From: Picochlorum sp. SENEW3
Lineage: Eukaryota
DNA: 64,000 bases
NCBI GenBank assembly: GCA_034226945.1
Contig: CP120462.1
Coordinates: 248,001 to 312,000, forward strand
Direction: 5' to 3'
Part shown: piece after piece, positions 1-64,000 of the stretch
Layout: each line of letters starts with the position of its first letter
Position numbering within the stretch: position 1 is the first letter of the stretch
Program-made: the position numbers and the translations under genes
Notes under the pieces: generated by a model
The model's input: the letters and a program-made list of their open reading frames with translations, nothing else
The model's database searches: none
What the model was told of the DNA's origin: nothing

Positions 1-99
1 TGAAGCTTCTGTCGAGTGGTGGAGTTGGCTCATCCTGGCATTGATCATTGTTCAACGCCTGTGCTTCAGTGTGGCCTGTGGAGCATCCTTGGCCACCAT
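1..99 (-). CDS. Possible 5' end of a gene running off the window edge (MVAKDAPQATEAQ...)
   Basis: ATG at 99 on the minus strand, frame open to position 1; divergent from the subunit g gene. No recognisable motif. Confidence 0.25.
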
Positions 100-362
100 G
101 GTGGATGCATCACGCCATGATCCCGAATGCCTCTCTGTCTTCTCTTAATCGATCCATCGATGGACCAGTGAACCCAATATTGATTGACCCAGCTCGAACT
201 TGCTGGGGATTTTTTTCCTTTGCAATGCCTTCCTAAAGAAGAAAAGAAGGAAACCTTCCATGAAAGGAATCCATCTCTGTCATTTTCCTGAATTCGGTTT
301 GCGTCGAGTGTGTAATAAAGATAGTATTAGTAATTATTTAACTATACTTCAGGCGCATAAAG

Positions 363-737
363 ATGGCATCGCGGATATATCAGGCCGCATCAAAGGCAAA
401 GCAGGCGCTGGATCCCTTGTACAAGACTGCTCGCACTGAGACCATCAAGCAGTATGAAATCATGATGAAGAATAACGCTGAATATGTGGTGAAGGATGAG
501 GTCGCTGCAGATAAGCTGGCAAAGCAATGGTTTTTCACGAAAATGTCGAAAATACCTGCAGGTATTGAGCATTCTGAGAAGGAATTGGGAGTGGTCAAGG
601 GCAAGTTATGCAACATAGGTGATCTTTCTGCGCAAGAGATGGGCGTGTATCTTGCGTTTGCGGCAGAATTGTATGCTTGGTTTGCTATTGGTGAGATTGT
701 TGGAAGGGGAGGGTCCATTACTGGATATGACATTTGA
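363..737 (+). CDS. ATP20: Mitochondrial ATP synthase subunit g
   Basis: 124 aa with the C-terminal subunit g signature ELYAWFAIGEIVGRGGSITGY; TGTAA at 758. Confidence 0.9.
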   Translation: MASRIYQAASKAKQALDPLYKTARTETIKQYEIMMKNNAEYVVKDEVAADKLAKQWFFTKMSKIPAGIEHSEKELGVVKGKLCNIGDLSAQEMGVYLAFAAELYAWFAIGEIVGRGGSITGYDI

Positions 738-786
738 TTTGGTCTTGTATAGGAATATGTAATACAAAAATATATAGTAGTAGTAG

Positions 787-2523
787 ATGAGAATGTCGTA
801 TTCTTCAAATTACACGAATAGGGCGGCAAAAACGACTCCTGTCCACCGTGGACATGTGGCACAAACCCACCACTATTCCCACCACTCTGGTGGGGGTGGA
901 AGACGGCGAATGCAGGCGACGCGATGTCAGACTCGTTCTGTAGTCGATAGAAACGTAATATATGGCGATGATGCTGTGCCGCTGAAGAGACGTCGCGGAA
1001 TAAGGTTGCCGACAAGGACGAGTCACATGTCTTCCGTCACGGTGGCCTCCTTTGCTGTCACGATGACGTTGGCATTGAGTTTTGGGTTTTCAAGTTTATA
1101 TAGAAGGACATCAGATAGGGTGGTCGGGGTAGGGGTGGGTGGAGGTGATACGAGTGGTTTTTCTGGTGGAGGTGTTACTCTGGGAGTGATAGTGCATCCT
1201 GATGAAACGAGTACTCTTGGTGGGGCGGCGTGGAAGGATGTCTTGGAGCATATGAACACTCGACTAGGATGGGAAGATCCTGGATATTCGTTGAGGGTGT
1301 ATGGTGTAGGAGAACCAATTGGTGCTGGAGATGTGGATGGCATTATGGCTCTTGGAATCAAGAATGATGATGATGCTGCACAGGTGAAGGCGCAAACAGC
1401 GTCCTACGATTCGTTTATTGCAGTAGATTCAAGTGATATTCTGGTTGATATAAATCGAATACAAGGGTCGGATGTGTCAAAGAAGGGGCGGTACCCTGGG
1501 TTGATAGAAGCAGTAGTAGACATGGTGTTGCCAAAACAAAAGGACGCTAGGGCCGCAGTGGGCAGTATTATGGAGTTGTATGGAAGGAAATCGTCCGATG
1601 ATTTGTTCTACTCGTTTTTAGTTTTCATCAATGTTGCATTGCAACCTGTTCCAGCAGTACAGAATTCTACAAAGAGATCTGATGCAGGTCTGTCAGAATT
1701 ATATTGCATGGTATCCAAATGCGGTTCTGAAATCTTTCAGTGCGTTACTGATCCAGAGTGCAAGACGGCATTGGATTGTTTGAATTCTTGCAGCTTTAAT
1801 GATCAAGTGTGCTCGTATCGATGCATTGCATCGTATGAGTCTGTGCCACTCCAAGAGTTCAGTCTGTGCATTCTGCAAAAGCACAACTGCTTGGGTTTGG
1901 ACGCAAGCATCCCTAGCAAACCTGAACCAAAGCCGATGGCTGAATTTCAAGGACAAAAGATGACACATGCTCTGGCGCAAGACTTGTTCGTCGGGTGGCT
2001 GGATGACGCACAAAGTTCTCTTGATCTTGCAGAAAGAGAAGTGTTTTCATGGAGAGTGTTTGCCGGTAAGAATGCAGCATATGATTACTTCCCCTGCCAA
2101 TTTCAACTCTTTTATCCAGGAAAAGCTAAGAGTAGTTTCTGGTATAGACCAATTTTCAAAGTAAAGACAATCGATGACAGGATTGTGTGGAGAGATAGAT
2201 TGTACAGGGTCCGCCCACAGAACACCCCTGGAACATTCCGATTTTCCGTGCTGGACAATGGCGTCACGAGCTTGGAAGACTGGGTCATCCTGGATTGCCA
2301 TGAAGCATTAGAATGGTGTGTCTTCTCCTACAAAGGTGCTGCTGCAAGAGCAGGGCTTTCATATACAGGTGCCATCCTCGCAAGCCGAGATGGCACCTGG
2401 CCATCGACGAGTGGCGATGTGGAAAGGATTCAAACAAGTTTGGACAAGGCTGGGATTAAAATGTGGGAGTTATCCACTGTTGATAATTCCAATTGTCAAG
2501 ATTTTAGTACATCTGCATTGTAA
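787..2523 (+). CDS. VDR: Violaxanthin de-epoxidase-related protein (Cys-rich + lipocalin-like domain)
   Basis: Cys-rich segment CMVSKC..C..DPECK.ALDCLNSC..NDQVCSYRCIASYES, then the GKNAAYDYFPCQ motif and a lipocalin-like C-terminus; long N-terminal extension. Confidence 0.85.
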   Translation: MRMSYSSNYTNRAAKTTPVHRGHVAQTHHYSHHSGGGGRRRMQATRCQTRSVVDRNVIYGDDAVPLKRRRGIRLPTRTSHMSSVTVASFAVTMTLALSFGFSSLYRRTSDRVVGVGVGGGDTSGFSGGGVTLGVIVHPDETSTLGGAAWKDVLEHMNTRLGWEDPGYSLRVYGVGEPIGAGDVDGIMALGIKNDDDAAQVKAQTASYDSFIAVDSSDILVDINRIQGSDVSKKGRYPGLIEAVVDMVLPKQKDARAAVGSIMELYGRKSSDDLFYSFLVFINVALQPVPAVQNSTKRSDAGLSELYCMVSKCGSEIFQCVTDPECKTALDCLNSCSFNDQVCSYRCIASYESVPLQEFSLCILQKHNCLGLDASIPSKPEPKPMAEFQGQKMTHALAQDLFVGWLDDAQSSLDLAEREVFSWRVFAGKNAAYDYFPCQFQLFYPGKAKSSFWYRPIFKVKTIDDRIVWRDRLYRVRPQNTPGTFRFSVLDNGVTSLEDWVILDCHEALEWCVFSYKGAAARAGLSYTGAILASRDGTWPSTSGDVERIQTSLDKAGIKMWELSTVDNSNCQDFSTSAL

Positions 2524-2567
2524 AACAATCCATCATTGTTGTAGCACATGTAGACAAGAAAAACAGC

Positions 2568-3664
2568 ATGTCGGAGGAGGAAATTTTGAGTCCAGCTGAG
2601 AGGAGAAGACGGAAGATTCTCGAGAGGGGGAACACTAGATTAGAAAAGATAACAGGGTTACAGCAGAAGATACCATCTGATGCAGGTATGGTCTCTTTGT
2701 TTGTTTGTATGAACGATCACATTTCCAATCGAGGACATTGCCACGTACTCATTTGTCGCTGTGCGACTCTATTTTGCATTCAGGGCATGATGAGACGACA
2801 TTTGATGGCAAAAAGATGGATGAAGGTTCATCAATGGGACCCAAATTGCCTGCTCGGAAAGCACCGGGTCGCGAAAAGCAGGTGGACAGGGCGTCTCACT
2901 TGAGCACAGAGGGGCCCCGTGTCGCGGCACAGACGACGAGAAAGGTGGGGACAGCTGCGGATGGTGCATGGACCAAGTATTCGGTAGGGATGTCGTCCCC
3001 TGGGTCAGCAAACAAGAAGAAGAGGACCAGGTCGGCGGGATTGTTGCGTTTGCATTCCTTGACCAAGGTTGAACGGATGAGTGCCTCTATTGCCACATCA
3101 CAGGGATTGAGAATGATGGCAGTTTTTCTCGTGTCGCTGCTCCTATGTCTATTCAAGGATGGAACACATACCCAATTGGCTACAGATAGGGATATCCGCG
3201 CGAGCTATCAAAGAGCTGTTGCATCCTGCTCACAGACTGTTCAGCGTTTTGATGCTGGCACCATGACTCAATGTCTTTCTAGGAGTCACAAGTACGGCGT
3301 ACAAAAGATCCAACGATCTGCTTTTGAGTACATTCCACCAGGACTTTTGCTACATGTATTGAACAACAAACCCATGCTGTTTGTATTTGCCGTAAGCTTG
3401 GGAGTAATATTGTCAGTATTCCTTGTGTCATACATGAGTCCATCAATACTTGAAAAGCACGTGGATGGAGGCGATGATTCTTCAATACAACAAAATGAGT
3501 TCAGCATCATGAGTAAAATGGTCAAGTTGCTCCCTCCACATGTAGCAAAAGTACTCAAGAGCGTCAACTTGTTTAAAACTCTCATCAATACACTGTTTCT
3601 CGATGCTGGATATTACATAGTCATTTCGGTTTCGTATCAGTTATTACCATTAGCTTGGAGTTGA
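2568..3664 (+). CDS. GET2/CAML-like ER membrane protein (2 exons; intron 2686-2783)
   Basis: N-terminal basic motif AERRRRKILERGNTRLEKITG typical of GET2/CAML; GT-AG intron joins the two ORFs in frame; C-terminal hydrophobic segments. Confidence 0.65.
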
Positions 3665-3692
3665 ATGTAAATACCATGGTAATGTGAGATTT

Positions 3693-4258
3693 TTAATCTG
3701 CTTTCACAGCTGTAGCAGCAGGTGCAACAGCATCCAAGGGGGGCTTTTCTGTTTGAGGCTCCTCCTCCATCTTTCTCTTTTTCGGATTATTTCTCTGCAG
3801 GAAATCAGCCAGCCATTCAACTGGATCATCGGGTCTCCTTCGTACAAGCTGTTGCATTCCTTGCATCACTACACCAACAACTGCACACAACAACAACAAT
3901 CATGGTCAACAAACAAACCGGTCCTCACCACTAAACATGTGCCTGAAGCATTCTGCATACCTGTGGTCTCAAGATATTTTCTCACAGGCATTGTTTTCAG
4001 ATCTTCCTCAGTTGGTTCTTCCTTCACTGGTGCTGCTTTATCGCCTTCATCCTTTTTCTTGGCTCCTCCAGCATCTTTCGATTTCTCAACAACGGTCTCA
4101 GGTTGTCCCTCACCCCCCTTTGGGTTTTCCGCTTTTTTCGAATCATCTTCTGCAGATGGTGGCATATCTGCTTGTTTCTCCTCAGCATTGTCCGTTACCA
4201 TGGCCTCCCCAGTTCCAGGAGGAACGAGTGTATTTTCTTGTTTCTGCTTAGTCGACAT
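3693..4258 (-). CDS. Dpy-30 motif protein (2 exons; intron 3881-3960)
   Basis: Spliced product MPVRKYLETT|VVGVVMQGMQQLVRRRPDDPVEWLADFL matches the Dpy-30 motif; acidic N-terminus. Confidence 0.8.
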
Positions 4259-4481
4259 GACTATTTCCACTACCCTTCTTTATTCAAACACGGATACTAT
4301 AAAATTATACCGATCTGTATCAGAAATTTGTATTATTAATGGTCCAGTGTTGCAAGATGGCCCTGCATTGTCGACATGGAGTCCAAGCTTTAAAAGATGG
4401 AAGATGCAGCAATGTTGTGATCAGCTGCCATCATGTGTGATGATGCAATTCCTTATATTCTGAATATAAATTCAACATGAA

Positions 4482-7400
4482 ATGCGTGGATTCGATTCCA
4501 TTAGTGCGGCGGAAACTGAGTGCCTGACAGCAGCACAGGAAGTCGAACGGGAGACTGGCTCTCTTAGGGTACCCATTTCATCTCGGATCGGCCGCAAAAC
4601 AAAGTTATGGATCTCTGTGTCTATTTTTATCATTGTAGTAATCGTCTTTGGGCTGCTAGGGATATTCGTAGGCAAATATATTCCTGTTGACAGCAACTGG
4701 GAAGAAGAACTGAAATCCTGTGGTCTTTGGAGCATTGATCTGGATGATTATTCTAGCGCCGTCCTGCAGATATTCGAGCCAAAGGAGTACAATGTTTCGC
4801 TACATTTTGATACAGAATTGTTTCGTGTCGATACCCAAGAGCCAGGGTTTGAAGGCCAGACAAGGGTTACTGTGAGAATGCATCAGAGTGTTTCCTGTTT
4901 ACTATTCCATGCTGATAATCTTACGGTCGATGCTATTGGTGTTTCAAAGCCTGGGACGTCTGAGATTTCAATTTGTTCAGATACAAAAGCGTGTCAGCAT
5001 GAGTTTGTTTTGTTGCACAAACAGGCAAAGCCTGCTCAGAGTTTTGAGCAGAATTTATACACCCTTCATTGGCCGGGTCGCATTTTTGAGAAGGATGCAA
5101 CTTACGTGATCTCTATTGTGTATCGCGGGGTCGTTTCGGATAAAGCTACGGAGCTAGGTTTGCATCGATCGAAACATGTCATATGTGAGAACACAGCAAA
5201 GGGAAATATTGATGATGGATGTCAAGAATGTGTCGCTGTGGGGTCACAATTGGAGAGAAATGGAGCTCGAAGAGTTTTTCCATGCCTTGATTCTCCTCTT
5301 TCCAAGTCGATATTCCATATTCGTGTAGAGGCGCCTTATGATGAGGCACCTGTAGTTTTGAGTAATGGGAAGCAGAGCCACTTGTTCAATTCATCTGATG
5401 GGGCCTCTCGGGTTGTTGTTTTCGAGTCAACGCCGATCATGTCTACGTACTTGGTTGCTTTTGTATCAGGAAAGTTTGATGTGGTATCCTCAAGGTCGAT
5501 AGAGGAGGTTCAGGATAGCATATATGAAGTACGAGGATGGTCAATCCGTGGAAAGGATTGTATATCTCCAGCAGTTGTTGCAGGTGTAAAGGCGCTTGAA
5601 TTCTATACAGATATGTTTCATCTAGAGCAGCCGCAGAAAGTCTTTGATTTTGTCGCTTTTCCAGGACGAAAGGGGGCCATGGAGAACTGGGGTTTGCTGA
5701 TCTTTGATGAAGTACGCCTACTTGATAGAAACGGGTCGTTTTGGCATTATCAAATGCTGTCAGTTGTGTGCCATGAGGTGGCTCATCAGTGGCTCGGGAA
5801 TATGATGACTGCAAAGAATTGGACCGAGTTATTTCTGAATGAAGGTTTTGCTGTCACAGTGGAATATTACTGCTTGCATCATATAGACAGCAGGCTTTCA
5901 ACTAATGTGTTTCGATTTATAGGCATTACACCCGGAGGAGAGAAGCAGCATGTCCATGATGGAATAGTTCAAAATAATTTGCACTGCACGGATCCTTTAC
6001 TCTGTGGCCCATTGGTTCCAAAATCTGACCTTGACTTGGACGACAGCCTTGTATACTCAAGGGGGGCTATTGCACTGTATTCTCTTTTGAATGAAGACTA
6101 TTTATTCTCTACATTGCAGGATTTATTGAAGGAGTACTCTTTTGGTACCATTGATATTCTGAACGTAATTGAGCAGAAAAAAAAAAGCAATTTCAATCTA
6201 GGGCTTGATGCTTTTTCTAGCATTGATGCTTTTCCTAATAACGTTAATTCTTCTGCCGGGAGCCGTACGTAGACAATCATATCCATACACTGTAGGATAT
6301 ATCGTGATTTCGAGTTTCATTGTTCATGTTGCAGTTGCTCCATTACTGTTCCTTCCGGCAGGATTGCTGGGAATAGTGGGTAATAAGACTGACAGGAACA
6401 TCTCTGCCATTCAAGTCAGAGCCTTTTGTGCATGGAATTCTTCTCATATCAATACTAATGGTATTGATGGGGCTAAACTGGAGAGATTGAGAACGTGCCA
6501 AAATCTATTGGGGGAGATGGAGCATCCTTATCTGGACTTTGTGCCTCAATGTGGCTCTGATCATGTTTCGACAGAGAACAGTTATTCGCCTTCAGCTGCA
6601 GTAGGCCCCAACATAAATCTACACACTATGAGGATTCGATATCAATTGAGCCAAGTGTCTGAGATGATTGATATGCTTCTGCAAGATGACAAATCATGCC
6701 ATTTTGAAGATTTCAGAAACAAGCTGATTTTTTTAGCCAACCTTATGCTTGATCATTACGAGATAGCATTGCTAGAAGACAGTCAAGCCTTGAGTGTTAC
6801 ACTATTCGTGCTGGATTTTATTGGTGCTACCATTCAGGATTTTCCTCGAGGACTTTCTGAATATCTTCTCCTTGCTCCAGCATACCAAATATTGGCAGAC
6901 TTGGAGGATTTGGCTCGAAAAAGTTCCTATGTCGATAACAATGAATGTGCTCTGAAACTGCAAGACATATTTTATACACTCTATCCCGAGTATGACGCTG
7001 AACTGAAGATGAAAGGAAGCAACCAGGAGGATGAATATTTGCGTCATGTAGCTCATCCAGATTTGATTTTGCGCATTCTTTTATATCCCGTACAGTACGA
7101 ATCTCTCGGAAACCATCAGGAAACTACTCATCAAAATTCTGAGATGTCTCAGAATTGGATTGCTTCCCTCTGTAGCCATTCTGGATCCACACCCTTATTT
7201 CTGCACTACCTTGTCTCAAGCAATGAAGCGCATGGCCAAGAAAGACCTGCTGTCAGCGTGGACCTCTACACTACAATATATGGTGTACTTGCATGTGGGC
7301 TTTGTGAAGAATCGCCTTCAGCAAACGACATGGCGCGTGCATTATCCAAGTGCTACCTTGGGGAAGAAGATATTGCAGAGGGAACCAGATGCTTGCATAG

Positions 7401-7797
7401 CATTATTTATGTGCAAGAATATGCGATAGTAAAGGAAACACTGCAGAGTATTTTAACTACAGAACCACATCCAAAGAGTGAGATAGTGGATGTCTGCGCG
7501 GATGTGGCGCATACCGTAGTTCTCATGTCCTGGAGAGGAGGGCAAGATGGTTTAGAGAAAGCAATATCATTACTCGAAGACATGGGTGGTGATGTGGCAT
7601 GTGTGGCATTAAAAGATATCAGAACGCCACGAATATCTTCTGATATTGAAAAATTGTCAAAAGTTGTAGCCAAGTATGCAGCACGGTGCAATCCCTCTCT
7701 GATTACCAGCTGGCATGGCAGGTTGGCCCAGGCACATGCTTCAGAGCAAAACATTGTACATGCTCTTTGTGCCCCTGCATCTGGAAGGCCAGGATAA
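4482..7797 (+). CDS. Membrane-anchored M1-family zinc aminopeptidase (2 exons; intron 6265-6334)
   Basis: GAMEN, HEVAH-x18-E, ARRVFPCLD and the VYSRG catalytic Tyr; N-terminal TM helix; 70-nt GTACGT...GCAG intron joins the 596-aa and 530-aa ORFs in phase. Confidence 0.85.
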
Positions 7798-7869
7798 AGT
7801 TGATTACATATTCCGTTGAGTTTCATATGCAATAGAGTTTAGAGGTGCAATCAATTTGAGCCAAAGACT

Positions 7870-8077
7870 TTATTTCGGCGCAGAAGATGAGGTGTTCTTC
7901 ACCATGCTCCCAGACGAAGTCTTACTCGGGGCAGCTGTCTCGTCATCCTCTCCAGCGGATGCAGCTTTCTTGATGAGTCGCTACATATGCATAAAAGTTC
8001 AAATTTATTTCTAAAAATCATAAACTCCATTCAAGAGCAGCATTCCGTGAACTCACAATACAGCAGCAAATAGGCAT
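7870..8077 (-). CDS. Putative 43-aa micropeptide (exons 8077-8057 and 7980-7870)
   Basis: ATG 8077, GTGAGT donor, 76-nt intron ending TAG, in-phase exon 2 to TAA; minus-strand TGTAA at 7808-7804. Product MPICCCIRLIKKAASAGEDDETAAPSKTSSGSMVKNTSSSAPK. Confidence 0.55.
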
Positions 8078-8378
8078 ATTTCCTCTGTTAACAGAACGTT
8101 GGTATGAACAAAACTACAGTTGTCACACTTGAAATTGTAATTTACACTTATTACGGTATACGTTGCCCGCAAAATTGAACTTTGATCAATTTTTTTTGGT
8201 TTCGGGGCCAATCATCGCAGAATTTCGGCAAGGAGGCGTAGCGTAATTCCGTTGTTGTGTGCCTCGACAGGTACCAAGGAGAGGCGCCCACTGAATCTGG
8301 GCGCCATGGCCATGATCTGGACGAATCTAGATTTGTCGATATGCATCGCACTGATTATCACATTATCTCCAGCAGTCA

Positions 8379-11345
8379 TTAGAAAAAGTGGTTTCCCTGG
8401 CTCGCTGTCGGAGAGACTGGATGATTTGGATCCGTAATTTCCCGTGATCTTGTCTCCAATGCTGGGAAATCTCCGATAGAGAAAGGGTCTCTAGAGAACA
8501 CATGGGCTCGCCTCTTCTTTTGTTCTCCTTCAAAGTTGCGGTCAAGATCTTCGAATCGTTCACCAGCATTCGTGACAGGCCTGAACTTGCTCATTCCAGT
8601 TGGTCCGATACCAACCATGGCAAACTTTCTTTGACGGCCGAGAGACGCTGTACTAGGTTTCAAAGCTTTCAGTGATCCTTCTACCAAAGCATCTTCTTCT
8701 TTGAAGTGATATGCTAATGCTGACCATATCATCTGCTTTGATAAAACCTTCGGATTCCCTAGAATAACCAAGCCGAACCTTGCTCTAGTAAGAGCCACGT
8801 TCAATCTCCTTGGATCTGACAGAAATCCAATACCTTGATGCTCGTTGGACCTGACACATGACAAGATTATATAATCTTTTTCTCTGCCTTGAAACGAATC
8901 TACGCTAGCCACTTCTATCTCATCATACAAATTTTGCGAGAGAGTTCCATTTCTTGTCATCAAAGACACGACATGAGCCCTTTGACCTTCATATGGTGTG
9001 ATGATTCCAATTTGCCCTGGCCTAATTCCATTTCTCAAGAGATGCGTCACAAGTTTTTCAACAGCAGTGGCTTCTGTTCTATTTAAATATGATGTTCCAG
9101 AAGATGAGATTTCCTCAGCTCCCAGTTGAGACCAGAACATTAAAGGGGTGTCTGGATTTGGCCAAGGAAGGCTGACTGAATGAATGCGCTCTGCAGCACT
9201 CACGCCGTTCTGAAGAGCGCCTTCGTAAAACATATTAGAAGGGAAAGCAGAAAGAGCTGGGTGCATCCTGTATTGTACGGCTAATCTAATTGGCTTGATA
9301 CCTAGTAACATGAGCCTCTCGAATAAACTTTGACATAGTCCAGCATCAGCAGCCTTTTTATTCACGATCACTGGTCCCAGCTGGCAATGATCCCCAACCA
9401 AGACAGCCTGTTTGCAACCCATGACTAAAGGAATCAATGCCTCTGGTTCCACGGCTTGGGTAGCTTCATCAATAAGCACCCTTCTAAAACTAAAGTTGGC
9501 TAGCCTAGAATCTCCTGCCCCAACACAAGTCACACAAATAACATCGGCCGCGCTGAGGACTTTCTTTTCCAATGTACGCAAAATATAGCGATATTTCTTC
9601 TCGTCATGTGGAGCAAGTTCGTCCAATTCGTTCCTTAGCAGCTGCAGTTTCCGCAGCTCAGCTGCAGCAGGTATATCAAGATTCTGGATCTGGTATTGCA
9701 AGGTTAGATTCTCAACGGAACTCCCTACTTCTTCTCTTGTCTTTGATAGCATACGGACCACCCGTAGACCTGTTAACGAGATTCTCTCAGCCAAATGATC
9801 CACAGCAATATTGGATGGTGCTGTCACCAAGACCTGTCCTTTCCCTTGCTTTGCTAAATGATACACAATCGTGGCTGAAGTGACGGTCTTTCCTGTACCA
9901 GGAGGACCTTGAATTAATGATAATGGCTCTGACAACACCCTCTTAACTGCATGCATCTGTGAGTGATTCAAAGGTGGCAATCCTGGAGCAGAAAGCCGCT
10001 TTGGCATTGTTGACTTCACGGAAGGCGTTGGCACGGTATGCCCCAGAATAGAATGATAAATATACCCAGAAACAGATGTATCATCTGCTACGAAAGATCG
10101 AAGGGCATTCTGCATCCTCTCATATGATACTCCCCTCCACACGAATTCTACTGAATACCCGCCATTTACATGCACTGGCGGACCCTTACTGCTCGGCTCT
10201 TGCGGTTCCGACGATTTCATATTCTTAGATCTATTCTTAGATCTACGATTATGGCTTCTAGTGGTTCCTGCCGGATGAATTTCCAAATGAATTTCCTCTG
10301 TTGCCTTGTCTAGTCGAATCACAGTTCCTACCCCTTCCCATGGTGGGCTCCCCAGTGAAGGACACGGATGCTTCAGCCTCAATTCATCTCCAACCATGAC
10401 TTTAGAATCCGCCCCATCATTAGGGAAACTAAACTTCGCAAGGTGCCTCATATTCAATGCTGTATCCCATTTTACCTGAACATTATGCCTTACTTGACTC
10501 TCTTTCACCATTTTTTCATACTCAGCCTCTAAATGAATCAATGACCCAAATACAGACTCGTATATCCCTGCATCTCCGTAATGCAGGGCAACAGGAAGGC
10601 ATTCCTCCTCCAGATTGCCATACCATGCCAGATCATCGAGGGTTGCCTCCCCCTGTCCATTCTTCCACATATCTTCCAAACGACTCGCTTCTTCGATCCG
10701 AAGTCGTTTACACTTTCTCAACTCCTCCGCACTAGGATGTTTTACTAACCAATCGACAAAAGCTCTATCTTGTATCAGTGGCTGCCACTGGCTCATATCC
10801 ACATTCAAATCCTTAATGGCGGGGTGTGAAGCTGGAATATCCCTTCCCAATAAAACCACAGTGTTTTCATCCGGTAAAGCAACAAATCCAAGAGAGAATA
10901 CATTCTTATTCCCCGTAGCATAGCACTCCAAAACAGTCTCACCAAGAGGTGACTGTTTATGCAACACCACCTCTTTCCTCCCAGACTTGACCAAATGAGT
11001 CACAATACAGGAAGCATTATTCACTGAACGACCATTACAGAACCATTTACCGGTACCAACACACTTGACCACACTTGCTGGTGACTGCATCCCACAGTAC
11101 GCACACGTCCACTCAGGACGCTCCTCTTCTCCAAAGAATTCCTGCTCTATCCCATCATCCATGGCCACATGTTGCTTACCTTCGCCTGTAATATCCACAA
11201 CCATGTTCCGAAATTCATCTTCTACTGCAGAATAGACGTTCTCGCCGTAATCATCCAAAAGATCCTTGGCTCCACCACCAAACATGGACAGGTCAATGTC
11301 CAAGCCTCCGGCACGCTCTGACCATTCTCGGTTCTCAGAACTCAT
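8379..11345 (-). CDS. UPF1: Regulator of nonsense transcripts 1, SF1 RNA helicase
   Basis: N-terminal CH domain, Walker A QGPPGTGKT, DEATQ, GDHCQL, QYRMHP, FQGREKD and RRLNVALTRAR; single exon. Confidence 0.97.
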   Translation of the reverse strand: MSSENREWSERAGGLDIDLSMFGGGAKDLLDDYGENVYSAVEDEFRNMVVDITGEGKQHVAMDDGIEQEFFGEEERPEWTCAYCGMQSPASVVKCVGTGKWFCNGRSVNNASCIVTHLVKSGRKEVVLHKQSPLGETVLECYATGNKNVFSLGFVALPDENTVVLLGRDIPASHPAIKDLNVDMSQWQPLIQDRAFVDWLVKHPSAEELRKCKRLRIEEASRLEDMWKNGQGEATLDDLAWYGNLEEECLPVALHYGDAGIYESVFGSLIHLEAEYEKMVKESQVRHNVQVKWDTALNMRHLAKFSFPNDGADSKVMVGDELRLKHPCPSLGSPPWEGVGTVIRLDKATEEIHLEIHPAGTTRSHNRRSKNRSKNMKSSEPQEPSSKGPPVHVNGGYSVEFVWRGVSYERMQNALRSFVADDTSVSGYIYHSILGHTVPTPSVKSTMPKRLSAPGLPPLNHSQMHAVKRVLSEPLSLIQGPPGTGKTVTSATIVYHLAKQGKGQVLVTAPSNIAVDHLAERISLTGLRVVRMLSKTREEVGSSVENLTLQYQIQNLDIPAAAELRKLQLLRNELDELAPHDEKKYRYILRTLEKKVLSAADVICVTCVGAGDSRLANFSFRRVLIDEATQAVEPEALIPLVMGCKQAVLVGDHCQLGPVIVNKKAADAGLCQSLFERLMLLGIKPIRLAVQYRMHPALSAFPSNMFYEGALQNGVSAAERIHSVSLPWPNPDTPLMFWSQLGAEEISSSGTSYLNRTEATAVEKLVTHLLRNGIRPGQIGIITPYEGQRAHVVSLMTRNGTLSQNLYDEIEVASVDSFQGREKDYIILSCVRSNEHQGIGFLSDPRRLNVALTRARFGLVILGNPKVLSKQMIWSALAYHFKEEDALVEGSLKALKPSTASLGRQRKFAMVGIGPTGMSKFRPVTNAGERFEDLDRNFEGEQKKRRAHVFSRDPFSIGDFPALETRSREITDPNHPVSPTASQGNHFF

Positions 11346-11666
11346 TATTAATTGAAAGAATTAACTTCTTTGGGCAGGGACTATGGCATTATGAAAAACA
11401 TGGGTGGCCAAACTATTTTAAATCCGATCCGGCCGGATTTAAGAAGATCTCAGATTTGAATTGGACAGAATCAGACAAACGCAATCATGGCCTTGCCCGA
11501 CCAGTTATATTCATATTTTTATCCCAAGGTATGTAGAGAAATGCAAAGGGAACAATAAATAGGCTTTGTTCCCCGGTCAACGCTGGTATACGGCACTCCT
11601 GAGCTACTTTTTCTATTTCTTCTTGCACTTGTGTAGATTTCATTTCGCGATATTGTAAGGAGAAAA

Positions 11667-12185
11667 ATGTCTGATACTGCTGAAAACAAGCCAGCAGAGA
11701 CAAAGCCAACTGTCCCAGCGCTGGATTTGGAGTCTGCTGGTTCTGGATCGTCTGCTGGCGCCATGGATAGGAAAAGGAGTCTGTCCGGAAAGTTGAAGGG
11801 AAAGATCAAGAAAATGCTTACTCCAAGATCAACTCATTCGTCAAGCAGCAATCTGGCAGCAAAGGACGCGGAGTCTGTAAGCGAGGTATCTGAGAGTGTT
11901 GCAGAGGCTGAGGCACCATCTGTCACTGAGGAAAAGGTGCCATCTCGTTTCTCTCAGCAAAAGGAGGAAGACGTGGAGGAAGTAAGTGAAAAGAAGGAGG
12001 AGGCAGAGAAGGAGGAGGTGACAAAGGAGGCTTGCAAGCCCCCAAAAGGACTTATTGGTGGAGCTGCAGTAGGGGTAGCTCTGGTGCTGGGTATCATCTT
12101 GGCTGGCAGTGCAAAGGGTAAGTGTAAGGAGAAGCCAGCTGAAGAGGAGAAAGAGAAGAAAAAGGGCATGTTTGCAAGAAAGTAA
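11667..12185 (+). CDS. Hypothetical Ser/Glu-rich protein with one C-proximal TM helix and a basic tail
   Basis: 172-aa ORF, hydrophobic GLIGGAAVGVALVLGIILAG segment, TGTAA near 12250. Confidence 0.65.
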   Translation: MSDTAENKPAETKPTVPALDLESAGSGSSAGAMDRKRSLSGKLKGKIKKMLTPRSTHSSSSNLAAKDAESVSEVSESVAEAEAPSVTEEKVPSRFSQQKEEDVEEVSEKKEEAEKEEVTKEACKPPKGLIGGAAVGVALVLGIILAGSAKGKCKEKPAEEEKEKKKGMFARK

Positions 12186-12564
12186 AGCATGTGCGTACGT
12201 TGATTGATTAATTGATTGATTATGACGTTTGATTCGACAAGATGTTTTCTGTAACACCTACATCACTCCATCTTCCATGCTAATTCGTCCTGGCATATGT
12301 GCAAGGCGATTGGAGCCAGAGATTGAGGAAGATGCGCGTATCGACAGGGATGCTAATTACGCATCGACTGGGATATCCCTCATCGCGATGCTCAATGCAT
12401 CACGTTGATATTGACCGTCGTAGTGGCTTCTCCATCAGGAAGATCTCTCTGATTTTGGAAGAATCTGAGTTCCACAACCGGTGATATGTCATTAAGTTTT
12501 TTAATATTAGATTTGAGTCGTATTATACAGAGAATAGCCGAGAAAATACAGATACGAAGAGAGC

Positions 12565-13451
12565 ATGCCAAAAAGCAAACGCAATAAAGTTGGTGCGTTT
12601 TGGCGTTAATTCCTCACAAATGCATTATAATTATACATTTTGATTCTTGTATAGCATTGAAATAGATTATCTGCCGAATATATCGCGTTTACTCCATCTA
12701 CCTGTCATGCAGTGTCCCTGACAAAAGTGAAGAAAAAGGACAAACAATGGAAAGAAGGCTTGGTTTCTCAGATTCATTCAAATATAGATGAGTACGTCTT
12801 CTTCCTTTAGTGGCTTTATGAAAGCTATGGGGCGTTACGCGAGAAATTGACCGGAATGTTGTGCTGTGCAGGTATCCTAGAGTGTTCCTGTTGCGTTATG
12901 AGAACTTCAGGAACGAAAAGTTCAAAGAACTGCGTGAAAAGGTCAGATCTACAAGCAAATTTTGTTTGGGGTCCAATAAAGTACTGAAAGTTGCACTTGG
13001 AAACTCCGCAGCAGAGGAATACAAGACGAATCTGTCAGAACTTGCTGATGACATTAGGGGGAATGCTGGTCTTTTATTTAGTTCGTTGAGCAGAGAGGAG
13101 GTTGCAAAAATGATTGAGGACTTTGAGTTTATGGATTACGCACGAGCTGGTGCTGAAGCAACGGAAGATTTTGCATTGCCTGCTGGACCAGTATTGCAGT
13201 ATGGAGAGCCTATCGCTCACACTTTGGAGCCTACGCTGAGGCAGCATGGCATGCCCACCAAGTTGAACAAGGGAGTTGTAGAGCTTGTATCTGATTATAC
13301 AGTATGCTCTGAGGGTGATACGCTCACACCAGACCAGGCAGCATTGCTGCGGATATTTGGAGTGATGATGGCCAAGTTCCAGATGACCCTGGTTGGTGTG
13401 TGGGAAGATGACGAGTATACGCGGCTACTGGAAGACGAGGAAGATGAATAG
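12565..13451 (+). CDS. MRT4: Ribosome assembly factor Mrt4 (introns 12593-12712, 12792-12871)
   Basis: Spliced N-terminus [18 protein letters not shown]; uL10-like domain; [21 protein letters not shown]. Confidence 0.92.
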
Positions 13452-13494
13452 GTTGCATATTTCATTCATTATAACGTATATAGGCAATGCTACA

Positions 13495-14561
13495 TTATGC
13501 TTTATTCGCAGTGTTCTTAGATTTGTTACCCTGGCTTTTGTTGTGTTTCTTCTTCCAATGTCCAGGACCTCCAGAGCTCTTCTTCCTCTCTTGCCATTCT
13601 GGCATTAATCCAGCAGCGCGAGACTGCCCTTCTGGTCTACCGCCTCTGTCAGGAACATGTCCAATCCGAACAGTCTTCACGCGGGCATCATGAGTTCCTT
13701 CATGCTTACTCTCCATTAGCAAACTCACAATCTCTCCTTTTGTCATTGCAAATGCATCCTCAACACCCGCAACGTCACCCTCACAAATCATTTCCATAAT
13801 CTTGAGCGCTTCTTGCATCTTTGAGTCCAAAATATTCATCAAGCCTGGATTCTCCTGCACCAGCTGTGAGGAGGAAAACGACTTTAATGTTGCCAATGCC
13901 CGATCAACCATCATAGTCCTCCGCAATCGAGTCTCAGCATTTAATTGATCACTAATTTCATTAAGCATCCTCATTTGCTCCTCATTCCAAGCATGTGCAT
14001 CTGCTTGCACCATGACATCAAAAAAGCCTGGTGGCAATTCACCCTTGAGTTTTTCAATCTCTGTTGCGACCCTGCGCAATATACGTACTGCATTCTTCTC
14101 ACCAGAATCCATACCAATAGCCAATCCTAATCGCAATATATTCTCAGACAGATCCTTCTCCACATTGCCCCCATCAACCCCCTCCATATGACATGTTGCA
14201 CCCATGCTATTGGACTCCCTCGTACTCATCATCATGACCCCACACTGAATCGTTGATACTATATGATGCATTGCTAACATCCTCGACCTCCCAGGATTGC
14301 AGTCCGTGCACGCTGGCATGCCTAATGCAACAGCCAAGTCATACAGAGCCCCATCCAACACCTCAACAGACACATTGCAATCCTCTGCCATTTCAATCAC
14401 TCGCATCACACACCGATGAATCTCATCCAGTCCATCAAGGTCATCCTCAACAACACACACCACCCATGCGCGCCGAGCCAATTCGACACAGCAGCGCTGA
14501 AAACCCTGTCTCTTTACTTTGTACTCGACTAAATCATCCTCTTTCAGCCCATCCCCAATCC
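13495..14561 (-). CDS. FAM98-family protein (5' exon unresolved)
   Basis: RLRRTMMVDR..TLKSF and IGHVPDRGGRP motifs typical of FAM98; frame open back to a TGCAG acceptor near 14562; a candidate first exon lies near 14750-14785. Confidence 0.7.
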
Positions 14562-15682
14562 TGCACAGAAAATATTACATTGAAATAAAAATAATAAACA
14601 TAGTACCATGCATGATGCTAGGAAATTGAGAGAAAGAGGCCGCATTGTCAATTTACATTGTCGAATGCACGCACTTGAGATTGTCCAACCGATCCAGGAG
14701 ATCGCTCGCATTTTCATCCCTTATCGCATCAGCCCAATCCATTTTACATACACATGTAATACAATTCTGTACATGCCCAATGACATGCTCCATTTGAATG
14801 CTATTCGATAGTGTCAGATATCCTTATGCCGGTCCAAGTAAAGCCTGGACCGAATGGAATGAGATTCGAATCTAGATTCGATTTGAATGTTCCATAATAA
14901 AATATTCTCTAACGACTGCGTTGGTCAATCAACGATAAGACTCAGGTTGCGGGCGGAAAATTGCCGTCGGAATTCATATCACACTATCATTAATTGCATA
15001 TTTATATTGCAGTACTGGCTGGTACCTCAGCAGGGCTGTGTTCACTCGTACTGATACAGAAAAGGAGACGAGACCGAATCCGAGAGCGTCGTCATGCCGG
15101 TTATCAATTTTCCATACAAAAGACCGTTCTATAACCTGACACTCACTCCACAAGAGATTAATGTACGTATAATTGTCTGAAATTGGGCAGGGTTGGTGAC
15201 CATGTGTTTGTTTTGGCACTTGGGAGGGTTGCCTGTCGTGTGCGGCGTTGGTCCTTTCGGCTTGTCCTTGTTTCCTGCTTCCCAGAGGGAATGAGGGACG
15301 AGGGAGATGGGGAGTGACGATGCTGGTGGTGAAGTTGCAAGTATGTTTGAATTCATATGCATGGTGTGAATACATACAGGAGGATATCTCTCATGTAATG
15401 AGTCACACAAAGAGGAGGAGGAAGACATCACCAACACAGAATGGGTCGTGATTTGGTACTGATTGATACCCTTGCAATGATCAAGGGGGGACCATCTGCC
15501 TTTTCGTAGTAGTTGTATTGATTTTAGCAGCAGCAATAGTATTTGGTAGAATGCCATGGGGAGAAGATGGGATTATTTTATGACATGGGTTTTTGTCTGT
15601 TTTTTCTTGTTGACAACTACTACATGCTTTTTGGATGGCTATGGTCCACGCGTATTTGATACAAGAAAAGTAAGTAATGTAA

Positions 15683-17804
15683 TTAGAATCTGACAGATTT
15701 CGATATTTTCGATTTGATTCCAGTGGATTCTCCACCATAAGCACCTGCAGCTCCAGTCTTGACAGACTGGACTTGGCCTTTTCTGCGGACATTGGCTTCG
15801 GCAAATTTGATTCTGTGCTTTTTCCTTGGATTTTTGAGATCTTTTCTTCTGTGAGGAGTGAGACCTCTGTTCTTTTCGATCGCAGAATCGATTTTGCGTG
15901 CTCCTGATGCAACTGGCTCAGCCATGGGTGGATGGAGTTCATCGGGAGCCATGGCATCACGCCTTTGCTTCTTCTGACTTTCAATATGCCTCTTGGTTGC
16001 TTGATAGAACTCATTTTCCACTCGGGCCTCCCTTTGGTCTTCCACAGGATGAGAGATTGCTCTCTTGGCTCGGATACTGTCCATCTTTGCCCTTCTTGAG
16101 GATAGGGATTCCCTCTCTGGAATATCAGCATCCCCTGACGTAAGACTCTTTTTATACATATCTGAGAGGTCTGCGCCGTAACGTTGGTTGGTTTTGTGTC
16201 GAGAGAACCGTGGGTCGATTCCCAAATCATCAGCAGCCAAATCTGCAATGTCATCCTGGAAGTCATCCAAGAGGGCCTTTCCAGAGAGACCTGCACGTCG
16301 TTGTGCCTTAAGACGCTTTCTCTCATCTTTTGACAGAGGTACTCGAATCATAAGCTCTTCTTCCACCTCCTCGCGCGCTGCGAGCTTTTGTCTGTGCCTC
16401 AGCGCCTCTGCGGTGTCCATTCCAACTGGTGCACCCATTCTCTTTTCCTCTGGTGCTCCTGCGATTTCTGCAGCAAAATCTTGGATAAATGAGCTTCTTG
16501 CAGCCTTTCGAGATGCGTTTATCTGCTTTCGCCGTTCTTTAGAGGACAATCTTCCAGGACCAATGTCATCACCCTCATCAAGTTCCATTGAAATTGGATT
16601 GAGTCGAGGTGGCCTGTAGGTACCATCTTTATCGACATTTGAGCCCTTAACATTGTCCTCATCATCTACAACAAGAGCAACTGGTCTAGGCTTGTGAGAC
16701 AATATGTCTCCATTCTGAATCTGTTCAGCTTGTGCTCCGGAGATGGGCTGTCTACTCAGTTCCGCAGCTGCAAGGAGTTTCTCAATTTGATATTTCAGTT
16801 TCTTATCTATAGGACGAGTTTTCTCCAAATATGAACGAATCTCTATCAGTCTGTCTATCACAGGATGGTCTTTCACGGATTTGCCTTCAGATTTAAGAAG
16901 AAGGTAGAACACAAGGCAGGCTACATAGTGCAAGAGGAGGAGGTGCTTGGCTTCCAAATAACTAACACCTTCTGATGTCGCAATATTCCCTGATTTAATT
17001 TCTTGCAGCAGCGGACCCAATTTTCCTCTGATCTCAGACAAGGATGATCGCAACTCTTGCAGAAGAGCCTTCAACTCTAGAGCATCCTGCCTCACAGCAG
17101 CTGCTCGCAAATCTTTTGCATCATCATCCAACTCATCCATTTCCATAACGTTATCACCAAGATCGTCCTCACTTCCCTCTTCTTTTTCACTGCTAATCTC
17201 TCCATAGTCCTCTGTCTGCAGACGAGATGCAGCTTCCTTTTGAAGCCTTCGTGCCTCCTCTTCCTCAGCCTGGAGATCTTCTTCTTCCTCCGAGCCCTCC
17301 ATGTCAATGTTATCGGCATTGTAGTATGCACTTTTACGAGCTCCCCAGCCATCCTGTTCCTCTTCATCCTCCTCCTCGCTGCTTTCCTCGGAAGATTCAG
17401 ACTCCTCATCCTCACCTCGGGCAATATCAAGTTTTGCTTTAATTGCTCTTGCTTGTTTCAACACTGCAAGTAGATATCAGTATCGGTCATATATATTCAA
17501 TTGAATCAGAAAGGCACCGCATCCAAAACGCACATTGACCATATTTTGTTCCTTTTTCAATTTCCTCCTCAGAATCCAGATCACTAGAACCTCCATCTTC
17601 TGAGTCAGAACCAGCCTCTCCAAGAGGAAGTGCCTCCTCCTCCTCTTCTGATTCAGAGAGATCTTCCCCATCATCACTTTCATCTAGAGAACTGTCATTA
17701 TTCTTCTCTCTATTGTACCTCTCTATGTCATCCTCGTATTCTTCCCTCTGTTGCGACGCTGCTGCCCTCCTGTCGCTAGACTTCCTTCGCCTCGTGCTCA
17801 CCAT
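15683..17804 (-). CDS. SAS10: U3 snoRNP protein Sas10/Utp3 (intron 17464-17533)
   Basis: Acidic N-terminus, Sas10/Utp3 domain (YLEAKHLLLLHY..HPVIDRL) and C-terminal KNRGLTPHRRKDLKNPRKKHR...YGGESTGI. Confidence 0.92.
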
Positions 17805-18270
17805 TATATTCCTCTACTTTGACCACAAAACACTAGTGCACTATAGTATGCTTTGAACGAAGCGACTACCAAGACCTTGTCAAAGAGTAATGTGACATGC
17901 ATGCAAGAGAGCCAAACACTTCAACGCAGTCAGAGCACAAATCACAAATGGCGACTTCTAAATACTCTGAATTATGAATAAATTGTATTGGTTCCTTCTG
18001 AATCCGCTTGCACGTGTCTACGCAATTGGATGATGGACCAAGGGCCTGGCACACTCATCCCTTGATGACGGATTCCACGTTCTTGGCATTAAACACCACA
18101 ATGCACGCATTCTGCCCCATTAAATTATCATTTATTGAGATAAAGCATACAAATTAGAATCAAGGTGCTTCCTAGGTGGCTTGGTTTGGCTCGAATAGGC
18201 TACTCGAGAGTGAAGATAACCGTCGTTGAACAATCTATTCGCAGCTGACTTTGCCAAATGGACATGTGAA

Positions 18271-19949
18271 ATGCCTTCAAAGTTGAATTTTCAAGCGAAG
18301 GAATGGTTGCCACCAGGAGGGCTCTCCAAGCAGTTCCGGTCAACTCCGGGGGAGCAAGACGAGGCTGCGTATGGTGGAACGGCACAAATTTCTCAAGATG
18401 AGGGCAAAGGTAGCGCACGGAATATTTCTGCTGACACCATGGGTATACTTGGAACTAAACAGAGTGATTATGGTTCTCGTGATGGAAATATTGAGCAGTC
18501 TAGGAGCCTGTCTTCCAACAGTGATATCCTTGGTGACGCTGATGAACTGCAATTTGAAGAAGTTTTCGACCCCCACAATACGTCAGAACGTTCTAGCCCG
18601 CGTTCTACCCCCAAAGCATCGGTGCGTTTTTGATTGAGAGCATGTGATTTGAATACAAGTAAACTTATGCGTTTCTATTTCCATCTCAGCTTGTTGGACC
18701 TTCGCCATTACCATCCCCAGTTGCTTCGCCTCATACACACACATGTGCATCGTTGATGAAGCAAACAGAGAGACTTTCTTTGGCTCTTGAAGCAAAGAGA
18801 GGGGAATTGTCATCTCGATCGGAGAAGGAGATTGAAAACGAAAAGGAAGAGCCTACAGTGACAACACATGTTGAGACTGAAACAAGTGCTGCGGCTTCAG
18901 GTAGCAGCACCAAGAAACTTGGACCAGATGACTTTGAATTATTGCGTGTTGTTGGTCAAGGAGCTTTTGGAAAGGTCTTTCAGGTCAGAAAGACTGATAC
19001 AGGGGAAATTTTTGCCATGAAAGTCATGAAGAAGGATAGAATCTTGGAGAAGAGTCATGGGGAATATGTTAGAGCAGAGAGAAATGCTTTAACTTCTATA
19101 GTTCATCCCTACATCGTCACTCTTCGTTATTCATTTCAGACAAAGAAGAAACTGTACTTGGTTTTAGACTTTATAAATGGGGGCCATCTGTTCTTCCAGC
19201 TGTACAGAGCTGGAACTTTTGATGAGGATTTGGCACGGTTATATACAGCAGAACTGGTCTCTGCAATATCACATCTCCATTCACTCGGCTTTGTGCATAG
19301 AGACTTGAAGCCAGAAAATGTTCTCCTTGATGCACAAGGTCATGTCAAAGTCACTGATTTTGGACTGGCAAAAGGCAACATGAGTGATGCAGAACATCAT
19401 AGGACCAACAGTTTCATCGGAACCATGGAATATATGGCTCCAGAAGTCATTCAAGGAAAAGGCCACGGCAAGGCTGTGGATTGGTGGAGCACGGGTATCC
19501 TTTTGTATGAGATGCTCTGTGGCATGCCACCATTTAGGGCAAAGAGCAGGCCTGCCCTCCAGAAGCTGATCGTCTCTGGAAAATTCAAATTACCCCCATA
19601 TTTGAGTTCAGATGCTTGCAGTATCTTGAAAGGTCTTCTTCAGAAGGATGCGTCAAAAAGGCTAGGCTTTGGGGACGATGGATCCAGTGCTGTCAAAAAG
19701 CACCCATTTTTCAAAACAATCGATTGGAAAAAACTAGACAAGAGGGACATCCGCTCGCCCTTCAGGCCTAACCTTCAGAGCCATGAATCAGTGGAGAATT
19801 TCGACAAGATATGGACCGATTTACCTCCGCACGATTCCCCATGCTCGACTCCTACTAAAGGATCCTTGGGTGAAAATGGTGAATTCGACGGATTTACCTA
19901 CGTTGCCCCTTCATTGCTGGCACAATTCAGCCCTGGCAAATTTCATTAA
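18271..19949 (+). CDS. S6K: Ribosomal protein S6 kinase-like AGC kinase (intron 18622-18689)
   Basis: GQGAFGKV, HRDLKPEN, DFG, hydrophobic motif FDGFTYVAP; the splice junction gives the plant S6K-like SLVGPS. Confidence 0.88.
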
Positions 19950-20011
19950 TAAATATAGCGTTATTTTTTGCTTACATACGTAAATACGAGTAAAATTAGT
20001 GAAAGAATGAT

Positions 20012-21711
20012 ATGAAGACTGAAGGTTCTCTAACAACGAGGGTGATTGACTCTGCTTCCTCCGCTGTTTCTACAGTGAAGAATGCATTCGTCAAACCTTC
20101 TGGGAACCTTGAAAAAGTACAGAATTTATTTATAACTGAGCTTCGAGACAGAGATTCGGAATTCTTGTTGGTAGCTGGTTCAGAAAATACCCTTCGAACT
20201 GGTTTGTTGGGGCTAGGTCCTACAAAACGAGAGACGAGTTTGAAAACGTTATGGACTTTGTTGGACACGCTACCCGTAAGGTGGGTTATGATTTGCTTAC
20301 GATGTACAAAAAATGGACCATTGTCTCAAGAGGTTCTTGACGCAGGGATTTCTGTCTGATACCAGTAGTAGTCTCAGGGGAAGGAACAGCAACAATATTT
20401 TTGGGTATAGCATCTGATCATAGCAATTGCATTAAGATGTATGATATTGACAGTGGTAGTCTTGTGACTGAATTTACAGTGGACTGTGATGAAGTGTTGG
20501 GTCTGCAATGTACATTAGATGGAGTGCTTTTAGTTCAGACTGCTAATCATTTGGTAGGGTATTGTCTTGTTGAGGATGAATTCAGGCACCAATTTACTGT
20601 CCTGACGACTTCAGATGGAAATGAAAGCAGGGAATCCTTTGCTCTCGGCCCAAGATGGATGGCGTTCTCAACGAACGTTGAATGCTCTGATGAGCATGAT
20701 GAAACACAGATGATGTTGAATCAGGATTTGAAATCGAGATTGTCCAGTTTGGCAACTTCTGCAACAAACAGTATATCCTCTAGGTTGTCACGTCTATCGG
20801 TGCAATATTGGCATAAAAATTCTGCCGAGGCTTCTGAATATCTGGGCCACGTGCTTGTTAAAGATCTGTACTCCAGGGATACCCTGGCACATTTTAAGGC
20901 ACATGGTTCCCAGATTTCCTGCATGCAATTTTCTAACAGCGGACTTCTTCTGTGCACAGCTAGTACATCTGGAAATAGATTGAAAGTATTTTTAATCACA
21001 AGAAATGAAGCTCCCACTGGACTCCCGTATAAAGCTGTTCTTCAGTATGTCTTGTTCCGCGGTAGAACTCAAAGCATGATCACTGCTATTTCTTGGAGTA
21101 AAAAGGATGATTATCTGGCAGTCTCTTCGTCAAGAGGTACTACTCATATTTTTCATCTAGAAGAGAGATCTTCCATGGATATCGAGCCAGAAGGGGAGCC
21201 AATTCACTCATTCAGGCCCTTTGAAGCCCTCCAAGAAAAAGGAGGTGTCAGAAACCTCAATCCTGTTGCTCGAATACATTCCGGTGGCCTCATCGACAAA
21301 GTCTCAAATGCGCAAGATAAAATTTCAGAAGCGTTGGGATCGGAATACAATACAACTTGCCGGACATTTCCTTGCTTTGTATCGTTCAATCCAACTGCAC
21401 ACATCACCAATGGCCATTTTTCCATCAGTGGTGCTTTGTTAATGATTGCATATGAGGATGGGACGATTAGATGTTACGCACTAAACGAATATTCAGAAGA
21501 TCAAGATGAAAAGAAAAGTGTCAGGGTGGATTTGATAAAAAACTGGAGTCTCTCTGAGATGATTGATTGTCAACATGGCTCTCTCGGGACAGCACCTCTG
21601 ATGCTGAATGCTGGTGGCCCCTACTCTAAAGCTATCGACCCAACTTCTTATGGATTCTTACATTCCCATGGACCCAAGGTATGGGGTAGAAACAATTTTC
21701 AATTGCAATAG
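20012..21711 (+). CDS. BCAS3/ATG18-like WD40 (PROPPIN) protein (intron 20281-20345)
   Basis: FALGPRWMAF, AHFKAH.SQISCMQFS.SGLLLCTAS, LFRGRT and SSSRGTTHIF motifs. Confidence 0.8.
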
Positions 21712-21885
21712 TGTATCTGTATAGTAATATGATGTATATTATTCCTTAATGCTGCTGATGTCATTCAGCACAAATACCAACCTGATGATGGCATCGTGGC
21801 CATAAAATCAAACCCTTACACTCGCCCATCGAAGACACAAAAAAACAGCGCAATAATTGGATTTTCATGAGTAATCAAACTTATT

Positions 21886-22475
21886 ATGGGCTCCAATACA
21901 TCTAGATTGCACTCGGCTGTGCTCGAGTCGAATCTACGAGTTTTGAAAAAGCTGGTTGAAAAACGTGGAGTAGACGTAGAGACGGAATTCCCTGCCCAAA
22001 ATTGTGCAACTAGTGAGCAATACAAGGATAAATTGGTCGTTGTGAGGGCCATACATGTCGCTGCACGACATGGGTACGTTCAGGAAATGGCTCTCCCAAG
22101 TTTGGATACAACTCAATGATTGTTGACTCTTGCAGGAATGACATTGCGATGGAATTTTTGTTGAATGAGCTTGGGGCGTATGAGGATCCAGTGTCCGGAG
22201 TTGGTGATACACCGCTCATGCTTGCTGCTCAGCATAATCATTTAAGGTGCATCTATCTTCTTCTAATTGCAGGTGCAGATGCAACAACTGAGAACTTTGA
22301 TGGAAAGAATGCGTTGCAGATTGCAGAGGAATCAGGATCACGTGAAGCTTTGCAATGTCTCCGAGGAGAACGAACCGAAGTTCCGATCACTGATGAGTCT
22401 GCAAGACTCGCATCCATTGGTGTGTACAGCATCTCATCCCAAGATATTAGAAACTTTTTGACAGGCTTTGCTTGA
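21886..22475 (+). CDS. Small ankyrin-repeat protein (intron 22074-22135)
   Basis: AIHVAARHG, GDTPLMLAA and GKNALQIA ankyrin motifs; in-phase intron; MG start (possible myristoylation). Confidence 0.8.
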
Positions 22476-22713
22476 GTAATTTAGTTCATGATTTCGTTTC
22501 GTCATAGTGAAAAAAGTGATGTTTGATTCTTTTCTATCAGAATGTACCATAGCGCTCCTATAGAGTTGATGTAATTGATGAATGTGTTTGGGTCTTCCAA
22601 TAGTTTGGTCCAAGAAAGCAGGACATTGGCCCTTCCAAGCATTCTTATTCTCTGCCAAAAAAGGAAAAGAAACTAAAGGTTACTCAGTGACGAGATATCA
22701 AATATTTTAATGA

Positions 22714-23850
22714 ATGATAGGCTATCATTTGCGGTGCTTCAGGTTGTTCACCTCCCCGCATACATTGCTTGAAAGGCTTTGCCACAGCCAAGCGATAACC
22801 TCGCACATACGAGACACGTCGATACCCAGTCAATTTAGGAAACAAATGGGTTTATTGAATAGAGTGAGACCCTTAACATCGTACGCGAATGCGACCAGCG
22901 ATATTGTGCAACCGTCGGAAGGAGGAAAGGTATGCCTTTGAATGCGCTTTTGAGTACAGAGTACCCAAATTCTGACACGACCGTGTCTCATTCAGGTCAA
23001 AGTCGCTCTTTGCCAACTATCGGTAACGGACGACAAGCAGTCCAACATTTTAAATGCGAGATCATTGATTCATGAGGCAGCAGAAAATGGGGCAGAGCTC
23101 ATTGTGCTTCCCGAGATGTGGAATTGCCCCTATTCCAATGATTCATTTCCAACCTATGCAGAAGATCTGGATTCAGGATTTGCCCCAACATTCACATTCA
23201 TGTCTGAGACGGCAAAGAACTTGGGTATTGTGCTTGTAGGAGGCTCCATTCCTGAGAAGAGTCAAGAAAAGCTATACAACTCCTGCTTTATTTTTGGCAA
23301 GACTGGGCAGATGTTGGGGCGCTTTAGCAAGCTGCATCTATTTGATATTGACATTCCAGGGAAGATCACATTCAAAGAGTCCGAAACCCTCACGAGTGGC
23401 ACAGGCCCATTGCTGGTTGATACAGAAGTTGGCCGTATTGCGGTCGGTATCTGTTATGACATCAGATTCCCAGAGCTAGCTGGTTTGTATGCATCGCGTG
23501 GAGCACAGATTCTGATTTACCCTGGAGCATTTAATATGACGACTGGTCCATTGCATTGGGAGTTGCTACAGAGGGCAAGAGCGGTAGACAATCAATTGTG
23601 TGTTTTAACATGCTCTCCTGCAAGGAATCAGGACGGGCCATACGTTGCGTGGGGCCATTCTACTGCTGTTGGGCCATTTGGAGAGGTTGTGGCAACCACA
23701 GACCATTCTCAGGATATTGTGTACGCTGAGCTGGATTTGGATCAGATACCTGCCAGACGGGCAAATATGCCTCTGCAGCAACAGAAGAGGTCTGATTTGT
23801 ATGCATTAATGGATTTGACACGAGACGAACCCGTTGCAGAGACAAAATGA
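22714..23850 (+). CDS. NIT2: Omega-amidase, nitrilase superfamily, with N-terminal extension (intron 22930-22995)
   Basis: LPEMWN, KLHLFDIDIPG and GICYDIRF give the E-K-C triad; AFNMTTGPLHW. Confidence 0.9.
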
Positions 23851-23909
23851 TCCTTGTTTAAAATGTTACATCTCCCAACATGCAATAATAATACCATGGT
23901 ATCAACATA

Positions 23910-24335
23910 TTAGCGAGATTTGAGGTACTCCTGGAGGACTGCAAGACCCTCAGTCTCCTCTCCGTAGTCTGTGACGACAGCGCAGGAGCATCCGACAACC
24001 TTGCGGGCTTCTCCTTCTTCGTCAATCTTGCAAAGACCGGCCCACTGTCCAAGCTGCTTGTTCTCTGGGACAGCAATCAAATTGACTCCCTGCTCGGCAC
24101 AAAGAGCCTCAATGAGCTTTTTGTAATCTGGCTGATTGCAATCGTCAGCCAACACACAGAGCTGAGCCTGTCCGCGCTCAATTGCACGAGAAGCCTCGTG
24201 AAGACCACGAGAAAGGCCATCGTGGGCGAGAGCCTTCTTCAAAACCACCTGAATGGCAGTGTTGATGTCCATTCCCTCAGCTGGGGCGGCAGGAGCCTCC
24301 TGCACAGATTTTGGGCTATCCCCTCCGTCAGACAT
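23910..24335 (-). CDS. RPS12: 40S ribosomal protein S12 (eS12)
   Basis: [16 protein letters not shown] and [22 protein letters not shown]; a 5'UTR intron acceptor is likely near 24392. Confidence 0.97.
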
Positions 24336-25115
24336 TTTGGTCCTTGACAACTGTTTTGTGTCTCCCTTTAAGTCTTCTGTCTTTGAGGTACCCTGCGAAG
24401 AAAGAGAACAAGGTCAGAATTTTACTAGATACATCACTTGGTCGATCAGCCCGTAATGCCGTGTTTCCTGCCTTAAGGACCCAGAACATGGAATAATAAC
24501 ACCACATGAATAGATTAAGAAGAATAACGAACGACCATTCCATCGCCGCCAGACCTTGTTTGACGAGTGCTCACGGAACGCAGGGAGCAGTCGACAAACT
24601 TGAACATTTCTCGGCCTTCCCACCCCTATCTGATGATAGTAAGACGTACCTATATCCGGATATCTCTCAAATAAATTATTGTTTGTGAATACGCGTGCAT
24701 CCACGTGGGAGATGGTACGATCGATTGGCGGCATGCCGCAGACAATCTATGTCATCTCAGAGCAACGGTCAAATGAAGGTATTCACGGGACATGATCAAA
24801 CAAGCATTGAGCATGGTCGTGACCATGCTCCATGTTGCACATGGCACAATTCCTATGCATGAGCCCGGGGGAAATCATTAGAAACAGAGATATAAAACAA
24901 AGAGTGGGGTATATACTGCTATACTTGAATATGCAAGCGTGTGCTTAATTCTGCAGTTCTGTTGCGTTCTTTTTCTACACGTACTCCATGCATACGGATA
25001 TTCAAGGTATCTGATTATTCCAAATCTATCTTATGTAAAACGTGACGGTGATTGGGAGGAATAGCTGGCAGTCTGAATCAAAACATTGTCTGCAGCAGCA
25101 AGAAGGAAGAGAGCC

Positions 25116-26910
<1,795 letters not shown>

Positions 26911-26947
26911 ATGGTCCACACCTTTATAATTTATTTCAATAATTTAT

Positions 26948-28123
26948 CTATGGTAATTGCATTACGCTGATAAAATCGTGGCTCAAATGTCCCATATACA
27001 GCTTGTTGGTTTCTTTTGAGAAAAACAGCCCTGATATACCGTAGAGAGTGTGACCCTCTCTATCAACATAAATCCTCAGGACTTTGCCAACAGGAGAAAT
27101 TTTCATGACAGCTCCGACTTTTGGCGGCAATGGAGTGTATATAGGTGCCACCCACGACAGCAACCACCTTACAGATTGCGGTGCCTTGGCCATCAGAAGA
27201 TGCCGTTTAGTAGGACAAAATAAGAGGGCCACATAAAAGTTTCCATCTGGTCCACGCGTTATTCCGTCTGGATATCCAGGGAGATTTTCTATGAAAACCT
27301 CAGATGTACCAGCTTTCGGACCCACGAGATGATACTTTTGAATTCGCAGGAAGGATGTCTCAGCTACGAGAACAAAATCCTTCTCCAAACTCAGTGCCAC
27401 TCCATTTGCAAAGAACAAGTCCTTCATCAAAATCTCAGTGACCCCAGTATTCAAGTTGTATGATAAAAGTTTTCCAGTTGGCTTTCCAGATAGGCTTGAA
27501 AGAACGTACGATTTCATGGTATCATAAAAATTCATTCTATTCAGTCCTGGCGGAATCCCGGTTGTGCTATCTGAAAAGTACAGGATACCCTCTTCTTCGT
27601 CCACATCAATGTCATTAGCATAGGTGATGGGCACAACGTTCCCGAATTCCTGAACACTGGAAGTCAAAATGACCAATTCACGACTCTCAAGGTCAAGGGC
27701 CTCAACGCCTACCAATGAATTACAAACCACAAGCAAGCTTTTACCTCCATGCGATACAACAGTATACCCCAACGGCCTTCCAGGACCGATATATGAAAAC
27801 ATCTTCAGCTCTGAGCTGTCTAATTCCGAAACATACACATGACCATACCTGTCGAGCACAATAGCACTGCCATTTCTCAAGACATGAACACTCTCAGGAC
27901 CTTTGATGGCCCCTTGAAACAACTTCATCGAACCCTTCATCACTTCCTCATCCACCACCCCGGACCCATACGAGTCAAAGGTCTTTGGACGTAAATTTAA
28001 AATAGTCTCATGTGTTTTCGCAACCGATTGATTCGAGGGCAATGGCTGCTTCAGATAGACTGCAGACAGCAATTTTATAGGAACAGCTAGTAGAGACGTG
28101 ATGATAAGCACCCATTTATTCAT
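26948..28123 (-). CDS. Strictosidine synthase-like / APMAP beta-propeller protein
   Basis: N-terminal hydrophobic segment; GPES, GRPLG, YANDIDV, FANGVALS and NLPGYPDGI motifs. Confidence 0.88.
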   Translation of the reverse strand: MNKWVLIITSLLAVPIKLLSAVYLKQPLPSNQSVAKTHETILNLRPKTFDSYGSGVVDEEVMKGSMKLFQGAIKGPESVHVLRNGSAIVLDRYGHVYVSELDSSELKMFSYIGPGRPLGYTVVSHGGKSLLVVCNSLVGVEALDLESRELVILTSSVQEFGNVVPITYANDIDVDEEEGILYFSDSTTGIPPGLNRMNFYDTMKSYVLSSLSGKPTGKLLSYNLNTGVTEILMKDLFFANGVALSLEKDFVLVAETSFLRIQKYHLVGPKAGTSEVFIENLPGYPDGITRGPDGNFYVALLFCPTKRHLLMAKAPQSVRWLLSWVAPIYTPLPPKVGAVMKISPVGKVLRIYVDREGHTLYGISGLFFSKETNKLYMGHLSHDFISVMQLP

Positions 28124-28644
28124 CCAATAACTGTCGATTGATAGTATATCTAGATATATGTATGATTTTACATCAAGTAATGATAATACCAGCGAAGAAA
28201 GAAACTATAGTAGTAGAAATGACGTACTTGTCATGGCCACGTCAGCTGTTGGGTTCATCTACCCACCATCTCGCAAATAAAGCGACAGATTCGACATCGA
28301 CATCGTATCACGCTGCATGCTTGATCTACAAGATACTGAGAGATCTGTGGATGTGTAGAGAAGCAGAATCGATGGCCGTAAAAGATGCAAAAAGTAAAAG
28401 CCCCAGCCCTCGAGCTCGAGCTCACTCGGAGAGGTGAGGGCGCCATTGGCCAATGATTCCTCTGTGCGTTAGACAATGCCGCCATTGTTCTTTGAGGAGA
28501 GCTAATGAAAAAAACATCCACATATTCTCCATTAGAATTATAATCCATTACATTTTCGTGCATAGATACTTTGATGGACCACAACCTTGTGTTGTTCATG
28601 CATGTCGTTTGCAAATGTACTCCGTAAGCAGGGGATGTATCGAC

Positions 28645-29136
28645 ATGGGTGCTGCTAAAAAAGATACCAATATGTCACATAAAATCAGAGAGAAGAAGAT
28701 CAAGAAGAAAAAGAGCCTTGGTCCTCAGGTTGGAGTAACAGAGGAATCAGATTTGAGTGGAAAGCGCTCAACTGCTCCTAAAACCCGGGATGAGATTGAT
28801 GATTTATTCAGTGATTTAAAGAAATCTGTAAAGCAGAAAGAGAAGCAAGAGATAGAGAAGGAAAAGGTACCAACCTGTGCAATTGTCATCCATGTCAAGA
28901 ACCAGTCATTTTTAACTTTTGACCCCCTATCGCTGCAGGATTCGAAACATTCCAACGTGGAGCAGAAGACCAAGAACATTGAAGGTTCAAAGGATGATAT
29001 ATTCGGTAACGAGGCCGAGAATGAGAGAAAGAGAACTGACGAAGGGTATGCAATTTACACAGAGGCTGAAGCTGGGTTTGGAAAGAAGGGAGGGGACACA
29101 GATCTGTGTCCATTTGACTGTGACTGCTGCTTCTGA
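28645..29136 (+). CDS. DUF1764-family protein (in-frame intron 28867-28938)
   Basis: EIDDLF and C-terminal RKRTDEGYAIYTE...GGDTDLCPFDCDCCF signature. Confidence 0.85.
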   Translation: MGAAKKDTNMSHKIREKKIKKKKSLGPQVGVTEESDLSGKRSTAPKTRDEIDDLFSDLKKSVKQKEKQEIEKEKVPTCAIVIHVKNQSFLTFDPLSLQDSKHSNVEQKTKNIEGSKDDIFGNEAENERKRTDEGYAIYTEAEAGFGKKGGDTDLCPFDCDCCF

Positions 29137-29230
29137 TGATTTATAAATTCAATCTTTAGATTTGAAATATTAATTTATGTAATAAAGATGATTTCATGGA
29201 AATTCTGAATGGCTACGTGTGCAAAAAAGC

Positions 29231-30693
29231 ATGGGAGACAAACAGAACGGTTTCTCGATATCCTTCAGTGCGAATGCACAGAAGAGAAGAAGCAAAAGTT
29301 TCAAAATTCAAGATGAGAAAGAAGAGAAGAAGGAAGAGATTCGTTCCTTTGGAGGAGATGCTGGTACGAGTTTGACTGAGACGCATGGCCAGGACTTGCC
29401 AGCCATAGAAGCACTGCCAAACACCTTTAGGTGCGATATTTTATTATAAAATACTGTTATTGCTGTGTATAGTGATCATTGACCCGGTGTATTCATCGCA
29501 GGGAGGGGAAAAGGTATACTCCTAGCTACATACCAATAAAAGAAGAGGAAGTTGACCCTCAGGCATCAGGGATTGATAAGTTCGAAGCAGTAGAGGTGGA
29601 TGAATTGAATGGTATCGCTAATGAGATTCAATATGGATTGACAAAGCGGGATCATCATGGCAGAAACGACCATATGAGCCAGGCAGATAGGGAAGCAGAG
29701 GCTTTGAAGAGTGATTTGGACCATTTACCTCCCGAGGCATCGATTGAGCAGTATGAGAAGATGCCTGTTGAGGATTTTGGAAAAGCATTGATGCGCGGTA
29801 TGGGCTGGTATGAGGGGAGAGGCATTGGAAGGAATGCAAAGGGTGAGGTGGATGCAAAGGAACTTGTGCGAAGGTCTGACAGGCTTGGCTTGGGTGCTGA
29901 TCCGGCGTTATCTGTTAAGAAGGAGAAGAAATATATCAAGCCTGGAGAGTCAAGGCATCAAGGCGATATGGTGTATGTGGATGATTCTGGAGCTACCAAA
30001 TCATCTAGACCTGTTCATGCATCATTGACAGATAGGCGTACTTTGGGAGTTGCAGTTGGCAAGAAAATGTACGTGGAGAAGGGAAGACATAGTGGATTTG
30101 AGTGTGAAGTTAAATCAGTGGGTGATGCTCGAGAAGACGGCTCAGAGAAAGTGGTGGTGAGGTTACTACCTAGCATGGAGACTGTCAATGTTCGCTGTAA
30201 AGATTTGGTTGAGATTGGTCAGAAGAAGGCGAGCGAAGACAGTACTAAGAAGCATAGAAAAGAAGATGATGACAAGTATAGAGAAGTAAAGAGAGCGAAA
30301 ACAAAACATGATGAGCCCCTACCCCGGAGGGAAACAAAACCTTGGTTGCTTCCTGGTATCCGTGTGAAAGTTGTTGATAAGAAGGCATTCAAGGGGAGAG
30401 TGTACTTAAAAAAGGGTACAGTTATTGATGTCATATCTCCTACAGTTTGTGACATATATATTGACGACTTCAAGGAAGTTTTTCAGCATGTTTCTCAGGA
30501 GCAATTAGAAACATCTGTTCCTAGGCAAAAAGGTGCAACAGTCATGGTTGTTGCGGGAAAATACAAACAGTGTTTAGGCCAATTGCTTCATCGTTCAAAA
30601 CATTCTGAATATGTAGCTGTTCAAGTACATGATGAGAATGACGTGCAAAAGCTGCATCTAGATGATGTAGCAGAGTATCGAGGCCATGAATAG
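29231..30693 (+). CDS. MOS2: G-patch/KOW splicing factor (MOS2/Spp2/GPKOW) (intron 29431-29501)
   Basis: MPVEDFGKALMRGMGWYEGRGIG G-patch; C-terminal KOW/KIN17-like WLLPGIRVKVV...QEQLET. Confidence 0.88.
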
Positions 30694-30723
30694 TTTTCAT
30701 CACATTACAAATAACACATTATT

Positions 30724-32061
30724 TCAGTTCAATGGCAAAAAGACAACTGCCACAGTTATATCATCACACGCTCGCCCATGGAGATTAAGAGCCCAATTTT
30801 TTTGTGCAAGTTCTGCCAAAGCTTCGGCTGCCTCCTTGGCAGAATTCGCTCCCCAAGCAATGTCCATTGCCTCCTGGCTGCTGACCCATTCCCACAGCCC
30901 ATCTGTTCCCATGATTATAATTTGATTCATGTCAGTAGATCGAATTTGGATTGAATTCCTCGACATCAAAGGCAACGTGTGTATCTCAGGCAAGGAGACC
31001 AATCCAGCTTCCTGTGCAATATGATCCCCAAAAGACCTTGACACTGCTAGACCTGGCGTCCAGCGGTCCTTCAAAAATAACCTAAATGGTCCAGTTGGTC
31101 GACCCCGTGCATCAGTTGCCAATCTATCAATTCTACCTCCTGCTCGAGTGACTCTATTAGCCTCTGATGGGCATCTCACAGGATCAGGTTTGTGATCACG
31201 TGTCAACGGAACCATCACTCTATTTATCAGCAATGTCTCCTCCGATTGGGTAGCCGCTTCATCATCCAAGATAAGAGGTTCTGTGATGCCCACAATAGCC
31301 CTCGAATCTCCGATCCATCCTCCAATGACTCTCTCTGGGCTTACGAGGCACACAACAGCAGTAGACCCAGACTTGGAGAGATCACACACATACGAGTCAA
31401 TCACTCGACTCGTATGTTCAAATAATTGCCTCACAAGACTCTCACCCAAAGAATGATGATTTAACAATTTACCACCACCAGATTTGGCAAAAGACTCAAA
31501 TTTCTCCATGAATGCCATTCTTGCCAACGATGATGCAACGTGACCAAACTCACCATGTCCATCAAACACACCGACAGCGAAATGAGGCACATCTCCTTCG
31601 GTGACAATTGGTAGAACAAAGAAATCGTCTTGATTCTCTTTCTTCCACCCACTTCCATGTCGACCTCCCAGAGAAACTACTGCAGCCTCTGCAGAATCAG
31701 CAAAACCAGATAGCAACAAGGTGTTCACAAAGAGATAGGACAAAGAAAACAGCATGCCGTACCTATCCCGCTTCCATGACTCTCAACGTGAAATGCATCG
31801 AAATTCTCTGGCTTACCCATATCCTTCTGCCATGTCTCCAAATACATTGATACCTCACATGGGTTGCCAGTATGTGAAATGCCATGACAAGGATGTTGAC
31901 AGAAATCGCACCCAGCCCGACTGGCTGATCTTGTGTCCTTTATGACATCATCTAGTGATTCCAATTCCTTTGGAAAAGAATAAATTCGCCAACGAGGTCC
32001 ATCATGCACTCTATATCCAACAACATCCCTCCTTGCAGTCCACCGTGTCGGAACGACATCT
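30724..32061 (-). CDS. PP2C-family protein phosphatase (intron from 31762 to 31689 or 31680; 5' end unresolved)
   Basis: ENQD, VFDGHG, GDSR, DHKP, GLAVSRSFGD, TDGLWE and DDIT motifs. A possible MGN... start exon lies near 32116. Confidence 0.88.
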
Positions 32062-32379
32062 GACAGTCGAGAAAAGGACGATTTCCTGGTGATGCAAATG
32101 CCTTGTTACTTCCCATAATGATTTAACATATTTCTCAATGCAATAATATCAACGTACATTGGATAAAAAATCGGATTGGCGTGAGAACATGCGTCCAACG
32201 TGACCTTGGCTGCCATGCTACAACCTCCTCGCTACAATCATGTGGTCGTGATCTCACTCTTGGTATTCATTAATTATTAAATACGATAACAACTACATAT
32301 GAAGCATGCGTGAACTGGCAGATATGAAGGCTAAACCCTTCATTGTCAAAATCATCCATCCCATCATCATGATGCAGCA

Positions 32380-34647
32380 CTACGAGTCAGTGCGAATCTC
32401 TGATGTGTCATTGATTTCTTCAAAAACAGGGTTATCTATAGACCTTTCATCGCGCGCTGCTTTCTCCGAAGATTCGTCAATCTCTTCTTCCGTCCCTTCT
32501 TCCTTTTCTTCTTGCTTCTCTTCTTCCATAGAAGCCTCTTCAGGAGCCTCATCTACCCCTTCATGAGCCTCTGGTGAGGTAATATCTTCCTGACCTTCAG
32601 TCTGTTCCTCCATAACAACTTCTGTACTTTCTTCAGCAGCATCTTCTTCCATCTCTTTCTCTTCACCTTCAATTTTTCTCACAGAGGGTGAGATGAATGT
32701 ATTGAGACGGTCATCCATTGGAATCACTGTTGTGATTGAAAATTCTTCTTCATCAAACACGTGCCAATCTCCTTTATACGCGCCAAATTTGCACGGATCA
32801 TACTTGAATGGGGATGCAGTGGCTTTTGATGTTGTGCTTACGAGCGCATCACTTGGCAAGGGGATGAGAGAGTCACGGGCAGCATTATACAATGTTGTGT
32901 ACATGGGTGCTACTCGTTTCAATAAAGTCACGATCGTATCTCCTTCTTTCATTACCTACACAAGGAAGACAAATTTCCAGTTGATCAATTACTGATGCGA
33001 GTGCATGTACACAAAAAAATGGTCACTCACCTCAGCATCAAGTTCACTTGTTTCCTTCTCCAATACCTCAACCTCTCCTTGTAACGATTCTATGGTACCT
33101 TTCAAACCACTAATAATGGAAATCATTGTATCTCTGCGGTTCTTCATAGCCTCTGTACTTTTCTCAACAGCACTATGCTTTGCAACCAGTTCAGATATCT
33201 CCAACCGCAATGCTTCGCACTCTCCCTTCTCTTTTGATTCCCAATCAGGGTCGTAGTCCTCCAATTTTTGTATTGCAGATTCTAAAGCAGCCCTTTTAGA
33301 AGACAGGGCTGCTTTTTCCGCTTCCACAGCCTCCAAAGCCTTCAACATTGGCCCTACACGAGCATGCTGAGAGTTGAATTCAGCATATGCCGCATCATAC
33401 TGAAGCTCCATGTCAGAACATTCCTTCTTTTCCATCTCCAGCCTCTGTTCAGCTTCAACCATATTTCTTGCTATTTTGGATTGGGACATTCGAATATCAG
33501 CAAGCGCATTGGTGTAAAACTCTTGCCTTGCTGCCACAGCCGCTCTCTCCTCCTCCAATCTCTGCAAATCCCTTTCCTTTTGCTCTGCCATCTTCCTTTC
33601 CATTTCGATCTGAGTCTTTTCTGCCTCGCTCAGTATATGCAGTGCTGAATCAGAAGGCTTTGGAGCCAATATAGATGTGAATTGCACACTTGTGCTCTGC
33701 GGAGCCACATACTCGGCCTTTGGGGGCATGGGGCCAACCTGCAGTCCTGAATAGACGTCCATTTGTGGCTTTTCCTGCAACAAAAGCAACGATATAGTTA
33801 GAAAATATACCATTCACACGTCAATCCAAGCATGTACAAATAATAATACCAACTCACCATCATACTCTGCAAACCAGCAACCTGCTCCATTGGAGGAAAC
33901 TGCCCCTCAGGCAACACCGTCGGAATAGCGACATTCATTTTTGCGCAATCGATCAAATACAAGCACTGAATAAATTGATGCCTATTCAGTGACCCTTCAT
34001 TCCCCGCAACGACGTCCCAAATCAACTTCAACTGCCCCTTGGAAAGCCCACTCTGCATGAATGCCCCAAAGCATTCACCACCCTTCACCAAACCATCCCC
34101 ATTGAGGTCCAACTGATCAAACGCAGTCTGGTACGACATCGCCTTTTCGTTACCCAGCACAGGATACCCACCCCGAGCAGTATCAACATGACGCTGCCGA
34201 CCTTCAGGATCTGCATCCCCACCACCCCCAGGCACAAGAGACAAGGGCACCTCCAAACCCTGCATCTGAGGAGGAGGCACAGCCCCAGCAAGCCCATTCA
34301 CAATCAAAGACGCCGTCGAATCGTCCAATACCCCTTGCTGTCGCTGTGCTGCAGACACCAGCTTCATAGCAGTATAAAACTCCTGCCGTGTCAGAGAAGG
34401 CCGATCCCCAGCAACATACTGCCATATCTTGAACAATGTTGGACTTCGAGGTAATCCAGACTTTTGAAAGAACTGCACAGCCTCTCCACCACTCAACACG
34501 CCATCCTTGTCGAGATCAGCAACCTGAAACCATTGATTGTACAATCTACACAACAATCATCAACAGTCATGGTAACACCAATATTACTATCCAGATTAAA
34601 AAGTGAATCAACCATACGCACTCTATTTCCCCTCTGCCTTCACTCAT
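32380..34647 (-). CDS. EH-domain (Eps15-like) endocytic protein with coiled coil (introns 34546-34621, 33775-33857, 32956-33030)
   Basis: Two EH domains (ADLDKDGVLSGGEAV.FF..SGLP..L.KIW; FDQLDLNGDG...SGLSK.QL..IW), coiled coil, acidic tail; introns join the ORFs in phase. Confidence 0.87.
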
Positions 34648-35050
34648 GGTTTGTTCGACAATGAATTCACGCCTTCAGCCTTTCTATACCATACGATGTG
34701 TTAGGAGTAGTAGAAATTTCCTCCTGTTGATGTAGGTAGTCTATATTTGACCTATTGAATTGAATAATATCTGGGCCAAGGTCTTCCAAAGAAGACATCC
34801 GGGACAAGGGTGGTTCGAACATGAGAGATCTCTAGAGATCTAGAGAGAGATCTTCCTGCGTGATTCAAAGGACATTGGCAATCTCCAGTCCAAGTTGGAT
34901 AATAGCAATAATAAAAATACTAATACTGTAGTAGGAGCACTCGTGTGAGCAGGATCTGCGAGGAATCGAGGGTCATCCAGTCACTGATTGTTTCACTCAT
35001 CGAATAGAAACTGTTGTGGAATACATCCAACAGAAGAACAGACGAATAGA

Positions 35051-37869
35051 ATGGTATCTGCTTCTGATGATAATAAGAAGCGGGATGGAGACACGGTACG
35101 ACTGTTATTTTCAAAGCGAGGGACGACTGTAACCATCTTGTGAGCGATCAATCACTCGAATGTTGGTTCTGCAGCAGAATGGGAATGCGAAGAATGATGT
35201 GAATGTAGAAGAAGAGCTTTCTGAGGAGGATAAGGCGTTGAAGGAGAACTTGGAGTTATTGGTGACGAGAGCAAAGGATGTGGATGAGGGGTTGGCGACA
35301 ACGGCACTCGAGTCTATTAGGACAGAGATACGGTGGGTTTGAGTGAGATTCTGTGTGTGGTTGAATTGTGTGAGTATGTGGGCGTGTGTGTTGTAGGACG
35401 GCGACGAGTAGTATGACGTCTGTGCCAAAGCCTTTGAAATTCCTAAAGGAGCACTATGCTGGGTTGAAGGAGCATGTTGACACTCTTCCAAAGGGGAGTG
35501 GGGTAGCGGCGCTATTGGCGGATATCTTGTCTGTGTTGGCGATGACATCGGCTGAGCCTGGGTCAATGGAGACGCTTCGGTTCAAGCTTCAATCTGGGGT
35601 CAAGGAGGTGTCATGCTGGGGTCATGAGTACAGCAGGCATTTGGCTGGGGAGATTGGAGACGAGTATGCCACACGGATGGAGAAGGATTCGAAGGCTGAT
35701 ATGTCTGATTTGATGAGTTTGGTGGAGGAGATTGTTCCTTGGAATATGGCGCATAATGCAGAGCCCGAGGCTGTTGATTTGTGTCTGGAGGTTGGAAGGC
35801 TTGATCTGATTGAAGGTGCTGTGGACGAGAATAATTGTGGGCGAGCATGTTTGTATCTTCTTTCTTGTGCCTCGTATTTACCAGAGCCAGAGGATAGGAA
35901 TGTATATATGTGTGCATATAACAGCTACATGAAGGTACGCTTCAGTACTCATGCACTCCGTGTTGCATTGAAGATGGGGGATGTTGGGCTGATGGGACAG
36001 GTCATGTCTTCGGTGGAGGATCCACTGGAGAAGAAACAAATTGCATATATTCTTGGAGAGGCAAGAGTATGGATAGATTTGGCTGAGGAGGATGAGTCTT
36101 TGCAAGAAGAATTGCAAGCCATCATGGGCAATACACGTCTCAGTGAGAGGTATCTGGCTCTCGCTCGCGACCTGGATGTCATGGAGGCAAAAGTACCGGA
36201 AGATGTGTACAAATCTAATCTTATTGAGAGTCGATCATCGCATCCCGTTGAATCAGCAAGTGGAAACATTGCAGCATCGTATGTGAATGCCTTCATCAAT
36301 GCAGGATTCGGTCAGGATAAGCTGGTTACAGTTGAGATGGACGACAATGACGAATCCAGTAGTAAATCAGTGCATTGGATTTTCAGAAATAAGTCATTGG
36401 GTAAGTTGGCAGCGGCAGCATCTCTTGGGATGGTGCTTCTGTGGGATGTTGAAGGAGGGCTCCCAAAGGTTGATAGATTTCTGTATGCATCTGATCACAT
36501 GGTAGTTAGTGGTGCCCTGCTTGCATTCGGTATTATTGCATCAGGGGTGACTGATGAGGTCGATCCAGCTTTTGCAGTCCTCTCAGAGTATGTTGAAAAC
36601 GAGGATGACAATGTGAAGATTGGAGCCATTTGGGGTCTCGGCATCGCCTATGCTGGCAGAGCCAAGGAGGATGTCAAAGACGCCCTCTTACCTGTTGCTG
36701 GTAATTCAGATATGTCGATGGAGTTGGCTTCGCTCGCTGCACTCTCAACCGGCCTTTCTTACACTGGCACGGCAGATGGTGACATTGTTGAGACCATCTT
36801 GGAAAGCCTGATGCTTCGAGGAGAGTTGGAGCTGGATTCAGTTCATGGTAGAAACATGGCTCACGCTCTTGGTATGTTGTTCCTTGGAAATCAGGATGCT
36901 GTGGAAGCAACTATTGAAGTGGCAAAGACACTGCCAGAGAAAACTTGCAAATATACATGCAATGTCCTTGACATGTTTGCGTATGCTGGAACCGGTGATG
37001 TACTCAAGATTCAGCAATTCCTGGCAACCTGTGGAGAAGAGTATGAAGATGAAGAAGTGGAGCCATGGCAAACGGCCCATCAGAGCGTTGCAGCCCTGGC
37101 CATTGGCGCCATTGCAGGTGGAGAAGAATTGGGATCACAGATGGCGCATAGAGCATTAGAGCACATCCTTCAGTACGGAGGACAGGCTGCTAAAAAGGGC
37201 GTTCCTTTGGCATTAGCGATATTAAATGTGTCCAATCCAGATGTTGCAGTGATAGATACCCTTGGAAGGTTGAGCCATGATACTGATGAACAAGTGGTCA
37301 TGAGTGCCTTGATTTCACTGGGCATTGTGGGGGCAGGTACAAATAATGCTCGACTGGCGGGACTGCTCCGAAACTTGTCGCTTTACTATTCGAAGGACGT
37401 CAGCATGTTATTTTTGGTTAGAATTTCCCAAGGATTGGTTCATTCTGGAAAGGGCTTGCTCACATTAAACCCATACTCGGCATCAACAAAGTCAATGCAC
37501 AGGCCTGCCATGGCTGGCCTTTTGACGATTCTCTTGGCTTCTCTTGATATGCCATCTTCAATTGGAGGCAAGATGCACTATCTCCTCTATGGTTTGGTCC
37601 CAGCTTTGCGTCCAAGGATGCTCATGACTGTAGACGAGAATGGAGCTGCAGTGCCAGTTCCCGTCAGGGTTGGTCAGGCAGTGGATGTGGTGGCACAGGC
37701 TGGAAAACCCAAAGCAATCACCGGCTTCCAAACCCACACAACTCCAGTGTTGCTTGCAGAGGGTGAGAGAGCAGAATTGGGCACGGAAAAATATAAACCA
37801 ATGTCGTCGGTATTGGAAGGAACAGTTATTGTGAAGGAAAACCCAGATTATGTGGAAATCGCAGAATGA
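35051..37869 (+). CDS. RPN1: 26S proteasome regulatory subunit RPN1 (introns 35096-35174/35177, 35333-35396)
   Basis: EELSEEDKALKENLELLV, TATSSMTSVPKPLKFL, PC repeats and VRVGQAVDVVAQAGKPKAITGFQTHTTPVLL. Confidence 0.96.
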
Positions 37870-38080
37870 GTCCAAAATACTGTACCCATTGGCATATATA
37901 TGATTCCGAACGTACTAGGAATATATGTAAATGAGATCTGGTGGATGCGTGATAGCTGTAAACCACTCAACATCACATGGGTGTGTATGGCCTACAGGCC
38001 ATGTCTGGAAGGTTCTGGTTCATCATGTGTTCCGGATCCCGTCAAATTACTGTCATTCCTATCTCTAGCCTACACTTTAA

Positions 38081-38985
38081 ATGCTTAAAATGAGATATCA
38101 AGCACTCAATTTTACACATAAAACCAGTACTCGTGTCTTATACGCGCATCAGAGAGGATTTCGCGTGTCTCGAAGAGCAACCCCAATGAGTTTTTTCGGG
38201 AAAATATTTGGTGGTAACAAGTCTGAAGGAGACAAGGTACGAGTAAATTTGTCAACAAGGCCGTATATATAAATCGCTACATCCAGTGCATTAACGATGC
38301 AGGGGAAGAATGACGATATTCTTGCGTGGGCTAGGAATGCGAGGCCAGGAACAGAGTTGGCACCGGCTCAAGCACCACCAGGACAAGAAATTGCCACATT
38401 TGCAGGTGTACGTGTACTTGGATGATATTTTCGATGGATTGTCAGTGAAATATGTGAATGTGGATTGTGCAGGGGTGTTTCTGGGGAATCGAGCTGGCTT
38501 TTCAGAGGGTTCCAGGTGTGACAAAAACGTCTGTCGGATACACTCAGGGGACAAAGGCAAGCCCATCCTACGAGGAAGTTTGTTCTGGGAGCACAGGTCA
38601 CACTGAGGCTGTCCAAATGTACTATATCCCTAAACAGGTAACCTATAGGGAGCTGGTTGATGTTTTGTTAGAGAGAACAGATCCTACGACGTTGAACCGT
38701 CAGGGAAATGACAGAGGTACACAGTATCGATCAGGTATTTATTATCACAATGACGAGCAAAAGAAAATAGCTGAAGAGATCCGAGCAGAGGTTCAGAAGC
38801 AACTTGAATCCGGAACATATCCAAGGAAGACTGCTGGAAAGGAATTTATGATGGAGATCAAGCCAGCTGCAGAATATTGGATGGCTGAGCAGTACCATCA
38901 GCAATACTTGTCAAAAGGCGGTAGATTTGGCTCGCCTCAATCAGCTGAGAAGGGCTGCAAGGATAAGATTAGGTGCTATGGTTAA
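38081..38985 (+). CDS. MSRA: Peptide methionine sulfoxide reductase A, likely plastid-targeted (introns 38237-38302, 38408-38472)
   Basis: Spliced ATFAG|GCFWGIE, TGHTE, NRQGND.GTQYRSGIY, AEQYHQQYL and C-terminal IRCYG. Confidence 0.95.
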
Positions 38986-41684
38986 AGACCAAGCCATATT
39001 GTCGCAGCCAAGGTGTCCAAATTGCCAAATTCTCCATATTTTCCATAAACAACCACTGCAACTCGGCTGAAAGGAGTCATTTCGAAAGGAAGCTTCTCAG
39101 GATCAATTGCATGTGCGTTTGATATTGTCTGCTCGAGCCTCTTTGCCTTTCGATTGATGATCAACCCATTGTCTGTGGGGGAAAATTGCAATGTTCTGCA
39201 TGAATGCAATTTGACGAGGTGTAATTTTTCAAATACATAATTTCAGACTGCTTATTGTACACATACCTCTTTTCTGAGATCCACTTTGTTCGAAGTCCTC
39301 TCCCACCTGGCAAAAATATTTCTTGTGCATGTATTCGGATGTCTACCCCCAGGTCTGGGACATAAATGTCAAAAAATCTGGGTCCTCCCAAGCCACAAAC
39401 TGTTGCAATGAACACCCGTGGATAATCTCTCAGGTGTTTGACCAGATAAAGATTCGTGACACGCTCTTGAATAACTTTGGCAGCAAGCTTCCGTTCATTC
39501 GCATGCTCTGCAACCTCAGAGACACTCGCCACGCCAAGTTTGGGTTTGGATTTCTTTCTCAAAGCTGCAAGAATAAGCCTGTGTACTATGATATCTGGAT
39601 ATCTCCGAATTGGAGATGTAAAATGTGTATAAAGTGGAACAGATAGAGCATAATGCTTCCATTGCTCTCTGATCTCTACATCTCCAGTGTTGAAATATTG
39701 AGCCATCTGCATTGGCTTGGTGCACATGAATGTGATTGTTTCTAAAACTTCAGGTGCATCCTTGTAGAATTGGGCAAGATCGCGCAGGGATGCTTGTATG
39801 CTCCCAGCAGAGCCTGTGTCAATACTCGGGGAATCCTGAGCCCATGAAGAGATGAGCGATGCTGTCGTTTGCAATTTTTCCATGTTTGGTTCGGGGTGTC
39901 GCCGAAGCAAGGACCGATCAGGAAACCTACTTGAGATAAAAGTAGCGGCTGATATGTTCGCAGCAAGCATAAATTCCTCCACCAAGTGATTCGCAGAGCC
40001 AACTTGATACAAGAAAAAATCCTCTGGCTCACCCTCTTTCAATTTGATTGCAACCTTGGCATTATCAAGTCTTAATGCACCATTTGCGGCTCTTGCTTTT
40101 CTCATCTCTTTGGCTATTTTATGCAAGTTAATGATATCATGGCAAATGTCGCTCTCTGAATGCCTGCCATGAATACGTAACTCCGTTGCCTTGGATGAGC
40201 TTGGAATTCTGCCAGTGGACTCAAACTCATCAATCACTTCTTGAGCCTGCTGGTATGACAACTTAATACACGATTTTATCACAGTACGTCCAATCCAAAC
40301 ACCCCTACAAACAATTTTAAGAACATAACTAGTTACTGGTATTGCGGGCTCAACGACCAAACACACGTACATTATTTCACCAGAGTTGTCCATATCCCAG
40401 ATAATTGACATAGCCAGCCTCTCAGTACCAGGATTTAGGGAGCATAACTCCTCACAAAGCATGCGTGGTAACATGGGAATCACTCTATCGACCAAATAAA
40501 CCGAAGTAGACCTCTGCTGTGCAATTTCATCCAACTTTGAACCAGTCCTGCAGTGAGAAGGCAGAGCAAAATAGATTAGGGGCGGTAGCAGTCACACCAG
40601 CATAATCACAAAATAAAGACACATACTCGACAAAGTAAGATACATCTGCTATATGCACACCGATGCGATACTTGCCATGTTCAAGAGGTTCAATAGACAA
40701 GGCATCGTCTAAATCTTTTGCTGTTTCTGGATCTATACTAAATATTCTATGTGTTCGCAAGTCTCTTCTCTGAGAATACTCATTTTGGGGGATTCTCCAA
40801 GGTGTCTCTGGTAAACATTTCAAAACTTCTTCATCGAATAAATCGCCATCGTCTATCTTTTCAGCTTTCAGCAATGCTTGGATGTCTGTCTCCAATGTCC
40901 CAGGCTTTCCCAACATAGATTTGACTTTTATTCTTGGAAACCCATCCTTCTCATTCCAGGCAATAATACTTGCCTCGTAATAGTTCTCCATATTCTTTAC
41001 TATACCACGAGAGCTACCGTCACATTTGAAATCTGTGTTTTCAATGTAGCCTTTCGGCAGGCGAGAATCTGATGGAACAAATACCAACCCTCTCTCTTGC
41101 CTCACAAATCCAACCATGGATGCCCTTCTCTCCGAAGGCTTTTTTATGTAGACAACTTCGCCTGTCGCTCTCCAACCACATCTCTCATTCTCTAACGTGT
41201 GACGGATTCTCTCAATGCCTGATGCATTAATCTTCTCAGGGCCTGATAGACTCACTTCCTCCAACATCCCTCTTACTGCAGACATCATGCTCAGAGTATC
41301 AGCATCCGAGTCTGAAGTCACCTCTACCTGTGATGAATTTTTCCTACTACTCACGCGAGTGCCAGAACTAGACTCATACCACTGGTCCTCAGGGAGAATC
41401 CGAATGACCACAATATCTCCATGAACCGACCGATTTTGCATCTCTACTCCATTAATAAAAACATCCTTGGATAATCCATCGACAGTACAAAACGCCTGCG
41501 TCGTGTCGGATGCATTATATCGAATAGTGGCCTCGAAAAGAGTTCCATTCTTGAGCCCATCAGCAACCTTTTTCTTTGACAAGTGCTGTTTGAACCTTTT
41601 CCTTTGCGTCGAACTAGGTCGCGCAAATTCCACATTTTTAGGCGCTTTGTCCCCATTCTGAGACCTTTTTTCTGCCTTTGGCAT
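38982..41684 (-). CDS. DIS3L2: DIS3-like exonuclease 2, RNase II/R family (introns 40548-40626, 40305-40370, 39196-39266)
   Basis: SIDPETAKDLDDALS, GVHIADVS, VEEFMLAAN and YTHFTSPIRRYPD; no PIN domain. Confidence 0.9.
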
Positions 41685-42040
41685 GTTTCTATCTCGCTTT
41701 CGCCCTCAACGACTACAAGGACAAGAACAACAAAAATATACTCAAATTGCCGCTATCTGGAGTACCAATTCGCATACTATATTCTCATAGGAAAATACAT
41801 AAATTTTTTCATCTCTAGTTGAGACCATCGCACCCATGTATCCGAATTCGGATTCCTAACGTGGGATTTTGAAACTTTCATTCAAAACACCTGGTCGGAC
41901 CGGATTGTCGAATTCTAACTTTTCAGATAGGTGGTCAATACTGCCTTGATATTCAACCCATATACAGATATATTATGGTCTGCTTCAGGTAATGTGCTTC
42001 TTATAATCCCCAGGGTTTGTTCGAGGGGAACGTTGTCGGC

Positions 42041-43392
42041 ATGGGCTCCCAAGCAGGTGTAACCACGACAGATGTTCAGAAATACACGAATGTGCTCCTG
42101 AGACAAGATCACACGCATGATATTTGCATACTCTCTGTTTTATTCTTGATTCGAGGGGTAGAACAGAGAGAGGGCGCAACACTTGAGATATTCAAACAAG
42201 CTTGGAAGGATTTGAAATTTTCATACGTCTACACGGTACGATACATATGCGTTCGCGTCTTTTATCAACAATATTTGCTATTTGACCTACTTTTGATGCT
42301 TTATCTGCGTCGTAGGCGAAACCCAGGACTGTGACCTTTGAACGATTTCTTCAGAGTTTGTTCGACTCGTGTTTCGAGATTGCATCTTTAGATCTGCAGA
42401 CTCAAGATCTTACACTCATTGTGAATGAACTAAGAGGGCGGAATCACGTCCACGGTGACTGCGATATTGGAGTGTTGGAATGTGCTTGGCGTGGGCTGGC
42501 TACAACATGTGCTCTATTTGGTCTATTTTGCCTCTTTGAAGCCCAGCCGCATGACCCGGGAATACGAATCCGTGTTTCCGAGGACTACTTTGATGTCATA
42601 AAAGGTATGTGATGGTAGATTGAAATAGTATGTGAAGATAAAAGTACTAGCATACGGTTGATATCTGCAGATATGGCCAATTTCATTGAGACTGGTCCAG
42701 GAGAGGCTAGGCAAGTGTTTATCAGGATGTGGACGTGTAATTCGTTTTCATTTGGATCTTCCTGTATGTTTAAACGAGTCGATGTGGGGAATGGGCGAGA
42801 GGCTCATGGGTCTGGGTCATTTACCATGACTCCTGGACTGGATATACAAGATGCTGCAGCTCTCAGGGAATGCCGGTACCACTTGGATTCCACTCTGCGT
42901 GGACTGGGGACAGAATATGTTAAATCTATGTGCCATAAGTACCGCAGTACTCTTTCAAATGTGATGATTGATAGAGATTTAGACGAGACTCCGGAATCAT
43001 ACAACCTCAACGGTATTGCAGATCTCAGTTTCGGGCAAGAGATACATCGATTTGTTACTCTCGCGGGTAATGAAATTCAATATATGCTCCAGAACAAAGG
43101 TCGAGATGGAGGAAAGAGGCGCAAGAAGGCCGGGCCCCAGCAGATTGCAAAATCAAAATTGCCCACAAAGATATCTGGTGCAACTGCTGTTCTCGAGCGA
43201 GAAGCTGCTAGAATGCGAGATATCAAGGTTAAAAAGAGAAGATTAGAACAACAATTGGGTCTTCTTGAGAAAGAGAAAGAAACAGAATTAAAGGAGATGC
43301 AGTCTTCGAGTGATGAAGATATGCCTGACTTGTCACTCAGAGGGTCACTGGACTACTTGCAGCATGTTGACATGCCTTCGAGCAGCGATTGA
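42041..43392 (+). CDS. SNAPC1: snRNA-activating complex subunit 1 (SNAP43)-like (introns 42236-42315, 42605-42670)
   Basis: FKQAWKDLKFSYVY...FLQSLF...GLFCLFEAQP...IRIRVS...MW..NSFSFG resembles the SNAP43 family pattern; three exons join in phase. Confidence 0.7.
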
Positions 43393-43439
43393 TGCCAAAA
43401 TTTTTCATGTAGCTTAAGTTGACTGTTTTATGCATGCAG

Positions 43440-44321
43440 AGGAAGTCTTCGAGTTGTGAATGGCACTGGTCTCCGCAGTTGCAAGAATGCTCCCCTAAAA
43501 TTTGAGAGAATTCTGTTCACATCTCCTCTACAGTACGCAGACAGAGTGTCGGCGAGTATTCTAAGACTTGGCGGGCGTCCTGTGTGGCTCCCTGGAATTG
43601 AGATAACGCACCTGACTTGTGATGACACCCTTGATAACATGAAACTCATGATGGAGGATCTCTCGCATTGTGACTATTTGATCTTGCCATCCAAGAATGC
43701 TATTCTGAGTCTGTTCCATCACTGGTCAAATGGGAACAAGCAGGTGGCCATAGACAGGCTAAACAGCATTGATGCTGAGGTATGGGCCATGGGGGCAGAT
43801 GCTGATTTCCTGAGAGAACTTGGAGTTCATAGTGTAATGAAACCAAACGTATCCAGCACACAGGGCATAGTGGAATCAATTAAGAGCATTAAAAAAGAAT
43901 GCAATGCGGGCAAGGCTCTATGCATTGTGCCCCATGTCGTAGCACCTCTGGTCGAGCCTGATGTTGTCCCAACCTTCCTAGCAAATTTAGCATCGGCTTG
44001 GACCCAATCAGGGTACCAGCATATGAGACACGAATAGGTCCTGACTCAAAGTATTCGTCCGCTGAGATTGATATGCTCACCTCTGGCCAAATCAAAGCCA
44101 TTGCATTCACATCCACTGCAGAGTCTCAGGGACTATCTCAGATTGTAGGTAGAGACACACTCCTACAATGCATACAGGAACATGATATTCTCATTGCCGC
44201 TCATGGACCCACCACAGCTAGGGGTGTTGAGAAAACCCTGCACATTGCAGGCATAGACTGCATTTCCAAAGACTCGTCAACCTTTGATGGATTGGTAGAG
44301 GCCATGGCTGAAAAGTTGTGA
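43440..44321 (+). CDS. Uroporphyrinogen-III synthase (HemD)-like protein, split across two frames near 43989; start unresolved
   Basis: Frame 0: ILFTSPLQYA...P.IE...EPDVVPTFL. Frame -1: PIRVPAYET...AIAFTSTAE...AAHGPTTARG...STFDGLVEA. No intron explains the shift. Confidence 0.75.
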
Positions 44322-44471
44322 TCGTCGCATTACAAGATTCACGACTAATAGCGCTGAAATATTTGAAGCATGTAATAACGAAAATAACATTGAAAACTAC
44401 AACCAAGTCATCTCTTGGACTGTAGAAGAGAGAGAAAGAGACACTTGTCCACTTCGCAAGGAAGGAAGAAA

Positions 44472-45442
44472 ATGTCTCGAAGATACGATTCTAGAACCAC
44501 CATCGTGCGTGAATACGTATTGATGTAAATTGTTTTATTTAAATCAACCTCATGTTTCCCTTTTTCTCTGCAGTTCTCGCCTGAAGGGCGTTTACATCAA
44601 GTAGAGTGCGTGTTTGATCAAACTTCTGCGTATCGAGTTCAAGGACCCTTTCATGCGATGTACTTCTTGCAGATATGCTATGGAGGCTATTTCAAATGCG
44701 GGATCCTGCGTTGGTATTCTGACGAAGGAGGGTATTGTGCTAGGAGCTGAAAAGAGAATTACTTCAAAGGTGAGTATGAATGTTATCGATGGGATACTAC
44801 TTGAGTACCAGTACTTGAAACCACTCTCAATGTGTGCAGCTGTTGGATACAAAAGCGGTGGGAGTTCGTAGAGAGAAGATGTACAAGATTGATGATCATG
44901 TTGCATGTGCTGTTGCTGGCATTACGTCTGACGCTAATATTTTGATCAACACGTGTCGCCTACAGTCGCAACGATATCTACTGACATATCAGGAGCCTAT
45001 TCCAGTAGATCAATTGGTTCGTGGGATCTGTGACTCAAAGCAAGGGTACACGCAATTTGGAGGCATGCGCCCATTTGGTGTCTCTTTGTTGTATGCTGGT
45101 TGGGATAGGCTTCAGGGTTTCCAACTGTACCAAAGTGATCCCAGTGGAAATTATGGTGGTTGGAAGGCAACTTCAATTGGAGCGAATCATTCCTCCGCGA
45201 CTGGAATTTTGCAAAGTGACTATGAGGAGGATATGAGCTTGGACCAGGCAATGAAGCTAGTCATCAAAGTCCTTAGTAAGACAATGGACAGCACAACGCT
45301 CTCTCCAGAAAAGGTTGAAATTTCCACGCTAACCATGCAAAACGATGTTGTGAATTTCAAAATATATGAGGACTCGGATCTCCGGCCTATTCTAGATGCA
45401 GTGAACAGTGAAGTTTTGAAAGAGAAGGAAACTGCTTCATGA
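44472..45442 (+). CDS. PSMA4: 20S proteasome subunit alpha-3 (introns 44505-44573, 44606-44672, 44770-44839)
   Basis: [28 protein letters not shown] and [13 protein letters not shown]...[12 protein letters not shown]. Confidence 0.96.
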
Positions 45443-45481
45443 ATACAGTAGAATTAATTCTTTTGCCATGAACATGTAAAT

Positions 45482-48400
45482 TCATCTTCTATATCTTGAC
45501 AATATCTTTTTCGCATTATCCGATAGGTCTAAAGACTTCTCCGAAAGAGCAAATTCTGCTAGGCTCGACTGCGTGTCACTTTGCAGACCTGTGATTGCCT
45601 GAGGCAGAATATTTGCTGGCAATCGTACTATCACTGGGAATGAATCTGGGGCAGTCTGCTGCGCTGCCAGAATCCACCCTTTGAATTGAGTACTGTTCGT
45701 CCAAATTTGTTTTGAGACGAGATCTCCAAGAAGCCCAACAATGAAACTCTTCAGTTTGGGAGCCAGCGAAATACTCTGCAACACAGTTCTCATGAAAAGC
45801 TGGGGCAGTGGGATTCTTGTGATCAGCTGGCTAAGCGATGCCGCCAGGACTTCAGCAGTGAAATATTCTCTCATTTCAAGGCACACATTAATAGCTGCTA
45901 TGGTATGCCGGAGAGTTGAAGACTTTTTATCATCCACCATATGCAATATTGTTAGAATTTCTGCTGGTGTGATAACTGGATCGTTTTGCCCCTCATACAC
46001 TGTTGTACAGAGTCGTTTCACGGCATCCGTAAATGAGCTCACAGGTAGAAGGATTAAATATGGGATCAATTTAATTGCCTCTTGCTTCTTCAGACTGGGT
46101 AGGATTGGAAGGATCAACAAGGGATCATGACATGTGTCAAAAAACTTCAGAACTTTCTCCACTAGAGCCCTTGGCGGCATACTCTCGGATAATGCATTGA
46201 TGACGATGATAACTACATCTTTGTATTCCTCCGGGGATGCCTGAATAATGCCCAGCAGAGTATCATCATTTGGACCCAGTACATGAACTATGTTTGCACA
46301 TTTTTCACTCAGCACCTCCTTCACTGCTGGCTGTGATGCACAAAAGGTGGCGAACAATTCTGTTATCAAGCTAGATTTTTTTGTGCAAAGTGCACTGTAA
46401 AGGCTTGCAAGCCTGTCAGCGTCAGCCTTTGCCTGCTCAGAATCAGATTCGTCAGTTGGCAGCATCTTCAGAAAATTCAGCGCAGCTGATTCAATCTTAT
46501 CATCTAATGACCCATGTCCAAATAATTGATTAGTGCACATTCTAATTGCTTTTGTACGCAGTTCTGTCTCTGTGGACGTACATGCTTCAAGTGCCAACTC
46601 CAGTATTCTGTCTCTGATTTGTGCTCTGGATAAAATGACGTCTCTAGCAATAATGAGGCCAGTGCTTTCCCATCCATTCAATTCCTGGAGACAAGACTGT
46701 ACAAGAGATTCGATCAATTTCAAAGGCAGGACAGGAGCTTCTTGAAGCAAGTTTGGCAAAGACTTATCAGTGGGAGGCAATTTCTGACGCATTTCCTCAA
46801 TGATGCTCTGCAGTACTTGCTCATACTGTGAACCTGATATCAGATCAGATATTTCTACATCGTCCTCTCCGTTTTCTAGCAACTCGACAAAAAGCATGGT
46901 CAGCCACAGGCAAAGGATCTCATGGCCATGCCTGCCAACATAGTCATTGAGAAGGCCACTGACAGTTACCTCACAACAGTTGTCCATGTCAGGAAAAAGC
47001 GTCAGCAGTCTAGCAATTATCCTTTTTCTCAACTCAATGTTTGACGAAGAAGTAGTAGATATCACGCGATTGAGAACTTTCAGGCGTTGTTCAGATGCGA
47101 TATCGTCATTCATGTCAATTGGTGTTAGAGGATCCTTGAAGACTCTCATGGGAAGGACATTCTCCTCCTCTTTTGTATCTACCTGACCGCCAACACTCTT
47201 TAGTGCGCCAATCATTAGATTACATACTCTATCTGATATAAGATCAGCATGATGAGACGACTTAGGAGGTTGCAGAGTAGATAGAACATCGAGAACAAGA
47301 TCAGCTATGACACCTGATGATGTTGTATGAATATGCTGGAACAGTCCATCAGCATCATAATTAAGCAAGTAATTCTGAATCTCGATCTTTTTATCACCTA
47401 TAATTTTATCATTTCTATTTACCTGGCCCGATCGCTGCCGAACTGAAGGTGCACTGTCTGGTTCTCCCTCTCGGGCCCTTTTCAGTTCATTCCTGCACAG
47501 CACGTGAATTGATGGATCGGTCTCGCCTCAAAAAGATTACATGCACATTTTGTCTCACCTTTTCACTATCTTCTGCAATGGATCTAGGCTCATAGTAACG
47601 AGAGCGTCGCTGATTTTTTTTTGCCACGGTGTTGCCAGAGAAATATCTGATTCCCCAAATGCCCTCAGGCATTCTTCTAATGCTTCTATTGCTTTCCCTT
47701 CTCCTCCCTTCTGCAGCAAAAGTACGCATTAAATATAACTGTATAAACACAATACGCATTAGAAACACTAAATACGCACCTGGAATGCCTCCTCCTTCGT
47801 AAATGATAGCAATACAGGGAGAATTCTCCCTGCAAACTGTGGCCTAGCCTTTAAAATAGTAGAAACCACACGAATGCAGCTCACCGTCAACGGTCCACTA
47901 CTCCCAGATCCTTTCACAAATTTCAATAACTTAATCAAACATGTCAAAATCCCATTACTTGATTTCACAGCATCCTGCTTTGATACGATTGACCCTTTCA
48001 ATGGCAATGAAGTGGGTGTATCCAGGACTGGTAAACATGCCGGAACCTTATCACCGGAAGCGAAAATCAAACCCTGCTCCAGAAACTTTGCCGCACTTAG
48101 CTTGAAACCCGTGCTGGAGTTTTCATCTACAACCATGCTTTCAACCATGTTTACCGCTTCCTCCACCTTATTCCATAGTGTCCCTCCCTCTCCACTCTCC
48201 TGATTACCAATAGACGCACTCAAAGCTAGCGTTAGCTGATATATCGATATCAGGGAACGTATGCAGCGTTTCAACGTCCCTACGTTATCATCTCTAAGCA
48301 AAAACACGACACACTCGGCTCCCAGCAAGAGTGTGTCTGCCGTCACAGCAGCAGACAGAGATGCATCATAAAAGTCGAGAACAGCCTTCCGAACAGCCGG

Positions 48401-48655
48401 CGATTTGTCGATTTGCAGCTCCAAAACCTTACCCACAAAAATATCGATCAAGCGTGGCTCCCTCCGCAAAACGATTTCCGTAAGACTCTTGAGTAGTTTG
48501 GTCTGCACGCGATAACGCAAACTCAGGGGTTCACACCGTATCTATACAGTAGTTATTACGAAATCAAATAAATCTACCTTTTCAGCAGCCCCATGCTCCA
48601 GCTGAATCGTGTTAAATAACTCAACAGCTTCCTCCTCAGCCAAACTCGTCGACAT
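45482..48655 (-). CDS. SYMPK: Symplekin, CPSF scaffold (introns 48503-48577, 47711-47779, 47493-47558)
   Basis: N-terminal helical repeats (ILKARPQFAGRILPVL) and symplekin C-domain (ITPAEILT.LH, PLPQLFMRTVLQ, LVSKQIW); four exons join in phase. Confidence 0.88.
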
Positions 48656-48951
48656 TCTCCTCAGAATCCAATCCTACTGAAATATCGACATACAAATAGA
48701 TCTCATGTTATTCAATCAGGTGATATTTAATTTATTTGGATGGATTGGTACCCCACGGACTCCTTGTATACAGATGCAATGGCCAACTTGGCCATGGACA
48801 CTGCCATTTGAGCTCAAATGGTCATCAAGATTGTACGCACCTGTAGGTACCCAAATGGTCCTATTCTTCAACGATCCATTTCAATATTGAGTATGTTTCC
48901 CTCTTAAGGTAGACGACGCGTATAGGGTTGTGAACAGTTTATGCCATAGAG

Positions 48952-51362
48952 ATGTCTTCTATAACGACCCAGGTGTGTTTCACAGATGAATTCGTGACTT
49001 CTATCATTCAATATGGTCTTTCTTTCTCTTGTTTCTATTTACTATAGGCAATAGAAGCCAGAGAAAAGGCTGCGCAGAGGCTCAAGGGTCTGCTGGCAAC
49101 GTCTGACGACTTGGCAAGGTTGCCTTCCTTGAAGGAGGACAACGAAGTGGAGAAGACGGTGCGTTGGTTTGTCGGTTACTTGATCTATATGAATTCTGGC
49201 TTCTATAGTGGCGTTTTATTGGTGCAGAGTGCCCAAAGGCAGCTGCGAGCAGTGTTTGGTGCTAATACAGAGCATATTCTATCTGGTCTGGAGAGTTTGA
49301 AAAGAGCACATGCTGCTCTGGTAAAATTCGATGCAGTTTTTTCTCAGATGAGTACTATTTGCTCCAAGTCTATAGAAGCAATCGAGACAGATGACACGTT
49401 ACGGCGGCTGGCGACGATGCACTCGAATATCTCAGAGACATTGCAGAGCACAGAAACTGTAGCTGGACTTCCAGAGGCAGCATTGAAGGCAGAGAACATG
49501 CTGCAAGATAGTGATACAGCGGTAGGTTTGATTGAATCGCATGCATATTTGTCACAAGTCGAAGGAACTGTGCACAGAGTTAAAACTACACTGGAGCTGC
49601 TGCAAGACAGGCAAAGCTATCAACTTCCGAGTCTGGAGACATATTTTGTCCAGGTGAATAATGCGATGGCGAAGATAGAGTATCGCCTCTGGAGTATCGT
49701 CAGATCTTTCATCTCGTTGGGGAATTCGAGGCCAGAAATTCTTGTCTCGGCGCTGAGAGTTATTGAGACTCAAGAGGTTGTTGATGCAAAATTGTTAGCA
49801 GATGGCATGGGTGACAGTCCACTGAGAAAGGGATGGCGAAGGCGTTGTATCCAGAATATGTCAGCATCTATTGCAGAGTCTTTCTCTGATATATTACAAA
49901 GATGTTCTAAGCTGCTTTCATCAGAATCAAATTCTGGAAGATTGTTGAGGTCTATCTTGAGTGATGCTCATGAAAAGTTGGTTCAGGTTCATGCATCAAC
50001 AAACAGGTTGATTCCGTGTTTTCCTCCAGTTTATCATGTAGAGGACTTTTTGTGGCATGAATATAGAGGACAAACTGATAATATTTTAGAGATCATTGGT
50101 GCGATATCAACTCAGCTGTCAAACAACGATATTCTATTTACACTGGACTGGATTCAGAGACATGACCAGTATTTGCTCCAAGATGGGTCTGGTATTGAGC
50201 AAATGAGAGGTGTAGACGCTCTCTTAGAAACATATGTCCATAGAATGGACGAAGCACTGCGAAACTGGCTCAAGAATATTATGAATGCGGATTTTAAAGG
50301 TGAGCCGTCCCATGACGGAGATGGACGCTTATACACACCAGGCCCACAAGACATGTTTCGATTAATTGAGGAGCAGCTGACAGCAGCAGAAACGGGGGGT
50401 GCTGTTCTACTGGAAAAGGTGGTGTCTGTGATGGAAGGGATCGTTCAGGATTATGCCTCTCAGTACGAGTCTAGAATTGCTTCTGACTCAAATGCCCTCG
50501 AGGTTTTGTGCGCAGTTGGCAACAATTGCCTGCGCATCTGCAATCTCATCTCTGATCTAAACGAAATGATAAATACTGTACTCAAAAGCAGGGAGACTGA
50601 GGGCTTCACAAAAAGTCTGCAATCTCACTTCAAGCTCATTGCAAAGCAATCCTCGGAAATGTGTGGCCAGGTTGTCTTCATGGACCCTGGATTTGGAGAA
50701 CTGTTTTCCCTTTTATGTCACAGTGATGACTGGAAGCGCGGGATCACAACTGGAAGCATGCTTGCAACCTTGGATGATTTTCTGTCAGACTTTAAGATTT
50801 GGCTTGATGAGTTTCTGCTGAATGTCCTTGCAACGTCGATGTTGATCGAGTGTGTATCGTATTACATGGCTGCGCTGCTTTCGCAGACCCGTCACGTAAA
50901 TACCGAGACGTTGTCATTTCTAAAACGCGACACAGATGCCATACGAGAATATTTCAATCGATATCTTCCGTCCGATGTCGTCGAGAACGAGTGTCAAATT
51001 TTAGCCGATGTGGGCGATTTTCTCGCGTCTGACTCAGTCGAGGCATTTGTTCTATCATACAGTGCGTTATTGGAACAAGCTCCACTTTCTCCTATGCTAC
51101 TCGTGGGGATACTAAATGCTAGGGTTGCATCCCAGCATGATATGACTAAAGCAGATGCAAGAGAGGTATGTTGTTGTTGCTTTACATACTGTCAATAACG
51201 AGAATGACACCTCAAAACATCGCGCAGGTTCTCGCATCTTGCCGAGAAACTTTCGGTGATCGATCTTCAGTGGCGAAGTTTTCGACGCGCCAAAGCGTGA
51301 ACCCATCTATGAAAAATTCAGCGTTTATATCTGCTTTAAATGCGATAAGGCAGCGTCACTAG
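48952..51362 (+). CDS. SEC6: Exocyst component Sec6 (introns 48973-49047, 49159-49227, 51166-51227)
   Basis: LVSALRVIETQEVVD, PCFPP.Y.V, DGRLYTPGPQDMFRLI and LCAVGNN; introns join in phase. Confidence 0.85.
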
Positions 51363-51398
51363 AAACTCATCGCAATTGTTTCAGATTGTTGTCTTCAA

Positions 51399-54300
51399 TC
51401 AGATATTCCTACTTAGAGACTGCGCACACAGCATTTGCAAGCCGTTCTGGTGGAGGGCGGGGAAACCACACAAATCCATCTTCTCAGAAATTGCAGAAAG
51501 TGTACTCCATAGATCTAGAATCTTTTGTTCTTGCTCTGCACTATCTGAACTCAACACTTGTAAAATCGATGCTAATAGTCGCGGGAAAGCTGCCGTTATG
51601 GATCGCACGGCAAAGTTTCCACAAGTAAAATCAATATCTTTCTGACCTTCCACAGAGCCTGATTCCTACACAATCAAATGCAAACATGTGTTACGCAAAG
51701 TTCGAATAGAGAGTTTAGCTCATCAACCACGCACGTGAAAGTAGCCTAGTACGCTGGGAGAAACCCCCCTGTTGCGAAAAGCATTGTCGATCTCTACGCC
51801 TGGAACACCTGCAACAACATATCTATCAGTTGCGATCTTCATGGATGATGGGATATCTTTCACATATGACATACCTTCAAAAGATCGCTGCAGGTATCGA
51901 TCAAACACGAAATTTTCACTGGTATCATTATATAAAATTTGTCTGTCGGGTTCGCTGTCTCCAAGTCTAATGGGAGATTCCAGATACCTATTGGACCGTA
52001 CATCTATCTGATCGACAATCCTTTGATGTGTTGCCAAAACGTAAAAATGTCGGAGAGCTTGCAGATGGGCTCTATTATCCGAGGATGAAACAGATAATGC
52101 CGGAAAGATCGACATTACGAGATAAGCAACTGCAGGAAAGAAGCATGTGAGCATAAATTTAGATGATCACGCGGGAAATTTGTGTGCGTACCGTCTTCTG
52201 TTGATGTCCCAAAAGTTCGCATGCCACCCGACAAGAAGAGAAAGCCCGTAGCCATCGATAAACCTACGTATGATCCGTACGTGATCGCATTCTGACTATT
52301 TGATGCTGTTGGGACCCTATTGAGCAATGCTGTACAGATTGCGATGGAAATGTTATCGGCGGTTGCGTCGACTGTGAGACAAAACGGTGCAACGTACCTC
52401 TGCAAATGGAGAATGTGGATAAATCGCCTGAGCCTGCCATCAAGACCGCTAAAGACAGCGCACAGTCGACAATGCAGCTTTCTAGAATTTCTAAATTTTC
52501 TTTCTGTTCTCTATTTCCCTGACACTCTGACTTCCTTCTCAAAAAGTAATTCAGATGCTTTTCAATCAAACCCTGCACGGTGCGATTCTCTGAGCCAGCA
52601 AAGCGTATTCCGAGAGCCAAGCAACATCCCGATAACAAGAAGAATCGTGCCTTAAGAATGCGAAAATGGATATCAGATGTAGCGGAAATACGATCGGCGA
52701 AGTGTGCAAAAATGATTTTCGTACCTGGGAAAGCAGATAGATATCTGGGTCTGAATACTTCGACAAATCTGTTGTCTGCAAAGAAAGGAATGGCGAATAT
52801 TTGGCGAAATCACAGAAGTGAAAGGACGAATTAGCGAACCTACCTCATGCAGGAATCCAGGAATCTGGGCATCGATCCAATCAGCAGAGGCATCGAGGTC
52901 ATCCCAAAGAATTAGATTTTTCATCAATACCCGAAGGCAGAGGTGTTGGGGGTTGCAAAGGCGTAATTCGAAGATTGAATCTGAAAGAACAAATAGTAGT
53001 GTCAAGGAGCAATGTGACATACAGGACGAGTCCCTGACCAGTGTACGTACCAGGTATGTGAAATATTTCTGCAACACGTCTTTTCCCACTCTTGAGATAC
53101 ATGAATCCCAGGGCCACGGTAGCTGCAGGTGAGGTTGTATTCAGGTTAATGAGATCTCCCTCCATAATTGTCCTTGCATCTGCCTGAGCTGCAGCAAGCT
53201 CCTCTGCCACTCCTGAAGACCTATTCGAATCTTTCCCTGGATTTTGGACGCTTGAAGATATCAATTCATTGATGAAGTCCTCTGCATAATAGATTTCTAT
53301 TTGAGTGGTTCTGAGTTTCTTACTATACGATAAAAAAAGAAGCATACCTTGGCAATAGTCACCATTCACGTCACACACTTTTGCAAGGGTTGATTTTCTT
53401 GCCACGTTACCAAATCTGGTCCCACCAACCATCAGATATCTGTATACCATCAAAATTTGTTATCATTAAACCAGGAAGATTGCGCGAGAATCATGGTGAC
53501 ATACTGTAATTTTGCTTCCATGCCAGGGTCTGCCCCTTTTCCTAAGCACACCAACCCCAGAGCAAAGCCGGCACAGAGAGAATAACTTTTAAAGCCTTTC
53601 GTGAAATCCTGTGAGAAACAAAAAGAATTTAAGTTGTTTTTGATAGGACAAGTAGATATATATTATCGCTGTTCACCGAAAAGGAGTTACATACATTTAC
53701 TTGTTTCTTCTTGTCCTCGCTGTCCTGTCTTGGACTTCTCTCAATTTCCTGTAACAATGTTTCTACTATCGACCTGCAAAACTCAAACATCGAATAAACC
53801 ATACAGCGTGTGTATCTAAAATATTAGAATAAATTTACCTTTGCGCTGAGCCCAAATACAATTGCCCCAGCCCAATTAGGGATGCACATTGGACTACTGG
53901 TGAAATCTCCAGGTCTGGATACCCTATTGGATGTCTTGCTGGCAAATGCAAAAATAACATCTTTGTCAGGGTAGAATCCATTGAGCATCTTTTTGAAGAA
54001 CTCGTTCCTAACAAGACGCCAACTAATGTGGGATCATGTTCATGGCTTAGATAGCTGTACAAATCTGTCATTGTCAAGCAGGATAGTTGCCCTGTCAGAC
54101 CTAGCCCCAGCAGGATACCTGCATGCTCATATGATGGTTCATCTGATTTGTTATAAACAATCCATGTTCTACTGAGCGTTCCACCGGGTGCTATCCGGAG
54201 AGCAGAAGCAACTCCATTGTGAAACTCTGGCCATGCTGTCAATTTGCAAACAGCACCCCCTCCTGGAGCAGGCAACTCCTGCGTCAAATCAAGATTGACA

Positions 54301-56595
54301 ATAGCATCGTTCCTATCAACAACACGTCCTGATAGATTTACTCTGCAGATGTTAAGTGGCTCTGTTGGGAGAGATTGATGTGTGCAGAGCGCCATCGCAC
54401 CCCTACCAACACAAACTGCAAGAGTTCTGTTGCTAAGGAGCTTAAGCTGCTGCTGTTGCATGTCCGCTTCTCCTGCATGTGCAGAATCATTGAGGAAAAG
54501 TGGAACTGGGTCAGAGGAAGACAGAATTTTTCTAGCTTCGAATACACGAGTATCTCTACCAAACCTGTGCTCCATCATTTCTGGAGTGAGGTTATCAACA
54601 TAGCCATCGATGCTTTCCAATATACTATTGACGTCCTCATCCATCCTTGGAATAATCACATCCTCGTGGAACATATTATAAGCTGGATCTTGTAAGCTCC
54701 AAATTTTTGACTGCGCTGCAAAGTCTGGTCGATCTAAAAGAACAAAACCAGGTGCACTCTGCAGTTGATTAGGATCAGTTGCGGCAATTTTCAGGAGGAG
54801 AAATACCGGTATTGCAAGGTTGAAAGGAAGTTTCTGGACGTCTTCTAACGTCCAATTATTTCTGACTAAGTAATCAGTCATTGCTCTTGCAATGGACAGA
54901 GATCCATTCCTTAAGGTCTCTGGATGCTCCTCATCATTGAACAGACGGCACAGATCCTTCACATGGCTGCAAATCTCAATAGCATCTTTCGTGCGCTTGC
55001 CGGTTTCATTCCCACAAAGTAGATTATAACTTGGCAAAGGATTGCTATACTTGCCCATGCCTTCGTGCACGAGATGCATATCAAGAGCATTGAGACATAA
55101 TTCAGATAAGAAATGGTTCTCTGAAATTTTGTTTGGCTCGTGGCTTTCCCTGAACACATTATGAAGAATACTAGAGTGCTCGTTAGACTCCTGTAAAATG
55201 TCATATGGATTTTCTAGCATATGTTGAACTTCTTCATCGGGTGTGAGAAGATTTCTCCAATCGAGAAGATGCTCATTTGCTCGCCCGGCTAGAGGGAAAT
55301 GCACACAATCTAAATTCTCCCTCATCCATGATGAGATTGGCAAAATAGAAAGGCGAACCCTCGATTCCTGACCATCAAGAGATTTGATAGTAGCGTTACA
55401 GCCCGAAACATCGGATATGTCTCCAAATGCCGTTGCTGTTGGGAATGGCACACAGTGTCCTGGTGCGAGGCTAATCAATGCATGTTCCTGTTCTGTTTGT
55501 AAGACCAAGTCGAAGAGTCTTCTCTCTCCGTCTGAACTCCAAAGGCATAAGGACCCATCTCTCAACAGAGCCAACAGGAATCGACTAGAAACGTCCATGT
55601 GAAGAGGGAGAACTTTCATTATTGAAGCATCCATAACCTTCTCACCAGTAACAACAAAGTCTTTCAAGTACCACAGGATCACGGATGATCCTTCACTAGA
55701 TCTTGAATCCTGTCCAGCGTCATTCAATACGAGAATATGGTTTCCAGTATGGCTTTCCTCGAGCATCTCAATATGTACTTGCCCACGGATTTTTTTCTCC
55801 TTCAATCCTTCCAAATGAATCTCCCCACCCTGGCGAACAACAACCCTCCACAGTCGAATGGACATGCATTGTCCTATAGATACACAAGTTGCTACTATAG
55901 GAAGCCGAGATGAAGACCAGACAACTTTTCCTATTCTTTCCCCGCCAGGGATGCGAACATCAATCATAGGCTCCTCATGATGCTTCAAAAAGGAAATCTT
56001 GTTTGCCGAATGATTTACGAGCAGCACACCTCGATACGTGGGAAAGATACTATCATAGTGCTCCAGGAGAGGAATTATCTTGTTGGAGGAGCTGAGGTCG
56101 TAGATGTACAGCAAACGCCCTTTCAGAAGACATGGTACAGGCCTGGATGTACTACAGCTCTCCAAAAATACCCAGGCTATCTTGGTTGGGGAGATCCTGG
56201 AGGAGATATCTCCCACTTCTCGGACTTTGATCTTTTGTAGCAGCCATCTATTCGATGAAGTCTTATTGCTGTACCACAGGTAATCCTCCTTCTCGATCAG
56301 TCGCTGTAACTCTAGCTCCCTGGCAGTTGAACACCTGCTCGACAGAAATTCCGGTTGTGCGGGACTCGTTACGAATTGAAACGCATTCAAATACGTCAAA
56401 CATACGAATTACAATTCTTAATATCGAAAACAAAGCGTACCCGTCAGAATTAAGCTCTCGATACAAAGGAAGAACGACTTGCGATTCAATCCATTCGTCG
56501 TCCTCTATCTGTATTTGGGCTTCGTTTGATGCCGATAAAGAAGCGCGACGAACATCGTCAGGAAGGTAAACCTTGGTCGGTTTTCCTGGAATCAT
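51399..56595 (-). CDS. APC1: Anaphase-promoting complex subunit 1 (multi-exon; first intron 56335-56440, several more 51650-53840)
   Basis: RTLAVCVGRG, WPEFHNGVAS.LRI, HAGILLGLGLTG, TSPAATVALG.MYLK, VLMAGSGDL, MATGFLFLSGG and DNRAHLQALRHFYVLA. Confidence 0.9.
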
Positions 56596-56860
56596 TTTGA
56601 TTTATTTATTCTGGCGTTAGGCCACTGCAGGTGCTTGCCGTTCATGTACGATGTCTCTCTACATGGAAAGGATGGATCCATGCGATTTTCAATCTTATAC
56701 AACTATCCTAGGATCCATTATATATTGTGCAATGTCAAAAGAAGAATCACGTAAATGCCTGGCCTAGATGAACCGAGAAATTTGTGAGATTACATGCTTC
56801 AAACAATTTGAAAAGACACTGCCCAAGAATAAAAAAGGACGTTTGAATGAGGATGCCAAC

Positions 56861-57757
56861 TCAAGCACATTGAAGAGCTGTATCGATACTATTTGCTATA
56901 TCTTGCACGTCAAAAGAAAAATTTCTCAAGGCACTGCCATTTTGAGAACTCTCCGATGCGTTCTTTGCATGATTTGCAATCCAAGATTTTAATTTTTTCA
57001 TATATGGCCAGACATTGAAGAATTTGTGCCGGCCACCAAGTTCATTCACAAAGAGGCGCTTGCTCTCTGCCTTGGAAGAAGGCAGATCTTCTATCAGATG
57101 CCAACCAAACGCTCCGATTTCTCCTCTAACATGTGGAGCGAACAACGTATCTTCTTGGACACCTTGGACTATAAATAATTTAGTTGCTTGGTCTCCAAGT
57201 GTCAATTGAATGTAGTGTTTTTTCACCAATTTATCTGTGATATCGAATCCAGTCTCCTCCAAAACTTCTCTGATTGCACATTCTTCGTCAGTCTCATTAA
57301 GAGACAGCTTGCCCTTGGGAAATCCCCAGCCAGACCCTTCCTTGAAACCTCGAACCAGGAGGCATTTTTTCATTTTCGGATCCAACAGGATTGCACCACG
57401 CACAGGAACTGTTCTCTTGTACTCATTGAAAGCTGTATATATCTGCTCTAAAGACCCACGAAAGGGTTCTAAACCAGGGCATTTTTCGAAAATGAGACCA
57501 GTAAACTGTTTCAACCCAAGAGACCGAAGACCATACTTGTGACGAACGTGGTCTTCATAGTGCCACCATGCCTGTTCCACTGAGAATAGAAGTCGCTCAA
57601 AGGACCTGTAATATCCAATATCAAAACGAATGTGAAATGAACTGCCGTATGGGAATCACGAATGAAAACGGCACACGCACTCTAACTCTGTTGCTGGAAG
57701 TGACAAAATAAAACGAACACAAAGATCGTCCAGAAGATCCGGAGAAGGATCTGCCAT
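56861..57757 (-). CDS. DCP2: mRNA decapping enzyme Dcp2 (intron 57606-57680)
   Basis: Box A LLDDLCVRFIL..P..ELE|SFERLLFSVEQAWWHYED and Nudix box WGFPKGK...E.DEECAIREVLEETG. Confidence 0.95.
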
Positions 57758-58061
57758 AACTATATAACTATATGGATATTATATTGTAATTTTGCAGAAC
57801 AAGAGTCGTGAAACATCATCATGAATGATCCCAGGTCTCATGAGACGAGTGCGAGGGACGACCATCACGGAATGGTGGCTTGCCTTCTGGTGCTGTGGCA
57901 GCTGACATGGAGTATTATGTATGCCAACATGCTTTTCGTTCCATAATGCCCTCATTTCGCTGGCGCTGTGCGACGGTACGGCGAAAATGGGGTATTCCAT
58001 ATGATCAAATACTACAGGAAATTCACCCCTGACACCTCTTTGATTCTTTCAAAGGCAGTGT

Positions 58062-58180
58062 AGCTGGTGACGAAAGTCGCGTAGGTTCGAATCCTGCAGG
58101 CAGCGACGTAACAGTTGCAAAAGTGATTTCGTCCGATTGGACCGCTGCTTTGGCCGAGTGGTTAAGGCGCCAGCCTGCTA
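58062..58180 (+). tRNA. trnS-GCU: Circularly permuted tRNA-Ser(GCU): 3' half 58062-58105, 38-nt spacer, 5' half 58144-58180
   Basis: Joining 5' half + 3' half gives an 81-nt cloverleaf: acceptor GCTGCTT/AGGCAGC with G73, D arm, anticodon stem CCAGC/GCTGG with loop CTGCTAA, long variable arm GAC-GAAA-GTC, T arm GTAGG-TTCGAAT-CCTGC. Confidence 0.93.
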
Positions 58181-58197
58181 TCATTCCTTTGAATGAC

Positions 58198-58202
58198 TTT
58201 TT
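58198..58202 (+). terminator. Putative Pol III T-run terminator of the permuted tRNA gene
   Basis: TTTTT 17 nt after the end of the 5' half, just past the trailer segment complementary to the leader. Confidence 0.6.
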
Positions 58203-58350
58203 GTACCTTGCCCAGTACTGTTTGTTTGTCTGCGCATGATTTTTTTCTAGATTTTGCAGTGAAGTTTCGGTCAATTGTAAATTGTTGCTCGCTCGCTTCC
58301 CGCAACACAGTCCCACGAGGCGTTCTGGCGCATTAGCCTCACTCGACGCT

Positions 58351-59634
58351 ATGGCCACCAGAAATATTGATACCTCGGTCGATAGCCATCATTATGAGTT
58401 CTTTGGACCAGTGGTTGGGCCTTTGGGAATCATCTTAGGATTGCCCGCTGTGTGTTATGCCCTTGTTTTCCTGTGCCACGCTGAGACATGTTTCAGTCTT
58501 GGCTCGCCGCTGAGGTCTTTGTCGTGGGATTTCAGAATATTCACATGGGAAGCTGCCCTTGTTTTCCTGGGGTGGCTATTGTTCCAAGTGGCTTTGCATT
58601 TAATTCTACCAGGAGAAAAAATCGAAGGAACAAAATTGGCAGATGGCTCAAGGCTGACATACAAGCTGACAGGCCTAAAGAACTTTGTTATAACGGTCAG
58701 TTTAGCGCTTTATTTTGGATTTGTCAGGAATGATTTGAATTTGTCGTGGCTGTATGACAACTATGTCCCGTTAATGACATCTGCGATAGGTTTCTCTCTG
58801 GTGTTCTCTGCCTACTTGTATGCCAGATCATTTGTGCCTGGCAGGCTCCTTGCTTCTGAAGGAAGCTGTTCAGGGAATGTAATTTATGAATTCTTTCTTG
58901 GGCGTGAACTAAATCCTCGTGTTGGATCCTTGGACTTAAAAGAATTCTGTGAACTCTATCCCGGGCTGATTGGCTGGGTAATCCTCAACCTGGGCATGGC
59001 GCACAAGCAGCTTTCAACGACAGGGACAATCTCTGCCCCAATGGTTCTGGTGAACATTTTCCAGGCCATATATGTGTTAGACTCTCTAGTATTTGAGAGA
59101 GCCATTTTGACGACAATGGATATCACCACAGATGGATTTGGCTTTATGTTGGCCTTTGGAGATTTAGCGTGGGTGCCGTTCACGTACTCTCTGCAGACAA
59201 GGATATTGGTGACACGCTCTCCTTCCCTGCCTTGGATAGCTCTGGCTGGTATTATCTGCTTGAAAATACTAGGCTACTTAACATTCCGAGGATCTAATTC
59301 TCAGAAGGACTTGTTTCGTCGAAATCCAAATGATCCTGCTGTAGCACACTTGAGGACTCTGCCAACAGAAAGGGGTACAAAACTGATAACCTCAGGTTGG
59401 TGGGGAGTCTCGAGGCATATAAATTATTTTGGAGACTGGCTGATGGGTGTTGCATGGTGCCTTCCAGCTGGGACGGAATCTGGCATCGTCCCATACTTTT
59501 ATGCCATTTATTTTGCAATTTTATTGGTTCATCGAGAGTTGAGAGACGAAGAGGCATGTAGAAAGAAATACAAGGCTGACTACGACAAGTACTGCAAAAT
59601 CGTACCATATAGAATTGTTCCATTCTTATATTGA
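58351..59634 (+). CDS. ERG24: Delta14-sterol reductase (ERG24/FACKEL family)
   Basis: YEFFGP, FFLGRELNPR, LTTMDITTDGFGFMLAFGDL, RGSNSQKD.FR and GWWGVSRHINYFGD. Confidence 0.93.
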   Translation: MATRNIDTSVDSHHYEFFGPVVGPLGIILGLPAVCYALVFLCHAETCFSLGSPLRSLSWDFRIFTWEAALVFLGWLLFQVALHLILPGEKIEGTKLADGSRLTYKLTGLKNFVITVSLALYFGFVRNDLNLSWLYDNYVPLMTSAIGFSLVFSAYLYARSFVPGRLLASEGSCSGNVIYEFFLGRELNPRVGSLDLKEFCELYPGLIGWVILNLGMAHKQLSTTGTISAPMVLVNIFQAIYVLDSLVFERAILTTMDITTDGFGFMLAFGDLAWVPFTYSLQTRILVTRSPSLPWIALAGIICLKILGYLTFRGSNSQKDLFRRNPNDPAVAHLRTLPTERGTKLITSGWWGVSRHINYFGDWLMGVAWCLPAGTESGIVPYFYAIYFAILLVHRELRDEEACRKKYKADYDKYCKIVPYRIVPFLY

Positions 59635-59780
59635 TAAGCAGCGATGTAAAGGTTTAGCTGTGACAAATGATGATGATTTTTGCTCTTGCCAGTATCGCTC
59701 AAATATTTTGCAGTGGAGGAAGGAGAGCAGAATCTTCAGAAGAGGCTCTGATCTGTTATACGTAAAGGTAATTTATTAAC

Positions 59781-61286
59781 TTATTCTATATAAGCATAAT
59801 CCTGAAGTCTCTTGATGTCCTGGAGCATCAGGTGAATGAAAAAGTATGTTTCCTCTGGATTGGCTACCCATAGAATTGGACAGCAGTCCCTCGTGGCTGA
59901 ATCATTCCCAGAATCAGTAAAACGATCTCCAACGTGCAGTACTTGCTCAGGTGAAAAATTCAGATAGTTCATCAGGGCTTGTAAGCCCAGTAGTTTGTTT
60001 CCAACGTCCACAAAAACATCATTACCTCCATTAAAAGCACAAAATGGGAGATCACTCTCGAGTCGAGTCTGAACTACAATAGCTAAATCTTCTAAAACTT
60101 CATAGATTGTCGGGCCTTTCGGAATCACGCCCACAGCTCTCTCTTTCCGAAGAACATCCACAGGAAGTCGCAATCGTGCTGCGCCATCCAACAACATCGA
60201 CTCTGCCTTGGTCAGCAGATTGTTGATATCTTCCTGCTTCCACGACATCATATAACTGGATTTCCACTCTTCCTCTGGAACAAACTCCAACCTTCTTCGA
60301 TATGTCTTGTCACACGTTGCCACTCGTAAAAGGTAGTTACATTCGCCTCCCATGATGTGGAATCTGTCAGTCACTGACTTGGGCAAGTCTAATCTGGAGA
60401 AGGCAGCCAACAATCCTTCTACACGTTGCTCAAATTTATGTGCATCATTCGGATAGCCTGCCGCTGTCACGATAGCTACATGCACGCCTCTCTTCATCAG
60501 GGATATGATTAAATGAATCATATCATTGTCGTGCTGCATATGAGCTCCATCAGCATACAAAGTTCCATCTGCATCGAATGTCAAAAGCTTCAAGGTATCA
60601 GCTGATGAATGAACTTGAGCAATATTCAAAATGTGTCTGATTTCAGCGAAATTGGGTGGAACATATTGGCGCCTAGACAGAGCGAAAAACTCGTCATACT
60701 CAAGGAAAGCTTCAACCATACGCAATGGAGTATAGAAGACCTCCACTGTTGGGACCATTCGCCGGAGCTTTGACGCCCTTGGCTCTCTTCTATGTTCAGA
60801 TATCCATTTATCCAACTTTTCCATAACTTCCAAACTAGTATGGGTCTCATGCATATCCAATAAAAATTGGATGAATTTATCTTGCTCCTTCAGGTGCCCC
60901 TTTCTACGAAGGACACCAGCATCCGAAGCACTTCTCGCTCGGGGACCGAATATTTCTGGCTCGGGGGAAGAGAGTAATTCTTCCCATACAAGCATGTTAG
61001 TCTCCATCAGTTTGGGAGCCACATCATCATCGATATCACTCTCTGAACCCATGTGGTCCTGAGAATTTCTGCCTGTCTCTCGGCCCTCTGCAGAAGATGC
61101 TCGTGTTGCATTCCAACATCTCTCAGAACGATTAGATACGCTATAATTTTGTCTAGGGTGAGAAAAATCTATCCGACGCTTCGCAAAATCAAAGCAACGA
61201 GTCTTCACGGCGATGCTGGTTTGCATTGAAGAGAGAGCCATTGCAAAGGACGTGTATTCTTTGCCCAGAAGGCTTTTACATTTCAT
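59781..61286 (-). CDS. ISN1: IMP-specific 5'-nucleotidase (HAD family) with probable transit peptide
   Basis: RQYVPPNFAEIRHILN, LTFDADGTLY, VTAAGY, FNGGNDVFVDVGNK and LHVGDRF. Confidence 0.9.
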   Translation of the reverse strand: MKCKSLLGKEYTSFAMALSSMQTSIAVKTRCFDFAKRRIDFSHPRQNYSVSNRSERCWNATRASSAEGRETGRNSQDHMGSESDIDDDVAPKLMETNMLVWEELLSSPEPEIFGPRARSASDAGVLRRKGHLKEQDKFIQFLLDMHETHTSLEVMEKLDKWISEHRREPRASKLRRMVPTVEVFYTPLRMVEAFLEYDEFFALSRRQYVPPNFAEIRHILNIAQVHSSADTLKLLTFDADGTLYADGAHMQHDNDMIHLIISLMKRGVHVAIVTAAGYPNDAHKFEQRVEGLLAAFSRLDLPKSVTDRFHIMGGECNYLLRVATCDKTYRRRLEFVPEEEWKSSYMMSWKQEDINNLLTKAESMLLDGAARLRLPVDVLRKERAVGVIPKGPTIYEVLEDLAIVVQTRLESDLPFCAFNGGNDVFVDVGNKLLGLQALMNYLNFSPEQVLHVGDRFTDSGNDSATRDCCPILWVANPEETYFFIHLMLQDIKRLQDYAYIE

Positions 61287-61517
61287 ATGAATATATATAC
61301 ATATCTTTAATCAACTTTAAATGACGAAAGCTTCCTTAGACTTGATTGAAGTGCCGCTCACTTGGCTTTCGCAAGTCATTTTCTAAGGCTCTCGGTCAGA
61401 GGTGGTGGTTGATGGTAAAGAGTTTTCGGTAGCATGCTCTTGCAATCCTCGCGTACCCGTGGTCGTTTTGTCCCGAAGTGACACGTGCTGTCAGAAATAT
61501 TGAACATAAAACTCACA

Positions 61518-62933
61518 ATGTACTCTCTCAGTGCCAGTCAGAATGCAAATCGGGCTTGCAATCCTTTTCCTCTCAAACGCAGCTTGAAAGGATTGCGCCC
61601 AAGCGCTGCTTACTCACCAAATTTCGGTGGAAGTAATTTCGACAACAATAAAAGCCCCAAACTAGTGATTCCAGGCGAAGATGGGCCGGCAAAGCGTCCA
61701 GGAGGAGGGTCTTTGATTCTTCCTGGCGGTAGTAGTGACGGACCAAAAAGTCCGGAAGCGCCTGGAGTTGCCATCAACCAGAACTTCCGGCCACCACCAG
61801 GATTCATGAACGCAGCAGATGATGACGTTCCAGCCGAACAGAACCTGTCCGTGGACGAAATGTTGAGGAATTTGCAGTCTCAGGCAGGCCTCTGGCACCA
61901 ACTTGCAGCATATTTACCAAAATTGCAGCGAGAAGGAATCGACGGCAGTATAATCGAAGAGATGACTGGCATCGATAGAAGAACACAGAATATGTGGGTC
62001 AATAGCAGCATGGTCTACGGATCATTGAGAAAAAGTGGAGAATTTTCAGATTTGAAGTATTTTGACCAACCTGGAGGGGAAAATCTTCTGCACGAGCTCA
62101 GGTTTTTATCAGCAAGTCAAAGAATTTCCACAGCAAAGTACATTGCAGAGAATCAGCTGGATGACAAGGAGAGTGTGATCCTGGCAAGAGCTGTGAAGGA
62201 GCAAGAGAGAAGGAAGGGGGAACGAGAAGGATTCTCCGATTCTCCTGGAGATTGTCTCGCATTCAAATACTACAGAGATGCTTTGGAGAACAGCAAAGAA
62301 GAAGATGCTCAGAATTATGTTGCCAAAGGCCTGGAAGTGGCGGAAAGTGAAACAGCAAAAGAGGCTCTGCGACGGTTGGAGTCCAACAACAGTGAGGAAA
62401 GCCTGTCATCTGCAGAATCTGCTAAATTGGACTTCGTTAGGTTGATGAAAGAAGAAGTAGGGTACCGTCCAATTCCTCTTGTTGGAACATTGCAAAATTT
62501 GGTCGTCGATTCTGTGAAAAATGCCCCAAAAGTTACGTCATCAGGAGTCTTTGGCAAATTTTCTATACCACAAGAGGGTGTTAGCTCAGATTGGCTGCCA
62601 CTTCCTGCTTGGTCATCTTTGTCGTTGGCAACGCACCCAGTCGCTATTGAGGTACCCAACTGCATGGATGTCCAGGTGTTACGCCGGGTGACACGGATTC
62701 AGACGGAGAGGGATGCACTCAAACTGCAAGGTGAAGGTATCATCGTTATAGACATTCATCCAGAAACCACTGATGATCCGACGTCATACTACATAGGTAT
62801 TGGAGCAAGCAGTACCTCGTTTGATGTACTGGAACTTAAGGATATCCCAGACCATTCCTCCATCCTTGGGAAAGTTCTTTTTGTCTGTAGACCACCTTCC
62901 AGGGATTCCATCGTGTTTGATGCTGAGATTTAG
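61518..62933 (+). CDS. RAF1: Rubisco accumulation factor 1, plastid-targeted
   Basis: FRPPP, GLWHQLA..LPKL, IEEMTGI, LLHELRFLS, FSDSPGDCLAF, WLPLPAW and LGKVLFVCRPP. Confidence 0.88.
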   Translation: MYSLSASQNANRACNPFPLKRSLKGLRPSAAYSPNFGGSNFDNNKSPKLVIPGEDGPAKRPGGGSLILPGGSSDGPKSPEAPGVAINQNFRPPPGFMNAADDDVPAEQNLSVDEMLRNLQSQAGLWHQLAAYLPKLQREGIDGSIIEEMTGIDRRTQNMWVNSSMVYGSLRKSGEFSDLKYFDQPGGENLLHELRFLSASQRISTAKYIAENQLDDKESVILARAVKEQERRKGEREGFSDSPGDCLAFKYYRDALENSKEEDAQNYVAKGLEVAESETAKEALRRLESNNSEESLSSAESAKLDFVRLMKEEVGYRPIPLVGTLQNLVVDSVKNAPKVTSSGVFGKFSIPQEGVSSDWLPLPAWSSLSLATHPVAIEVPNCMDVQVLRRVTRIQTERDALKLQGEGIIVIDIHPETTDDPTSYYIGIGASSTSFDVLELKDIPDHSSILGKVLFVCRPPSRDSIVFDAEI

Positions 62934-63035
62934 ATTTGCTTTACAGGATGCATTATTTTCTCGAAATTAGTGCCTACACATATAAATCTTTACAAAGATC
63001 ACAAGATTGGAAGAAGAACCAGCAGCAGTTGTTTT

Positions 63036-63434
63036 CTATTTCACTAGAACACCCTGCTGTCCTTTCGAGCCTTCCTTCTTCTCCGATCCCTGAGTTTCCC
63101 CTTTCTCTTTAATTCTAATATTATACTTCTTCTCAAACTCTCTCATCTCCTTTGCTTTCGCTTCCAACTGCTGCTTCGCATTCTCCACAACCCCCTTCAA
63201 ACTATCTCTATTCTTCTCAATCTCTGGTATAACTGATTTCACATCTCTTTCAACAAGAACGTCTCCTACTAAACGCCACGCTTTCTTGTCCCGGTCGCAG
63301 CCACGCAGGGTCTTCAAAACCAAAACATGCTCATCTAGGTCCCCTTGCCTCTCCAGAATCATCCCCGCGATCGCCTCCCGCTCATCTAAAAGCCTTCTAT
63401 ATACTTCTATTATCTGTTGCTCTGTCTCCAACAT
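63036..63434 (-). CDS. PFDN2: Prefoldin subunit 2
   Basis: EHVLVLKTL...DRDKKAWRLVGDVLVER...FEKKYNIRI...QGVLV. Confidence 0.92.
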   Translation of the reverse strand: MLETEQQIIEVYRRLLDEREAIAGMILERQGDLDEHVLVLKTLRGCDRDKKAWRLVGDVLVERDVKSVIPEIEKNRDSLKGVVENAKQQLEAKAKEMREFEKKYNIRIKEKGETQGSEKKEGSKGQQGVLVK

Positions 63435-63893
63435 CCTCTGAAGCGTCCCCTACTTGGTCAAAACTGACTTGAATCAGACTGTTCGTATAATGTTAAGTGA
63501 TGCCCCAGATCAACGCTTTGCGTGTGAAATATGAACAAAAATATCGTAGATTTTATTCTTTGGAATATTTCGGGCTCCGTCATGAACCGTCATTTTGAGC
63601 CCAGTGGGCCATGCCGGCACTCTGGAGGGTGCCGCATTGAATGGGCGAGGCCCAATCCCATCCAAAGCAATGTCGACACAATGCATCACCAATCCCTATT
63701 TATTTCCAATTGTAAATGATCATTTGGCTAAATCGGATACAGGATCTTATCGAGTTATTCAGGTATTGACCTGTAGAAACAAATGGTGCAGTGCCAGCTC
63801 CACAGGGTACCTGGTGATGTGGTGAGAGCGCCAAATCAGCAATCACTTAAATTAAAATCGAGCAATATATTTTACCATAGAGGGAAGAAAAAC

Positions 63894-64000
63894 ATGACAT
63901 CATCAGTGCTTCATAGAGTTGGTATGAGGCTCAGGTTCTCTTTGGCTGTCTCGGCACACTCTGACAATAGTAGCACATTCCATAGAAGATTGAGCGATTC
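63894..64000 (+). CDS. Possible 5' end of a gene running off the window (MTSSVLHRVGMRLRFSLAVS...)
   Basis: ATG at 63894, frame open to the window end, Ser/Arg-rich like a transit peptide; divergent from prefoldin 2. Confidence 0.3.
   Translation, partial: MTSSVLHRVGMRLRFSLAVSAHSDNSSTFHRRLSD

Follow-up and report, generated by a model that had tools for sequence, protein, structure and literature searches.

A probable circularly permuted tRNA-Ser(GCU) gene in the DCP2-ERG24 gap of a trebouxiophyte-like genome

Layout of the DCP2-ERG24 gap and detection of the permuted unit

The window, by which we mean the whole 64-kb stretch of DNA that was analysed, has a GC content of about 44% and carries long uninterrupted ORFs. 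Two of its genes diverge from a common intergenic gap. On the minus strand lies a gene for a Dcp2-like decapping enzyme (56861..57655, an open frame taken from stop to stop), which matches Pfam DCP2 box A (1.5e-16) and NUDIX (1.9e-15). On the plus strand lies a gene for a delta(14)-sterol reductase of the ERG24 type (58351..59634; Pfam ERG4_ERG24, 2.3e-136), whose sterol reductase family was confirmed by a protein atlas search and which provides the synteny anchor in the metagenome loci L124 and L063 described below. These matches agree with an earlier reading made before any database search (the sequence-only reading), which had placed a circularly permuted tRNA gene in a divergent DCP2/ERG24 gap.

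Within this gap, two halves of a tRNA gene stand in exchanged order on the plus strand. The 3' half of tRNA-Ser(GCU) (58062..58105, 44 nt; tRNA positions 38-73) comprises the 3' strand of the anticodon stem, the long variable arm, the T arm, the 3' strand of the acceptor stem, and G73. It is followed on the same strand by an intervening sequence between position 73 and position 1 (58106..58143, 38 nt), which has no T run of four or more, and then by the 5' half (58144..58180, 37 nt; positions 1-37, anticodon GCT), comprising the 5' strand of the acceptor stem, the D arm, the 5' strand of the anticodon stem, and the loop through A37. The order, strand, and 38-nt spacing of the halves had been claimed by the sequence-only reading, and their coordinates were confirmed by script. 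When the halves were joined 5' to 3' by these coordinates, ARAGORN called one tRNA-Ser(gct) of 81 nt. In the swapped cloverleaf, the acceptor stem measures 7 bp, the D stem 3 bp, and the anticodon and T stems 5 bp each, the variable arm is long, and position 73 is G, so that the complete serine cloverleaf with a GCU anticodon and a 37/38 junction, as first proposed, was recovered by the ARAGORN call on the swapped halves. CCA is not encoded; the spacer begins with ACG.

The halves are preceded by a leader and upstream block (58029..58061, plus strand) that is invariant among strains and contains an inverted repeat (58036-58043 / 58049-58055). The leader strand 58048-58055 (plus) can pair with 58186-58193 of the trailer (58181..58197, plus), and the trailer can alternatively form a hairpin of its own (58181-58186 / 58191-58196). 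A T5 run at 58198..58202 (plus), 18 nt past the 5' half, is the likely RNA polymerase III terminator; no T run of four or more occurs in the leader, the halves, or the spacer. In ordinary tRNA genes, the internal promoter boxes sit in the D-arm and T-loop regions. Here the T-loop region (58084..58094, plus) and the D-arm region (58151..58161, plus), both read from the sequence, are presumably the B-box and A-box regions, respectively, and the B-box region is upstream of the A-box region, the inverse of the order in a normal tRNA gene. Inspection of the window sequence by eye found no clear TATA-like element upstream, and L124 carries AT-rich sequence some 55 nt upstream. Of the 197 serine codons in four long ORFs of the window, 60 are AGC or AGT, and therefore the cell needs a GCU anticodon.

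Conventional searches returned nothing at this locus. ARAGORN found no tRNA in the untouched 64-kb window, and Rfam gave no match over the whole window at the gathering score and none, half-tRNA matches included, at E<=10 over 57900-58350. Standard scans thus miss the permuted Ser(GCU) gene, as had been anticipated for genes of this kind. To detect permuted genes, we joined each 260-nt chunk head to tail with a second copy of itself and searched the product on both strands by ARAGORN with introns allowed, because a permuted gene reads as an intron-containing gene in a doubled chunk. The real window gave four joint-spanning calls (three Ser(gct) and one mis-registered Tyr(gta)), all from overlapping chunks of the tRNA-Ser(GCU) locus. 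The same scan gave no call in the reversed window and none in three dinucleotide shuffles. We conclude that the permuted Ser(GCU) locus, the sole such call in 64 kb, is not a chance match.

Conservation among strains and related algae

The interval 56800-59700 is present, wholly or partly, in 20 public runs from nine studies, in all cases as contigs. We compared 57850-58400 among four runs from four other studies, with the likely source run left out. X10 record 1 and X13 record 4 span the entire 551 nt; X3 record 6 extends from 57961 to 58400 and X9 record 12 from 58024 to 58238. Over the permuted unit, no joints within the contigs were reported in X3, X9, X10, or X13, and the order of 3' half, spacer, and 5' half is the same in the contigs of all four runs. 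None of the contigs has the 5' half joined to the 3' half, an outcome that is neutral with regard to expression. The sequence-only reading had named misassembly as a finding that would speak against it; because unbroken contigs of four independent studies keep the permuted order, the locus is not misassembled. Metagenome contigs of two further species (see below) keep this order too, and we regard an assembly artefact with the halves in the wrong order as next to impossible.

The contigs differ from the window at 26 variable sites and by one 1-nt gap. Eleven of the sites lie at 57928-58028, none at 58029-58186, and the remainder at 58187-58358; the last sites before the invariant block are 58025, 58027, and 58028, and the next is 58187. 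In the unit 58062-58180, which was predefined by the boundaries of the earlier reading, 0 of 119 positions were variable vs 25 of 374 in the remaining intergenic stretch (Fisher P=0.0008). The wider invariant block of 158 nt, whose boundaries were chosen after seeing the data, gave P=4.7e-5. At 58187, all four runs carry C>T, which turns G-C into G-U in the possible leader/trailer helix and keeps the pairing. On the basis of the 0/119 vs 25/374 variable positions, the permuted unit looks selected. The most variable intergenic spot among strains is a T7 run with its neighbours (58234-58247), where nine variable sites and the 1-nt gap fall within 14 nt.

Metagenome contigs were scanned with a pattern in which a Ser-type D arm comes no more than about 80 nt after a T loop; 58084..58094 represents the first block of the pattern, and 58151..58161 lies within the second. 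At least 129 stretches, containing 133 matches, were obtained. Among the 133 matches listed, 118 overlapped conventional tRNA calls and were set aside as ordinary tandem tRNA arrays, and 15 gave joint-spanning calls in the doubled-chunk test. Three of these (L128, L010, L068) were discarded as duplication artefacts or overlaps with conventional genes, which leaves 12 loci among the matches listed. The junction was located by a fixed rule: a loop motif ending with A37, an upstream A with a complementary 5-nt strand, and a T loop at the right distance. Permuted Ser(GCU) genes among the matches listed were L124, L063, L049, and L037 (identical to L129). Together with the window, there are five distinct genes, whose spacers measure 38 (window), 38, 58, 8, and 15 nt. 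Every one of them has 7/7 acceptor pairs, is broken at 37/38, and has T as the first trailer base; the 5' half always ends at the loop base A37, and the 3' half opens with A38 followed by the stem strand. A T run past the 5' half is found in four of the five, at +8 to +32, and L049 has none within 120 nt past its 5' half. The ARAGORN labels for L063, Thr(ggt), and for L037/L129, Cys(gca), were rejected in favour of the Ser(GCU) assignment of the fixed rule, since ARAGORN had placed the 'intron' a few bases off.

The scan also brought up other permuted candidates without an overlapping conventional call (L004, L042/L116, L093, L036/L115, and L027). Among them are Ser(CGA), Ser(AGA), and Ser(UGA) genes, whose spacers measure 38 nt, 12 and 15 nt, and about 30 nt, respectively; L027 is an unclear case. 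These further serine candidates span several lineages, given that their GC content ranges from 40% to 60%. Separately, the runs X3, X10, and X9 contain matches to 58079-58097 and 58151-58173 on another contig, which belong to a class II tRNA gene in conventional order. This gene agrees with the permuted one in its D and T arms, differs from it in the acceptor stem and in having A73, and is followed by a T5 run. The distance from its position 8 to position 65 is about 101 nt, which suggests that about 35 nt are inserted, probably as an intron. X9 record 14 matches 58149-58181 and represents a second locus, in which 33 nt of the 5' half recur with 3 mismatches, the number expected for a UCN-serine anticodon. 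It diverges right past position 37+1, beginning with a small hairpin, which would make it a further serine tRNA gene broken at 37/38, either by an intron or through permutation.

Two of the metagenome loci share the position of the gene in the window. The permuted gene of L124 and that of L063 are each followed closely by the start of an ERG24 homologue, oriented as in the window (tblastn identities of 87% over 30 aa in L124 and 53% over 96 aa in L063). The ERG24 interval of related algae, which the sequence-only reading had marked out for comparison, thus holds, in these two, the same permuted gene directly upstream of ERG24. The L063 ERG24 fragment equals the protein P0005 (100% over 90 aa), which is 71% identical to the window ERG24, and on this ground L063 belongs to another species within the same broad group. 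Between the window and L124, both halves are 100% identical, the spacer 95% (36/38), the last 30 nt of the leader 87%, and the flanks 47-65%. Between the window and L063, the 3' half is 84% and the 5' half 92% identical, and the spacer, leader, and trailer 40-55%. The 3' half of L063 is 44 nt long, as in the window, and its differences are compensatory; its 58-nt spacer is unalignable.

We next consider covariation in the stems. The five contiguous permuted units aligned cleanly, and the permuted cloverleaf remains a nested structure. We counted 20 stem pairs, with omission of the variable arm, where L037 has one extra base. All 100 of the 100 stem cells in the five permuted Ser(GCU) genes hold standard pairs, and 11 of the 20 stem pairs are changed on both sides among the genes. 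None of 500 shuffles reached any of five covariation measures, and sliding the partners by 1-3 columns lowered the pairing to 25-47%. An all-against-all count of the sequences gave 12 compensatory pairs. The double changes are mostly in the stems formed between the two halves, namely 4/5 pairs of the anticodon stem and 6/7 pairs of the acceptor stem. Pairing of the anticodon stem is partly built in, because the selection rule demanded a complementary anticodon stem; the acceptor and T stems were not demanded by it. Between the window and the syntenic L063, three anticodon-stem pairs are changed on both sides, the complementary strand in L063 lies at exactly the expected distance, and the variable-arm stem changes from GAC/GTC in the window to GTA/TAC in L063.

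These comparisons bear on whether the locus could be dead and unexpressed as a tRNA, with its 3' half left over from one of two tandem tRNA-Ser(GCU) genes and its 5' half from the next, while a conventional gene elsewhere supplies the tRNA. Tandem duplication is indeed the published origin model for permuted genes in the available text of Soma 2014 (PMC3978253). Decay, however, would not leave 119 nt invariant beside varying flanks, nor would a remnant persist at the same place across species with an ERG24 identity of only 71%, and it would not be expected to acquire compensatory changes in its anticodon and acceptor stems. The sequence-only reading had itself named remnants of two tandem copies as a finding against function. 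Such leftovers of the missing halves proved to be absent from the flanks of all five genes, where 10 of 10 local alignments were at the level of shuffles. We consider a dead remnant highly improbable. The claim of a functional permuted gene in a trebouxiophyte-like genome is supported by comparative evidence, that is, by strain invariance, synteny, and compensatory changes.

Proposed maturation pathway and folding at the junction

We propose, with a probability of roughly 0.88 and from comparative sequence evidence, that 58062-58180 is a working circularly permuted nuclear tRNA-Ser(GCU) gene of type II (37/38), matured via a circular RNA. Every RNA step of the pathway that follows is inferred from published work on other algae. 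RNA polymerase III would transcribe the leader, the 3' half, the 38-nt spacer, the 5' half, and the trailer as one RNA ending at the T5 run 58198-58202. The halves would fold as a cloverleaf, bringing leader and trailer together at the anticodon loop. The tRNA splicing endonuclease would then cut at 58061|58062 (before A38) and at 58180|58181 (after A37), as at a 37/38 intron, and tRNA ligase would join A37 to A38 to give a circular RNA. RNase P and tRNase Z would excise the spacer at positions 1 and 73, and CCA addition would yield an 84-nt tRNA reading AGC and AGU.

A split gene, with separate transcripts of the two halves that are ligated in trans, as known from some archaea, and with no circular intermediate, would give an identical end product, and a second start site in the spacer is compatible with the sequence. 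We nevertheless judge it very unlikely. Split genes have their halves at separate loci, each with a promoter of its own; here a mere 38 nt on a single strand lie between the halves, this interval lacks a T run, and the T5 run comes only past the 5' half. All five genes retain this order and keep the halves close together (spacers of 8-58 nt), and the algal permuted genes tested so far gave circular intermediates according to the accessible part of Soma 2014 (PMC3978253).

The proposed maturation through a single precursor would bring the leader and trailer close to each other, and we examined the folding of this region. Eight base pairs can form between 58048-58055 of the leader and 58186-58193 of the trailer. 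In the window, the best duplex of leader and trailer has -13.7 kcal/mol, a value reached by a fraction of 0.010 of 1000 shuffles. For the relatives, the corresponding fractions were 0.006 (L124), 0.008 (L049), 0.368 (L063), and 0.861 (L037), so that the pairing is above the shuffles in three of the five genes and not in L063 and L037. When the cloverleaf was forced, the lowest of three close energies, -54.0 kcal/mol, was that of separate leader and trailer hairpins; a long leader/trailer helix came next with -52.0 kcal/mol and a bulge-helix-bulge-like fold last with -49.7 kcal/mol, so that all three conformers lie within 4.3 kcal/mol. The downstream arm of the leader has two possible partners, because the upstream arm resembles the trailer strand. 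Both arms of the 7-bp inverted repeat of the leader (58036-58055) are unchanged in L124, and three of the five loop bases differ (58044, 58045, and 58047). Changes confined to the loop fit a conserved hairpin and are compatible with the other fold as well. A helix of 3-5 bp between the anticodon loop and the last leader bases, seen by eye in the five genes, was rejected as not above chance; other 10-mers of the same loci match such a short loop/leader helix in 0.087-0.655 of cases.

It should be mentioned that the T5 run of L124 lies only 8 nt past the 5' half (+8 to +12), within the part of the trailer whose counterpart in the window pairs with the leader. Termination by RNA polymerase III at this run would deprive L124 of most of the leader/trailer helix. 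As a separate observation, X13 record 4 is a single 1898-nt contig with a depth of 155 across the entire DCP2-tRNA-ERG24 gap, and X13 is without the short tRNA-arm matches found in X3, X9, and X10. We guess that X13 is RNA; if it is, the gap is transcribed through, and if it is DNA, the assembly is partial.

In the origin model given in the available text of Soma 2014 (PMC3978253), tandem duplication of an intron-containing gene is followed by loss of the outer halves. Since no leftovers of the outer halves are found beside the five genes, the duplication event is old or its traces are gone. Two impressions gained by eye, namely that the leader and trailer are copies of one ancestral intron and that a decayed anticodon arm lies upstream of the leader, were dropped, the local alignments being at the shuffle level in both cases.

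Known permuted tRNA genes, host placement, and significance

The accessible part of Soma 2014 (PMC3978253) tabulates 34 permuted tRNA genes. According to the same source, nearly all permuted tRNA genes of green algae are broken at 37/38, with serine tRNAs the commonest, and at 37/38 their precursors carry a relaxed motif, termed 'hBH', which is suited to the eukaryotic endonuclease. The intervening sequences in its Table 1 measure 1-74 bp, and the window layout of 44 + 38 + 37 nt falls within the range published there with respect to both junction and spacer.

One of the closest known counterparts is in Micromonas pusilla, for which a permuted Ser(GCT) of type II with a 15-bp spacer is listed (Maruyama et al. 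2010, as cited in the available text of Soma 2014, PMC3978253). As listed there, it shares with the gene in the window the isoacceptor, the 37/38 junction, the 3' half in first place, and the lack of an intron, and it differs in its 15-nt spacer, compared with 38 nt here, and in its host class, Mamiellophyceae. We infer that L037/L129, with its 15-nt spacer and 67% GC, fits the Micromonas pusilla entry; the acceptor and anticodon stem sequences of L037 differ from those of the window at most pairs. In Auxenochlorella UTEX 250-A, the tRNAscan-SE set was incomplete, and permuted genes were then found, as described in excerpts of Craig et al. 2025 (PMC12636532). The resemblance to the present case is that of a trebouxiophyte of Chlorellales with genes missed by a standard scan; the example in Fig. 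S1, as those excerpts give it, is Pro(UGG), in contrast to Ser(GCU) here. The permuted genes of Cyanidioschyzon merolae have the same kind of layout (Soma et al. 2007, as cited in the available text of Soma 2014, PMC3978253). They provide the experimental basis, which in that account includes a circular intermediate, an aminoacylated product, an upstream promoter, and a downstream T stretch. They differ in belonging to a red alga, in having junctions at four positions, and in the introns of some genes (PMC3978253, same text). Thermofilum pendens likewise encodes the 3' part before the 5' part (accessible part of Chan, Cozen and Lowe 2011, PMC3218864), but it is an archaeon, its junction is at 59/60, and its spacers measure 1-7 nt (PMC3218864; Table 1 of Soma 2014, as accessible).

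The sequence-only reading had named no permuted gene from trebouxiophytes, and the Auxenochlorella report (Craig et al. 2025, PMC12636532, as excerpted) overturns that point. Apart from it, our literature search, with Chlorella and Picochlorum included, found no report of permuted tRNA genes in trebouxiophytes. In their accessible portions, a 2026 review of algal tRNA repertoires names permuted genes only for red algae, Ostreococcus, Bigelowiella, and archaea, and PlantRNA 2.0 only for red algae. The novelty is modest: what is added is a new lineage and a syntenic series, and the type II layout and a permuted Ser(GCT) were already known.

As to the host, the best named relatives of the window ERG24 are those of Micractinium (63%), Chlorella vulgaris (61%), and Auxenochlorella (60%), and in the ERG24 tree the clade of the window joins Chlorella, Micractinium, and Auxenochlorella with moderate support (86/88). 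UPF1 gave the same order, with Micractinium at 65% and Chlorella vulgaris at 64%, then Trebouxia at 59%. The runs that contain the stretch include marine metagenomes. Because ERG24 and UPF1 are nearest to those of Chlorellaceae and because of the marine metagenome runs, the host is likely a marine alga related to Chlorellales. We guess that it may be of the Picochlorum/Nannochloris type.

The locus reveals no new mechanism. Its practical consequence is that automatic annotation of this alga and its relatives will seem to be without the sole tRNA type that reads the AGC/AGU serine codons, an apparent gap that arises because standard tRNA finders miss the permuted gene. The same isoacceptor and the same junction occur in at least three further unrelated-looking genes, beside the conservation at an ERG24 identity of 71%. 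It is conceivable, although we think it doubtful, that a single permutation predated the split between Mamiellophyceae (Micromonas pusilla) and the Chlorellales type, was kept for hundreds of millions of years, and provides the sole AGY decoder in the marine clade. If the gene were old and inherited in this way, and the sole AGY decoder, the circular-RNA pathway would be essential in the marine clade. A marine lineage related to Chlorellales joins the few organisms in which permuted tRNA genes are known, and the locus is a rare case in which one permuted gene can be traced at a single chromosomal place, upstream of ERG24, across several species. With this syntenic series and its compensatory changes, the age and origin of green-algal tRNA permutation therefore become testable.
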